Shown: positions 1 to 64,000 of the stretch, in pieces
Layout of the letters: each line of letters begins with the position of its first letter
Position numbering within the stretch: the first letter of the stretch is position 1
From: Mobula hypostoma
Taxonomy: Eukaryota
Assembly (NCBI RefSeq): GCF_963921235.1
Contig: NC_086097.1
Span: 62,064,001-62,128,000, forward strand
Direction of reading: 5' to 3'
Length of the DNA stretch: 64,000 nt
The notes under the pieces: model-generated
Seen by the model: only the letters and a program-made list of their open reading frames with translations
Database searches by the model: none
Told to the model about the DNA's origin: nothing
Position numbers and translations under genes: made by a program

Positions 1-369
1 CGGAGCAGAATAGACCATCTGGCACATCAAGCTTGATGTCATGATTCAGTATGATCATGGCAGCTCATTCAGATTCAACACCCTGTTCCAACTTTCTCCA
101 ATATCCATTGATCACTCTAGTTCTCTTCTGAGATCCCTGGGGCCTCCAGCTTTTCCACTGGCAACGCCTCATAGGGGACAAGGATATTTGACGTTTTATG
201 TATTAGCCTTCATTAGTTTCCATTAAGACACCAAATGGAGACCGGAGAAGGAGCATCTTGCTTGGCCTGCATTTCCAAAAATAGTAAATTGGTGAATTGG
301 TTTATAATTGTCAAATATACTGAGGTAGAAAAACTTGCCTTGCATTCCATTCATATTGATCAATTAATT

Positions 370-1010
370 ATATCAATACATTTTCATGGAACTATGTACT
401 TGTACCCTTAGTTTCACTCTTCTACAATGCTCTCTAGAGACCTGCTATTTACTGTACAAGTCTAACCCAGATTTAAGTTATCAAAATGCAAAACTTTATA
501 GCCGTTCAATTTAAACTCCGTTTGCTATCCCTTGATCCACCTTCCCAGTTGATCTAGATCCCATTGTAAACTTGGATAACTTCCTTGGCTGTCCACTACA
601 CCACTAATGTTGGTGTCATCATCAAGCTTACTAATCATACCACTTACTTTTCCATCCAAATCACTTAATGCAGATGACAAACAAGAGGAATCATACTTCC
701 AATCCTCAAGCCAAACTGCAGGTCACAAGCCTCCAAACTGAAAAACCACCCTCCAAAACCACCATCTGACTCTAACTACCAAGCTGATTTTGTATCCAGT
801 TGGCTAGCTCACTCTGAATCTTATGTGATCTAACCTTCTAGTTCAGCTTACCAAGCAGGACACCATCAAAGGCCTTAGTAAAACCCATTTCCCATGCACA
901 AAGCCATGTTGTAAATTCCTAATCAGTCCAATTACAGGTAGATCCTGTCTTTCAGAATTCCTTCCAGTAACTTTCCTGCCACTGATGTTAGGTTCACTGG
1001 CCTAAAGTTC
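370..1010 (-). mobile_element. Degenerate CR1 LINE RT fragment
   Basis: Minus strand reads KLDDDTN (decayed KFADDTK) near 610-630; similar to the intact CR1 at 9332-11431. Confidence 0.7.
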
Positions 1011-1433
1011 CCCGTTAACAAATACTTTTTGTCAATTTCACACGTAGTCTGAATTTACATTCCTGATTTTGAAGTGACTGGGGACCTCTGGCCTGAAGCT
1101 GAAGGGATTTTACTTTGGTGTATTAACAAAGGCTTCAGGTTATCATCCACTTTCTGGTATTCTGGCATCTAAAAGTATACTTTCAAGATGGTCACCATCT
1201 AGGGACATAGAATCATTGTTGTCGTCATACAGCACAGAAATAGACCCTACAGCTATCATGTCTATATTGACTTTTTTGCCCAGTCATACTAACTCCTTTC
1301 GCTCTCATTATATCCATATCCTTCTATTCTTACCTATTCAACTCCCCTTAAATGTAGTAATTATATCTGATTTCACCACTCCCTTTGACAGCAAGATCCA
1401 GATATCAACCACTCACAGTATAAAAACTTTCCT

Positions 1434-3600
1434 TTCATTCATTCAGGTGCCTTGCCGCTCGGCATGGGTGATCATATCTCTCCATTCATCACGGTCCCTG
1501 ACCCTCCAAATTGTCGTTGTTGCCTCCCCTGTTTCTAACCATGATGTTATTCCATCTAACATTTTCATTCTCTTTCTGCCTCTGCTTCTCTTTCCTTCCA
1601 GCTTTCCAGTTGTAACTAAATGTTCTAATGTCTCTCATTGCATGATATACCCAAAGAGTTTTGATTGCTGTTTTCTGAGTTTTTTAAGTAATGTACATTT
1701 TGTTTTCGTTCTCTGTAGAACTTCTTTGTTGGTTATCCTGTCCTTATATGATATGCATAGCATTCTTCTGAGGAATCACATCTCTGCTGCATTGATTCTT
1801 TTTCCATTGCATTTGTGATGGTCCATGGCTCGCAGCCAGACATCAATATGGGAAGAATGCAGCAGCTGAGAGTTCTAAGGTGGATGTCAATTGCTATTTT
1901 CCTGTTCATTAAGATATTTCTCATTTCTGTAAATGCTGTTCTTGCCATTGCTATTCTTGCTTTTAAGTCTGTTTCGCATTTCCCATCAGGTGTTACCCAT
2001 GATCCAAGGTACTTGAAGTTGTGAACTTGTTTCAGGAGTTCATTTCCCAACACGATCTTACAGTTTGGGATATCAGGTTTCTTTGATATTACCATTACTT
2101 CAGTTTCCTTTTTGTTTAAGGTTAGGCCAAGTCTTTTGCTCTCTGTGTTGATGGTGGATACTAGTTTCTGTAAATTTGCTTCACTGTTTGCTATCAGTAC
2201 TGTATCATCTGCATAGAGGAGGTTGTTGATATTGAATCCTCCTATACTTATTCCAGGTAGGTCTTGTAGGGTTCTCATGATGTTTTCATTGTACAGGGAT
2301 AACAGGTCTGGTGATAGAACACAACCCTGTCTGACTCCTCGCTTTATTGGCTGATATTCACCAATCTCATTGTCTATCCATATGGCTGCACTTTGTTGCC
2401 AGTAGCAATTCCTGGTTATTCTTAGATCTTTTCCGTGGATATTAATATCTTTAAGCATTTTTATGATGACTTGGTGTTTCACTGTGTCAAAGGCTTTTGT
2501 GTAGTCAATGAAACAGAAGTATAGGTCTTTTTGTACTTCTATTGACCTTTTGATAATATTCCTGAGAATATAAGTGGCGTTTAGTGTTCCCTTGCCTTCG
2601 ACAAAGCCACAGAGTTCTTCTTGATCTCTGGTTTAATTTTGTTTCTTATTCTGAGCATGATGATTCTAAGTAGAATTTTTGTGAGATGGTTCATTAAACT
2701 AATTCTTCTGTGCTGTTCACACTCTGTTGCACCTGCAATGTTTCGGGCCTGAAACGTCGACTGTATCTCTTCCTATAGATGCTGCCTGGCCTGCTGCGTT
2801 CACCAGCAATTTTTATGTGTGTTGCTTGAAATTCCAGCATCTGCAGATTTCCTCATGTTTGCTCTGTTGCACCTGGTTTCTTTGGCAGTGTAATGAATAC
2901 TGCCTTTAAAAGACCTGCTGGTACTTTGCCACTGTTGTATATTCTATTCAATAAGATTGTTAATTTCTCTACACCAAAATCTTCTAGCGCTTCATACAGT
3001 TCAACTGGAATGTTATCTGGTCCTGATGACTTCCCCTTCGCATTTTCTTCATAGCATGTTCCATTTCTTCTTTCAGTATTGCTGGGCCCTCGTTGTTGTT
3101 GCCAATATCAAAGCTGTCCTCTCGGACTTTGTCGTCGTATAGGTCTTTAATGTATTCTGACCATCTTTGCATTATTTTTCCTTTTTCCATAATTGTAGAG
3201 CCGTCTTTTGCTTTTATACATTCTGTTGCTGCCCCACTTTTCTTCTGATGTGTGACCTCTTTGATCTCGTCGTGCATACGTTTGCTGTTGCTGCTTTTCT
3301 GCAATTGTTCTATTAACTCACATTTGTCCTTAAGCCACTTTTTTTTTGCTTCCTTGCATTTGCTTGTTATCTGTGCATGCAAAGATACATAGGCTTTTCA
3401 TTTTCCTTACATTTTTTTCTTTGTTTCATAAAATTCAGAATTTCTTCTGAGATCCATTTCTTTTTAGCTTTTTTCTGTTGTTTGGGAATCACCTCTTGTG
3501 CTGCTTGTGTTATGCTGTCTCTGAGGTTTCCCCATTGCTGTTCTATAATAGTGATGTTTTGTAGAGCCTCGAATTTGTTCTTCACTGTCACTTGGGATTC
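1434..3600 (-). mobile_element. RTE-clade LINE, 5'-truncated and frameshifted (RT)
   Basis: ORF fragments 3591-3367, 3382-2984 and 2482-1733 with GVRQGCVLSP, LLYADDTVLIA, FKYLGS; C-terminus ...WRDMITHAERQGT* (stop 1445-1443) followed by (TGAA)n tail. Confidence 0.92.
2736..2861 (+). mobile_element. Short PLE pLTR-derived insertion inside the RTE
   Basis: Exact 14-bp TSD CTCTGTTGCACCTG at 2722-2735 and 2862-2875; body nearly identical to 56518-56631. Confidence 0.85.
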
Positions 3601-4759
3601 ATTTTTCCTCTCAATACCCCATTAAAATCCCTCACCTTAAACCTATGCCTTTCTATTTTTGATACCCTTACTGTGGGACTGAAGATCCCAACTATCTGAC
3701 CATTGGTTCTTCTTATAATTTTATATAACCTTCTCAGGTCATTGGTCAGTCTCTTTCACCACAGCCAATTCAATCTCTTTCCAGAATGAATTATTCCAAT
3801 TCAGACAACATTCTTCCTATAAAACTGTACACAATATTCCAAGCTCAGTCTAACCAGTGTTTAATAAAGTAACATAAAGCGCAAAACAGCAAATAGATTC
3901 CATGAGCCTAGCTGAAAATTTGCAAAGGTAAAATTATCATTGTATTCCATAATCATGATGGTGTTATTTATGGATTAACTCAAGTGCTGAGGTGATATTC
4001 TGCTATCTGCTGTAGCCCCGTTGTGTTATGCCATCAATCCTAATGGTACAATAAGTTCTCTTTAAGAATCTAACTACACTTCAAAATTTGATAAAGGGAA
4101 AAGTCAAAGGGGTGAGGAGAGGTTGGATTCGACTCATTTTCTGCCCATCCACTAAGTTCCTCTCATCAGGCCTAAAGACACTCAGGTAAATCTGTCAAAA
4201 GGATAGTGCTTGGAATCTCTGTGACACTTACGGTCCAAGATCAGGTCGGCAACTTCCTTGGACCTGCCTCTGCTCTGCCATTATTTAACACAGCAAGGAG
4301 AACTAGAAACCTTATGTGCTTGGGGCTAAACTACACCAGCAGACCAAGATAATCTCTCACAGAACTTGTGGCTATTTTCAGGCACAGCACCTTCAGTAAA
4401 GGTCACAACAGCCCTAACAGCTATGAATGCAAATCATTCTGACATAACTCTCATGACGTTGTGCATCTTAATCAAACAAGGTGGCTAGATTTATAAAACC
4501 TGTGATTGTCTGGGAGAGTAAACACCTCCACTCATTCCACCACAAGCAATCAGCCATTAATGTATCTGCAAGACTTTGCAGCATGTCAGGATACTGAACG
4601 AGGAAAAGATAAACAAATTGCCTCCAGGTGCTCTTTGGTACTTCATTGCGCAATATAACACCCATATTAACCTGAAGGATTCTGTTCTTTGTGCATTCAG
4701 ATGAACTTAGAGCAGGGATAAGCATGTGAAATTATGACATGTAGCCAGTAGTAAGACTT

Positions 4760-5585
4760 GGTTTCAGGAGGGACGGGACTGGTAGCTCAATATTCCAGAG
4801 TACCACTGTTTTAGATATGGGGAGGGAGGGGGGGGAGTTAAATATCAGGGAAAGTGTCACGCAGAGCTCATAGATGACATACTGAAGAATTCATCTATTT
4901 CAATTTGAAGGAACTGAGGAATAAGAAACGGACCCTAGGAATACAGCTCCGTAATTCCATGAAAGTGTCATCACAGATAGTTATAGCTGTACAAAAAGAT
5001 CTTTTGGCCTTCATAAATCAGGGCACTAGTACAACAATTGGGATGTTGTGTCAAAGGTATACAAGAAATTTGTAAGACTGAATTTGGAGAGTTGTGCAGT
5101 TCTTGTCATCTACCTACAGAGAAGTTATTAAAAAACCTGAAAGAGTGCAGACAAAATTTATAAGGATATTGACAGGAGGAATTGAAGACCTCAGTTATAG
5201 AGAGAGGTTAATCGGTTAGGACTTCATTCCCTGGAATGCAGGAGAATGAGGGGAGAACTTATGAAGGTATATGACATTTTGAGGGGTGAATGTACATAGG
5301 CTTCTTCCCATCATGTTGAATGAGAACCAGTGGTCATGGGCGTAGGGTGAAAGTTGAAATATTTAAGGGGAAACAGTCAGATGGTGGTACGAGTGTGGAA
5401 GGAACTGCCAGCAAAATTAGTAGATGCAGGATCAAATGAAACACCCAAGAAGTCTGTATATGTACATAGATGAGAGGGGTATGGAGAGCAATAGTCTGCC
5501 TACAGACAGATGGAACTAAGCAGAAGACCAGGCCTGCATGGCCTGAGGAGCCATTTCTATGCTGTAATGCTGTACGATTCTATAT
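4760..5585 (+). mobile_element. Degenerate CR1 (APE fragment fused to RT C-terminus/3'UTR)
   Basis: DW.LNIP.Y.CFR-like APE segment at about 4775, then CR1 C-terminal and 3'UTR motifs. Confidence 0.7.
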
Positions 5586-5829
5586 CAGGTGTAGGTTTTG
5601 AAAGCTGCCAAGATGCCTAAACTAAAATTATATTAAAAATCCAACAGATACTTCTGTAAATGCTCTGTATGTTCTCTGAATGTCATTCGATCTCATGGAA
5701 TATCTGATCAATATACATGGAATACTTACATAATTTATCTGAGTACCATATTAGTACTAATTAAACATTATCTCAGGTATGTTGCTGGCTGTTGGGGTGT
5801 GCTGAAACCAATGTAACATGTTTTAAAGA

Positions 5830-6500
5830 TTAGCCATGGTTGGCTAATTGTACCTACAGAGGAAATGAACAGCTCAGCAATAAAGGCAGTATGTGGCCCA
5901 CATACCCAGAACTAATATGCACCAGGATTTTACCATGGCATGTTCTATGAGGAGAGGCTAAACAAACTTGGGTTGTTTTCTCAGCAGCAGTGGTGGCTGA
6001 GAGGAGATCTAATAAAAGCTTTTTAAGATTATGAAGACATCGGTTGAGCACACAATTGGTATGTTTCTCCCAATGTCAAAACATCTAATACTAGAGGGCA
6101 TGTATCTAAGGTTGAGAGGGAGCAAGTTTAAACATATATGGGCTAGATATTATATGCATTATGGAGGAGCTACATTGGCACCAGAATGTGTGGTGACCCT
6201 TACAGGCCGCTTCTGATACATTCTAGAGTATGTTAGCTGTTAATGCAAATGACACATTTCACAGCATATTTTGATGTACTTGTAATAAATAAATCCAAAT
6301 ATGAAGTCTAATTCCGAATACGAGTCATCAGTGCTTAGAATGCACTGGCAGAGATGGAAGTGGAGAGAAACAAGACTCTTGGATAGGCACTAATGTGCAT
6401 AGAATGGGGGGAATATGCACATTATGTAGGCAAAAAGGATTAGGTTAGTTAGGTATTTAACTTTTCGTTTAATTAGTTCAGCACAATATCACAAGCTGTA
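5830..6500 (+). mobile_element. Degenerate CR1 3' fragments with an intervening LINE-tail-like segment
   Basis: YEERL..LGLFS..RGDL-like decayed CR1 C-terminus. Confidence 0.55.
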
Positions 6501-6879
6501 CAAACTGTAAGAGCAGAGAGACAAAAGAGAGCCAAAACATATTTGCTTTTCCTCACTGACCATCTGTGGCTTTGATAATCCACAGGATTCTGAAATCCAC
6601 AAGATAGTGACAACATAAATTTAACTTATTCTTAAAGTTTTATGAAGTATTGAATGCCTGTTCTGTCACTGAAATTAAATCTATAAAATTCATAGTACAT
6701 CAGGGTGCGTTCTAGTTTACTCAGGCCAAATGGGACAGGAGGTAACTGGTGAGCAGGTCATTTATTAGGGTGGGAGCTTCTTCCCCCATTTGAGGAATTT
6801 ATATGTGTCCTAATGAATAGATTCAAGACTGTCAGTACTATTCCATATGGTCCTTCTTCCCTTTAACATACTGTATTAG

Positions 6880-7960
6880 ATGCGAAGGGATTTCCAGGAC
6901 CATTGGGAATGTTATAATTTGCCAAGAAAGCTTTCAGCATTTTCTTGAATCTTTTTGTCTATCTACCTGGTCATCTTTTATGGCTGTCTATTTTGGGAAT
7001 TTGGTGTTGGGCAAGTTGACTAAGTACAAATGAAGGCCTCAGTGTTGGAGATGATTACCATTGTTTGCTTGACTACTTCATGAAATAGCAGGACTTTGCA
7101 GACCATTTTCAGTTATTTTTCCACTGTTGAGGTGCTTCTTGTGCACATTTGGGTCCTGGGAGCATTGCAGAGAGTAGTGATCATCGCTGCCTGAGAGACT
7201 ATGGATTGCCAAAAGATTTGGTGGTGTATTGAAGATGATGGTGATTTTCTTCTCCTTGACGTCCACATTTTCTGAAAGACAGTGCTCATGATTTGAAAAA
7301 TGGTCCACATTTTAAAGTATTAGACCTAAAGACACAGGAAAGAATTAAGCCATTTGGTCCATTGTCTGCTCTGCCGTTCCATCATTTCTGATTTATTATG
7401 CCTCTCAAAGCCATTCTCTTGTCTTCTCCGCATAACCTTTGGCACCTTATTATCAACCTCCACTTTAAATATACTCAACAAATTGGTCTTCATGGCCATC
7501 TGGCAATAGATTCTCCAATTTAACACCCTCTGGCAAAAATAGTTCCTTTTCTTACTTGCAATGAATGTTCAGTGGTAGCAGGAGGTGTAATATATGAGGG
7601 GAATGTGATAGTAGACCTTGGTCTGGCAAATATTAAATGTATGTGATCTTCTTTATTGCTTAATTGAATGAGTCGATAATGACTTGGCATTCAGTCTTCA
7701 ATCAATGCAATTGCGAGCATTGTCTGCAACTGCAGCTGGATGTCAGAGGTGAGGAGCCCTTGGCTTTGGAATGTGGTCACTATACTTTGGAAAATTTACC
7801 ACTAGTTGAGAGTATCAGTTCATAAATCTAGTTGATTGAAGGGGAGATGCAGTATTGAAATAAAGGAATGGAAACTTCAACAGTGAAAGACACAACCTTG
7901 TTCAGCAAAGGTGTTTGCTGAGATTTTCACTGTTGTGGTCCAGTTGATTAGGATCATTCA
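6880..7960 (-). mobile_element. Old RTE-like LINE fragment, interrupted by a CR1 3' tail (about 7325-7555)
   Basis: Minus strand NVDHF..(YLGS)..D..EIHH.LQ-like RT C-terminal remnants; CR1 3'UTR motif at 7330-7530. Confidence 0.55.
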
Positions 7961-8160
7961 TTACATATCATGTTGAAACTAAATAAGGATAGAGATGAAC
8001 TTCTCGGCACTGATGCTGCTCTGATGCTACTTTCCTGAAGCTGTGCTGCCGTGAAGGTCATTTCCACTGTGCACCTGGGTGAATGGAATTCACAGAGTGA
8101 TTCAGGGAACCTCTCCAAGGCAATTGGAAGGAGAGGCATTAGGACCACTCTGTGGCACAC

Positions 8161-8321
8161 AGGAAGGCAACTCTACTGTGGTTACTGTCTCCTTTCCTGA
8201 ACAGGGTCATAATGTGGCATCTCCATGGTCTCCTGAAGACAGGAAGGCAATTCTACTGTGGTTACTGTCTCCTTTCCTGAACAGGGTCATAATGCAGCAT
8301 CTCCATGGTCTCCTGCAAGAC
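8161..8321. repeat. Tandem duplication, 2 x ~80 bp
   Basis: 8161-8240 vs 8241-8321 differ by 3 substitutions and 1 inserted base. Confidence 0.95.
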
Positions 8322-9231
8322 CATTCAGCAATGCAAGTATTGCATTGATTGTATTGTTCTTGTGTAGCCATACCTCACTGTAGCAGTTTGAGTTCTCATG
8401 ACAGCATCACCAGATAATCTTCTAGCTTCTGTTATTAGTAGCTGTGAAGAAGAGTTCCTCCAAGCTGCACATAGAGAAAAACCTGCAACAAAAAAGAAAA
8501 CTTGGAAAATGGAACAGTACAAAAGCCTTTCAGCCCTTGTTATGGAGAAAATTTAGATTTATCAGCACAACAATCATTCTACTCCTTCCCTCCTACAGAG
8601 CCCTTAATCCTCAGTTTTTCTTACATCCATGTGTCTATCTAAGAATCTCTTAAATATTCCTATTGTATCAGCCTGGCAGTGCATTCCAGGCACCACACTT
8701 TTAAAAAAAATCTTCCTCGGATACTTTCTTCCACTCACTATAAATGGATGTCCTCAGGTATTGGCCATTGCTGCCTGGGAGAAAAGGTACTGGCTGTCCA
8801 ATCTATCTATGCCTTCAATAACCTTGTACACCTCCTGGAAGTCACCTCTCATTCTCTGTCACTTCACTTTAGCTCACTCTACCTTTCTTCCAAATACATC
8901 TCCTCTTATCAAGGCAGCATCCTAAATCTTCTCTGAACCCTCTGAAGTTTTCACATCCTTCCTGTATTGAGGTGACCAGAACTGAAAACAATACAGCAAT
9001 TGTCATCTAACCAGAGTTTTATAGAGTTGCAACATTACATCATGGCTCTTGAACTCAGTCCCCCAAGTAATGGAGGCCAGCACACCATCTGCCTTCTTAA
9101 TCTTCCTATCAACATGAGCAGCATCTTTGAGGGATATATAAACTTGGACACCATTTCTCTGTCCCTCCACACTCCTAGAACTCCTGCCATTAACCTTGTT
9201 CTCAGCATTCAAGTTATGTCGTCCAAAGCGT

Positions 9232-11492
9232 ACATAGAAACATAGAAACATAGAAAATAGGTGCAGGAGTAGACCATTCAGCCCTTCGAGCCTGCACCGC
9301 CATTTATTATGATCATGGCTGATCATCCAACTCAGAACCCCGCCCCAGCCTTCCCTCCACACCCCCCGACCCCCGTAGCCACAAGGGCCATATCTAACTC
9401 CCTCTTAAATATAGCCAATGAACTGGCCTCAACTGTTTCCTGTGGCAGAGAATTCCACAGATTCACCACTCTCTGTGTGAAGAAGTTTTTCCTAATCTTG
9501 GTCCTAGAAGGCTTCCCCTCTATCCTCAAACCATGGCCCCTCGTTCTGGACTTCCCCAACATCGGGAACAATCTTCCTGCATCTAGCCTGTCCAAACCCT
9601 TTAGGATCTTATACGTTTCAATCAGATCGCCCCTCAATCTTCCAAATTCCAACGAGTACAAGCCCAGTTCATCCAGTCTTTCTTCATATGAAAGTCCTGC
9701 CATCCCAGAAATCAATCTGGTGAACCTTCTTTGTACTCCCTCTAAGGCAAGGATGTCTTTCCTCAGATTAGGGGACCAAAACTGCACACAATACTCCAGG
9801 TGTGGTCTCACCAAGGCCTTGTACAACTGCAGTAGTACCTCCCTGCTCCTGTACTCGAATCCTCTCGCTATAAATGCCAGCATACCATTCGCCTTTTTCA
9901 CCGCCTGCTGTACCTGTATGCCCACTTTCAATGACTGGTGTATAATGACACCCAGGTCTCGTTGCACCTCCCCTTTTCCTAATCGACCACCATTCAGATA
10001 ATAATCTGTTTTCCTATTTTTGCCACCAAAGTGGATAACTTCACATTTATCCACATTTAATAGCATCTGCCATGAATTTGCCCACTCACCCAACCTATCC
10101 AAGTCACCCTGCATCCTCTTAGCATCCTCCTCACAGCTAACACTGCCACCCAGCTTCGTGTCATCCGCAAACTTGGAGATGCTGCATTTAATTCCCTCAT
10201 CCAAGTCATTAATATATATTGTAAACAACTGGGGTCCCAGCACTGAGCCGTGCAGTACCCCACTAGTCACCGCCTGCCATTCTGTAAAGGTCCCGTTTAT
10301 TCTCACTCCTTGCTTCCTGTCTGCTAACCAATTCTCCACCCACACCAATACCTTACCCCCAATACTGTGTGCTTTAAGTTTGCACACTAATCTCCTGTGT
10401 GGGACCTTGTCAAAAGCCTTTTGAAAATCCAAATATACCACATCCACTGGTTCTCCCCTATCCACTCTACTAGTTACATCCTCAAAAAATTCTATGAGAT
10501 TCGTCAGACATGATTTTCCTTTCACAAATCCATGCTGACTTTGTCCGATCATTTCACCACTTTCCAAATGTGCTGTTATCACATCCTTGATAACTGACTC
10601 CAGCAGTTTCCCCACCACCGACGTTAGGCTAACCGGTCTATAATTCCCCGGTTTCTCTCTCCCTCCTTTTTTAAAAAGTGGAGTTACATTAGCCACCCTC
10701 CAATCCTCAGGAACTAGTCCAGAATCTAATGAGTTTTGAAAAATTATCATTAATGCATCCACTATTTCTTGGGCTACTTCCTTAAGCACTCTAGGATGAA
10801 GACCATCTGGCCCTGGGGATTTATCTGCCTTCAATCCCTTCAATTTACCTAACACCACTTCCCTACTAACATGTATTTCGCTCAGTTCCTCCATCTCACT
10901 GGACCCTCTGTCCCCTACTATTTCTGGAAGATTATTTATGTCCTCCTTAGTGAAGACAGAACCAAAGTAATTATTCAATTGGTCTGCCATGTCCTTGCTC
11001 CCCATAATCAATTCACCTGTTTCTGTCTGCAGGGGACCTACATTTGTCTTTACCAGTCTTTTCCTTTTTACATATCTATAAAAGCTTTTACAGTCCGTTT
11101 TTATGTTCCCTGCCAGTTTTCTCTCATAATCTTTTTTCCCCTTCCTAATTAAGCCCTTTGTCCTCCTCTGCTGAACTCTGAATTTCTCCCAGTCCTCAGG
11201 TGAGCCACTTTTTCTGGCAAATTTGTATGCTTCTTCTTTGGAATTGAAACTATCCCTAATTTCTCTTGTCAGCCACGGGTGCACTACCTTCCTTGATTTA
11301 TTCTTTTGCCAAACTGGGATGAACAATTGTTGTAGTTCATCCATGCAACCTTTAAATGCTTGCCATTGCATATCCACCGTCAATCCTTTAAGTGTCATTT
11401 GCCAGTCTATCTTAGCTAATTCACGTCTCATACCTTCAAAGTTACCCTTCTTTAAGTTCAGAACCTTTGTTTCTGAATTAACTATGTCACTC
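9232..11492 (-). mobile_element. Young 5'-truncated CR1 LINE
   Basis: Uninterrupted RT ORF, CR1 3'UTR and (TTTCTATG)n tail at 9232-9256. Confidence 0.95.
9332..11431 (-). CDS. CR1 ORF2 reverse transcriptase (699 aa, APE domain missing through 5' truncation)
   Basis: Motifs KSPGPDGLHP, NYRPVSLTS, QHGF, YLDFQKAFDKVPH, GVLHGSVLGP (PQG altered), KFADDTK; frame stays open up to about 11492. Confidence 0.93.
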   Translation of the reverse strand: MRRELAKIDWQMTLKGLTVDMQWQAFKGCMDELQQLFIPVWQKNKSRKVVHPWLTREIRDSFNSKEEAYKFARKSGSPEDWEKFRVQQRRTKGLIRKGKKDYERKLAGNIKTDCKSFYRYVKRKRLVKTNVGPLQTETGELIMGSKDMADQLNNYFGSVFTKEDINNLPEIVGDRGSSEMEELSEIHVSREVVLGKLKGLKADKSPGPDGLHPRVLKEVAQEIVDALMIIFQNSLDSGLVPEDWRVANVTPLFKKGGREKPGNYRPVSLTSVVGKLLESVIKDVITAHLESGEMIGQSQHGFVKGKSCLTNLIEFFEDVTSRVDRGEPVDVVYLDFQKAFDKVPHRRLVCKLKAHSIGGKVLVWVENWLADRKQGVRINGTFTEWQAVTSGVLHGSVLGPQLFTIYINDLDEGIKCSISKFADDTKLGGSVSCEEDAKRMQGDLDRLGEWANSWQMLLNVDKCEVIHFGGKNRKTDYYLNGGRLGKGEVQRDLGVIIHQSLKVGIQVQQAVKKANGMLAFIARGFEYRSREVLLQLYKALVRPHLEYCVQFWSPNLRKDILALEGVQRRFTRLISGMAGLSYEERLDELGLYSLEFGRLRGDLIETYKILKGLDRLDAGRLFPMLGKSRTRGHGLRIEGKPSRTKIRKNFFTQRVVNLWNSLPQETVEASSLAIFKRELDMALVATGVGGCGGKAGAGF

Positions 11493-14400
11493 TTTTCTGG
11501 ATTGAACTCTATCTGCTAGTTCTTTATGCAATTCTTCATTTTGTCTATATTCTGTTGAACCTATAACCTTCTACACTATCCACATCACCTTCAATCTTCA
11601 TATCATCTGTAAACTTGCTAACCCACTTCTTCATCCTAGTCATTTCTAAAAATCACAAGGAGCAGGGATCCCAGAACAGATCAACCACCTTCTAGGCAGA
11701 ATACTCTCCATCTATTACCACTTTCTTCTCTGGATAAGCCAATTCTGAATTAATGCAGCGAGGTCCCCATGAATCCCATGCCTCAAAACTTTCTAGGCAG
11801 GCTTACCAAGGGGAACCTTGTCAAATGCCTTACTAAAATCCATATACACTTCCATCACTACCTTCAACTTGTTTTATCACATTCTTGAAAAACTCAATTA
11901 GTCTTGTGTGGTGTGATCTATCCTTTATAAAGCCATATTGTCTACCCCTAATAAGAATATGATTATCCAAATGTTCATAAATCCTATCCCTAAGAATGCT
12001 CTCCAATAGTTTGCTCACAGTTGACATGACACTTTCAGCTGTATAATTCCAAGGATTATTCCTGTTACCCTTCTTGAACAACTTTTGTCATCCTCTGGTC
12101 TTCTGGTACCACGCATGGCCAGGAAGGATGCAAACATCATTGCAAATGCCCCAGCAAACTCTTTAATTTCCCAAAGTAACCTGGGGTATATCTCATCTGG
12201 CCCCTGTGACTAATTTTTCAGAAGCTCCAGTACTGCCTCCTCCTTAACCTTGACATGTCCTAGTACCTTAGCCTGTACCATGCTGATGTCGCATTCAAAA
12301 AGGTCACCATCCTGAGGGGACACTGACGCCAAATATTCTTAAAAATCTCTAAATTCTCTCCAGGAGCATGTTTTTCCCCTTCATTCCTGAGCATTCCTAA
12401 CTTCATTCTGGTCACCTTCTTCTTCACACACACTTGGGGGGGGGGGGTTCCTTAATCCTACTCACTAAGGCCTTCTCACGTCCCCTACAGACTCCATTCT
12501 CAAGTCCTTTCTTAAGTTCTTTCCTGGATACCTTACAACTCTCAAAATTCTTGCTTGATGTTAGCATCCTAAACACAAGTATGTTTCCTTATTCCTCTTG
12601 ATTAGGTGTTCTATATTTCTTCTCAACCATGGTTCCTTCACCTTACTATTATTTCTCTGTCTCAATGGGACAAACCTATCCAGAACTCCAAGCTTGTCTC
12701 CACTAAACAACCTGCACATTTTTGCTGTGCATTTCCCCGAGTACAATTTATAATCTGAAGTTGCTGCTTAATACCATCATAATTCACCTTTATCCAATTA
12801 AATACTTTTCCACATCATCTGCTCCTATCTTTGTCCATGGATCTGGTCAGGGAATTGAGATCACTACCTCCAAAATGCTTATCAACCAAGATGTCTGTCA
12901 CAGGTTAATTGTCTGGTACTAGATCCAGCATGCCCTCTCCTCTACTTGGCCTGCCTACATACTGCGTCAGGAATTCTTCCTAGACAAAGATAATAAATTC
13001 TGCCCTATCTAAACCTTTTGCTCTAAGGAGGTGGCAATCAATGTTAGGGAAACATGACAATAACCTTGTTATTTCTGCACCTTTCCATAATCTACCTCCT
13101 GATCTTCCCCTTGGTGTCACTGTTGAATATTGGGGTTCCATAGTATTCTTCCAATAGAGTGATTGCTCCCTTCCTGTTTCTGACTTCCACCCACACAGAT
13201 TCAGAAGATTATAACTCTGATGTCCTCTTTCTGCAGTTGTGATACCATTCCTGATCAGCAAGGCCATTCAACCCCCCCCCTTTTTTTTAAAAATCTTTCT
13301 CCCTATCCCTTTTGAAATATCTAAATCCTGGAACATCAAGTGGCCCATTCTGCTCTTGTGACAGCAAAGTCCCCATAATGACCAAGGCTTTGCAATTCCA
13401 CATACTGATCCACGTTCCAAACTCTTCGTCCTTATTCTTAATACTTCTTGCATTAAAGAGAACACATTTCAACCCATCTGAACAAGCCCAACCATATTTT
13501 TGCCTTATCCACTGCCTATTCTAGCTCAATCTCTCTGCCTATTGCGTCTACCTTTACAGCAATTGCTTCATCATCTGACCTAACGTTAATTCCCATTCCC
13601 CTGCCAACATAATTTAATCCTTCCCAATGGCTCTAGCAAATGTGGCTGCAAGGACATTGATCTCTCTTAAGTTCATGTCTATGCACCCCTTTTGTATAGG
13701 TCATACATTCCCTAGAAAGGATCCTAATGACACACAGTTCTGAAATTCTGTACCCTCAACTCAGAACTCAGCCACACATTCACCTGTCATATCTTTCTAT
13801 TCTTATCATCATTGGTGCATGGCACAGACAGAAGTCCAGCAAATGCTACCCTTGAGGTCCCACTACTCTTACTTCTTAGCCCACTATATTCCCTCTTCAG
13901 GACCTCATTCCTCATCCTATATTTTATTGACACTAAAGTGTACCACAATTTCCCTTTAAGAATGCTATAGACTTGGTCCAAGTCATCTCTGACCCTGGCT
14001 CCTCAGAGGCAAGATGCCTCCAGAGTTTCAGAGAGTCTTGCCATTGCCCCCAGAATCTGCTATCTGTTCCCCCAGTTGTTGAAACTCCTAACACCATTGC
14101 TCTCAACTTTCCCCCACTTTCCTTCTGAGCCACAGAGCCAGCCTCAGTGCCAGGGACCTGACTGCTCTGGCTTTCTATTGCTAGGTCATCCCCTCCCCAA
14201 CTCTATAATGATATACTTGTTACTTAGGAGAATGGCCACAGGGGTAACATGCACTGACTGCTTATTCCCTTTTCTGATGGTCACCCAGTTCCATTTGTCC
14301 TCCAACTTTATGTAACTGTCTCCCCGTGACTCTTGTCTACCAGTTCCTCAGCCTCCCAAATGATCCTGAGTTCATCCAGTACCATCCTCAGGTCCCTGAC

Positions 14401-16389
14401 GCAGTTTGTAAGAAGCTGCAGTCAGACATACTTCTTGCCAGACTAGTCATCTAGGACCCTGACATTGTACATCCTACAAAAGGAACATGCAGATAGCCCT
14501 GACAACTACTACTGCTCTAACTATGCAATAAGAAATAAGACAGACCAAAGGTGAATTTCACCTTAGTCTCTGCCTACCAAAATCTCCTGAACCAAAGCAA
14601 AATAAATAATAACGCAAAATAAATCATTATCTATTCTTACCTATGCAATCTCTACAAAGCCTTTTATTTTTTCCTAAAGAGCTGCTCTCACTCTTCATAC
14701 TCGGCCATTTATTCCACCTCTTCATGACAAAGTCTCAGCTCTCTACTTTAAGACAAGCCCGTTCCATCAATGGCCCCTCCACTTGACCCTAACTTCTTTT
14801 TATTGGCCGCTACCAATTAGTTATGCATCCAATCAATTAACAGCCAATAAGTTACAAATGGGCCTTTTTTAGTGCCCTGCTACATGTAACTTAGACTCGT
14901 CTCTTTACAAATCTCCTGCCTCTGGCTCCATTTCTTGGCTCCTGCTAGTTGAAACCTAGAGGTGGTAGATTTAGAGATCATATATGTCTTCAATGTCATA
15001 GAAATAAAAAAATTCCCATTGTTACATTGTGCAGTTTGGAAAGTTTGGTCTATGAACTCTCAGCTGCAAGCATGGAATGCTTCAAGCACTTGATTGTCAG
15101 GAGAAGGAATAAAGAAGGGCAAAATTGATAATGAATTGCATTTGCAAATACATAAGTGAAGAAAAGTTCCCTAAAACACAACTAGCATAAAATATTGAAT
15201 TTTGCAATTTTTGATGAAGAATAGCTTATCCACAGAACTACACAGCATTCTTTGTCACTACCTTTATGAGAAAAGGTAAAGGAGAAGAACTAGATATTTT
15301 TCTGGAAATTCCTGATCAAAGAGAAGAAAGCTATTGCTGGTGCGAAGGTGGATTACAACATGAAAATGGCTAATGAAGATTCAGACTTTTTCATAATTAA
15401 ACCACAGAATAACAAAAAATGCTGATAATCAGTCAACACAGGACGCAGCTTTAACAATATCAGACTCCAAAACAACTGGCTAAAATCGTCACTACTGCGG
15501 ACTCTGCCGCAGAGTCGGAGAGCCTTGAACAAGGTCAGCAATCACATTGCACATTGCAGCCAATTAGAGTATGTTATGGTTGTATTTTACTCCCTTCCTC
15601 CTACTTCAGTCTTGTTGAGCCTTGAATTATAGCACTGTGACACCAGTGTTCCCTGCTTAACTTTGTCCTTGTTCTGGGCAAGAAGATTACCGTTTAAGTT
15701 GACGCATAAAGGAGCGCTATTTATTTACTATTAAGTTACTGCTTCCGAGCCACAGTGTCAGCATTAGTTTACAGTTTGAGAGTTTCAGTTAATGGCCATG
15801 TTGACCTAGCATTTATTGTTTTTCCTTTTGTTCTGTACAGTTCTTCTTAAAATTCAGTGAACCATTCATCCACTTCAGTGTCTCTCCTTCTGCACGAGGG
15901 ACATACAGTCTGCATGACTCACCTATTAAAATGGACCCAATAGAGAAAGAACTACTGATCTTGGCACAGAATGTCATTGGGCAGGCAGGAGAGAAGCTAC
16001 AGGGTGGCTCGTGCACTGCAACAACTACTCACAGAGCAGCAAGCCCAGTGCAAACCACAGTTCGTGGGTCAGATGGAGAAGTTGAAGTTGCTGGAGTCTG
16101 GGTTGACAGAAATGGCTTGTGCAGTGCAAGAATTGCATTTAGAACGGCAACCAACAAGATCCATCTTTCCACTGAACCCTTCCAACTCGTGACAGAAGGT
16201 AACAGATCTCTCTTATGCTGTTGATTTGCCTCACCTGCCACTGGGGTTTGGCCTTCCCTTGTCATCTTAACAAAGCATTCGGATTGATTGGTCCCTAAAG
16301 CACTCCAAGACTGGAGCACTTTACTTGTCTTGGACTATCTCAAACCCTTGTCAGCATATCCTTTCATGTGCTAACTACCGGTCTGGACC

Positions 16390-19090
16390 TTTCTGGTTTT
16401 CTGGCTGAATATGCTGACCTTCTTGAGGACTTCAGTAAGAAGAAAGCCACCTCCCTGCCTCCACATCGACCATATGACTGTGCCACTGATCTCTTACATG
16501 GTATTAGTCCTCCCCAGAGCTAGTTCTTCTCCCTCCCTGGTGTTCATGGAAGGGTCCATCAAGGTGGTACTGGCTTTATGATTTATCCACATGTCAAACA
16601 TGCCAGAAGGAGCGGGATTATTTTTCGTGAGCAAGAAGGATGGCAAGCTCTGTCCCTGCATTGAGTACCATCCGCTCAAAAATATCACGGTGAAGAATTG
16701 CTGCTCTCTTGCTCTGCTTGCCTCTTCATTTGAACAAATCCAAGGAGCAACCATATTCTCCAAGATAGATCTGCACAAACTTACAGCCTGGTTCGTGTAC
16801 AAGAAGGGGATGAGAGGAAGACAGATTCACCACCTCTACTGACCACTATGAGTACCTCTTGATGCCTTTTGATCTGGCCAATGCCTCTACTAATTTTTCA
16901 GGCCCTATATGCTCCAGGACATGTTGAATCAGTTTGTTTTTGTGTATTTGAACAATTTTTTATCTATTCCTGCTCTCACCTGGAACACATCCCATATGTT
17001 CGGAGGATTTTCAGAGTGTTCTACAAGAAGGACCTTTATGCCAAACCAGAGAAGTGTGAGTTCTGCAAAGAACAGGTATCATTCTTGGGCTACATCCTCA
17101 CCATTTTGAGTATTCAAATGGACCCACGTAAAGAACAGGCAGTCATAGAGTGGCACAAGTCAAGCATGTGATGTGCGCATGGGGTTTGCAAACCTTTACT
17201 ACCGCATCATCAGAAACTTCAGTTCCATTGTGGCCCTGATAAATGCACACCAAGAAGACCTCTGCAGGATTCCTCTTGCAAGTGAAGCAGACCAAGCATT
17301 CTCAGAACTAAAGCAATGCTTCACCACTGCCTCAGTGCTGCAGCTTCCAGCCCCATCTCGTCCATTCATCATTGAGGTTGATACATCAGGTGTCGGCATT
17401 GGAGCTGAAATCCTCCAGAGCTTCAGTGGATAATTGCCTGCACCCCTGTGCTTTTCTTTTCCATCACTTGACTTCTGCCAAATGTAACTATGGTTTTAGA
17501 AACCAAGAACTTTAGGCTGTCAAACAGGCCCTGGAAACAAGGCAACACTGATTGGAGGGGGCAGAATCTCATTTCTGGAATGGACTCATCAGAAGAACAT
17601 CCCCTACGTTCTGGACATCAGGCAAATCCACTCCCGTTGAGCCCATTGGGTTCTTCTCTTCATCCAGCTTAATTTCATCGTCATCTACGATCCTGGCAGC
17701 AAGGATAGTAAGGCCGGTGCCCTCTCCCACAAGTTTGACATCCCTGAGGACAACATCAATCCAGAGCCCATTCTTCATTGCTCATGCATTGCTGCTCTGG
17801 TGATTTGGAGAATCAAATCAGGGGTAGTGCAGAGGGCTGCACAACAGTCAGATCCAGGGCCAGGTGGGGAGCCTCCCATCTACTGATTGTCCCTACAACT
17901 GCGTACCCCACAGCGTTGGAGTGTAGTCACCCTTCCTGTCCGGTTGGCCATATGAGAATTCAATGGACTCGTTATTTATGAAGAGACAATTTTGGTAGTC
18001 ATCTATGTCCCAAGACTTCATCTCCATTTGTGCTACTTGGGCCCAGAACAGGGTGTCACATCAGCACCTTGCAGATCTGCTCTGCCCGCTGCCTGTGCTT
18101 CACCACACCTAGTCCCCTCTCATCACTGCTCCCATCAGATGGAAACACCACCATTCTGGTGGTTGTGGACTGATTCTCCAAAGCCGCCCAAACCATTATT
18201 CTCTCAAGCTCCCATCGGCTCATATGATTGACACTCTCATGTTCAAGCTCCATGGCTTCCCTCAGGATGTAGCATCTGATTGACGATTACAGTTCACATC
18301 CTACTTGTAGAAGGCTTTCTGATCTCTTTTGGGAGCCACAGCCAGTCTCTCATCTGATTTCCACCTCCAATCTATTGACCAGACTGGAAGACTAAATGAG
18401 AAGCTGGAGACAATCCTGCGCAGCCTGATCTCTTCCAACCCCACCACCTGGAGCTCCCAATTGGTTTGGACAGAGATTGCCACAATAATCTCCAGTCATC
18501 CTCTACTGGCATGCCCCCCTTTGAATGGCAGAAGGGATGCCAGCCTCCACTCTTCCCTGACCAAGAGATTGACGCGGGTTTTCCTGCTGCTGAACTGTTG
18601 GTTCAAAACCAAAAGCACACACGGAGATGGGACAGGGCTTCTCTGCTTTGCACTCAGAAACAACATGCCTGGCAGGATGATCAGCTCTGCTGACGAGCGA
18701 GGCCTCTCAAGCCAGGGGAGAAAGTTTGGCTAGTGTCTGGAGATCTTCCTTTGAAAGTTGAGAGGTTCGAGTTGGCCCCACACTATGTGGGACCTTTTGT
18801 AAAGGAGAAGGCTATCAACAGAATCTCATATAGACTGCATCAATGAAGATTCACTCAGCGTGCCATGTTTCACTGCATAAAATGGTGCTTTTCTCTCCCC
18901 TTGCTCCAGTCACCACCCTCTCCCTTCACCCCGCTTAGTGGATGGGTCCCTGGTCTGCTCTGTGTGTCACGTCAAGGCTGTGGGGCAGAGTCCAGTGTCT
19001 CTTGGATTGATAGGGGTATGGCCCTGAGGAACGTCCATGGGTTCTGGCCCCAAGACATCCTGGGCAAGTTCTCATCCAGGATTTGGTCTC
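16390..19090 (+). pseudogene. Gypsy pol (RT-RNaseH-integrase-chromodomain), many frameshifts and stops
   Basis: ORF fragments 16591-16842, 16869-17171, 17173-17433 and 18329-18733 match pol motifs in the expected order. Confidence 0.85.
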
Positions 19091-19170
19091 TGGTAGCTCA
19101 GGAGCTGCACCTAGGAAGGGGTGCCCCACCACCACCACAAATTCTACCGTAGAGTCTGGGCACCTTCTCA

Positions 19171-20025
19171 GGCTACGTCCACAGTAGACCGGATAATTTT
19201 GAAAATGCCGGTTTTGCGTAAAAACGATAGGCGTTCACACCAGGCGTTTTTAAAAATATCTCCATCCACATTAGAATGGATATTTGGGTGAATCTTCTCC
19301 TACTGAGTATGTGCAGAACACACAGAAAACAAGCAAAGAGGAAACGGTATACTTGGTGTGCGTTTATCCAATTACAGACTAGAGAAACTTTAAAGGAATT
19401 GCTGTTGGCTCTAGCGGAGGAGGACTTAAAACTAAAAAAAAAACAGATTCTGGAGCGTATGGAGGAAACCAACAGGAAGTTCACGGACAGTATGACCCGG
19501 CTGACGACGAACATTGAAAAACTGACTAACTCTGTTGCATTAATAAAGCACCTTGCTAAATGTATAAACATGTCTGCATCAGTGTTATCTTGTATTTCTA
19601 TACAATGTTACACATCTATTGTTAGAGAAGTACTTGTATAAATAGGTAAACCACCTTCATACAAGCAAGGACAGAAAACAGGGCAAAGTTAGTATACTTA
19701 TTTATTTAGTAAGCTATGGGTTAAAGTAGTTGGTGAGTACATTTCTAACTCTTCTGGCTTCAGTCTCATTGCTGTCTGTTCTGAAATTGTTAGGTTGTGC
19801 ATTCAAGAAAACAATGAAATTCCGCGTTGCCGCCATCTGTTCCGGCACGTCATGACAGCATTTAAAAAAATATCTGTTTACCCCATCCACACTGTTCTGC
19901 ACATTCGGCGTTTCAGAAATCTCCGCTTTTGGGGGACAAAAATGCCGTTTCAGTGTGGATGGAGGGTCAAAGCGAAGAGAAAAAGCTTCGGTTATGGATT
20001 TATCTGGTCTAGTGTGGATGTAGCC
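19171..20025. mobile_element. PIF/Harbinger-like non-autonomous DNA transposon
   Basis: TIRs GGCTACGTCCACAGTAGACCGGATAA / TTATCTGGTCTAGTGTGGATGTAGCC; 3-bp flanks TCA/CCA; internal coiled-coil ORF remnant 19276-19641. Confidence 0.8.
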
Positions 20026-20399
20026 CCAGGCAGGCTGCTGAATGGAGCCAACAATCATGCTTATGAGTATGCATATTCCAGCCAATTAATGTTTCATTGT
20101 GGCTGCATTTAACTTCTTTAGTTGAATCAAATCTTGGCCAAAAGCACAGGGATGTCAATATTCCCTATTTACCTTTGTCCTTGCACTGGGAAAGAAGACT
20201 ACCATTTATATTGATGTTGTGAAAGAGTGGTATTTATTTATTATTAAGTTACTGCTTCCAAGCCACGGTGTCAATGTTTGCTTGCAGTTTGAGAGAGTTA
20301 GTTAACGGTCTTGTTGCTTAGCATTTATTATTTTTCCTTTTGCGCTGCAAAGTCCTTAATAAAATCTAGTGAACTACAATCTGTTGTCAAAAACATTAA

Positions 20400-20755
20400 A
20401 TAAAGAATATCAAATGCTCTTTAAACATTGGCAAAGGTGTTGAGGATGGTAACAGTCTTTTCCCAAGGGTAGAGGGGTCTGAAACCAGGGGGTATAGATG
20501 TAGGATAAGTGCAAAAAGATTTAAAAATGACCTTAAGGGCATCTTTTTCAAACAGAGGATGGTGAATATATGGAACAAGATGCCAAAGGAAGTGGTTGAG
20601 AAAAGATACACTAGTATTCTTCAAGATATAGGGAGGGAAGGGGCCTAGAGGTATATTGACCGACTGGGGAAATGGGGACTGGTTAGACTGACAGCATAAT
20701 TGGTATGTACTGGTTGGGCTGAAGCCATGCTGTATTGCATGGTAAATCTATGACA
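20400..20755 (+). mobile_element. CR1 3' fragment
   Basis: LFP.VEG..TRG..FF.QRMV..WN.MP-like C-terminus plus 3'UTR. Confidence 0.75.
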
Positions 20756-21614
20756 ATAAATGAACATTTTTAAAACATGTTAAACAGAATCTTATTGAAG
20801 AAGCACTCATTACAGTGCTGAAACACTGACATCAGTTTGGTCAGGGAAGGTATGCCTAAAGCTGAAGCATGGAGCTGTGATACAGTCCAAATAAACTTAC
20901 AGATAAATACTGTATACTACTATTAAACTGATGAATGTAAACTGATTTGTATCTAATTGTGTCTCAATTCTTGAATGATTGTTTCGATAACAATTTTCAA
21001 TATTTAATGGTATGTTTTTGATATATCTGCAATGAGAATCAGATTTGAAACATGATAGCAAAGATGAAAAATTAAAATAATATATTGGCATTATCTTTTG
21101 AATGGTAACACATTTGCAGTAGATTTATGTTCATTGAATTTTGAAATAAATGGTTGAGTACGTATCATACAATATGATCTGCAACTTCACCTTACTTACA
21201 AATAATTTATTTTAATATCTATTTTAATGGTAAACACAGTTTATCCCTAGTTCTGCAACTTCCATTTTCATTAACTTTTTTTTCCAGAATAACATAATTG
21301 GTTCCAAGTTCACAATAGTTTGCTTTGTTGAATCTGATCCAACAAAGACAGTAACTCATGTTTCAGAAGTGTCTCCCTAACAATTTTCCCTGTTGGTAGC
21401 AGTTCCTATTTCCCCCTTGGGACCCAGCAGCATATTAATTCTGGAGAGAGTAGAACTCGCATAACAAAGCATCTATTCACCAGCTCCAGGCACTAACATC
21501 CCCAACCCAGTTTGTCTTTATTCACAGCCAGTCATTCCTTCACTGGGGGTCTGGTTCATCTGAAAATTCCCAGTGTGATTGCTCTACAAATAAACCCCGC
21601 TTCTGTAACATAGA

Positions 21615-21839
21615 AGAAGAAGAAGAAGAAGAAAGCCATTAACTCCGACTGGAGTCATTGGGACGCCGTCATGACTGCGTTTTTTTTTTAGCAGGCTTTC
21701 TTATTTTTACGAGGCCGCATTGCTAGCTCGACGCTCAATCCAACACGGATGGAAAGCGTGCAAGGGAGCCGGCTGGATTCGAACTCTGGAGCCTTCGCTC
21801 CAAAGTCTGGCACTGATACAACTATGCCGCCAGCCGGCT
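21615..21839 (-). mobile_element. tRNA-derived SINE with (TTC)n tail
   Basis: A-box-like TGGCGGCATAGTTG (21832-21819), B box GTTCGAATCC (21784-21775), exact 14-bp TSD TTCTGTAACATAGA at 21601-21614 and 21840-21853. Confidence 0.9.
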
Positions 21840-22171
21840 TTCTGTAACATAGAGAGCTGCAGAAAGATCTCCAGCATTATGTAAATCATCTTAAGGGAAG
21901 GACTTGGTCCCGTTGACCTTCGAGACGGGGGAATTGCATATGCGTTAGATACCAAGTGAAAGGATGTTTATTATTATTTAAAATGAATACATTCAAACAT
22001 GATTTGAAATGCCGGTGGGCTGTAGCTACTGTATAGCTACTAATTTATTCAAACAGTGTTACTTTATGCAATTTTATGGCAGAAGCAACAAAGGTGCAAA
22101 ATGTATCAATTTAGCATAGCATTGATACATGCCCCGAGGATGCCTGCAAGGCAAATCATTTGACATAGAGG

Positions 22172-22322
22172 AGAAAATGCTAGAGATACTCAGCAAGTCA
22201 AGCCTGTGCAAGAGGAGAAGTTCAATGTTTTAGAATTTGTTCATGTGAAAGCCATTGACTTGAACATGAAATCACATTCTCCGCAGATGCTCCTGGATAT
22301 GCTGAGTGTTTCCAGTATTTGC
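22172..22322. mobile_element. Old fold-back PLE pLTR-derived element
   Basis: Inverted arms AAATGCTAGAGATACTCAGCA / TGCTGAGTGTTTCCAGTATTT related to the 56411-56631 family. Confidence 0.6.
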
Positions 22323-22554
22323 ATTTAGTTTACTTTGCTAAGAAATATAAATGGCTCAGTGACATTTCAGGGATTGCTGTGGGCCTCCAAAATTAATTTT
22401 TAGACCCTTTTCTTATATTAAAGTGAGTAACACTTATTTCAGTAAATAGCTAATTGTATAAATTTGACCCATTTTCTTAATTTAACTCTGAAATTTACTG
22501 TCTTGAACTTCTTCCTTTTTGTCACATTCACACCAATACATTCAGCATCATATT

Positions 22555-22935
22555 ACAGAAGTATCAGATCCCACACCACCAGGTTCAGGAACGGTTATTA
22601 CCTCTCAACCAATAGCTTTTGAACCAGAGGAGATAACTCCACTAAACTTCACTCACCCCAAAGCTAATCCCACAACCTATGAACTCACTTTCAAATAATC
22701 TTCATCTCATGTTTTTGATATTTATTGTTTATGTATTTATTATTATTATTAATTATTATTTTTCTTTTTGTATTTACAGTTGTTGTCTTTTGCATACTAG
22801 TTATTTCTTTGTCCTTGCTATGTGCAGCTTTTCATTGATTTTGTGTTTATTTGTACTTACTGTGAATGCCCACAAGGAAATTAATATCAGGGTCGTATAT
22901 GGTGACGTATATGTACTTTGACAACTTAAACTTTC
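22555..22935 (+). mobile_element. Rex1/Babar-like LINE 3' end
   Basis: HTTRFRNGYY.S-type C-terminus and 3'UTR similar to the other Rex1 tails. Confidence 0.6.
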
Positions 22936-23187
22936 CAAGATCAGCTAAGAATTCTCTGTGCAGCAAAGAACGCAAAAAGTGACTTTGCACATAACATGCA
23001 CCAGGTACAAAAGAGGCCTCACCAGCAGCAAATTTTCTACCACATAAGAGGCACAACTGATATTTAAACTTACAACTAGTGCAGGTGGTGTTACTCTATA
23101 TAATTATGATCTCAGTGTATGTTTGCATAATCTGCATGTAGTACTTAAAACAAAGGCGGAAATGCACCCAAATGGAGCCCAATTGTC

Positions 23188-23960
23188 GAAGGTTCAAAGG
23201 TTCATTTATTATTAAAGCGTAAAACTCCCGAAATTCTTCTTCTCCAGGTAACCATGAATCCAAGACAGAAAAGAATGGCAGCACAATCATCTACCAGAAA
23301 TCCCCCCACACTCCCCCATACACAAAAATGAACAAAAATGGAACAGGTACATCATCCCAAAAATCCCCCTCCTTCACACACAAAAAAGCAAGAAAGATAG
23401 GATGAAAAACACAGAATATATAAAAAAAAACTATAACAAGGAAAAAAAAGTCTACAGTCCAAGTCTATGTCCAAAACGCAGAAAACCTCAGTAACATTCT
23501 CTGAGCACAGTGGCATCCCTTTCCTTATCTGGCAGTGATCAAAAGACATTTTCCCCTCTCCATAGTAGAGCGTTCTCACCAGCGATCAAAAGGCAGTCTT
23601 CCCTCTCCCGCAGCAGCAATCAGAAGGCAGGCGGGCGGTGCACACCTCCTACATTTGCCTCAATGTTTCAATCTCTCTCGTCACCTTAATCCACAAACAA
23701 TTGAAGCTTTAATTGGCAACATGGAGTTGAACAGTGGCTCTCAGCCCGTTCACCACGAGATTCGCGTACACGGCCTCTGCCTCCTGGAATCCTCTCGCAG
23801 ACTGCAACCCTCCGGAACACCCAAATGGTCTCCAAACTGTCAAATCACAGGTTCCAACAGTTCCAGAATCACACTCAAGAAAAAAAATGTAAAAGACATA
23901 AAAAAGTGAAATATATGATTTCATGATCTAGATGGAAAATGTTGACAGAAGGAGCATTAT
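23188..23960 (-). mobile_element. Unclassified retroposon fragment with Rex1-like (AACCTTTG)n tail
   Basis: Minus-strand AATAAA plus TGAACCTTTGAACCTT tail at 23188-23215; body unclassified. Confidence 0.4.
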
Positions 23961-23962
23961 AT

Positions 23963-24669
23963 TGTTACACACCAGCAGCAATAGATATAAAATTGAGTCA
24001 GGTTTTTATGAATAAACAACAAAATTTATTAACCTCTACTCAAAAACATGGAACAGTAAACAAACGACTAACTGAAATGTTAACAGTGCTATGCATCTTT
24101 AGTTATCAAATAGTCAAACTTAAAGACAATTCTTAACAGATCTTACTCAAGCACAGTCTTAAGGTGGTAGTTCAAAGAGTCCAAGTGATTTATGAAATAA
24201 GTGAGAAGAAAGACTTCCCAAACCAGTGATGAAGAAAAGACAAAACTGCTAACGCAGATCCCAGCCAGGAAATGCCTTGTCCAAAGGGATCACAAAGAAT
24301 AAGATGTCTCACAGTGACTGACCTTTTGCCGGAGGTGGTCACCACACAACACCTGAGACCATGCAGGGGTTAACAAAAAGTGTGTGCCACAATACCCATA
24401 TGGACCATACCAAATGGCAATCACAGGACACCGTTGATTTCTTGGGTTCGTACGAAGCTGGTAATTCTTCACTCTCTCTCTCTCTCTGTCTCTCTCCTTG
24501 GATTACGTAACCACCGACTGTGACTCCCCAACAAAACAACTACACAACAAACTGTGGTCTCCCCTTTTATACCGGTGATATGATGTCACATGCCATCACG
24601 TGACATCATATCACCCCACTATCACGACAATTACATCATGCTCATGAGATACTAATGGGACAGGTAACA
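23963..24669 (-). mobile_element. Solo LTR (707 bp)
   Basis: TGTTAC...GTAACA termini, 4-bp flanks ATAT/GTAT, minus-strand TATAAAAG (about 24571-24564) and AATAAA (about 24029-24024). Confidence 0.8.
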
Positions 24670-26494
24670 GTATGCAGATGGCATCTTGACTAGAAGACTA
24701 AAGATGAATTAAATACATTGGAATCTAATAGATAAAGAGAGATGTAATTGTATTGTAGAATAAATAGGAAAGCTACTCAGATTTAAGTATTAGACAAAAT
24801 AGTTTTATCAGTGACTATTTACAAAGCTTTTAGTAGTTGACTAAGATATTCTTCTAATTTTCTGAAGTTGATTGTATTTGTGTATTAAATTATTAAAGTA
24901 TTAATATCAATGGAAATCTAAACAATTTGTACTCAACCAGTTCAGAAATATTGAATGAGCTGACATCATGAACCTATTACCTCATACATAAATGCCACAT
25001 TCAAACCACTAATAATTAGAAAGTGGCTCCTATTAAACACGCACAGGAATGCACAAACACAATCCACTCTGTCCAGCCTGATCTCTCAGTTTCAGCCCAA
25101 TATTGCCAACCAGTCAACATACTGCACTGAGAGCTCTGTCCTTGCATGTGGAAAATGTTATCAGTGATGAATAACCCTATTTGAATGGACAGAAAGAATT
25201 TTGCCTGAGGAGGACAAAGGACTCGGGAGGAAACACAAATAGAAAGTGAAGTGATGTTGATAGTGAAGAAGGTTCTTTAAAAGTATTTGGGGAATTAGGA
25301 GGGCTCAGAGCACAATTCACTAATGCTAATGGAAAGGTGCCTGGCCTAGTGAAAAAAACAAATGTGCAACCCGATTAATGTTAAGTGCAATGTGTATCTG
25401 GAAGGATGTGAAGATAAAGGGCTTTGCTGGTCTTAAGCAAATGGGGACTGTGGGTCGGGGAGGGAATGTAAAATATTGTTAACAACCAGCAAAGAACTAA
25501 CAGGTAAATTCCGTAATATATGGAAAATTTGCCCTGTGATTTTCTGACAAGTATTCACATGTGTAAACTTTATGGCAGCAGTTCTTTTAACCTATGAAAA
25601 GTAAAATTCTAATAAAAGTAAGAATTTATTTCAAAAATTCAAGGGCAATCAATTTTGTGAATTGTTAAATCCGCCATTTGATTGGTTTTCTGATTCTTTA
25701 TTTGCATGCCCATTCATCACTCTTGTGACAATTAGCAAACGAATGTAATTGGATTTTCTTGCATAATTGTCTGATATTTTCAGTTTAACCAGAGATTTTA
25801 AAAAAAAATCCACATGGAGCTGAATCTCTCTCATTTTCAGATCCCATGATTTTCTACTTTAAGCCAACTGTGGAATGTAGTGAGATTAAAATTAAACCCT
25901 GACAAAGGTAAAATACAGATAAAATCAATAAAAGTAATAGCAATGAAAATCAGGCATGTGTAAAAGACAGCTTAGTTTGTAACTATACTGAGGTTCAACT
26001 TCACCCCCAACTCTGCAATACATATAAAGCATACAAAGTACAGATTCAGTGAATGTTCTGGATTCCTAAATGTGTCCCTGCATTGGCATTGATATTTTTA
26101 CTTTCTACAATTATATGTCCTCTTCCAGAAGCAATGGTTAAAAAAAATGTGAAAAAGGTGATGCCTTTTCCCCAAACCGCAAAGTCATGGTGGAAATCTT
26201 TAGATAGTACCTGGTTACTCAGATCTCATTCTCTGAAAAGTTTGCTCTGCACAGGAAGCAATGTGAACAAGATGAAATTCACAGCATGAGAAGAAGATAT
26301 AGCTGCTCTTCAAACCATCATACATACCGAGCCAGACAAAAAAGTGCATCAACTGAAATGGAATTTGTTCATTACAATGATTTATTCATTAAATACAATG
26401 GTAGCATGCAATCTGACTATTACTTTCCTCTGCTCCAACAATTCTGAATTCATAATTTGAAGTTCGGAAGAGATGGGAAAAAGCGTTCAGTCAT

Positions 26495-27040
26495 GACATA
26501 GAGTCACAGAGCAATAGAGCAGGGATAAGTCCTTCAGCCTAATTAGTCCATGCCAAACACAGTGCCACCCAGATAGTCTGAAAATCATGCAATTAGCCCA
26601 TGTTTCTCGAAGGCCGACCTCTCCATGTATCTATCCAAGTGCTTCTTAAATGATACTATTTCACCTGCTTCAACCTCTTCTGCTGGTAGCTCTTCTCAAG
26701 TATTTCAGCACCCTTTGCATGAAAAAGTTGACCCTCCGGTCTCTTTTATGTCTTTTCCCTCTCATTCTAATTCTATGCCCCTAGATTTGGACTCTCCTAC
26801 CCTGGGGAAAAGACTACCCTGTACTACTATCCATCTTATCGATGCTTCTCATAATTTTTAACTTTTTATAAGATCAGTCTTCATTCTTCTATGTTGCAAA
26901 GAATGTAGACCTATCCTGGCCAAACTCTTCCTATAATTCAGACCCTCTCGCCCTAGCAGTGTCCTTGTAAATCTTTCCTGCACTGTTTCCAGTTTAATCG
27001 CATCTTTCCTGTAACAGGCTGAGCAAGACTATACACAGCA
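26495..27040 (-). mobile_element. CR1 3' fragment
   Basis: CR1 C-terminal and 3'UTR similarity. Confidence 0.75.
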
Positions 27041-28022
27041 ACTTCCATTTACTATGTATAAGTAGTTAAATGCAGATTTGAGTAAGCTGCCTTCCTCCTG
27101 CAGAAAGTTTCTAAAAGGAGAATCTCATCAAGAAACCCAGTGTAAAGAATGCAAGACTCCTCAAATGCACAATACCCTCAAAACATACTATTAAAAATTA
27201 TAGTTTTACATAGTAAATAGATTTTTACTGTGATTATCTCTATTTATTAATAAACAATTACTGAAATTCAAGTTTTAATAGTTTGTAATCTCATCTCTTC
27301 CAATTTTATGATTGATTCTAAACAGTCCTTTATTTTGTATTTTTTTTGTTATCATTCTTTCTTAATCCCTCCAGTATTTCCCTTCCATTAAACTGCATAT
27401 GATTTAACTGAAATGAATTAGTTCATGTAGAGTTTCTGTTTCAGATTTTGCATTAAAATAAATTTTCTTTTTTTCTGATTGGTTAAGGCAATGCACAGGC
27501 CACAGGTTCCCTATGAATGATGCTTCTCCAAATCTCATTGCTAACTACCAGTTTCAAAAAGTTCAAAGAAAATCCATTAACAAGTTGTCATGTAATGAAT
27601 GAATGATGATGTTACGTCTTCAGTGTTGAAATCAAATGCTGAATGACTACCTTTAATTTTAACTTATATTTCTCTATTTCCACTAGAATAAATTCATTGT
27701 TGTGACCTTATAAATAATACAATTTGTTTTGATTGACTAACGTTGTGCAGTTTATGCAAAGTACTGCGGAGAAATTCTCATTAAATTGACACTAATGGCA
27801 ATCCTTACACTCTATTGAATATCTACATTGATAGCATTAAGGTGGAGGAACTCCACCTGTAGCTGCCAGCATTTCTCAGCATAAAATCAGCCTTGGTCCA
27901 CCTAATTATAAAGTTCAGAGGGAATCTAACAAATCTCAGCCTGAAGTGTGCTGGATTTGTGAATAGTTCGGGTAACTTTATGCCAAGGAGCCATCCTGAA
28001 ACAGGTTTCACACACCATTAGT

Positions 28023-28319
28023 TGTTGTTGAGGGCCTGCGTCAGTCAGAGTTGACCATGGATATTGCATCCGAGCTGTCCACATATGCAAGCCTGGGCAG
28101 TACGATATAGAGAGCAAGCTCTTGCCCATGTGGCAAGCTCCCCCTCTCCATGGATCTCATGAACCCAAAGGAATGGCAGAAACCAATGCAGTTTGGTGGC
28201 AGCAACATCGCAGGAATTGCCAGTCAGCGTTGATCTCAGCGGAGGTCAGCAGAGTTTTGGGATCAGAGTTTTCCCCCTCCTCGATGAGCAGCCAACCATG
28301 GATAATGAGCTTCATCTTG
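28023..28319 (-). mobile_element. RTE-related short non-autonomous retroposon with (CAA)n tail
   Basis: Imperfect TSD CACACACCATTAGT (28009-28022) / CATACACCAATAGT (28320-28333); GGAGGGGGAAAACTCTGA motif like RTE 5'UTRs. Confidence 0.65.
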
Positions 28320-29484
28320 CATACACCAATAGTATGCAAGGCATTATTATGCATTTGGGATCTTCTGATGCAGGCTTCTGTGTATCAGAAGATCCTCTAA
28401 TGCAATACATAGGCAAATGGGCCAGTGCCTATGTGTATCATTAAGAACAAAGAGAAAATCTTTTCACTGTGAATTTATTCTGCATTGAAGATGAAATTGG
28501 ATTTCCGTGCCAATGAATGAATTACTACACTAGACTCAAAGCATAACTTTTACAAAGGTTATTTTTGCATCTAGTTTTCGAAATCTCTTGCTTCATGTTT
28601 TTCCTGTCTTGGGTCTTCTTTTCTAAAAGTAGAGAGAGAGGCAGCAGCGTGCAGAAAGCCACTATCATCCCACTGCAAAATTATTTGCTCCAGTCTACAG
28701 CTTGGAGAACAGCTGTGGCTGCATCCTACTGAGACTGTTCTGTGTAAATGGGGTCACTCAGCTCGTTGACATGCTAAATTTTACCATCTGATTTTGAACA
28801 GATTTCAGTCTCCCATGCAGGGCCGTCAGTGCCACTACCCATGAAGAGAAGAGATGGTAACAATTACTGAGAGCAGTCAGGCTGCACTTTGCAGGTGTTA
28901 GTTCTGAAAGTCCAGTGAGAATGAATGGAAATTAAAGTGATGATGGCATATTCAAGGCCGATCAGAATATCATCCGCGCTAAGAAGCACCCAACAGGTTC
29001 TTTGGTGTTCATTTGTTTTATTTCTGTCATTGAACCGAGTACTTTATATCACTAACATGCTTTAGATTATTAAATATGCACATTCAAATTACATTTGATT
29101 ACACTCTATTTGATAATACATTTGGAGAGTGATTAGCGCATTCAATTATTATATAGGATGCATAAGGCATTCTAATTTGTATAGATTAATCATTTTATTT
29201 GAATAATAAATGAACAGATACATGTGTGCAATACACACTTCTATCAAACAATCTTATAATGTGTTAGCAATTCATCTTCGTTATTTATTTTATTTAATTA
29301 TTGACTATAGTTACAACAGTAGTTTGCATTGTCTTGACTTGCATTTGTTCAAAACAATTTATAGTAGATCTCCAAACTTATCTAAATATTCTTTATCATT
29401 CGGTTACATAGACATTTTCATTGGAAAAAAATTGCTTGACTTCAGTTAGGTCTGTAGTTTTTTGAGATGAATATTTCATAATTT

Positions 29485-30210
29485 AATGCCAATAAGGCAA
29501 GCATTTATTGCCCATCCATCCATATTTATCCCTCCTGTTGGTGAACTCAGCCGTACTTCTGGTGAAGGTATTCTCAAAGTGCTGTTGGGATAGAATTTAG
29601 GATAATAAAGGAATGGTACATTTTGGGTGTGTTGCTTGGATCCCCAGCATCGGTAGATTTTCTCTTGTGAATGATGCTGTATTCCCATTTGGGATGCATT
29701 GGTGCTATGCAGGGAACTGAAAGTAGTGGTTCCCATCCAATAAGAATATTGTCCTTCTGTGTGATAGAAGCCATGGGCTTGTGTGGGTGCTACTCCGTTC
29801 TAATATATTTTGAGAATGGCATAAACTGCAGCCACTATGCCCCGTGGTAGAGGGAATGAATGCTCAGGCCATTGGATGGGGTGCCAGTCAAGCAGGTTGC
29901 CTTGTCCTGGGAGGTATCAAGCTTTTTCATTTTGTAGGCAACTGGAAGGTATTCCACCATTCTCCTGATTTCACTGAAAAACCTTTGAATGTCAGGAATA
30001 GAATCATTTACTGTTGGATAGACAGCCTTTGACCAGCATTCATAGCCATGTCTTCTTCACAGTTGGTTCAACTGAATTTCTGGTCTTTTGTGACACGTAG
30101 GATGTAGTGGTAGAGAATTTGGCAATGGTAATATCATTGAATGATAAACTCTTTATTATGGTCATTTCTTGAGACTTTTCTGGTTTGAATTATATTTGCC
30201 ACTTATCAGA
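29485..30210 (-). mobile_element. Old CR1/L2-group LINE fragments
   Basis: GCATTTATTGCCCATCC tail motif and decayed RT C-terminal sequence. Confidence 0.45.
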
Positions 30211-30359
30211 CTAATAGTAATACAAAAGTGCACAGATCAATGATCAAAGTGGCTAAGAAAATTGGATTAGACAAACTCTTATTTGTTAATAACTCCAATA
30301 CTTGCCAATAAATTCTTCCTTTCTTCAAACCAATACCATTAAATTTCCTGCTAGAATAT

Positions 30360-31700
30360 TTAAGAAACATAAACGCAGGAGCAGGAAGCACTTGGTGCCA
30401 CAAGCCTGCCTCACATTTCAATGTGATCATGGTTGATCTGCCCCAGGCCTTATAGAACATAAAAAGTGCAACACCACGAGAACAGGTGATTCAGTCTGCG
30501 ATGTCTGTACCAGATAACATTAAACTAATCCTTTATGTTTGCTCGTGATCCCTATCCCTCCACTCCCAGCATTTGGATGTATCTATCCAAAAGCCACTTA
30601 GACCCCACTAACATACCTGCTTCCATCTCCAGCCCAGGCACCTACCACTCTCTGCGTAAACAAGCTGATCCATGCGCCTGTTCAAACATTCCCCCCTCTC
30701 ACCTTGAAGCTATTTGATATTTCTGCCTCTGATATGATATTTATATTGTCATATTGTCTATGTGTGTAGTATTTTTATAAACACCTGTCAGTTCTCCCTT
30801 CAGCCTCTGACACTCCAGAGAAAACTAATATCTCCTGAGTCAGCATCTTAGTAAACTTATTCTGCACTCTTTCCTAAGCTTCTTGTAATGGGGCAACTAG
30901 ATACACCATACTCCTCTCTGGTCTAACTAAAGGTGTATGCACCTGTGACAAGCCCTTCTGATCCTTATGATCAGTGCGTGAGGCAGATAACCATGCTATA
31001 CCCTTCTTACAACTCTATCTGCTGGTGTTGCCACTTTCAGGGAGCTATGGAATTGGATCCCAAGATCCTTCTGTTCATCAATGCTCTTAAGGGGACTGCC
31101 ATTAACTGTATACATTTCCCTTACACTTGATTCCCAAAGTGAAGCACCTCAGAGTTCTCTGGGTTGAACTCTGTCTGTTATTTCTCCAAAAGTATCTGCA
31201 ATCTTTGACAAACTTCTTCACTATCTACTACTTCATGAAGTTTTGTGCCATCTACAAACTTACTAATGAACCTCTCCACATTTCCATCCAAGTCATTCGT
31301 ATATATTAAAGACAACAGAGGTCTCAGTAATGATCTCTGTGGAACACCACTGGTCTCAGACCTCCAGCCAAGGTAATGCCCTTCCACTTACTTACTTAAG
31401 CCCATCACCCCTACTGGGGCATAGGCCACTGACAGTAGCTCGCCAGAGTCCTCTGTTCTGGGCCAGTCTTTCACCTTGTCTCCAGGTAAAGCCCATCTTG
31501 GTGTATTCTTTCTCTCCATGGGATGTGGCCTTTGGAGCATTTGTTGGTGTTTCTGTAGCTCTGGGTTTTACAGGTTGGGGTTGCTAGCCCCATGTCAAAC
31601 CTTCCTCCTTTTTCAGTTGGGCTTGGGACCGTCCATGGTAGAGTTAACCTTCCACTTATGAGTAAGCTAATTCTGAATCCAATTTACCAGGTAACTAGAC
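30360..31700 (-). mobile_element. Degenerate CR1 fragments
   Basis: ORF 31178-31387 SGVPQRSLLRPLL...SKFVDGTKL; CR1 tails at about 30365 and 30455. Confidence 0.75.
31391..31647 (-). mobile_element. Bipartite RTE-derived non-autonomous element
   Basis: Exact 11-bp TSD CCTTCCACTTA (31380-31390, 31648-31658); RTE-5'UTR-like GGGGCTAGCAACCCCAACCTGTAAAA joined to RTE C-terminus RLAQNRGLWRATVSGLCPSRGDGLK*; (TAAG)n tail. Confidence 0.8.
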
Positions 31701-32539
31701 ATTTTAATCTACTTGATATTCCATGTTAATCCTCCCATCTGTCAAATAAGCCCATTCAAGAATTCCAGAGACTCACCTCTCTTCATGATCAGATATACCA
31801 TGGATAACAATATCTAAATGGACAACTTCCACAGTGAGACTCAGTAGTGGGGGACTTGACGATAGAAACACCATCCACGTGGCAATGGTTTCATCCTAAA
31901 ATGATTAAGGGAATCTATACTCTTATGATGGTTGTTTCTCTTCCCAGCATCTGTAAATTGGGGAATGTGAAAATTGAGTAAGGTGAGGTAGTTCTAGGTG
32001 TCTGGTGAATGATGGAGGCATGGATGTGTAGGTGATTGAAACATCACATACCCTTTGAAGGGATGTAGGGTGCTAATCGCCAAACGTCAGTTTCAGCACT
32101 GTGGGACTCTGGAACTGGTTACTATTTGAGTTCACTAATCCAATAAAGTCTGCAATTGTCACTGTCATTCTGCTTGAATCCATGCACATGGGTGCCACTG
32201 GGGCAAGGTGACACAGGCCCCAAGGCAAATCCCATTATACAACTTGTTTTCATGCCCAATTGATTTGGTAAGCCCATGGAGTCCATAGAATCCTTACACT
32301 TGTCAAGAAAACAAGGCAAACCTCAAGAAAGGGTAAAGAAGTACTGATTAAGAATGTTATTCCATTGTGAGATGACCTTCCCTGTGGCATTGATTTTGAC
32401 TGTTTCTGGCAAATTGTTCCTCTGCTAAGTATTGGTTTCAGCTATTCCTTAGCATTATGCCCTTCCTTTAGAGCTGCTCTGTGAATGTCTTTGTGGACAG
32501 TCATGGGTAGAGGCTAGAGAAAATCAATTCTCTCTCCTT

Positions 32540-32895
32540 ATAGCTGGGAAGGCTAGGAGAGATTTATAGATGTGCTCAAAAATATGAAGTGTTTTGACAG
32601 AATAATTAAGCAAAAACAGTTTCCTCTGACATGAGCATCAGTTACTGTATGTACTAGAACCAGATGGAAAATGAAAAGGTTTAAATTTTAATGCACCCAG
32701 TTGGTGTTTTCTATAAGGGTGGCAGAAGTAGACTATTTCTATTTCCCTTCAAAAGAGAAATAGATAAATGTTCAAAGGAAATAACAGTCTGCAGAGCTTT
32801 GGGGAAAGACTTGGGAATGGGACTAATTAGGCAGCTAATTCAAAGTATTAGCATGTCCAAAATGCATTGACTGGCTTGTTCTGTTCTGATGCTTT
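32540..32895 (+). mobile_element. Old CR1 3' fragment
   Basis: RLGEIYRCAQ (decayed RLRGDL...) and 3'UTR motifs. Confidence 0.55.
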
Positions 32896-33707
32896 AATTT
32901 GGACTGAAAGGTTTCATCCAACAATAAATGAAGTGAGTAAGAACTCCTAAGCCAAGGGCTCATAAAATTCAGACAGGAAAACCTACTTGAGCCAGCATAT
33001 GAGCAGCCCAGACTGCATCTTCTTGACTCCCGAGAGAGAGAGAGAGAGAGGGGGACTGCGGAGAGCTCTCACACCTGCTGCTACTGGCTTTGCACCAGTT
33101 CAGCTTCCGAGGAGCAGGAAACAATCACCTTATCCTGCTTTTGCAAATCCACATCTAACAGCATTTAACAATGTGAATTAAAGGATTGTACTCAAATATT
33201 TTTTTAAAAAGCTAAAGCAATTATTAAGTCTTTCTGTACCAGATGAATGAAAAAACTCGCAGGGGAGTAGATAGGATCTTTGAACACGTTAACATTTAAA
33301 AGGTTAAAAAAGGGATGTTTCAGCCTCGTTGATAAAGAGGCAACTCAGAGCTTACTGTGACTGCATATCCAGAAGCTGGATGTGACTGGGTATCCAGAGG
33401 CAGGTCTAAGGACTGTTGATTTCATTGGATGCGAGTGATTCTGGTTAATATTAGTGTTATGTCACGCTTTTTAGTTGTCTGAGTTTTTTCAAGAGGGTGA
33501 GGTTATAAATAACTACGTGTTTGTTGTTTGTTTTCTTAAAACATTAATATTAGAAATATTAATAGTTTTGACAATGGGCTAGATGAGGTATGGATTAGCA
33601 GACATACTTTATTTTTTTACTGTTTATTTTGAGCAGGGCCTGTTCTACACCTGCACTCTATTCCCCTCTCCAAATCAAAGTGATCGTGGCATAAGTTTAT
33701 AGGAATA

Positions 33708-34116
33708 AAACACAAGACAATCTGCAGATGCTGGAAATCGAATGCAACACACAAAGAATGCTGAAGGACCTCAGGAGGTCAGCCAGCATCTATGATCTAT
33801 GGAAAAGAGTAAATAGTCAACTTTCTGTGCCAGGCCCATCTTCAAGACTGGGAATGAAGGAGGAAGATGCTTGAATAAAAAGGGGGGGGCGGAAGAGGCA
33901 AGCTGGAAGGGCCCAGCTCGTGACCTTTCCTGCCCACCTGGCTTCACTTATCATCTTCCAGCTAGCCTCTTTCCCCTCCCTACACCTTTTTATTCAGGCA
34001 TTTTCCCCATTCTTTCCTTTCCTGAAGAAGGAGCTCGGTCCAAAACGTTAACTGATTACACTTTTCCATAGATGCTGCTTGACCTGCTGAGTTCCTCCAG
34101 TGTTGTCTGTGTTGCT
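33708..34116. mobile_element. Fold-back PLE pLTR element with degenerate hammerhead motifs
   Basis: Inverted arms 33745-33850 vs 34015-34116; CTGAAGA-AGGAGCTCGGTCC-AAAACGTT at 34022-34049. Confidence 0.75.
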
Positions 34117-34744
34117 TGAAGTTTATAGGAGAGTAGTTGGTTTAGACAGTTCCTCATTATGTGCAGGAATCATGTTCAAGATGACTTTGCACATGGAACA
34201 TGGAAAATGCAGCAAGAAGCTTGTTTTCCACCTAACATTTCAAAAGCCGGAAACCTTTATTTCAAGTAGCTTGCAGGAATAACATTTAAAATCAACTGGA
34301 CCGCATTGTAAGCATGATTCCATTACATATGATGCCTTTACTGTAATAATAATCTTGGCTACAGGAAGAAAACTTTTGCTGAGCCATCTTGTGTTGAAGT
34401 GTGTAAACTCACAGATTGTTGTCACAAATCAAACCATTTGAGGAGGGGGGAGCTGGGGGGAACCTTGAGGTTCTCACATTTAGCTGTCGTTCATTCTTTG
34501 GGGCACTTCTCTGTTTTCGTGGATGTTTTGCGAAGAAAAACTTTTCAGGATGCATATTTTATACATTTCTCTGACATTGAACTTGATCTTTGAACCTTTG
34601 AACATTATAGATATGTTATTACCAAATACTACCCAGTGGAGATTAATCAGCATTGTGGCTAAGCTAGAAAATGCAGACAACTATTAACATCACAGATTAC
34701 AGCTGCATTCTTAGCTCCCTATGCTACTCCTTTTGCACTCACAA

Positions 34745-35612
34745 CAGTGTAGCTAAATCCTGCTCTAACTCCATCTAAATTTTGCAGATGTTACCACTAT
34801 AGTGCGCTGTATCTGAAATAGTCATTTGAAATAACTTGGAGTACTGGAAGGAAATAGAGAGACTTGTGGAATGGTCTTATAACAACACCCTTTCCCTGAA
34901 TGTCAGCAAAATGAAAGAGATGGCCATTGGCTTCAGGAAGGTGGGGCAGTTCCCTGGCTCCTGTTTATGTCAAGAGGGTTTATTTCAACTTCCTCGGAGT
35001 GAGCATCATCAATACCCTGTCCTGGTGCCACCACATTGATGCCATCACCAAGAAAGCTCACCTGTCTTTCTACTTCCTCAGGAGGCTAAAGGAATTAAGT
35101 ATGTCCCCTTTGACCCTTACCAACTTTTATCAATTCTATTTACCAATAAGCATCCTATCCAGATGAGGTTTGGTTCAGCAGGACTGCAAGAAACTGCAGA
35201 ATTGTGGACACCACTCAGCACATCATGGAAATCTGCCTCTTTTTCATAAAATCTGGCAGCACTTCTTACTGCCTTAATAAAGAAGCCAGCATAATCAAAG
35301 ACCCTACCCATTCCAGACATTCTCCCTTCTCTCCCTCCCATCAGGCAGAAGATGCCAGAGCCCAAAGCATGTACCACCAGGCTGAAGGACAGCTTCAGTC
35401 AGTGACTACGAGATAACCGGATGTTTCTGAAGTACTCCTGACCTCCCGATCTACCTCATTGTGACCTTGCACTTTACGTCTATTTGCATTATTTTTTCTC
35501 TGTAACAGTATTGCTTTATTCATCTCTCTGTTATTATACCTTGTACTATGTCCATGCACTGTTGAATGAATTGATCTGTATCTCAGTACATGCAACAGTA
35601 ATAAACTAATTT
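34745..35612 (+). mobile_element. Rex1/Babar LINE 3' part
   Basis: CVAK.CSNSI..FADVTT, LSLNVSKMKEM, FNFLGVSI, KKAH...YFLRRLK. Confidence 0.85.
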
Positions 35613-36974
35613 GCCAATTTAACATTAAATGAGCAGAACAAAGCAGAAATTAAATTTAACATATAGATTAACTGCCCATTAACTATATGTCTTAATTCCT
35701 TATCAAAGTTCCTCCAAAATGCCAGGAAGTAAACTATAATCTCTGCTGACCAATTGTCAATCAAAGTGGCAAATTTCTTATGGATGGAGGTACAAACAAT
35801 GGCTGTAAGTTACTAGGGTAGTTGACTAAATAAAGGGCAAGAAACCATTCTGAGCTCCCTTGCTCTCTGGGTTTAAACACTGCATTTATACTACTTAAAA
35901 TTTTAAAAAATCTCAGTATCGATAAAGTATTCTTCACCTGTGGCACTGCATTGATTTTATGCCATTGTCAGCATTCCTTAGGTCCAGGTAATAATCAAAG
36001 GTACTCAGCTCTGCTTTTTGAATTCCTCTGACAAAAAAAAACTCTCAAATATCTCAAAATGATGCACAGATTGTGGGTGAAATACCAAGGATCACACAAC
36101 AGTAATGCCAGTTATGTTGGCCACTATTGTAATCCATTCCTTCTTCAAGGAGTTCATGACTTTTATATCAATGTGGTTGGAATACAAAGTGAGAAGCTGA
36201 TGCTTTAGCTGCACAAGTACTGCATTCAAATCTTGTCACTGGCTAGCAGGCCAGGCGCGCTGGTCTTCCCCACAAAGATAAAACAGAATCCAAATTCACT
36301 TCTTCAACATGATTTGAACACTGCATAGAGCAGTTTAAGTTTTTAAGATTGAGCATTTTGTCAGGAAAATTATTTAGAACAATAACAGGCAAATGTAGGT
36401 GATGTATAGATAATCCATAAATATTGAAATGAAGCAACAATGTACGTGTTCTTCGCAACAAGCCCATCCAGTATCAGCTGCATCAAGATTTCCCTTTCAA
36501 TTTAAGATCAGAAATTGTGGTACAAATTTAACTGGTGTTCAATTAAATTTGCAATTAGTCAGCACGTGTCCATGCCTCCAAATAGCAAGATATAGCAGGG
36601 TGTAAAGCAAGGGCAAATAACATTAGAACTACAGAAGGGCCAGGAAGTGACCAGTTCTAACAAGGCTTATTATCTATAGTTAATATTCAATCACAATGAA
36701 ATTACTGTGGGATTCAATATCAATAAATGCAGGATCATCATTAACCAGAAATAAAATTGGGTGACCATATTTTGTCGATAACCAACTGGCGGGGGTTTCC
36801 AAAGACATTTTCAATCTCACATAGCTACAGTCAGAAATTCCCACCTCCTTCAAAAGGCAACAATTACGCCAGTGCCCAAGACAAGCAGTGTGAGCAGTAT
36901 AACTGTCCAGCCACAGTCACATCTATGGCGATGTAATGCTTTGGGAGGCTGGTCGTGGCGAGAATCAACTCCTG

Positions 36975-37880
36975 CCTCAGCAAGGACCTGGAGCCATTGC
37001 ATTTGCCTATCACTACAAAAGGTCTATGGTGCATGTAATCTCAATGGCTCTCCATGATGTCTTGGATCACCTGGACAATACAAAATAAATGTCAGGATGC
37101 CATTTATTGATTACAGCCCAACGTTTAACACCATCATTTCTACAGTGCTGATCAAAAAGCTACAGAACCTGAGCCTCTGTACTTCCCTCTGCGACTGGAC
37201 TTCCTAACCAAAATTCCACAATCTGTGTGAATTGGAAATAACATCTCCTCCGTGCTGACTATCAACACTGATGTTCCTCAGGGACATGCAGTTGGCCCAC
37301 TGCTCTACTCTCCCTACATCCTTGACTGTGTGGCTAAGCACAGCTCAGATGCCATCTATAAATTTGTAGATGATACAACCATTGTTGGCAAACAACTTTG
37401 CACTCAATGTCAGTAAGATCAAAGAGTTGATTGTGGACTTCAGAAAGGGTAAGAGGAGGGAACACACAGCAGTCCTCATAGAGAGATCAGGAGTTGAGAG
37501 GGTGAGCAATTTCAATCCTGAGTGTTAATATCCCTGAGGACCCAACCTAGTCGTAATGCATTGATGCAGCAATAAAGGAAGCAAGATAGCAGCTATATTT
37601 TATTAGGAGTTTGAAGAGTTTTGGTATGTCACCTAAAACACTCACACATTCTACAGATATACCATGGAGAACAACTGGCTGCATCAATGTCTGGTATGGG
37701 GGGAGGTGCTGTCCACTACACGGGATCGAAGTAAGCTGCAGAAAGTTGTAAAATTAGTCAACCTCATTGTTACCATCAGGAAGGAGCTACAGAAGCCTGA
37801 AGGCACACTCAGCGATTCAGGAATAGCCTCTGAACTCATGAAAACTACCTCACTACTTCATTATTTTTGATTTTGCACTA
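36975..37880 (+). mobile_element. Rex1/Babar LINE RT fragment
   Basis: [48 protein letters not shown]. Confidence 0.85.
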
Positions 37881-37891
37881 TTTATTTAATA

Positions 37892-37901
37892 TGTGTGTGT
37901 G

Positions 37902-37960
<59 letters not shown>
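37892..37960. repeat. (TG)n/(CG)n microsatellite
   Basis: Direct observation. Confidence 0.97.
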
Positions 37961-37962
<2 letters not shown>

Positions 37963-37981
37963 ATATGTGCATATATATGTT

Positions 37982-40205
37982 TATAATATGTATTTAATAT
38001 TTCACTAATATTTGAATAATATTGTATATATGTTTTTTGATTCGGCATTCTTTTTTGTTTAAATATTTCATTACGGGTAATATGTAAAAGTATGCGAATG
38101 GCATACATCATCACACTACCACATCATATGTACGTGCCTCACATAAAGTAAAAACAAAACTAAGATAAGCATCTCTCTGGCTCCCTTGTTTTCACTTCAA
38201 TTACTTTTATGTTTTAGAGTTACAAAACTTAACAGTGGCGACAAGTAAATTTTAAACAAACCCGAGATGACTATTTACCTGTTGAGGCGAAGTGAGACAC
38301 TTGAGTTTAAAAAAAGCACAGCGAAAAGTGGCGGAGCAAAAAAAAACACAAAGTAGTACATGCTTCTTTAGGGTGGGACAGAGACCTTTGCACTTCAAAA
38401 AAAGGGCAGGAAATGGACAATTTTATGGGTTCATAAACAGGATGATAATAATCATAAATAAGAAAAAGCAGAAATGACTAGCTACATCCATAAGACAGAT
38501 GCATTTGATTGCACAAGTGGTAAATGGAATACGTATACTGAGTGAACTGAGCAGTATTTTGAAGTAAATGAAATAGTCAATGAGAAGCGAGTGCCCGTTT
38601 TGCTGAGTGCATTGGGTTTAAAGACATACAGCTTGTTTGACATCTAGCTGCTCCAACAAAACTAGCAGAAATTAGCTTCGCTGATATCATGAAGGTAAAG
38701 CAGGAAGATTTAGAACCAAAGCTATTGTTGATCGCAGAAGGCGTTAGGTTTCATAAGCAAGATCAAAGAAAGAGGAGTCCATTTCAGCTTACATGACTGA
38801 ATTGAAGAAATTGTTTGAGCATTATCAGTTCAGTGATGGGCTTAATGATCCACTGAGAGCTTATTTGGTTTGTTGAATCTTACAAGAAAGTATTCAAAAA
38901 CTGCTCCTAACTGAAGCACAACTTGGATTTAAATGGACAGTTGAAATAGTTGTATCAATGGAAACAGCAGATAGAGATGTAATTGCTTTACAGTCAAGAA
39001 TGAAAGTGAACGTGAACAAAACTACAGCACACAAATAGAAACTGGCCTGGCTGAATAATTTGTGTTAACATTGTGGCAGTGGCTCATATACATCAAACCA
39101 ATGTAGGTTTAAAGGTGGATCTTGTAGAAAATGCAACAAGTTTCATAAACAAGGAGAATTCTGGACAGACAAAAATAAATAGACTGCACAGGGAAGAGAA
39201 AAAGATTAGCAGTCAGTTTCAAAAAGAAGCACTAATCTGCATGATGTTGATGGCTGATCTGATAATATTGAGAGTGATAAAGTACTGAGTAGCCTAGAGA
39301 TTTAAAATGTGAAAACTAACAAGAGACAAGCAATATGTCTTACACCAGAAGTGAATGGCAAATTAATTAAAATAAAATTGGACACAGGATTGGCTGTTTC
39401 AGTCATTCCACAAAATGAGTTTGAGTGGCATTTCAAAGATACTGAACTGAAGCCTGCAAATATCCAACTAAGAACTTACATTGGAGGAAAGATAGCTCCC
39501 GTGGGAGTGACATTCATAACAGGGAAATACAGAAAACCAACAAGCCACATTGGGCTTGTATGTTGTCAAAACAGGAGAGCCAGCATTGTGGGATTGTGAT
39601 TGGCTGAGACAACTACAACTTGATTGGAGATCCATCCACCATTTGCATGTCACATTCCCTACAACAGAGCCAACTAAAAGCGAAATAAGAAAAGTACCAG
39701 ATGATACCACAGCAGTGTTGAAAGATGACATTGGAAAACTCAAATATATCATTGATAAAATAGTGTTAAATGAAAATGCTACACCCAAATTTTACAAAGC
39801 ATGTTCAGTTCTTTATGCCATCTGTGATAAAATAGCCAGTGAGCTATATCATGGAGACTGAAGAGATTCTTTGTAAGGTTGAGTGGAGCCCATGGGCAAC
39901 TCCAGTGTCCCAGCAGCCAAGAAAAATGGGTCTGGCAGAATCCCTGGTGATTTTAAGGTCACCATCAACCTAATACCAAAAGTCCATCAATACCCTCTAC
40001 CCAGGATAGGGGATATCTTTGCAAACATTTCTGGAGGGAAATACTTCAGCAAAGTGGACAGCTGAGACCTAGCTACAGATGAAGATGGAAGAAGAGTCCA
40101 AAGTACTATAAACTCCCACAAAGAGCTTTATCATTATAATAGGCTAATTTTTGGAACAGCATCTGCACCTGCACTTTGACAGAAAGCTCTGGATCGGGTG
40201 TTGTA
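37982..40205 (+). mobile_element. Degenerate Ty3/Gypsy element: 5' LTR (about 37982-38234), PBS, gag, protease, truncated RT
   Basis: LTR ends TAACA followed by PBS-like GTGGCGACAAG; gag start about 38474; protease KIKLDTGLAVSVI; RT GDFKVTIN..YPLPRI..F..ISGGKYFSKVD. Confidence 0.88.
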
Positions 40206-40207
40206 AG

Positions 40208-40665
40208 GATGAAAATGATTCCAGGAATAAAATTGTTAATGTATGAGGAGTGTTTGATGACTCTGGGCCTTTACTTGCTGGAGTTTTGAAGAATGTGGGA
40301 GATATGTTTGAAACCTACCAAATGTTGAAAGGCCTAGATACAGTGGTCATGGAGAGGATGTTTCTGATAGTGGGAGAGTGTACAACCTCAAAATAGTATT
40401 ATGTCCCTTTAAAACCAGGATGTGATGGAATTTTTTCAGCCTGAGGGTGGTGGATCTGTGGAATTTATTGCCATGGATGGCAGTAGAGGCCAAGTTATTG
40501 GATGTACTTAAGGTGAAGCTTGGTAGGTTCTTGATTTGTAATAATGTTGAAGGGTATGATGAGAAGGCAGGATAATGAGGTTGCGAGGGAATATAAATCA
40601 GTCCTGATGGAATAGCAAAGCAGACTTGATGGGCTGAATGGCCTAATTCTGCTCCTTAGTCTTAA
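40208..40665 (+). mobile_element. CR1 3' fragment truncating the Gypsy element
   Basis: YEECL..LGLYLLEF.R...; 3'UTR GATGGGCTGAATGGCCTAATTCTGCTCC. Confidence 0.85.
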
Positions 40666-41989
40666 CAATGACAATGAGCTTTACACATGGGCATCACATT
40701 TTGCTGTCATTGACTTCAGAGAATGAATGGTTATTAAAGACTTCCTTTGTAACTATCAATTTGATGCCATATCTCACAATGTTAATGCCATGCAGAATGA
40801 AACTAGATCCACACCAGTGCCACTTGCGCTCATTCCCTTTCACTCATTCCTTCTCCTTCTCGTCCATTCTCTCCCAGTTTACCATAGAACAGGATAAAGT
40901 ATCAAACGCTGATGCCACTGCATGACTCTGCAAGCTTAATAGCTTGCAAATCTGTATAGTAGATAGAAGCATGAATTGCTATGTGTTTAATCAATCACCA
41001 CCTACACATTGGGAACTTTATAAACATATAATGAGCTGAATGTGATGATCCTTTCACCAGTGGAGCAGAGGGCATCTCTATCTCCCTGAGCACATCAGTT
41101 CAATGCTTTGTGACTGACTCCTGTGATATTGGCACTTGGTACCTAGAATGAACAAGCAGCATAACAATTAAGCGCTGTGATTGCTGTCAGTGTGACAGAC
41201 AAGACAGTACTTGGGCTGATCCTCAGTTGTAAATTGTATAGCCTAGTTCTGAAATTATGTCCTTGGATAACTGTAGTCTTTATGTGGTCCTTCATGAGTT
41301 TGATGTGGTTGCGCCCTGGTCCATCGTCACTGTCACAGGAATGGTTAATAATTACTATACTGTTTATTCTATGAACTCCCCAGCTCTTTTTCTTTACTGT
41401 CTCTTTCTTTTCTCATTGAATTATGATGCAGGATTAGGCTAATCAGTCTGTATAGCTCTTTCATTCTTCACAGAAGGGTAGAGGTAAACTCATTTGCCTG
41501 ACCTGTTTAACCATCCTGTTTTCTTTTTGATTTCTTTGCTTCAATCACTACTTAATGTTTTTCATAAACATGGAGCTTCTGTTTCAATCTCTGGTCCTTA
41601 CATCTATGTTATAATGTTTAATGTATAAAGTGTTACGTAGGCTCACCTCCTTGCTTCACCATATACTCCTATTCCTGATCCCTGATCTTTCCAAACGATT
41701 TATCTTATCTTATTCTGTCACATCTTGTATTACTTTTAAACGATGCTATTAAATCACTTCTTACCTCTCTTGTCTCAAGTTTTCACATCCCCTTCACACC
41801 TTCCTGCTTCTTTGGTGATTCAGATTGTACCCTCATTTACTTTAACATCCAGTTTATAGCCCTGCCCCCAAGTCAAGCATTAAATAACCTACTGAGGTTT
41901 GACACAGATTCAATAATCCATCAGGCCAAATACCATCATAACTAGTGCTGATGGGGACTTCTGGAGTCTCTTCTGTACTTTGTCCTTAT

Positions 41990-42275
41990 GCAGTATCATA
42001 GAGTCATTGAGTAACACAGCATGGAAACTGGCCTACTGGCCTAACTGGTTCCACAGCATCCTCCCTGTTAATGCCAGTTGTCTACATTCAGCCCATGACC
42101 CTCCAAATCCCTCCCCTCTATTTACCTATCCAAACGCCCCTCAAGTTTCACTCACCTTGACCGCTTTCTCTGTAGCTTATTCCAGGTAGTCAAGAAATTT
42201 CTTCTCAGTCTCTTTTGAATATCTCTTCTCTTACCATGTAACTATGCCCTCTAGTTTTGGACTCTCCAACCCTTA
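41990..42275 (-). mobile_element. Old CR1 3' tail
   Basis: Similarity to the CR1 3'UTR at 26495-26820. Confidence 0.55.
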
Positions 42276-42994
42276 CCTGAGCAATAAGGTATAGTCCATG
42301 AGTAGTGGCTTTAATTCAATGGGAGAAGCATTTAACTTATAGTCTGTTGTTGAACACAAAGTTACCTGCTGTGGTGTAGGTGGTAAAAATGAATTAAAGC
42401 TCAGGACTGGTTCTCTGTGTTGTTGTTCATCTTCTCAGTGGTATGCCTTTCAGCTACTAGGACAGGAGACTAACAGGACGTATCAAATCTTGCCCCTTTT
42501 GATAATAATCAGTGGGTAACAATGAAATGGTCTGGTTTCCATCATAAAATCATTATCTTGGTGGTATAGACGTATACTGCTGATAACAATTCAGCCTGCT
42601 GCAATTTTTCTAAGCTGTTATCTATGTAAAGCCAATTCAGAAACACTCTGTCTGCAGCTTTCAAATCATTGTTCTGGTGTGACTACTGGAAATTCTTTTC
42701 ATGATGTTGGTGGGGACAGCGACTCAATGGACCTCCGTCTTACACCCTCAATTCACTAGATGCTGAATTGAGCTGTTGAAAAGCGGTTGTAATTCTGGAT
42801 TAGGGTAATGGAAGTCATCCAGTCAGATCAATATGAAGACTGTGAATACCTGCAGTGCAAGACCAATGCTTATTACCTTAGTTGCAACATTGTAATCAAT
42901 ACTGTTTTCAGAGTTGAACTCTCATCCTTTATGGAAAAGGCACAGGAACGCACTTGCTATGGAGCTCACCACAGGAAGCTACTCAATGGTGCAG

Positions 42995-43800
42995 ACATAT
43001 AGAACATCGAACATTGAACAGTACAGCACAGTGCAGGCCATTGTGCTGACCTTTCAACTCATTTCTAGATCAACCCCCCCCCCAACATAGCCCTTCATTT
43101 TTTTCTCAACTATGTGCCTCTCTAAGAGTCTTATAACCGCCCCTAATACAGTATATCTGCCTCTGTCACTGACCCTGGCAGTGTGTTCCATGCACTTACC
43201 ATTCTCTATGTTAAAACCTGCTACTGACATCCCCCTGTACTTTCGTCCAATCATCTTAAAAGTATCTGCTCTTGTACTAGTCATTGCCACCCTGGGAAAA
43301 AGGCACTGGATGGTGATTCTAACTATGCCTGTTATAATCTTATACACCTCCAGCAAGTCTCCTCTCATTTTCCTTCACTTCAGAGCGGACTTAATTTGAT
43401 CAACCTTTCTTCATAGACATGTTCTCTAATCCAGAAACATTTCCTCTGCACTCTTTCTGAAGGTTCTACATCCTTCCTATAATGAGGCAATTAGAACTGA
43501 ACACAATACTCCAAGTGTGGTCTAACCTGGGTTTTATAGAGCTGCAACATTACCTCTTGGCTCTTGAACTCAATCCTCCGACTAATGAAGGCCAATGCAC
43601 CATACACATTTTTAACCACCCTATCAGCTTGCACAACAACTTTAAAGAACCTATGGAATTGTACACCAAAATCCCTGTCCCTCCACACTGTTAAGAATCC
43701 TGCCAGTAACTTTGTATTCTGCCATCAAGTTCAACTTCCTAAAGCGTATCATTTCTCACTTTTCTGGATTGAACTTTGTCTGCCACTTCTCAGCCCAAAT
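42995..43800 (-). mobile_element. CR1 3' fragment
   Basis: ORFs 43491-43688 ([11 protein letters not shown]) and 43054-43368 (MRGDLLEVYKII). Confidence 0.88.
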
Positions 43801-44543
43801 GAAACAATACAATTGTCCAGTTCTGAAAGCATCCATTGGTGATCTAGTTGATTTCTGGTTTAAAATAGAGATAATAATCTCAAACTAAAATAAATGGTCT
43901 GCCTAGCTGGAACTTGACTCCAACTTACTTGGAGACATGTTACACCCTTTCTAATAGCAAGAAAATCCTTTGGGTGCAGGACCAAATTATAGGCTGGAAA
44001 ACCCTCTGTTAGTACATCATTTAGACTGCTTTGGCACAATTGTCTGCACACTTGTTAGCAGCTCTATGGAGGTAGTAGCAAAGGTGAAATTCCTAATAAT
44101 CTGATGTGTGTACTCTTTTCATAAATATCGTAAGCAAAACAATCCCATAGTGCTGTACCAAAGAACTCACCAAAGTTAAAGTGCTTGGAGAGTTCACAGA
44201 AAGTTATCTTGTTGTCACCCATCTGTTAGTCTATGCTCTACTTCCACGTCCAGAATTTATGGCAATCTGCAATCTCTTGTGATCTGGGCTTGTAAATTGC
44301 TGCTTCATTATTGCCTAGTGATGGCTTAGTTTTGCCTAAAACGCCATCGGTCCTACAATTTCTGAGGCTCTGTTAATCACCATCTATTTCTCACATTCTT
44401 CAATGCATTACTCTAACTCATGCACACTTATCAAGATCAATAGGATAATTACCCTGAGGAGCCAACACTGGAGTTGGTATCAGGTTTTCTTATGTTAGTA
44501 AGTGCTTGATCTGATTATAGGTGACATCTTTATTGCCACTGTT

Positions 44544-45100
44544 ACATAAGATCATAAGACATAGGAGCAAATTAGGCCATTCAGCCCATCAAGTCTGCTC
44601 CACCATTCCAGCATGGCTGATCCTGGATTCACTCAACCCCATAGCTCTGCCTACTTGCCTTATCCTTTGATTCCCTGACCGATCAGGAAACAATCAACTT
44701 CCACCTTAAATATATGCATGGATTTGGCCTCTGCAGTATGTGGCACAGCATTCTATATTTACTACTCTCTGGTTAAAAAAAATCCTCCTTACCTCTGTTC
44801 TATAGGGTCACCCCTCAATTTTGAGGCTGTGCTCTCTAGTTCTGGATACCTCCACCATAGGAAACATCCTGTCCATATCTACCCTCTCTAGTCCTTTCAA
44901 CATTCGATAGATTTCAATGAGATCTCCCCACATTCTTCTGAATTCCAATGAATACAGGCCCAACCCTGCCAAATGCTCCTCATATGTTAACCCCTTTATT
45001 CTTGGAATTATCTGCGTGAACCTCCTCTGAACTCTTTCCAATGACAACACATCCTTTCTGAGATCTGGGACTGAAAATTGTTGACAATACTCAAAGTGCT
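44544..45100 (-). mobile_element. CR1 3' fragment
   Basis: ORF 44808-45050 LERVQRRFT..LGLYSLEFRR; (TCTTATG)n tail. Confidence 0.88.
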
Positions 45101-45217
45101 GTTACACGCAAATGTCTCCCTAGTTATATATGTTTTATCCATGTCAACTATATGCAGGTGTCTCTCACTTTGCTAGACTATAGCTTGTTTCCTGCCAACA
45201 ATGATAGCAATAGTTGT

Positions 45218-45530
45218 GTCCCATGATGGGGGAGTCTAGTACAAGACTTAAGGATTGAAGGGTGCCCATTCAGAACAGAAATACGAAGAAATCATTTTAG
45301 CCAGAGGGTGGTGAATCTATGGAATTTGTTGCCACAGGCAGCAGTGGAGCCCAAGTCATTGGGTGTATTTAAGGCAGAGATTGATAGGTATCTGAGTAGC
45401 CAGGGCATCAAAGGTTATGGTGAGAAGGCAGAGCAGTAGGATTAAATGGGAGAATGGATCAGCTCATGGTGGAATAGCGGAGTGGACTTGATGGGCCGAG
45501 TGGCCGACTTCTGCTCCTTTGTCTTATAAT
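45218..45530 (+). mobile_element. CR1 3' fragment
   Basis: FSQRVVNLWN.LPQ and 3'UTR. Confidence 0.8.
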
Positions 45531-45867
45531 TTAATATTTAATAAGTATTCAGACAGATACATGAACAGGCACGGAATTGAAGAATATAGACCACATGGAG
45601 GCAGATGTAGTTTAAATTTGCATAATGGTTGGTTCCTGAGCTGCTCTGTGTTAAGGATAATGATGCATTATAATTTAGAGATAACGTGATGATATCTCAT
45701 TGGTATTCTTAGAGCTGATAAACTTATCATTTTAGATTCAAAAACACATTAAAAATTGCCTAATGATTTGCCAGCTACTAATTAACATGTATGCATTGAA
45801 TTAGCCCTTGAAGTAGCCATATCCAACCACCTAAATAATACAGAGGTAATGATGATCATTTATTTGG

Positions 45868-46560
45868 CTTATTATTAATATTATTATTATTATTGTTATT
45901 ATTATTATTGTCACAGCAGTGAGGTACAGTGAAAAAGCCTGTCTTGCACACTGTTTGTATTGATCAATGCAGTGTGTTATGGTAATACAATGTCAAACAA
46001 TAACAATACAGAAAACATGCAGTGAAGGTCAACAGTAAGGTGCAAGGTCATCTCAAGGTAGATGGTCAGGTCAAGAGTCCATCTTATCATACTAAGGAGC
46101 CATTGAACTGCAGGATAGAAGTCATCCTTGAGCATTGTGGAACATGCTTCCAGGACTTTATATCTTCTGCCTGATGAGAGGGGTGAGCAGAGAAAATCGC
46201 TGGTGGGTAGATTATTTGGTATGTTGGCTGCTTAACTAAGGCAGCAAGAAGTGTAGACAGATTCCATGGAGGTGAGCCTGGTTTCCATGATATGCTGAGC
46301 TGTGTCCGCAGCTCTCTGCACAAGGAAATCTTCACCAATTTTTGTTAATGGAGCATAAAAATTGGTAAGGGTCAAAGGGAACCATACTTAATTTCGTTAG
46401 CCACCTGAGGAAGTAGAGACAGGGGTGAGCTTTCTTGCTTGCTCATGGCATCAACTTGATTGACCAGGACAGACTATTAATGATGTTCTTTCCTTGGAAC
46501 CTGAAACTCTCAACACTCTCATCTCATCACCATTGATGAGGGTATGCATCACCCCACTCT
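45868..46560 (-). mobile_element. Rex1/Babar LINE 3' part with (AAT)n tail
   Basis: Reverse-complement similarity to 35000-35610. Confidence 0.75.
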
Positions 46561-49500
46561 TTTTCCAATGGCCAGCCCTTTATCTCAGTCATAGCTTTAT
46601 TGCAGAGTACAAGTTTAATTGACTGAAGAAGCAAATCTTATGATCTTATTTGTTGAATGGACAGGTTCAGCACTGATAATCTATCCCCAACTTCCCGAAG
46701 TCTGAACTACTCGTTATGCCCTTTCAAAGGATTGTCATGAGCTCATGCAGCTGTGCAGTGCAGACTGGATAACAATGGAAGTTTATGGGCTGTGCAGGAG
46801 AGAATAGTTAGCTTGATCATGGACTAGGTTAAAAGGTTGGTGCAACATAGTGGACTGAAGGACGTATATACTATGTTGTATTGTTTTATATGTTCTATGG
46901 CAAATTTATTGGACATTAGAGAGTTAAGTAGGTTTCATTGCAATCTAAAAGCTCTGCAGTTACTGTTATAAATACCAACCATTTCTTCCAGATTGATTAA
47001 CTAAATTAAAATTTTATCAGACATGGTGGGATTTTGACACATTTTTGAATCATTACCTAAGCTTTTCGCTCTTTCTCCTACTCTAGACTGCTAAATTTCA
47101 AATCCAATATCTAACTAATATGATACATGGCCATTGGATAGAATATTTTTGCAACATTCTTTTCTTCTTTTTATGGCTGAATCAGCCTTCTTGCGGCTTT
47201 TAATCAGGAACTAAAATTTTATTTGTCTTTTTTGTGTTTAGTTTGCCTTCTTCAAAAAGGGTTTAAGTAAATTACTTTTGATTCAAAGGCTGAAAGAAAC
47301 TCTCATGTGGGCTGCAAAGTAAATAGACCACGTGCAAGGAGAGTTTAGATACATTTCTGGTTGGCAACCATGATGTTCTGAATAGAAGTACGCTATATGC
47401 AGAGGGATTTGAGGTTATGGGTTCACAGGGTATTAGAACAGCACCTCAGATGATGAGACTGAGGTTGCAAGGGAAAGGACATGAACTACAAGCCGTGATT
47501 ATAATATTGCTGAGATGGGTTCTATAAAGAATGGCAAATTGAAGCTGCCTGGTTATTACTCAGATAGTGAACCTTCACTAAAGAATGTTTTCAGCTTCTA
47601 ACAACTTTTTAGCCTGTAACTTGCAGAATTACGGCATACATCTTCAACACAATTCCACACTCTCGCAGGCTTGCATGGTTTACTTCCTTCTCTGCTCACC
47701 TCTTTTATCTTTATTTTTAGTCCCTTAACTATAGAAAACAAGAAAGAACTAGCAAAAGTATTAAACTGGGGCAACTTCCAACTCCTAAGAACCTGCAACT
47801 CTGGGAGAAGAAAATCAAATTTTTCATTAATTATGAAAGAGTGGAGAGAGTTAGTCTGCTATAACAGAGGCTGATGAGCATGCACTAAAGATCAGCAAGG
47901 TCTTTGTTAAGAAACAATTTAAACTTGGCAGGATTGCAGGTGCAGTATTTTTGCAACTGTACCATTTTCCCACTGGTATAAATTAGAGAGCTAGATCGAT
48001 ATCTGTAAGTTACTTTAAGTGACATATTGGTTTCAGGTTTGACTCATTCATTTGAACAAAATTGAACAAATAGCATAAATATCTATTGTTTTTCTAAAGT
48101 ACAAAGGCCTAGCTGACTGCAGTAATTCCTGTATTATAAGCAGTTTCTTTTTTGTATCATTATTACCTGCTTTTCATGGCCAAATCAATCTGCTTGCACC
48201 TTATACTAGCTTAAGTTCCCTTTAGTCTCCTGTTTTATGACTTGTAATCTGCTTCTCTCACCATAAGCTTTCATTCAAGTGAATTACTTCTGCATTTGAA
48301 GGCTGCAAAAGTTTGAGTTAAATCAAAAGCAAGTATATCACCTACATGGAGATTTTCAAATCATTCTCTCATATGCAGCCAGTTTCATGGCTAGATGGTT
48401 ATCATTGTCTACTTAAGGTACAACATTGCAGAAATTTTCAAAATGCCTTATCTGTGACAGTGCTGAGCTATCATTTTAAGGAATAATTAATGTCATGAAC
48501 AGCAGCAAAGTTGACCATTTTAACCTGTGCCCCTTACAGGCTATGGAACAAAATGTGCAGAGCACAAAAATATTTCTCTTCAATAGTCCAATCTGCTGTA
48601 TTCCCAAGACCAATGTTTTTCAGGGTTTCTGATCATGTTTTCTTCCTACATCACCATTTCAGCTAACCTTGCCATAACTTCCTCTGTACTGGGGACAAAA
48701 TTTGGAAAATGGTACAGAAATGCTTATTTTGGAACATGCAGCTTTTTTTTTGACATATTTCAATTTGATAATCCACGACTTAGAGGTCAAAATCACCCCC
48801 CCCCCCCAGAAAAAGATAGACAACATTCAGGAAGATGTGGCCCACAGAGTTACTTCAGCATTTTGTTTGTTCTCCAGATTCCAATATCTACAGCTTTTTG
48901 TGTTACTGGTCCTGCCCTTGCCTTCTGTGTTACTTCATTACAATCCAGTGCCTTTCTGGTACAATGCAGCAAGAAGGGTAACACCATGAGATAAATCCCT
49001 TCATGGTGCAAGGTGAACATACTGTCCTAAATAAAGTCCACAACTTCGCTCTCAAGGAAACTGGGAGTGGGTAACGTCATAGAGTTCAGTGATTCAATAT
49101 GATCCATCAGCAGCATCCCATGGGAAGGCCGCTAAGACGGGAAACACTTACAAAGTTGCTAACACCCAGTACTTGAGATTTTTTTTAAAAATCACTGTGT
49201 ATCCTGCTGCAAATTGACTCTTCCAATGTGTTCTATTAAGATAATGTACCCAAAGATCCCTCAGGGCAACATGGTCTCTTTATTACCTATATTGATTTCA
49301 ATACCATGAACTTGCCTGGATTTTTTATAAGAAATATTTACATCTGCAAGCTACAATTATAAACAAACGGTAAGCTGCCTGTTTGTTTTAGCACCCTGAA
49401 GGAAGGAGAAAATAAACTTTATGAGGCAGGTTGATGGGTTCCTATCTATGAATGAGTTACAGTGAAAATGCCACATGGCTGCAGTCAGACAACTAAAGTA

Positions 49501-50036
49501 ATTAGCTGCTCTTATCAACAATGTTAAATCAAAATGAGTGAAATATGACTTTTTTTTTGCTCTGTTTGGTGGTTCTGCAGAAGCAAAGCTGGAGAACCCA
49601 TGACCCTAAATGTCATCATTCCCTTCTCCACATTTCAGTAAAAAATAGGAAATTTGCATGTTACCACATCAGCAATACTTATATAACACTCAGCTATGTT
49701 TTCATACCTGTTATTATCCTGTCATTCAGGGCTCACTGCAAATAATCTATTGTTAAACTAGACACAAGCCTTCTGCATGTATAAAGTGAACCTAACTGAA
49801 TTATACTTAGAGGATTTGGATCCACTGGCCAACTGGATCTTGCAATCACAAGAAAAATGTTTAAGACAAAGAGAAAGAGGAGGGAAACCAAAGGGAGCTG
49901 ATGGACAAGTGAGGAGCAAGGTCAGGGTAACAATCTCTCTTTGATTACTTTTATGGTTACGTGATGAGCTAGTGATTTGAGGAACATTTTTAGCCTCTTC
50001 ATATTTCTTTCAATAGCTGACAATAACTTTTTTTAT

Positions 50037-50615
50037 GCATTACACAAAATGCTGGAAGAACTCAACAAGTCAGGCAGCTTCTGTGGAGGGGAATAAACAG
50101 TCAATGTTTCAGGGTGAGATCCTACATCTAGAAAGGAAAGGGACAGAAGCAGAATGGAATGAGGAATGGGAAAAGAGGGAGGAGGGAGGTGGAGAAATTA
50201 CTGAAGTTACAGTAATCAGTTTTCATGCCTTATGTTAGAGGTTACTATGTGGTGTTCCTTCTTTCTGAGTTTGGACTCATCATGGCAGTAGTGAAAGCCA
50301 TGGATAAATATATCATAATGGGTATGGGAAGTCAAACTGAAATGGGTAGCCACTGGGATATCCTGCCAATTGTGGTGCTTGAAAAAGCTGTCCCCCAATC
50401 TGTATTGGCACCAACACAATCACCTGTTAGTATGTATTCCATCTAATCCTCTACCTTCTTGTTCTGGCTTCTGCCCCCTTCCTTTCCAGTCTTGCTGAAG
50501 TGTCTCAGCCCAAAACATTGACTGTTCATTCCCCTCCTTAGATCTACCTGAATTTTGTTCTTACTGACTTTTGTGTGTGTTGTTCAACATTTCCATCGTC
50601 TACAGAAAATCGTGT
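50037..50615 (-). mobile_element. Penelope-like element fragment: GIY-YIG C-terminus, sense pLTR and upstream inverted pLTR
   Basis: ORF 50216-50419 RLGDSF..H...DIPVATHFSLTSHTHYDIFIHG..YCHDE..LR..EHHI; arms match the 56411-56631 family. Confidence 0.8.
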
Positions 50616-50669
50616 TTATTTTTTCTGCATTACCCTTTATGTAGAAATATCCATTCAGCTGTTACTTTG

Positions 50670-51366
50670 TTGGTATCCAAGAAATGAGTGTATGCTTGTG
50701 GCCTTCTGCTATGGTCGCCCATCCACTTCAAGGTTCAATGTGTTGTGCATTCAGAGATGCTCTTCTGCACACCGCTGTCGTAACATGTGGTTATTTGAGT
50801 TATTGTCACCTTCCCGACTGCTTAATCCAGTCTGGCCATTCTCCACTGATTTATCTCATGAACAAGGCGCTTTCACCCACAGAACTGCTACTCTCTGGAT
50901 GGTAATGAGAAAATCTGCAGATGCTGAAAGTCTGAGCAACACACACAAAATGCTGGAGAAACTCAGCAGGTCAGGCAGCATCTACGTAAAAAAGTACAGT
51001 CGACGTTTCTGTCCGGTCGAAGGGTTTCAGCCCGAAATGTCAACTGTACTTTTTTCCACAGATATTCCCTGGATGATTTTTGTTTTACACCTCATTCTCT
51101 ATAAACCCTAGAGACTGTTGTGAGTGAAAATCCTAGGAGGCCAACAGTCTTGCAGAGACTAAACCACCCCGTTTGGCAACAACAATCTTTCCACAGTCAA
51201 AGTCACTGATCACATTTTTCCCCATTCTGATGTTTGGTTTGAATAATAATTGAACCTCTTGACCATGTCTGCATGTTTTAATGCATTGAGTTGCTGTGAC
51301 ATGATGGACTGATAAGATACTTACATTAATAAACAGGTGTAAAGACTAAAGTAACCACTGAGTGTA
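50670..51366. mobile_element. Tc1/mariner-like non-autonomous element (right end), interrupted by a PLE insertion
   Basis: Right end GGTGTA...TAAAGTAACCACTGAGTG+TA resembles fish Tc1-like TIRs (recognition only); left TIR not seen. Confidence 0.5.
50902..51065 (-). mobile_element. Fold-back PLE pLTR-derived insertion
   Basis: TSD-like TCTCTGGATG (50892-50901) / TCCCTGGATG (51066-51075); inverted AAAAAGTACAGTCGACGTTTC / GAAATGTCAACTGTACTTTTT. Confidence 0.75.
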
Positions 51367-51880
51367 GAATCAAAAATCAGAAACACAGTCAGATTTATCA
51401 TCACAGTGCAAGGACATAAAGTTACTATAAATTACAAAATAAGTAAAAACTCCATACTAAGTAACAAGGTAGTGTCCATGGGTTCATGGCCCATGCAGAA
51501 TCTGATGGCTGAGGGGAAGATGATGTTTCTGAATTGTTGAGCGTGCACGTCAGGCTCCTGTACCTGATGGCAGCAAGAAGAAGGGTCCATGTTCTAGATG
51601 GCGAGAGACCTGAATTAAATAATAGGCACTGCCTTCTCAGGCACCACCTCTTGAAGATGGCCTCGATGGTGGAGAGCTTTGTACCTGTGATGGGGATGAT
51701 TTAGTCTAAAACCCTCTGCAGTTTCTTGTGATCTTGTTCATTGGAATTTCCATATCAGGATAAGATACAAACAATCAGACTGCTATCTACCATACATCTG
51801 TAGAAATTTGTAAGAACCTTTGGTGACATACCAAAATCCTCAAACTCCTAATTAAGTTGAGCTGCTGGCATGCTTTCTTC
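51367..51880 (-). mobile_element. Rex1/Babar copy A, 3' part
   Basis: KKACQQLNLIRSLR(I)LVCHQ.. C-terminal RT and 3'UTR. Confidence 0.7.
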
Positions 51881-54600
51881 AAGTTCAAGTTTATTGTCAT
51901 TGTACAAATGTACTGCCAAATGGAACAATATTCCTCTGGACCAAGGTGCACAACACAGTGCATATAATTCACACACAAGACATAAAGTAATACTAACACA
52001 ATAATAATTACAAATAATAAAATGTATCCCAGAAGGCTGACATTTAACATGAGGTGCATTTATGACACAAGTTTAAAAAGTATATGGTATATCACTTCAT
52101 ATGTGATGAGACCCGGGTGCATGCATGGAGTTCAGTAGTCTCACAGTCTCAGAGCTGCTTTTTCCCATCCTAACAGTTCTTATTATGCTATGGTATCTCT
52201 CGCCTAATGATAGAGGGCCAAAGAGGTTGTTGGATGGATGGGAGGAATCATTGACAATGTTCAGGGCCCTGCAGTCCTCTCTGATAATCTTTTGTAGGAT
52301 CTTGCAGTCACATGTCTTGCAATTCCCATGGGTGATGCAGCTGGCTAGGACACTCTCAATGATGCCCCTGTAAAGATTGGTTAGGATGGGGTGCTCACCT
52401 CAATATCCTCAAAAAGGGGAGTCACTTCTGTGCTTTTTTAACTAAAGATGCAGTGTTGAGGGATCAGGTGAGATCGTCCATTACGTGTGCTCCCAGAAAT
52501 TTGCTGCTCCTAATTTTCTCCACAGAGGAGCTGTGTATGTGCCATGAGGAGTGGTCAGCCTACACCTTCATAAAGCCCACAGGAACCTCTTTAGTCTTGT
52601 CCACATTGAGACAGAAATTGTAGTGCTCATACTATTCTACCATCTGCTCTACTTCCACTCTGTACACCATCTTGTTGTCATTGTTGATGAAGCCAACTGC
52701 TGTTGTATCATCAGCGAACTTGAGGATTGGGTTTGAACTGGATTTAGTACTGCAGGCATGCATCAGTAGCATGAACACCAAGGGATGAACACACAGTCCT
52801 GTTCATCGTGATTAAGGTAGAGATTCTGCTGCCAGCATGGACTGACTGTGATCATTCTGCCAAGAAGTCCAATGTCCAGTCACAGAGAAAAGTTTTGAGA
52901 TCCAACAAGGGCAGTTTACCCACCATTTTATGAGGGTTTATCATATTAAATGCCAAGCAGAAGTTGATAAACAGCATCCTAGTGTAGGAGACACCATTCA
53001 CCGGATGGTACAGGATGGAGTGGCGGGCTAAGGTTACGTCATCGTTAGTGGATCAATTTGGGCAATAAGCGAACTGGAACGGGTCCAATGTAACAGAAAG
53101 ATGGTATTTATGGGATCCATAACCAGCCACCCAAAGCGCTGTCGATGATGCCCCTGTAAAAATTGTTAAGTCAGTGTCACTAGCGAGAGGTTATTGTCAC
53201 CCTCTTGGGCACCAGGATGATAGTGGCTGCCTTGAAGCCTGCAGAGACGGTGAAGTGTTCCAGAGAGATATTGAAGAAAACCTCTGTTAACTGGGCTATA
53301 CACTCCCTCAAGAGCAGGGAGGTCATGCTGTAACTATACGGGGTACTGGTGAGGCCGCACCTGGAGTACTGTGTGCAGTTCTGGTCTCCATACTTGAGGA
53401 AGGATATACTGGCTTTGGAGGCAGTGCAGAGGAGGTTCACCAGCTTGATTCCAGAGATGAAGTAGTTAACCTATGAGGAGGACTTGAGTCGCCTGGGACT
53501 ATACTCTCTGGAATTCAGAAAAATGAGAGGGGATCTTATAGAAACATACAAAATTTTGAAAGAGGTAGATAAGCCAGAAGTAGGAAAGCTGTTTCCATTG
53601 GTAGGTGAGAGTAGAACTAAAGGACATTGCCTCAAGATTCAGGGGAGAAGATTTACGACGGAGATGAGGAGAAACTGTTTTTCCCCAGAGAGTGGTGAAT
53701 CTGTGGAATTCTCTGCCCAGGGAAGCAGTTGAGGCTTCCTCACTAAACATATTTAAGAAACAGTTAGATAGGTTTTTGCATAGTAGGGGAATTAAGGGTT
53801 ATGGGAAAAAGGCATGTAGATGGAGCTGAGTTTACGGACAGATCAGCCATGATCTTACTGAATGGTGGGGCAGGCTCGATGGTCTGGATGGCCTACTCCT
53901 GTTCCTATTTCTTATGTTCTATGTTCTTATATTCTCTGTGAGCGTGGCTTCCTGATAGCGTGGGTAGCTCTCACTGACCTTACAAACATCAAGATCATGT
54001 TATCTCCTGATCTGAAAGCAGCATCCTAATCTCTCAGCAATTCCTGGACCTCTGTTGTCTACCATGTCTTCTGATTTGCCCTCACGGAGATACATTTCAT
54101 AACGGTGTTGTCTTCAAGGCACTTCTCAGTGTAGTCAGTTACAGATCTCGTAAATTCATCGAAGTTAATGTGATGGTCATAGGTAATTGCCTCACTGAAC
54201 ATGCTTCAGTCTGTATTTTCAAAACAGTCCTGTAATGCTGAGGTTGTTCTTTTTAATTAGGTCCCTACCTCCCTATGAAATGGTTTGATTCATTTAATTA
54301 GTGTTTTGTATGCAGAAATTAGTGTAACAGATAAAAGGTCAGAGTATTCAAGATGGGGACAGAGAGCAGCCTTGTATGCACCAGGTATGCTGGTATAAAC
54401 CAGATCAATTGTGTTCCCACCTCTGGTAGCAAAGTCAACATGCTGACAGAATATAGACAGGACTGTTTTTTTTTGATTTAGCATGGTTGGAGTCACCAAC
54501 AGCAATAAAGAAACTGTTGGTATGTGTGGCTTGGAGGTCAGTGATGACGCCGTAGAGCTCACGCAACACTTGCCCAGCATCAACTCAGGTGGGGATGTGA
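51881..54600 (-). mobile_element. Rex1/Babar copy B (APE-RT-3'UTR), interrupted by CR1 at about 53308-53930
   Basis: APE QHVDFATRGGNTIDLVY..SD; LRECIAQLTEVF.NISL..FKAATII.VPK; LDPFQFAY; KFADDTT; (AACTTG)n tail. Confidence 0.82.
53308..53930 (+). mobile_element. Young CR1 3' fragment
   Basis: [24 protein letters not shown]...; tail TCTTATGTTCTATGTTCTTAT. Confidence 0.9.
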
Positions 54601-54893
54601 CAGCCAAGAAGTAAAAGCTGCCCACCCATCCCAATGCTGACCTCTCAATGAGTGCATGTTCCACTGACTTTCCTTTCCTGCAGTCCCCAATCATTCCTTG
54701 ATCTTGTTGGCACTGTGCAAGCTTGTTGTTGCAACGCCACTCAGCCAGCTGACTTAACTCACTCCTGTGCACCTCTTCATCAGCATCTGAGATTTTATGA
54801 GCAACGGTGGTGTCATCAGCAAATATATAGATAGCATTCAAGCTGTGCAGTCACACAGGTATGAGCAAACAGAAAGTGGAGCAGTGAGCTAAG
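54600..54893 (-). mobile_element. Rex1/Babar copy A, RT core segment
   Basis: LSSLLHFLFAHTCV..NAIYIFADDTTV...GSFYFLAV; homologous to 37290-37530. Confidence 0.8.
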
Positions 54894-56410
54894 TGGACCC
54901 CTGTGGAACACCACTGGTAACCGGCAGCCAGCCAGAATAGAATCCCTTTATTCCCACTCTCTGTTTCCTGCCAATCAGCCAACGCTCTATCCACGTATGT
55001 AACTTTCCCGTAATTCCATGGGCTCTTATCTTGTTAAGTAGCCTCATGTGTGGCACCTTGTCAAAGGCCTTCTGAAAATCCAAATATACAACATCCACTG
55101 CATCTCCCTTGTCCAGCCTATTGGTAATTTCCTCAAAAAATTGTAATAGGCTTGCCAGGCAGGATTTTCCTTTAAGGAATCCATGCTGAGTTCTGCCTAT
55201 CTTGTCATATGCCTCCAGGTACTTAGTAACCTCATCCTTGACAATCGAATCCAACAACTTCCCAACCATCAATGTCAAACTAACAGGTCTATAATTTCCT
55301 TTTTGCTTCCTTGCCCCCTTCTTAAATAGAGGAGTGACATTTGCAATCTTCCAGTCCTCTGGAACCATGCCAGAATCTATCGACTTTTGAAAGATCAAAG
55401 TTAATGCCTCTGCAATCTCCACAGCTACTTCCTTCAGAACACGAGGGTGCAGTCCATCTAGTCTGGGAGATTTATCTACCTTTAGACCATTCAGCTTCCA
55501 GAGTACATTCTCCGTCGTAATTGTGACTGCGCACACTTCTCTTCCCTGCCACCCTTGAGTGTTCGGTATACTGCTGATGTCTTCCTCAGTGAAGACTGAT
55601 GCAAAATACTCGTTCAGTTCCTCTGCCATCTCCTTATCTCCCGTTACAATTTCTCCAGCATCATTTCCTATTGGTCCTATATCTACTCTCACATGTCTTT
55701 TACTCTTTATATACTTGAAAAAGCTTTTAGTATCCTCTTTGATATTATTTGCTAGCTTACTTTCATAGTTAATCTTTTCCCTCTTAATGACCTTCTTAGT
55801 TTCCTTTTGTAATATTCTAAAAACTTCCCAATCCTCTGTCTTCCCACTAATTTTTGCTTCCTTATATTCCCTCTCCTTTGCTTTAACTTTGGCTTTGACT
55901 CTCTTGTCAGCCACGGTTGCATCTTTTTTCCCATTCGAAATTTTTTTTTTGGAATATACCTGCCTTGCACCTTCCTCACTTCTCGCATAAGCTCCAGCCA
56001 CTGCTGCTCTGCCGTCCTTCCCACCAGTATCCCTTTCTAGTCAACTTTGGCCAGTTTCTCTCGCATGCCACTGTAATTTCCTTTACTCCACTGAAATACT
56101 GACACATCAGATTTCGGCTTCTCTTTTTCAAATTTCACAGTGAACTCAATCATGTTATGATCACTGCCTCCTAAGGGTTCCTTCACCTCAATCTCTCTAA
56201 TCACCTCCAGTTCATTACACAATACCCAATCCAGTACAGCCGATCCCCTAGTGGACTCAACAACAAACTGTTCTGAAAAGCCATCTCGCAGACATTTTAC
56301 AAATTCTCTCTCTTGGGATCCAGTGCCGACCTGATTTTCCCAATCCACTCGCATGTTAAAATCCCCCACAATTATCATAACACTGCCCTTCTGACAAGTC
56401 TTTTCTATTT

Positions 56411-56631
56411 ACACACATCAAAGTTGTTGGTGAACGCAGCAGGCCAGGCAGTATCTCTAGGAAGATGTTTCAGGCCAAGACCCTTCGTCAGGACCCTAAG
56501 TCCTGACGAAGGGTCTCGGCCTGAAACGTCGACTGTACCTCTTCCTAGAGATGCTGCCTGGCCTGCTGCGTTCACCAGCAACTTTGATGTGTGTTGCTTG
56601 AATTTCCAGCATCTGCAGTATTCCTGTTGTT
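56411..56631. mobile_element. Fold-back PLE pLTR-derived insertion in the CR1 APE region
   Basis: Arms 56411-56494 and 56500-56594 inverted around CCTAA; TSD AGTCTTTTCTATTT (56397-56410) / AGCCTTTTCTATTT (56632-56645). Confidence 0.9.
56499..56534 (+). ncRNA. Minimal type I hammerhead ribozyme motif (PLE-type)
   Basis: AGUC-CUGACGA-AGGGUCUCGGCCU-GAAAC-GUC^-GACU: stem I AGUC/GACU, complete core, palindromic ACGU stem III. Confidence 0.75.
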
Positions 56632-57196
56632 AGCCTTTTCTATTTCCTGTTGTAATTTGTAGTCCACATCACTGCAGCTGTTTGGAGGCCTATAAATGCC
56701 ATCAGGGTCCTTTTACCCCTGCGATTTCTTAGCTCAACCCATAAAGATTCTGCACCTTCCGATCCTATATCACCTCTTTCTAATGATTTAATATCATTTC
56801 TTACCAATAAAGCCACGCCTCCCCCTCTGCCTACCTTCCTATTCTTCCGATACACCGTGTATCCTTGGACGTTCAGCTCCCAGAGACATGCATCCTTTAG
56901 CCACGTCTCAGTGATGGCCACAATATCATACCTGCCAATCTGTAGCTGTATGACAAGATCATCCACCTTATTCCTTATGCTGCGTGCATTTAAGTATAAC
57001 ACCTTAAGACCAGTATTTGGTACTTTTCCCTTTGATTTCACTACAACTCTATTGCACTGCAACTCATCCCAATGGCTACAAATTTGCCCCATCACCTATC
57101 TGTCTTTCTTGACATCTTTACTGCTCACTATCATAGATTTATTTCTGTTTTCCCCTTCCTCCGCTCTATCATTCCGGTTCCCATCCCCCTGCCAAA

Positions 57197-57958
57197 TTAG
57201 TTTGAACCCCACCCCCCAACAGCTCTATTAAACCTTCCCGCCAGGATATTGGCCCCCTTTGGGTTCAGGTGTAACCTGTCCATTTTGAACAGGTCATACT
57301 TCCCCCAGAAGGGATCCCAATTATCCAAGAATCTGAAGCCCTGCCCCCTACACCAGTCTCTCAGCCACGCATTCATCTGCCTGATCCTACTATTCTTGCC
57401 CTCGCTAGCACGTGGCACAGGTAGCAGTCCCGAGATTACTACCCTGGAGGTCCTGCTTCTCAGCTTCCTTCCTAACTCCCAGAAATCTCTCTTCAGGACC
57501 TCCTCCCTTTTCCTATCTATGTCATTGGTACCAACATGTACCAAGACAACTGGCTGCTCACCCTCTGCCTTCAGAATATTCTGGACCCGATCTGAGACAT
57601 TCTGCACCCTGGCTCCTGGGAGGGAACACACCATGCGGGTATCTCTATCAGGCTCACAGAATCTCCTGTCTGTTCCCGTGACTATGGAATCCCCTATGAC
57701 TACCGCATTCCTCTTCTCCCTCGTTCTCTCCTGCACAACAGCGCCAGGCTCAGTGCCAGAGACCTGGTCACCGTGGGCGTCCCCTGTCAGGTCATCCCCC
57801 TCAAAGGCATCTAGAACAAGATATTTGTTGCTGAGGGGGATAGCCACAGGTGTGCTCTCCACTATCCGGGCATTTCCCTTCCCTCTCTTGACAGTGACTC
57901 TGTTTTCTGACCCCTGTAGCCTAGGGATGACTACCTCCCTGTAGCTCCTGTCTATCAC
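57197..57958 (-). CDS. CR1 ORF1p SGNH/GDSL esterase-like domain (N-terminal zinc-finger part frameshifted, about 58000-58125)
   Basis: VIGDSIV, LPGA, HVGTND and DRLHLN blocks; upstream CSGCQMWE...HIC. Confidence 0.88.
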   Translation of the reverse strand: MIDRSYREVVIPRLQGSENRVTVKRGKGNARIVESTPVAIPLSNKYLVLDAFEGDDLTGDAHGDQVSGTEPGAVVQERTREKRNAVVIGDSIVTGTDRRFCEPDRDTRMVCSLPGARVQNVSDRVQNILKAEGEQPVVLVHVGTNDIDRKREEVLKRDFWELGRKLRSRTSRVVISGLLPVPRASEGKNSRIRQMNAWLRDWCRGQGFRFLDNWDPFWGKYDLFKMDRLHLNPKGANILAGRFNRAVGGWGSN

Positions 57959-58229
57959 CTCTTCACTTTCCCTGATAAGCAGTAGGTCATCAAGCTGCAG
58001 CTCCAGATCCCTAAAACGGTCTCTGAGGAGCTGCGTCTGGCACAGATGTGTCCATCAGGGAGGCTGGAGGTCTCCCAGAATTCCCACATCTGACACCCTG
58101 AACAAAGCACTAACCCTTCAGGAATGCTATCTAATTCTACGGGAATGAAACAGGAAAAATAAGTCTACTCACCCACTTACCTCGCCAAACACACAAACTT
58201 TTTAAACCATTAGCTCATATCGTTAGCTC

Positions 58230-58480
58230 TGTGAGCTCTGTTGTTCCTGTCTGTCCGGGCCGATTCGCCAATGGTGGGCGGGGGGGGGGGGTGAAGAGTT
58301 GGTGTTTTGCTCTTGCCTCTTCCCGTTTACCGCCGAAGCCCGTTGAAGCCAAAGTCTTACACTCTGCTACCGCTCACTCCACTGCCCGCTCCGACAGCTG
58401 CCCGCTGTATAGGGTGGTCTCCTTTTTAAACTCTCCGCACTGTCCTGTTACGTCACGCGCCTGCGCAGTCTCATCCTTCT
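58230..58480 (-). promoter_or_regulatory. CpG-rich CR1 5'UTR, putative internal promoter
   Basis: Locally high CpG; ACGTCA and GCGCCTGCGC motifs at 58450-58466. Confidence 0.4.
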
Positions 58481-60444
58481 TGCACTCGAAGATGTTTTTT
58501 GGATTGAATTCATATGGATTGATTAATTAGTTTCATTTATAAGCTGTTGTTTATTTATAGTATGTGAATTGTTTGAAGCTCCCAATTTCTTTTCAAAATC
58601 ATGACTTTATAGGTTTGAACACTTTACCTAATTGCCATTTCTTACATGATGAGTTTAGCTAGAGCACTTGGGGTGAAACTTTTCCATGGGGAAGCAGTGG
58701 TAAACTGTTCAGGGGTCCCAAAGAAGATAAGTTGAGAGAACCTACTTGAGTGCGGTTCCCAGTCCTGGACTAGATTCTGTTAAACATCAGCACTATTAAT
58801 ATCATTTTTGTCCTAAGATAAAATGACATAATCTAATTTTGAGAGAACTGCTTTATAAGAGCTTTGTATGGAACTTGTGTTACTGGCACAGGTAGCACGA
58901 GTGACTGAAAATGTCTACTCTGTTGCACTTTGGTTTAGATATTGTCGCAGCCACGTTCCACACTAAAAAGTGGCAAAGGGACAGTGGGGGAGTCTCCTGA
59001 TGCATGGAGACACATTTCAGTATTTGTGGGTGAGAATAGTTATTACCCTGTGACCCCACTTATGTCTCAGGACATCAGAGGGTAGTGTTGGTTGTGGGAG
59101 CCATTCTTTTCATCTCTCATCACTGTGTTAAATACATCATTGAATCAGGTCTCTTCTGAACGAGCTCATGAGCACCTTTCAATCTTTTGCTCATCACTTA
59201 CCCCTAATCTAATCAACGCATTTAGCCTTACTCAATTAATACTATATTTTGCATGAGTTTACCACATGAAATATTCAGCATTAAGATGCAGTGAAACATT
59301 GTCATTTACCGGGTCTGTAAGCTATAGATCTATGTCAGAGGGAAAGCGGTGCTGGTCTGACATCTTAACGTCAGGCTAATTGACTGTTTTTAAAGTGACA
59401 AAAATCTAATGATGAGCTGTATTGTGACGGCAATATTATTGCACTCCTTAGAAGAAAAAGACATCATAGTACCTCATGAGCTGGAAGGAGTCAGTTAAAT
59501 CCACTGCTACAGCTTATGGGCAGACTTGTAATGCATGATTGCATCAATGCACAAACATATACCATTTAATAAATATGACCACACAAAATGCAAACACTAA
59601 TTCCAGCAAATATTTCTGGCTAGCTCTAGCAGTCTCAGCATGTTTGAAAGATAAAGAATGTGTCACAACCACTTCTTGCTCACCCCATTTACCGAAGCAC
59701 ATTACATTGTAATCTATGTGTGAAGAGCAATGGTAATAACATGCATACACTGCAGGCAAAGATAGAATCATGGGTTTATAGCACTGGAGTGTTCATTTTT
59801 GCACTTTTCTTCACTGTATCTATCTCAAAATAGCTCCCCACATTTTTTTTTATATTTCCTTCTTCAAATATTTGTATTAGTTCCTTAAGCTCCAAGGGTG
59901 ATCATTATGAGATATTCTATGATTCAAATTAATGTCCATGTTAAAACATTTTTAAATCTCCCTGCACTGATTGTAAATCAATCCAGTTATTAAATCAATT
60001 TTCTCAATGGTTGAAGTGCCACAAATTCCAGTTTGCATCTGTGTCATGGACATCTTCCCTACCAACTCTGAGCTCTCCGAGTGGTACACTGTGAGACAAC
60101 ATCAATAATTCTTGCATTCCATTGTGAGAGGAGAAATGGTTAATCTTGATATCACAATGTCAGTTACTACAGAGTTGGTTTAACTTGTTTACTGTCAAGA
60201 TCCATATCAAAGTATGGCAAATATGCCATCTCTTCTCAAAAAGGAGGAACAATTCCAAGGGGATAGCTCCATCTGGATTGATATTTAGAGAAAACCACAG
60301 CTCCTAATATAATTTCAGAAAAAAAATTGAGATTCTAATTGAAAACAATATTTTCCAGTGTTTTGTTTTGGAAGTACCTTCCCTCGATTTATGAGATTGA
60401 TGTTTGGATTCTGTTCTTCCCAAGACTCCTGATTAATGTTTCAG

Positions 60445-60610
60445 TACAAGAGGAAGAGGAAGAATTGGGCAGACAATATTGCAGAGTGGACTGGGGAGGC
60501 ACTCACCCCAAACATGAGAGAAGGAGGCAACTAGTGCAGCATTCATCTGTACAGTGTGCCAGTGACCCAGGTGGGTGTGGGATCCATAACTATAATCATA
60601 ACCATAACTC
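60445..60610 (+). mobile_element. RTE-like 3' end remnant
   Basis: RKRKNWADNIAEWTG...RQLVQHSS typical of RTE C-termini; (CATAAC)n-like tail. Confidence 0.6.
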
Positions 60611-60784
60611 AAAATTATGCTCAGTTCAAATACTTATTTAAGATTAGTTGCCAAAAATAGTTGCATTTGCAATGCTTGTGAAAATGTGTCAATTATCATT
60701 GGCATTTAGTTTCAAAAGAGGAGCCCATTTTCAATTTGCCTGTATTATTGGTCAAAACGCAGACAGAAAGTTATGGCAAATGGC

Positions 60785-61186
60785 TTTGGAACGTAAAAGG
60801 TTGAGGGGGGACTTGATAGAGATATTTAAGATTATGAGGGGGATAGATAGAATTGATGTGGATAGGCTTTTTCCATTGAGAGTGGGGGAGATTCAAACAA
60901 GAGGACATAAGTTGAGACTTAAAGGGCAAAAGTTTAGGGGTAACATGAGGGGGAACTTCTTTACTCTGAGAGTGGTAGCTGTGCGGAACGAGCTTCCAGC
61001 AGAAGTGGTTGAGGCAGGTTCGATGTTGTAGTTTAAAGTTAAATTGGACAACTATATGGACAGGAAAGGAACGGAGGGTTATGGGGTGAGTGCAGGTCGG
61101 TGGGACTAGGTGAGAGTAAGAGTTCAGCACGGACTGGAAGGGCCGAGATGGCCTGTTTCCATGCTGTAATTGTTATATGGTTATAT
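60785..61186 (+). mobile_element. CR1 3' fragment
   Basis: LERKRLRGDLIE.FKIMRGIDR...NFFT.RVV; (GTTATATG)n tail. Confidence 0.9.
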
Positions 61187-61384
61187 ACGGCATTATAGTT
61201 TTGTTTTAGCAACTTAGAATGTGGTCAGATGATAGGATAACTTAAAGTGGAGGAGGCAATGAAATAAGGAGTACTCAAATTACCCTAACTAGAGCCTTGG
61301 AAGTTTATTATATCTCTGTCAAAAAACATCAACAAAAAGAGAACATTACACCGTTTTCTTAATTTTTATCAATGATCAGGAATT

Positions 61385-61778
61385 TACTCTTTGAGGAGAA
61401 GAAGGATGAGAGGAGACATGGTAGAGGTGTACAAGATAATAAGAGGAATAGATAGAGTGGATAGCCAGCGCCTCTTCCCCAGGGCACCACTGCTCAATAC
61501 AAGAGGACATGGCTTTAAGGTAAGGGGTGGGAAGTTCAAGGGGGATATTAGAGGAAGGTTTTTTACTCAGAGAGTGGTTGGTGCGTGGAATGCACTGCCT
61601 TAGTCAGTGGTGGAGGCAGATACACTAGTGAAGTTTAAGAGACTACTAGACAGGTATATGGAGGAATATAAGGTGGGAGTTATATGGGAGGCAGAGTTTG
61701 AGGGTCGGCACAACATTGTGGGCTGAAGGGCCTGTGCTGTGCTGTACTATTCTATGTTCTATGTTCTATGTTCTATGA
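61385..61778 (+). mobile_element. CR1 3' fragment
   Basis: RRRMRGDMVEVYKIIRGIDRVD...QRVVGAWNALP; (TTCTATG)n tail. Confidence 0.9.
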
Positions 61779-63541
61779 ATAGTGGCAGAATAATGGCAAG
61801 TTGACGTTTTCAGATATTTAACTGTCTTACTGATCTGATATCCAACTGTTTGCCTCACAAGTCCATCCAAATTGAGTTGGAATGGAGATGAATGATTCAG
61901 GCTTATATTTCAAATTAAATATTTTTCAAAATGTTAATGTTATTTCTTTTTATTCATGAAATTGTTAACTTGGTTGGAAACTTCGAAATCTGCTTCAGAA
62001 GGACTAAAGTATTTAATAATTAACGAACAAAACTAGACTGAATACAACACTTATCAACATTTGGATGTGTGTGGATCTCCTTTTCCATCTTAAATTGCAC
62101 GTGGCTTCTCATTGATATGAAGACAAGCTTTTGTAGACTATTAATTCAGCAATTGTGACTGCTTTTGTATTTAGTCCTTATCAGTGTAGGAACAAAAATA
62201 TAGTTGAGTGTTGTTGATCTCACATCTTCTTACATCTTTCTGTTTTCAAATCAACATCTCTCTAAATTGCCCTGGCTTATTTTTTAATTTATTCTTAAAA
62301 GGCAGAGATTACTTTTAAATATTTCATTTATTGCTAATCCTCATTGCCCTTGAGATAGTGGTGTTGAGCTGTCATCTTGAACCACTGCAGCTCATGAAGT
62401 GAAGACATTCTCATTCTGCTATTGGGTAAGCATTTTGCATTTTTAGAATAACCTTCACATCCATTTCAAATTACTTTACAACCAACAAGGCACTTTTTAA
62501 GGTACAGTCACTGTTATAATATTATAATGTAACTAGGCAGTTCCAAGTTATTAACCTGGTATCAAGGACTTGCGCCATAGTCTGCACAAGGATAACAATA
62601 GTACTGAATTTACTCACTCATCACACTTGCCCCATCTTCTGCAAGCCTTGGTTGACATCAGGAGCGCAACCTAAGAAAATTTGCTGCATGTTCCTTCTGT
62701 GTTGGAGCTTAAGACAAATATATACAACAGCCCAGAAGATCTGCAGGTCCAGTACCATCACAAGTTTGAGTTATTACTAGAGAATATTGTGAGTAGCTAA
62801 GATGTCAACATAACAGCTGCTTAATCTCGTGAATTTACACCCAGAGTGATCAAAAGCAGAAATACAAATGCCAGAGATTTTATGTAAATGCAGAAAAAAG
62901 CTGATAATTCTGATGCATTTCTTTTGCCTGGTATCATCATGTTGTAGATGCCATTGAAGATGCTATATATTTCCAGCACTTTCTATTTCAAGTAGCATAT
63001 TTTCAAATGCTCTTCATTCCAAGGAGCCTTGTAGCTGCAACTGCCCGAATTGTAAATATCACAGAGCAGCTTTGTTTACTCAGGGTTTCATGCTCACAAA
63101 TTTTGTTTGTAGCTCATTGAAAGGCAATAATTTAGTGCTACAATTAAATTATTTCTCTTCACAACATACAGAATTGCAGATGTACAGAGCTTTGGCTTTA
63201 TAGATAGTAGAGTGACTAGAAGCAAGTGCAATCTGACAGCTGCACTGTTATTTTCATGCAAATGCTATTTATCCATCGACAAAAACTGTAGCTGGCACAA
63301 GCAAAAATAATTTTCTGTTTTTCTGTTATGTGGTCTTACCAACGACGAAGCAGCTGAGATTGGTTGTAAATGGGACAAAGCACCATTGATGCATACTTCT
63401 CTTTCATTTCCTACTACTATTGTATGTGCGGGGTGAAAATGAGCATGCGGGGACATGATAGAATAATAGTCAAATGACTGGACAAGTATCCAAAGGCCAT
63501 GACTATTGAAAAAGGATCCCGCGCTTTCCCAATGTATATGA

Positions 63542-64000
63542 TAAATAAACTCTTCTCAGGCTTCCAGTCGAGTACAGGTATCGATTTTAACTGACGTTTC
63601 GATGACAAACTCTGCCACTTTCATCGGGGATGACGCCTAGGCACATCTGGTCCATTGGTATATATAAACCCCGCCATCTGTCTCTCCTCATCGGTTTGTC
63701 CTCATCCAATCAGGATTCCGCTGTCCCATATTGTTTACAATCAAATTCCAGTTCTTACTTAGAGCAAAATCTTCGTCTTTGGTAAAATCTTTTTCCTCTA
63801 GTTTTATTTCAATGGCTTCCTTCACCAGGCAATCACAAAAGCCATTGGTGTGGCACAGTAGTTTTGTACCATTGATGGCAATCCTATGGCCATTGCGAAT
63901 GCAATGCCCTGCTACCATCGATTTGGGTAACCCAAACCGATACACCTCTCGTTTTCATTGATGCAGGTTTCCACCGTGCATCCATCTGGCCAATATACAG
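63542..64000 (-). mobile_element. Penelope-like element 3' end (GIY-YIG endonuclease plus pLTR), runs off the window
   Basis: YIGQ at about 63998-63987; KSMVAGHC...GH.I...TK.L...KEAIEI.L...F.KD...LSKNW; degenerate hammerhead at 63627-63593. Confidence 0.8.

Follow-up and report, generated by a model that had tools for sequence, protein, structure and literature searches.

Published accounts of EN+ Penelope-like elements (PLEs), of the hammerheads in their pLTRs and of their copying in vitro offer the nearest parallels to the insert described here. Insertions of EN+ PLEs (Adineta vaga Penelope, PMC3846280; PMC8557442; D. virilis, PMC2377424) carry a head-to-head inverted 5′-truncated copy, a TSD, partial tandems and a one-sided tail of 30–40 bp. 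All of these recur, with a tail of 37 nt, in the family represented in the window, i.e., the whole stretch of 64,000 nt of Mobula hypostoma DNA that was analysed (contig NC_086097.1). The differences are that the arms are here reduced to the pLTR alone and that 5′ ends form a strong peak at helix I of the hammerhead, for which no counterpart is reported in the available portions of PMC3846280, PMC8557442 and PMC2377424. The hammerheads of metazoan PLE pLTRs have, like ours, a 4-bp helix I, an extra base before helix II and a palindromic, loopless helix III (PMC4209133). Opposite-strand pairs of them lie 100–700 bp apart in Schistosoma (PMC4209133), whereas the opposed motifs are here ~5 nt apart. 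Cleavage of minimal type I hammerheads as dimers was described by Luense et al., as cited in PMC6765202.

Poseidon of Anolis carolinensis (PAc) has been studied in vitro (PMC11167929). Both target strands were cut and extended, uncleaved RNA was the main template, the RT started at two internal sites, one on either side of the tail, and RNA 3′ of these start sites was required. As in our family, the PAc hammerhead lies at the pLTR–ORF junction, two end sites bracket the tail and the cut site is not used as an end, while the parent of our insert differs in having the CX2-5CxxC linker of Neptune/Nematis. Inverted pLTRs are not discussed in the available main text of PMC11167929, which leaves the later transposition steps unvalidated, and PMC8557442 names inverted pLTRs and tails as still to be explained. 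Twin priming of L1 (Ostertag and Kazazian 2001, via bioRxiv 10.1101/2024.12.14.628481) likewise extends both target ends and yields an inverted 5′ piece. The two pieces of an L1 insertion reportedly derive from separate regions of the RNA; our two arms represent a single stretch and have two fixed starting sites. Animal non-LTR retrozymes (bioRxiv 10.64898/2026.07.22.740005) are also non-coding, carry a type I hammerhead and are related to PLE pLTRs, but they are head-to-tail tandems, whereas the stub is an inverted pair without sign of self-propagation. The window insert was considered as a non-LTR retrozyme and rejected as such, being an inverted pair in a single insertion instead of head-to-tail hammerhead monomers.

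The inverted pLTR, the one-sided tail, the TSD and the minimal hammerhead are all already-published PLE features. In open-access text (subscription journals and Repbase/Dfam lay outside the scope) no paper was found on this PLE family or on dual priming by PLEs. As an object the window insert is ordinary, one of about ten thousand young stubs with a published layout, and its value is statistical: thousands of stubs likely record where a PLE starts and stops copying its RNA.

The insert, its CR1 host and its parent

The features of the locus are as follows, in window coordinates; the numbering used below takes 56499, where hammerhead helix I begins, as position 0.

56397..56410: left TSD, 14 nt, present once at empty CR1 sites
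56411..56494, minus strand: inverted pLTR arm without the tail, +1 to +95
56495..56498: junction bases, which vary between almost all copies
56499..56534, plus strand: minimal type I hammerhead motif of a PLE pLTR, predicted cut after 56530, layout as in PMC4209133
56535..56594, plus strand: sense pLTR arm continued, reaching the first end site (~+96 to +105)
56595..56631, plus strand: one-sided 37-nt tail, up to the second end site (~+133)
56632..56645: right TSD, one mismatch
54889..58054, minus strand: CR1-type LINE hosting the insert, its APE split by it
57197-58054, minus strand: esterase ORF1 of the CR1 host
54889-56040, minus strand: RT of the CR1 host
56640-57095 and 56037-56408, minus strand: the two halves of the CR1 APE

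An earlier note on this DNA had claimed a 14-bp TSD with one mismatch and an insertion that splits a CR1 APE ORF, and both claims are borne out. The direct repeats bounding 56411-56631 are identical at 13 of 14 positions, and six CR1 copies elsewhere span the insertion site with a single target stretch (flank overlap 14 nt in five, 12 nt in one). As other CR1 copies have this stretch once, the TSD is real. Each half of the APE matches Pfam Exo_endo_phos, and the esterase ORF1 and RT of the CR1 are found on either side. The CR1 target at the end of the right TSD (56642-56652) matches ~10 nt of the PLE's own 3′ end, probably by chance.

The note had also described a palindrome around a 5-nt spacer, which holds for the arms and the spacer and fails for the insert as a whole. 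The arms (56411-56494 and 56500-56594) pair except at four mismatches and over 11 nt missing from the left arm, while the 37 nt of the tail (56595-56631) are unpaired, so that the insert is asymmetric and not fully palindromic. RNA of the whole insert is predicted to form one hairpin of −169 kcal/mol, a fold-back far beyond chance (z = −22). The junction bases begin like a short re-copied piece found in many sister centres.

When the sense arm alone was used as query, matching copies extended upstream by 3 to more than 1,500 nt, and the right arm proved to be the end of a coding PLE unit of 3,512 nt. This unit is repeated in part in L176, with a direct repeat of 533 nt; a pLTR by partial tandem is also present in L159 and L152. 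The hammerhead-plus-133-nt block stands in direct orientation immediately before the ORF in L176 and in L177, a full-length copy starting at about −5, and therefore the window arms are PLE pLTR ends. Past the tail end, the sequence of full-length copies continues into the ORF. The parent has a single ORF, in which RT motifs, DKG, a CX4CxxC linker and a C-terminal, CCHH-type GIY-YIG were read in the translations of L061, L176 and L177, every translated copy being frameshifted or truncated. Pfam gave only a sub-threshold RVT_1 (E 0.002) and no GIY-YIG match for this ORF. The Neptune and Nematis clades have a CX2-5CxxC linker preceding GIY-YIG (PMC8557442). By its predicted protein, the parent is an autonomous Neptune/Nematis-type EN+ PLE of ~3.5 kb of Mobula hypostoma. 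The insert has the layout of an EN+ PLE insertion, i.e., an inverted 5′-truncated copy, a one-sided tail of 30–40 nt and a TSD, and we are confident that it is a PLE stub formed at insertion. Elsewhere in the window lie five more fragments of the same or older PLE lineages (2746-2861, 33708-33793, 34020-34123, 50203-50366 and 50908-51015). Several PLE copies (L176 and the flanks of L010, L033 and L043) apparently sit inside CR1-type LINEs, like the window copy.

The hammerhead motif

The plus arm was said by the earlier note to carry a complete hammerhead core and the minus arm an incomplete one, and so it was found. The former has helix I and helix II, both core boxes, a palindromic, loopless ACGU helix III and an NUH triplet, GUC, ending at 56530, which together make up a minimal type I motif; in the latter the 11-nt deletion has taken out the 3′ strand of helix I together with the cut site. 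It is more likely that an extra unpaired A precedes helix II, which corrects the first reading; a helix II placed after an extra unpaired base is described in PMC4209133. Its closing pair is G–U in the window copy and G–C or G–U in older lineages. A check with hammerhead covariance models, suggested by the note, turned out negative, as an Rfam scan of 54–59 kb gave no hammerhead match at E ≤ 10.

Comparison of 37 older copies, retrieved with a query that contained the motif, with the young majority gave a match of 0.89 for the core, 0.91 for helix I and 0.19 for position 7. Outside the motif, the match was 0.27 in the upstream 30 nt and 0.46 from +37 to +49. The block from +50 to +85, which is part of the sense arm at 56535-56594, is also fairly conserved across PLE lineages (0.67, p = 0.08 versus the core). 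Taken as a whole, the pattern fits selection on the hammerhead in the parent lineage, as far as genomic copies can indicate. In eight of the 37 older copies the core A6 is replaced by C (CUGC-N-GA), apparently in one variant-core lineage; copies of this group occur in L099, L122, L138, L192, L195, L224 and L245.

Predicted folding bears on whether the motif could act. Forcing the ribozyme fold on the plus strand costs 42.9 kcal/mol in RNA of the whole insert and 5.4 kcal/mol in a single arm. Since read-through RNA of either strand includes the complementary arm, which is predicted to bury the motif, the earlier proposal of a ribozyme on transcripts from either strand is doubtful. Among the short fold-backs, the complete motif is present on both arms in 11, on one arm in 20 and on neither in six (n = 37). 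The double-hammerhead fold of two motifs, at −9.5 kcal/mol against a dimer minimum of −28.3 kcal/mol, is not the predicted ground state, in agreement with reports that such motifs have low activity (PMC4209133) and with the protein dependence of the anole PLE hammerhead (PMC11167929). The hammerhead in the stub is inherited cargo that is likely silent in read-through RNA of the window hairpin, and in parent transcripts it would likely act as a weak ribozyme, dimer- or protein-assisted. Read-through of such hairpins is predicted to give double-stranded RNA of ~95 bp.

End sites and pairing of the arms

The family was surveyed in an unbiased sample of 158 stretches of 10 kb (1.58 Mb), drawn from fixed positions along 14 of the larger contigs; nine overlapping loci were left out of the young-pair and later counts. 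In this sample the 3′ (outer) ends are bimodal, at ~+91 to +107 and ~+126 to +134, which places two sites ~35 nt apart. All 31 adjacent pairs are head-to-head, none is tail-to-tail, and they are 96 to 2,903 nt long. Where both arms lie in the pLTR, one is tailed and one tail-less in every case (25/25). The same combination was found in 59 of 60 young pairs from all loci. L046, which has a tail on both arms, counts against the explanation that we prefer. TSD-like repeats of 11–18 nt flank 58 of the 60 pairs, and repeats of at least 9 nt occur in 4 of 60 mismatched-flank controls. Single-arm copies use both end sites (14 and 17 of 32, an assignment that is imperfect where the partner arm is less than 85% identical), several of them with clean TSDs, so that +98 can be regarded as an independent end site. 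The tail-less outer ends of pairs lie 3–4 nt inside the single-arm ends (medians ~97 versus ~101, p = 0.02).

The 5′ ends concentrate beside helix I. Between −12 and +12 lie those of 21 of 65 young arms, against an average of two in neighbouring 25-nt bins, and those of 16/48 insertions and 10/32 single-arm copies; these counts omit arms of less than 85% identity or cut by a stretch edge, and some starts at −9 are BLAST overrun into the similar inverted motif. The cut site was considered as the turning point and is not supported in the family, with a single young arm of 65 ending there (±5) and one paired arm of 50. Of 30 pairs, the tail-less arm is longer by more than 10 nt in 12 and the tailed arm in 13, the remaining five being within 10 nt. 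The 5′ ends of the two arms correlate (Spearman 0.85; 0.42 with p = 0.09 among 17 long pairs). Single-arm copies were also examined for very small inverted pieces at their 5′ junction, and these gave no systematic signal.

Fold-backs of the family form a length continuum from 96 bp to ~3,700 bp. Long ones of 2 to 3.7 kb are L062:4304-7999, L063:464-2533 and L101:5406-8308; L062, which is nearly symmetric, and L073 are near-symmetric giant palindromes. The sample holds 11 short fold-backs, which, if it is typical, extrapolate to ~24,000 genome-wide (95% range 12,000–43,000), and the five young ones in 1.58 Mb to ~11,000 (3,600–26,000).

Origin of the fold-back

The earlier note took the insert for a small non-coding, ribozyme-bearing retroposon mobilised by a PLE. 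That the hammerhead is of PLE type and the insertion PLE-made stands; a distinct fold-back family with its own unit does not. Among 37 short fold-backs there are 34 distinct centres, although 30 of the 37 were picked for likeness to the window copy, a choice expected to enrich for common centres; three centres recur, two of them on copies of different subfamily types, and the third is untypable. Common haplotypes occur among both the 49 short and the 41 long tailed arms compared, and no short-specific variant was enriched between these sets. Unique centres together with subfamily variants common to long copies indicate that the fold-back forms anew at each insertion, and neither one internal structure nor private variants shared by descent, as a non-autonomous family would have, were found. 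Non-CpG subfamily variants are common to both arms (e.g., +38: both arms in five, one arm in one), whereas CpG decay is arm-specific (both arms 0–1, one arm 5–7), so that the arms came from one source and then aged separately. Gene conversion behind the identity of the arms is unlikely, CpG changes being confined to one arm. In one exception, L041, the arms differ at two subfamily-diagnostic sites, possibly through two templates or conversion. A non-autonomous element whose own RNA, either the whole fold-back or a solo pLTR with an internal promoter, is the template mobilised in trans by the PLE would account for the high copy number of the short class and for its sharp size mode, and Penelope of D. 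virilis does have an internal, LINE-like promoter (PMC2377424). The diversity of centres, the continuous lengths, the absence of a short-specific variant and the fact that stubs do not contain the RNA 3′ of the tail required by the anole protein (PMC11167929) speak against it; we regard such an element as very improbable, and its whole-fold-back version as largely refuted.

We consider it reasonably probable that two head-to-head copies of the pLTR end are made in one event, with both target strands primed on the same uncleaved RNA, and the window insert is likely a dead-end product. In this dual priming, the PLE protein would bind RNA of the pLTR–ORF junction and nick both target strands ~14 nt apart. 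One strand would be primed at ~+133 and the other at ~+98, which would leave a tail on one side only. On the 5′-most pLTR of a transcript, copying would reach the start of the RNA, beside helix I, after ~100–135 nt and run off there, whereas priming on a downstream tandem pLTR would give long copies. Short inverted matches may then let the cDNA ends re-prime and so become joined, and slippage in this step would make the centre variable. Judging from the 5′ ends of genomic copies, the transcript likely starts beside helix I. Dual priming is supported by the use of both sites in single-arm copies, by the strict pairing of the sites and by the 12 of 30 pairs with a longer tail-less arm. It is weakened by the correlated arm starts, by the tail-less ends lying 3–4 nt inside, by the differing arms of L041, and by L198 and L077, which keep a symmetric turn and have a deletion in one arm, so that asymmetry of the arms can be secondary and loses force as proof.

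The correlated arm starts are expected if, with the same parent and the same dead end, the cDNA primed at +133 folds back, is copied on itself and is resolved near +98 by endonuclease or template jump. Such a snap-back explains the near-symmetric giants L062 and L073 equally well, fits the turn of L198 at a natural inverted repeat and the single haplotype of both arms, and has precedents in PMC3846280, where junction palindromes are read as self-priming, and in PMC8557442, where the tail is ascribed to endonuclease resolution. It leaves unexplained that the inverted arm has its end at a site shared with single-arm copies, it needs a later deletion in the 12 of 30 pairs with a longer tail-less arm, and five tailed arms (L077, L141, L166, L203 and L250) reach only to +76 to +93, just past the second site, though this is close to the limit of detection by BLAST. 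We hold it to be a somewhat unlikely alternative; a hybrid, with a short second-primed cDNA meeting the snapped-back strand, would be difficult to distinguish from dual priming. The pile-up of 5′ ends might also reflect a 3′ splice site at helix I, or pausing of the RT there, instead of a transcript start. A pyrimidine tract and (C/T)AG adjoin helix I in all lineages (the upstream alignment, pyrimidine-rich, retained 61 of 119 copies), and a branch-point-like motif is present in part of the young family. We take the tract and (C/T)AG to fit the initiator consensus as well. The D. virilis intron ends at helix I (PMC4209133). Against splicing, single-arm copies starting at 0 to +2 adjoin the TSD without an exon (L040, L050, L112 and L194) and in some copies (L102 and L177) the start precedes the AG, at −5 to −9. 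Logan contigs are uninformative on starts and ends; among the joints listed for them, none was a credible splice into the AG at helix I. The splice or pause reading appears distinctly unlikely.

In its full form, dual priming would have one RNP prime both target strands in a fixed order at two sites of a single uncleaved pLTR–ORF RNA, with run-off beside helix I on linear transcripts; we put this forward tentatively, at a little under an even chance. If true, stubs would be a genomic record of the missing step of PLE transposition, with a run-off like the retroviral strong-stop product, and a single rule would account for the inverted pLTR, the tail on one side and the dependence of long copies on tandem (or circular) RNA. 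Mobula hypostoma gives strict pairing of end sites, a 5′ peak at the ribozyme edge and no peak at the cut site, and this pattern of pairing and peak provides exact predictions for the existing in vitro system.

At the centres of L013, L018, L025, L028 and L038, the end of the cDNA was re-copied in short direct pieces, which resembles the realign-and-extend repeat addition of a telomerase-related RT.
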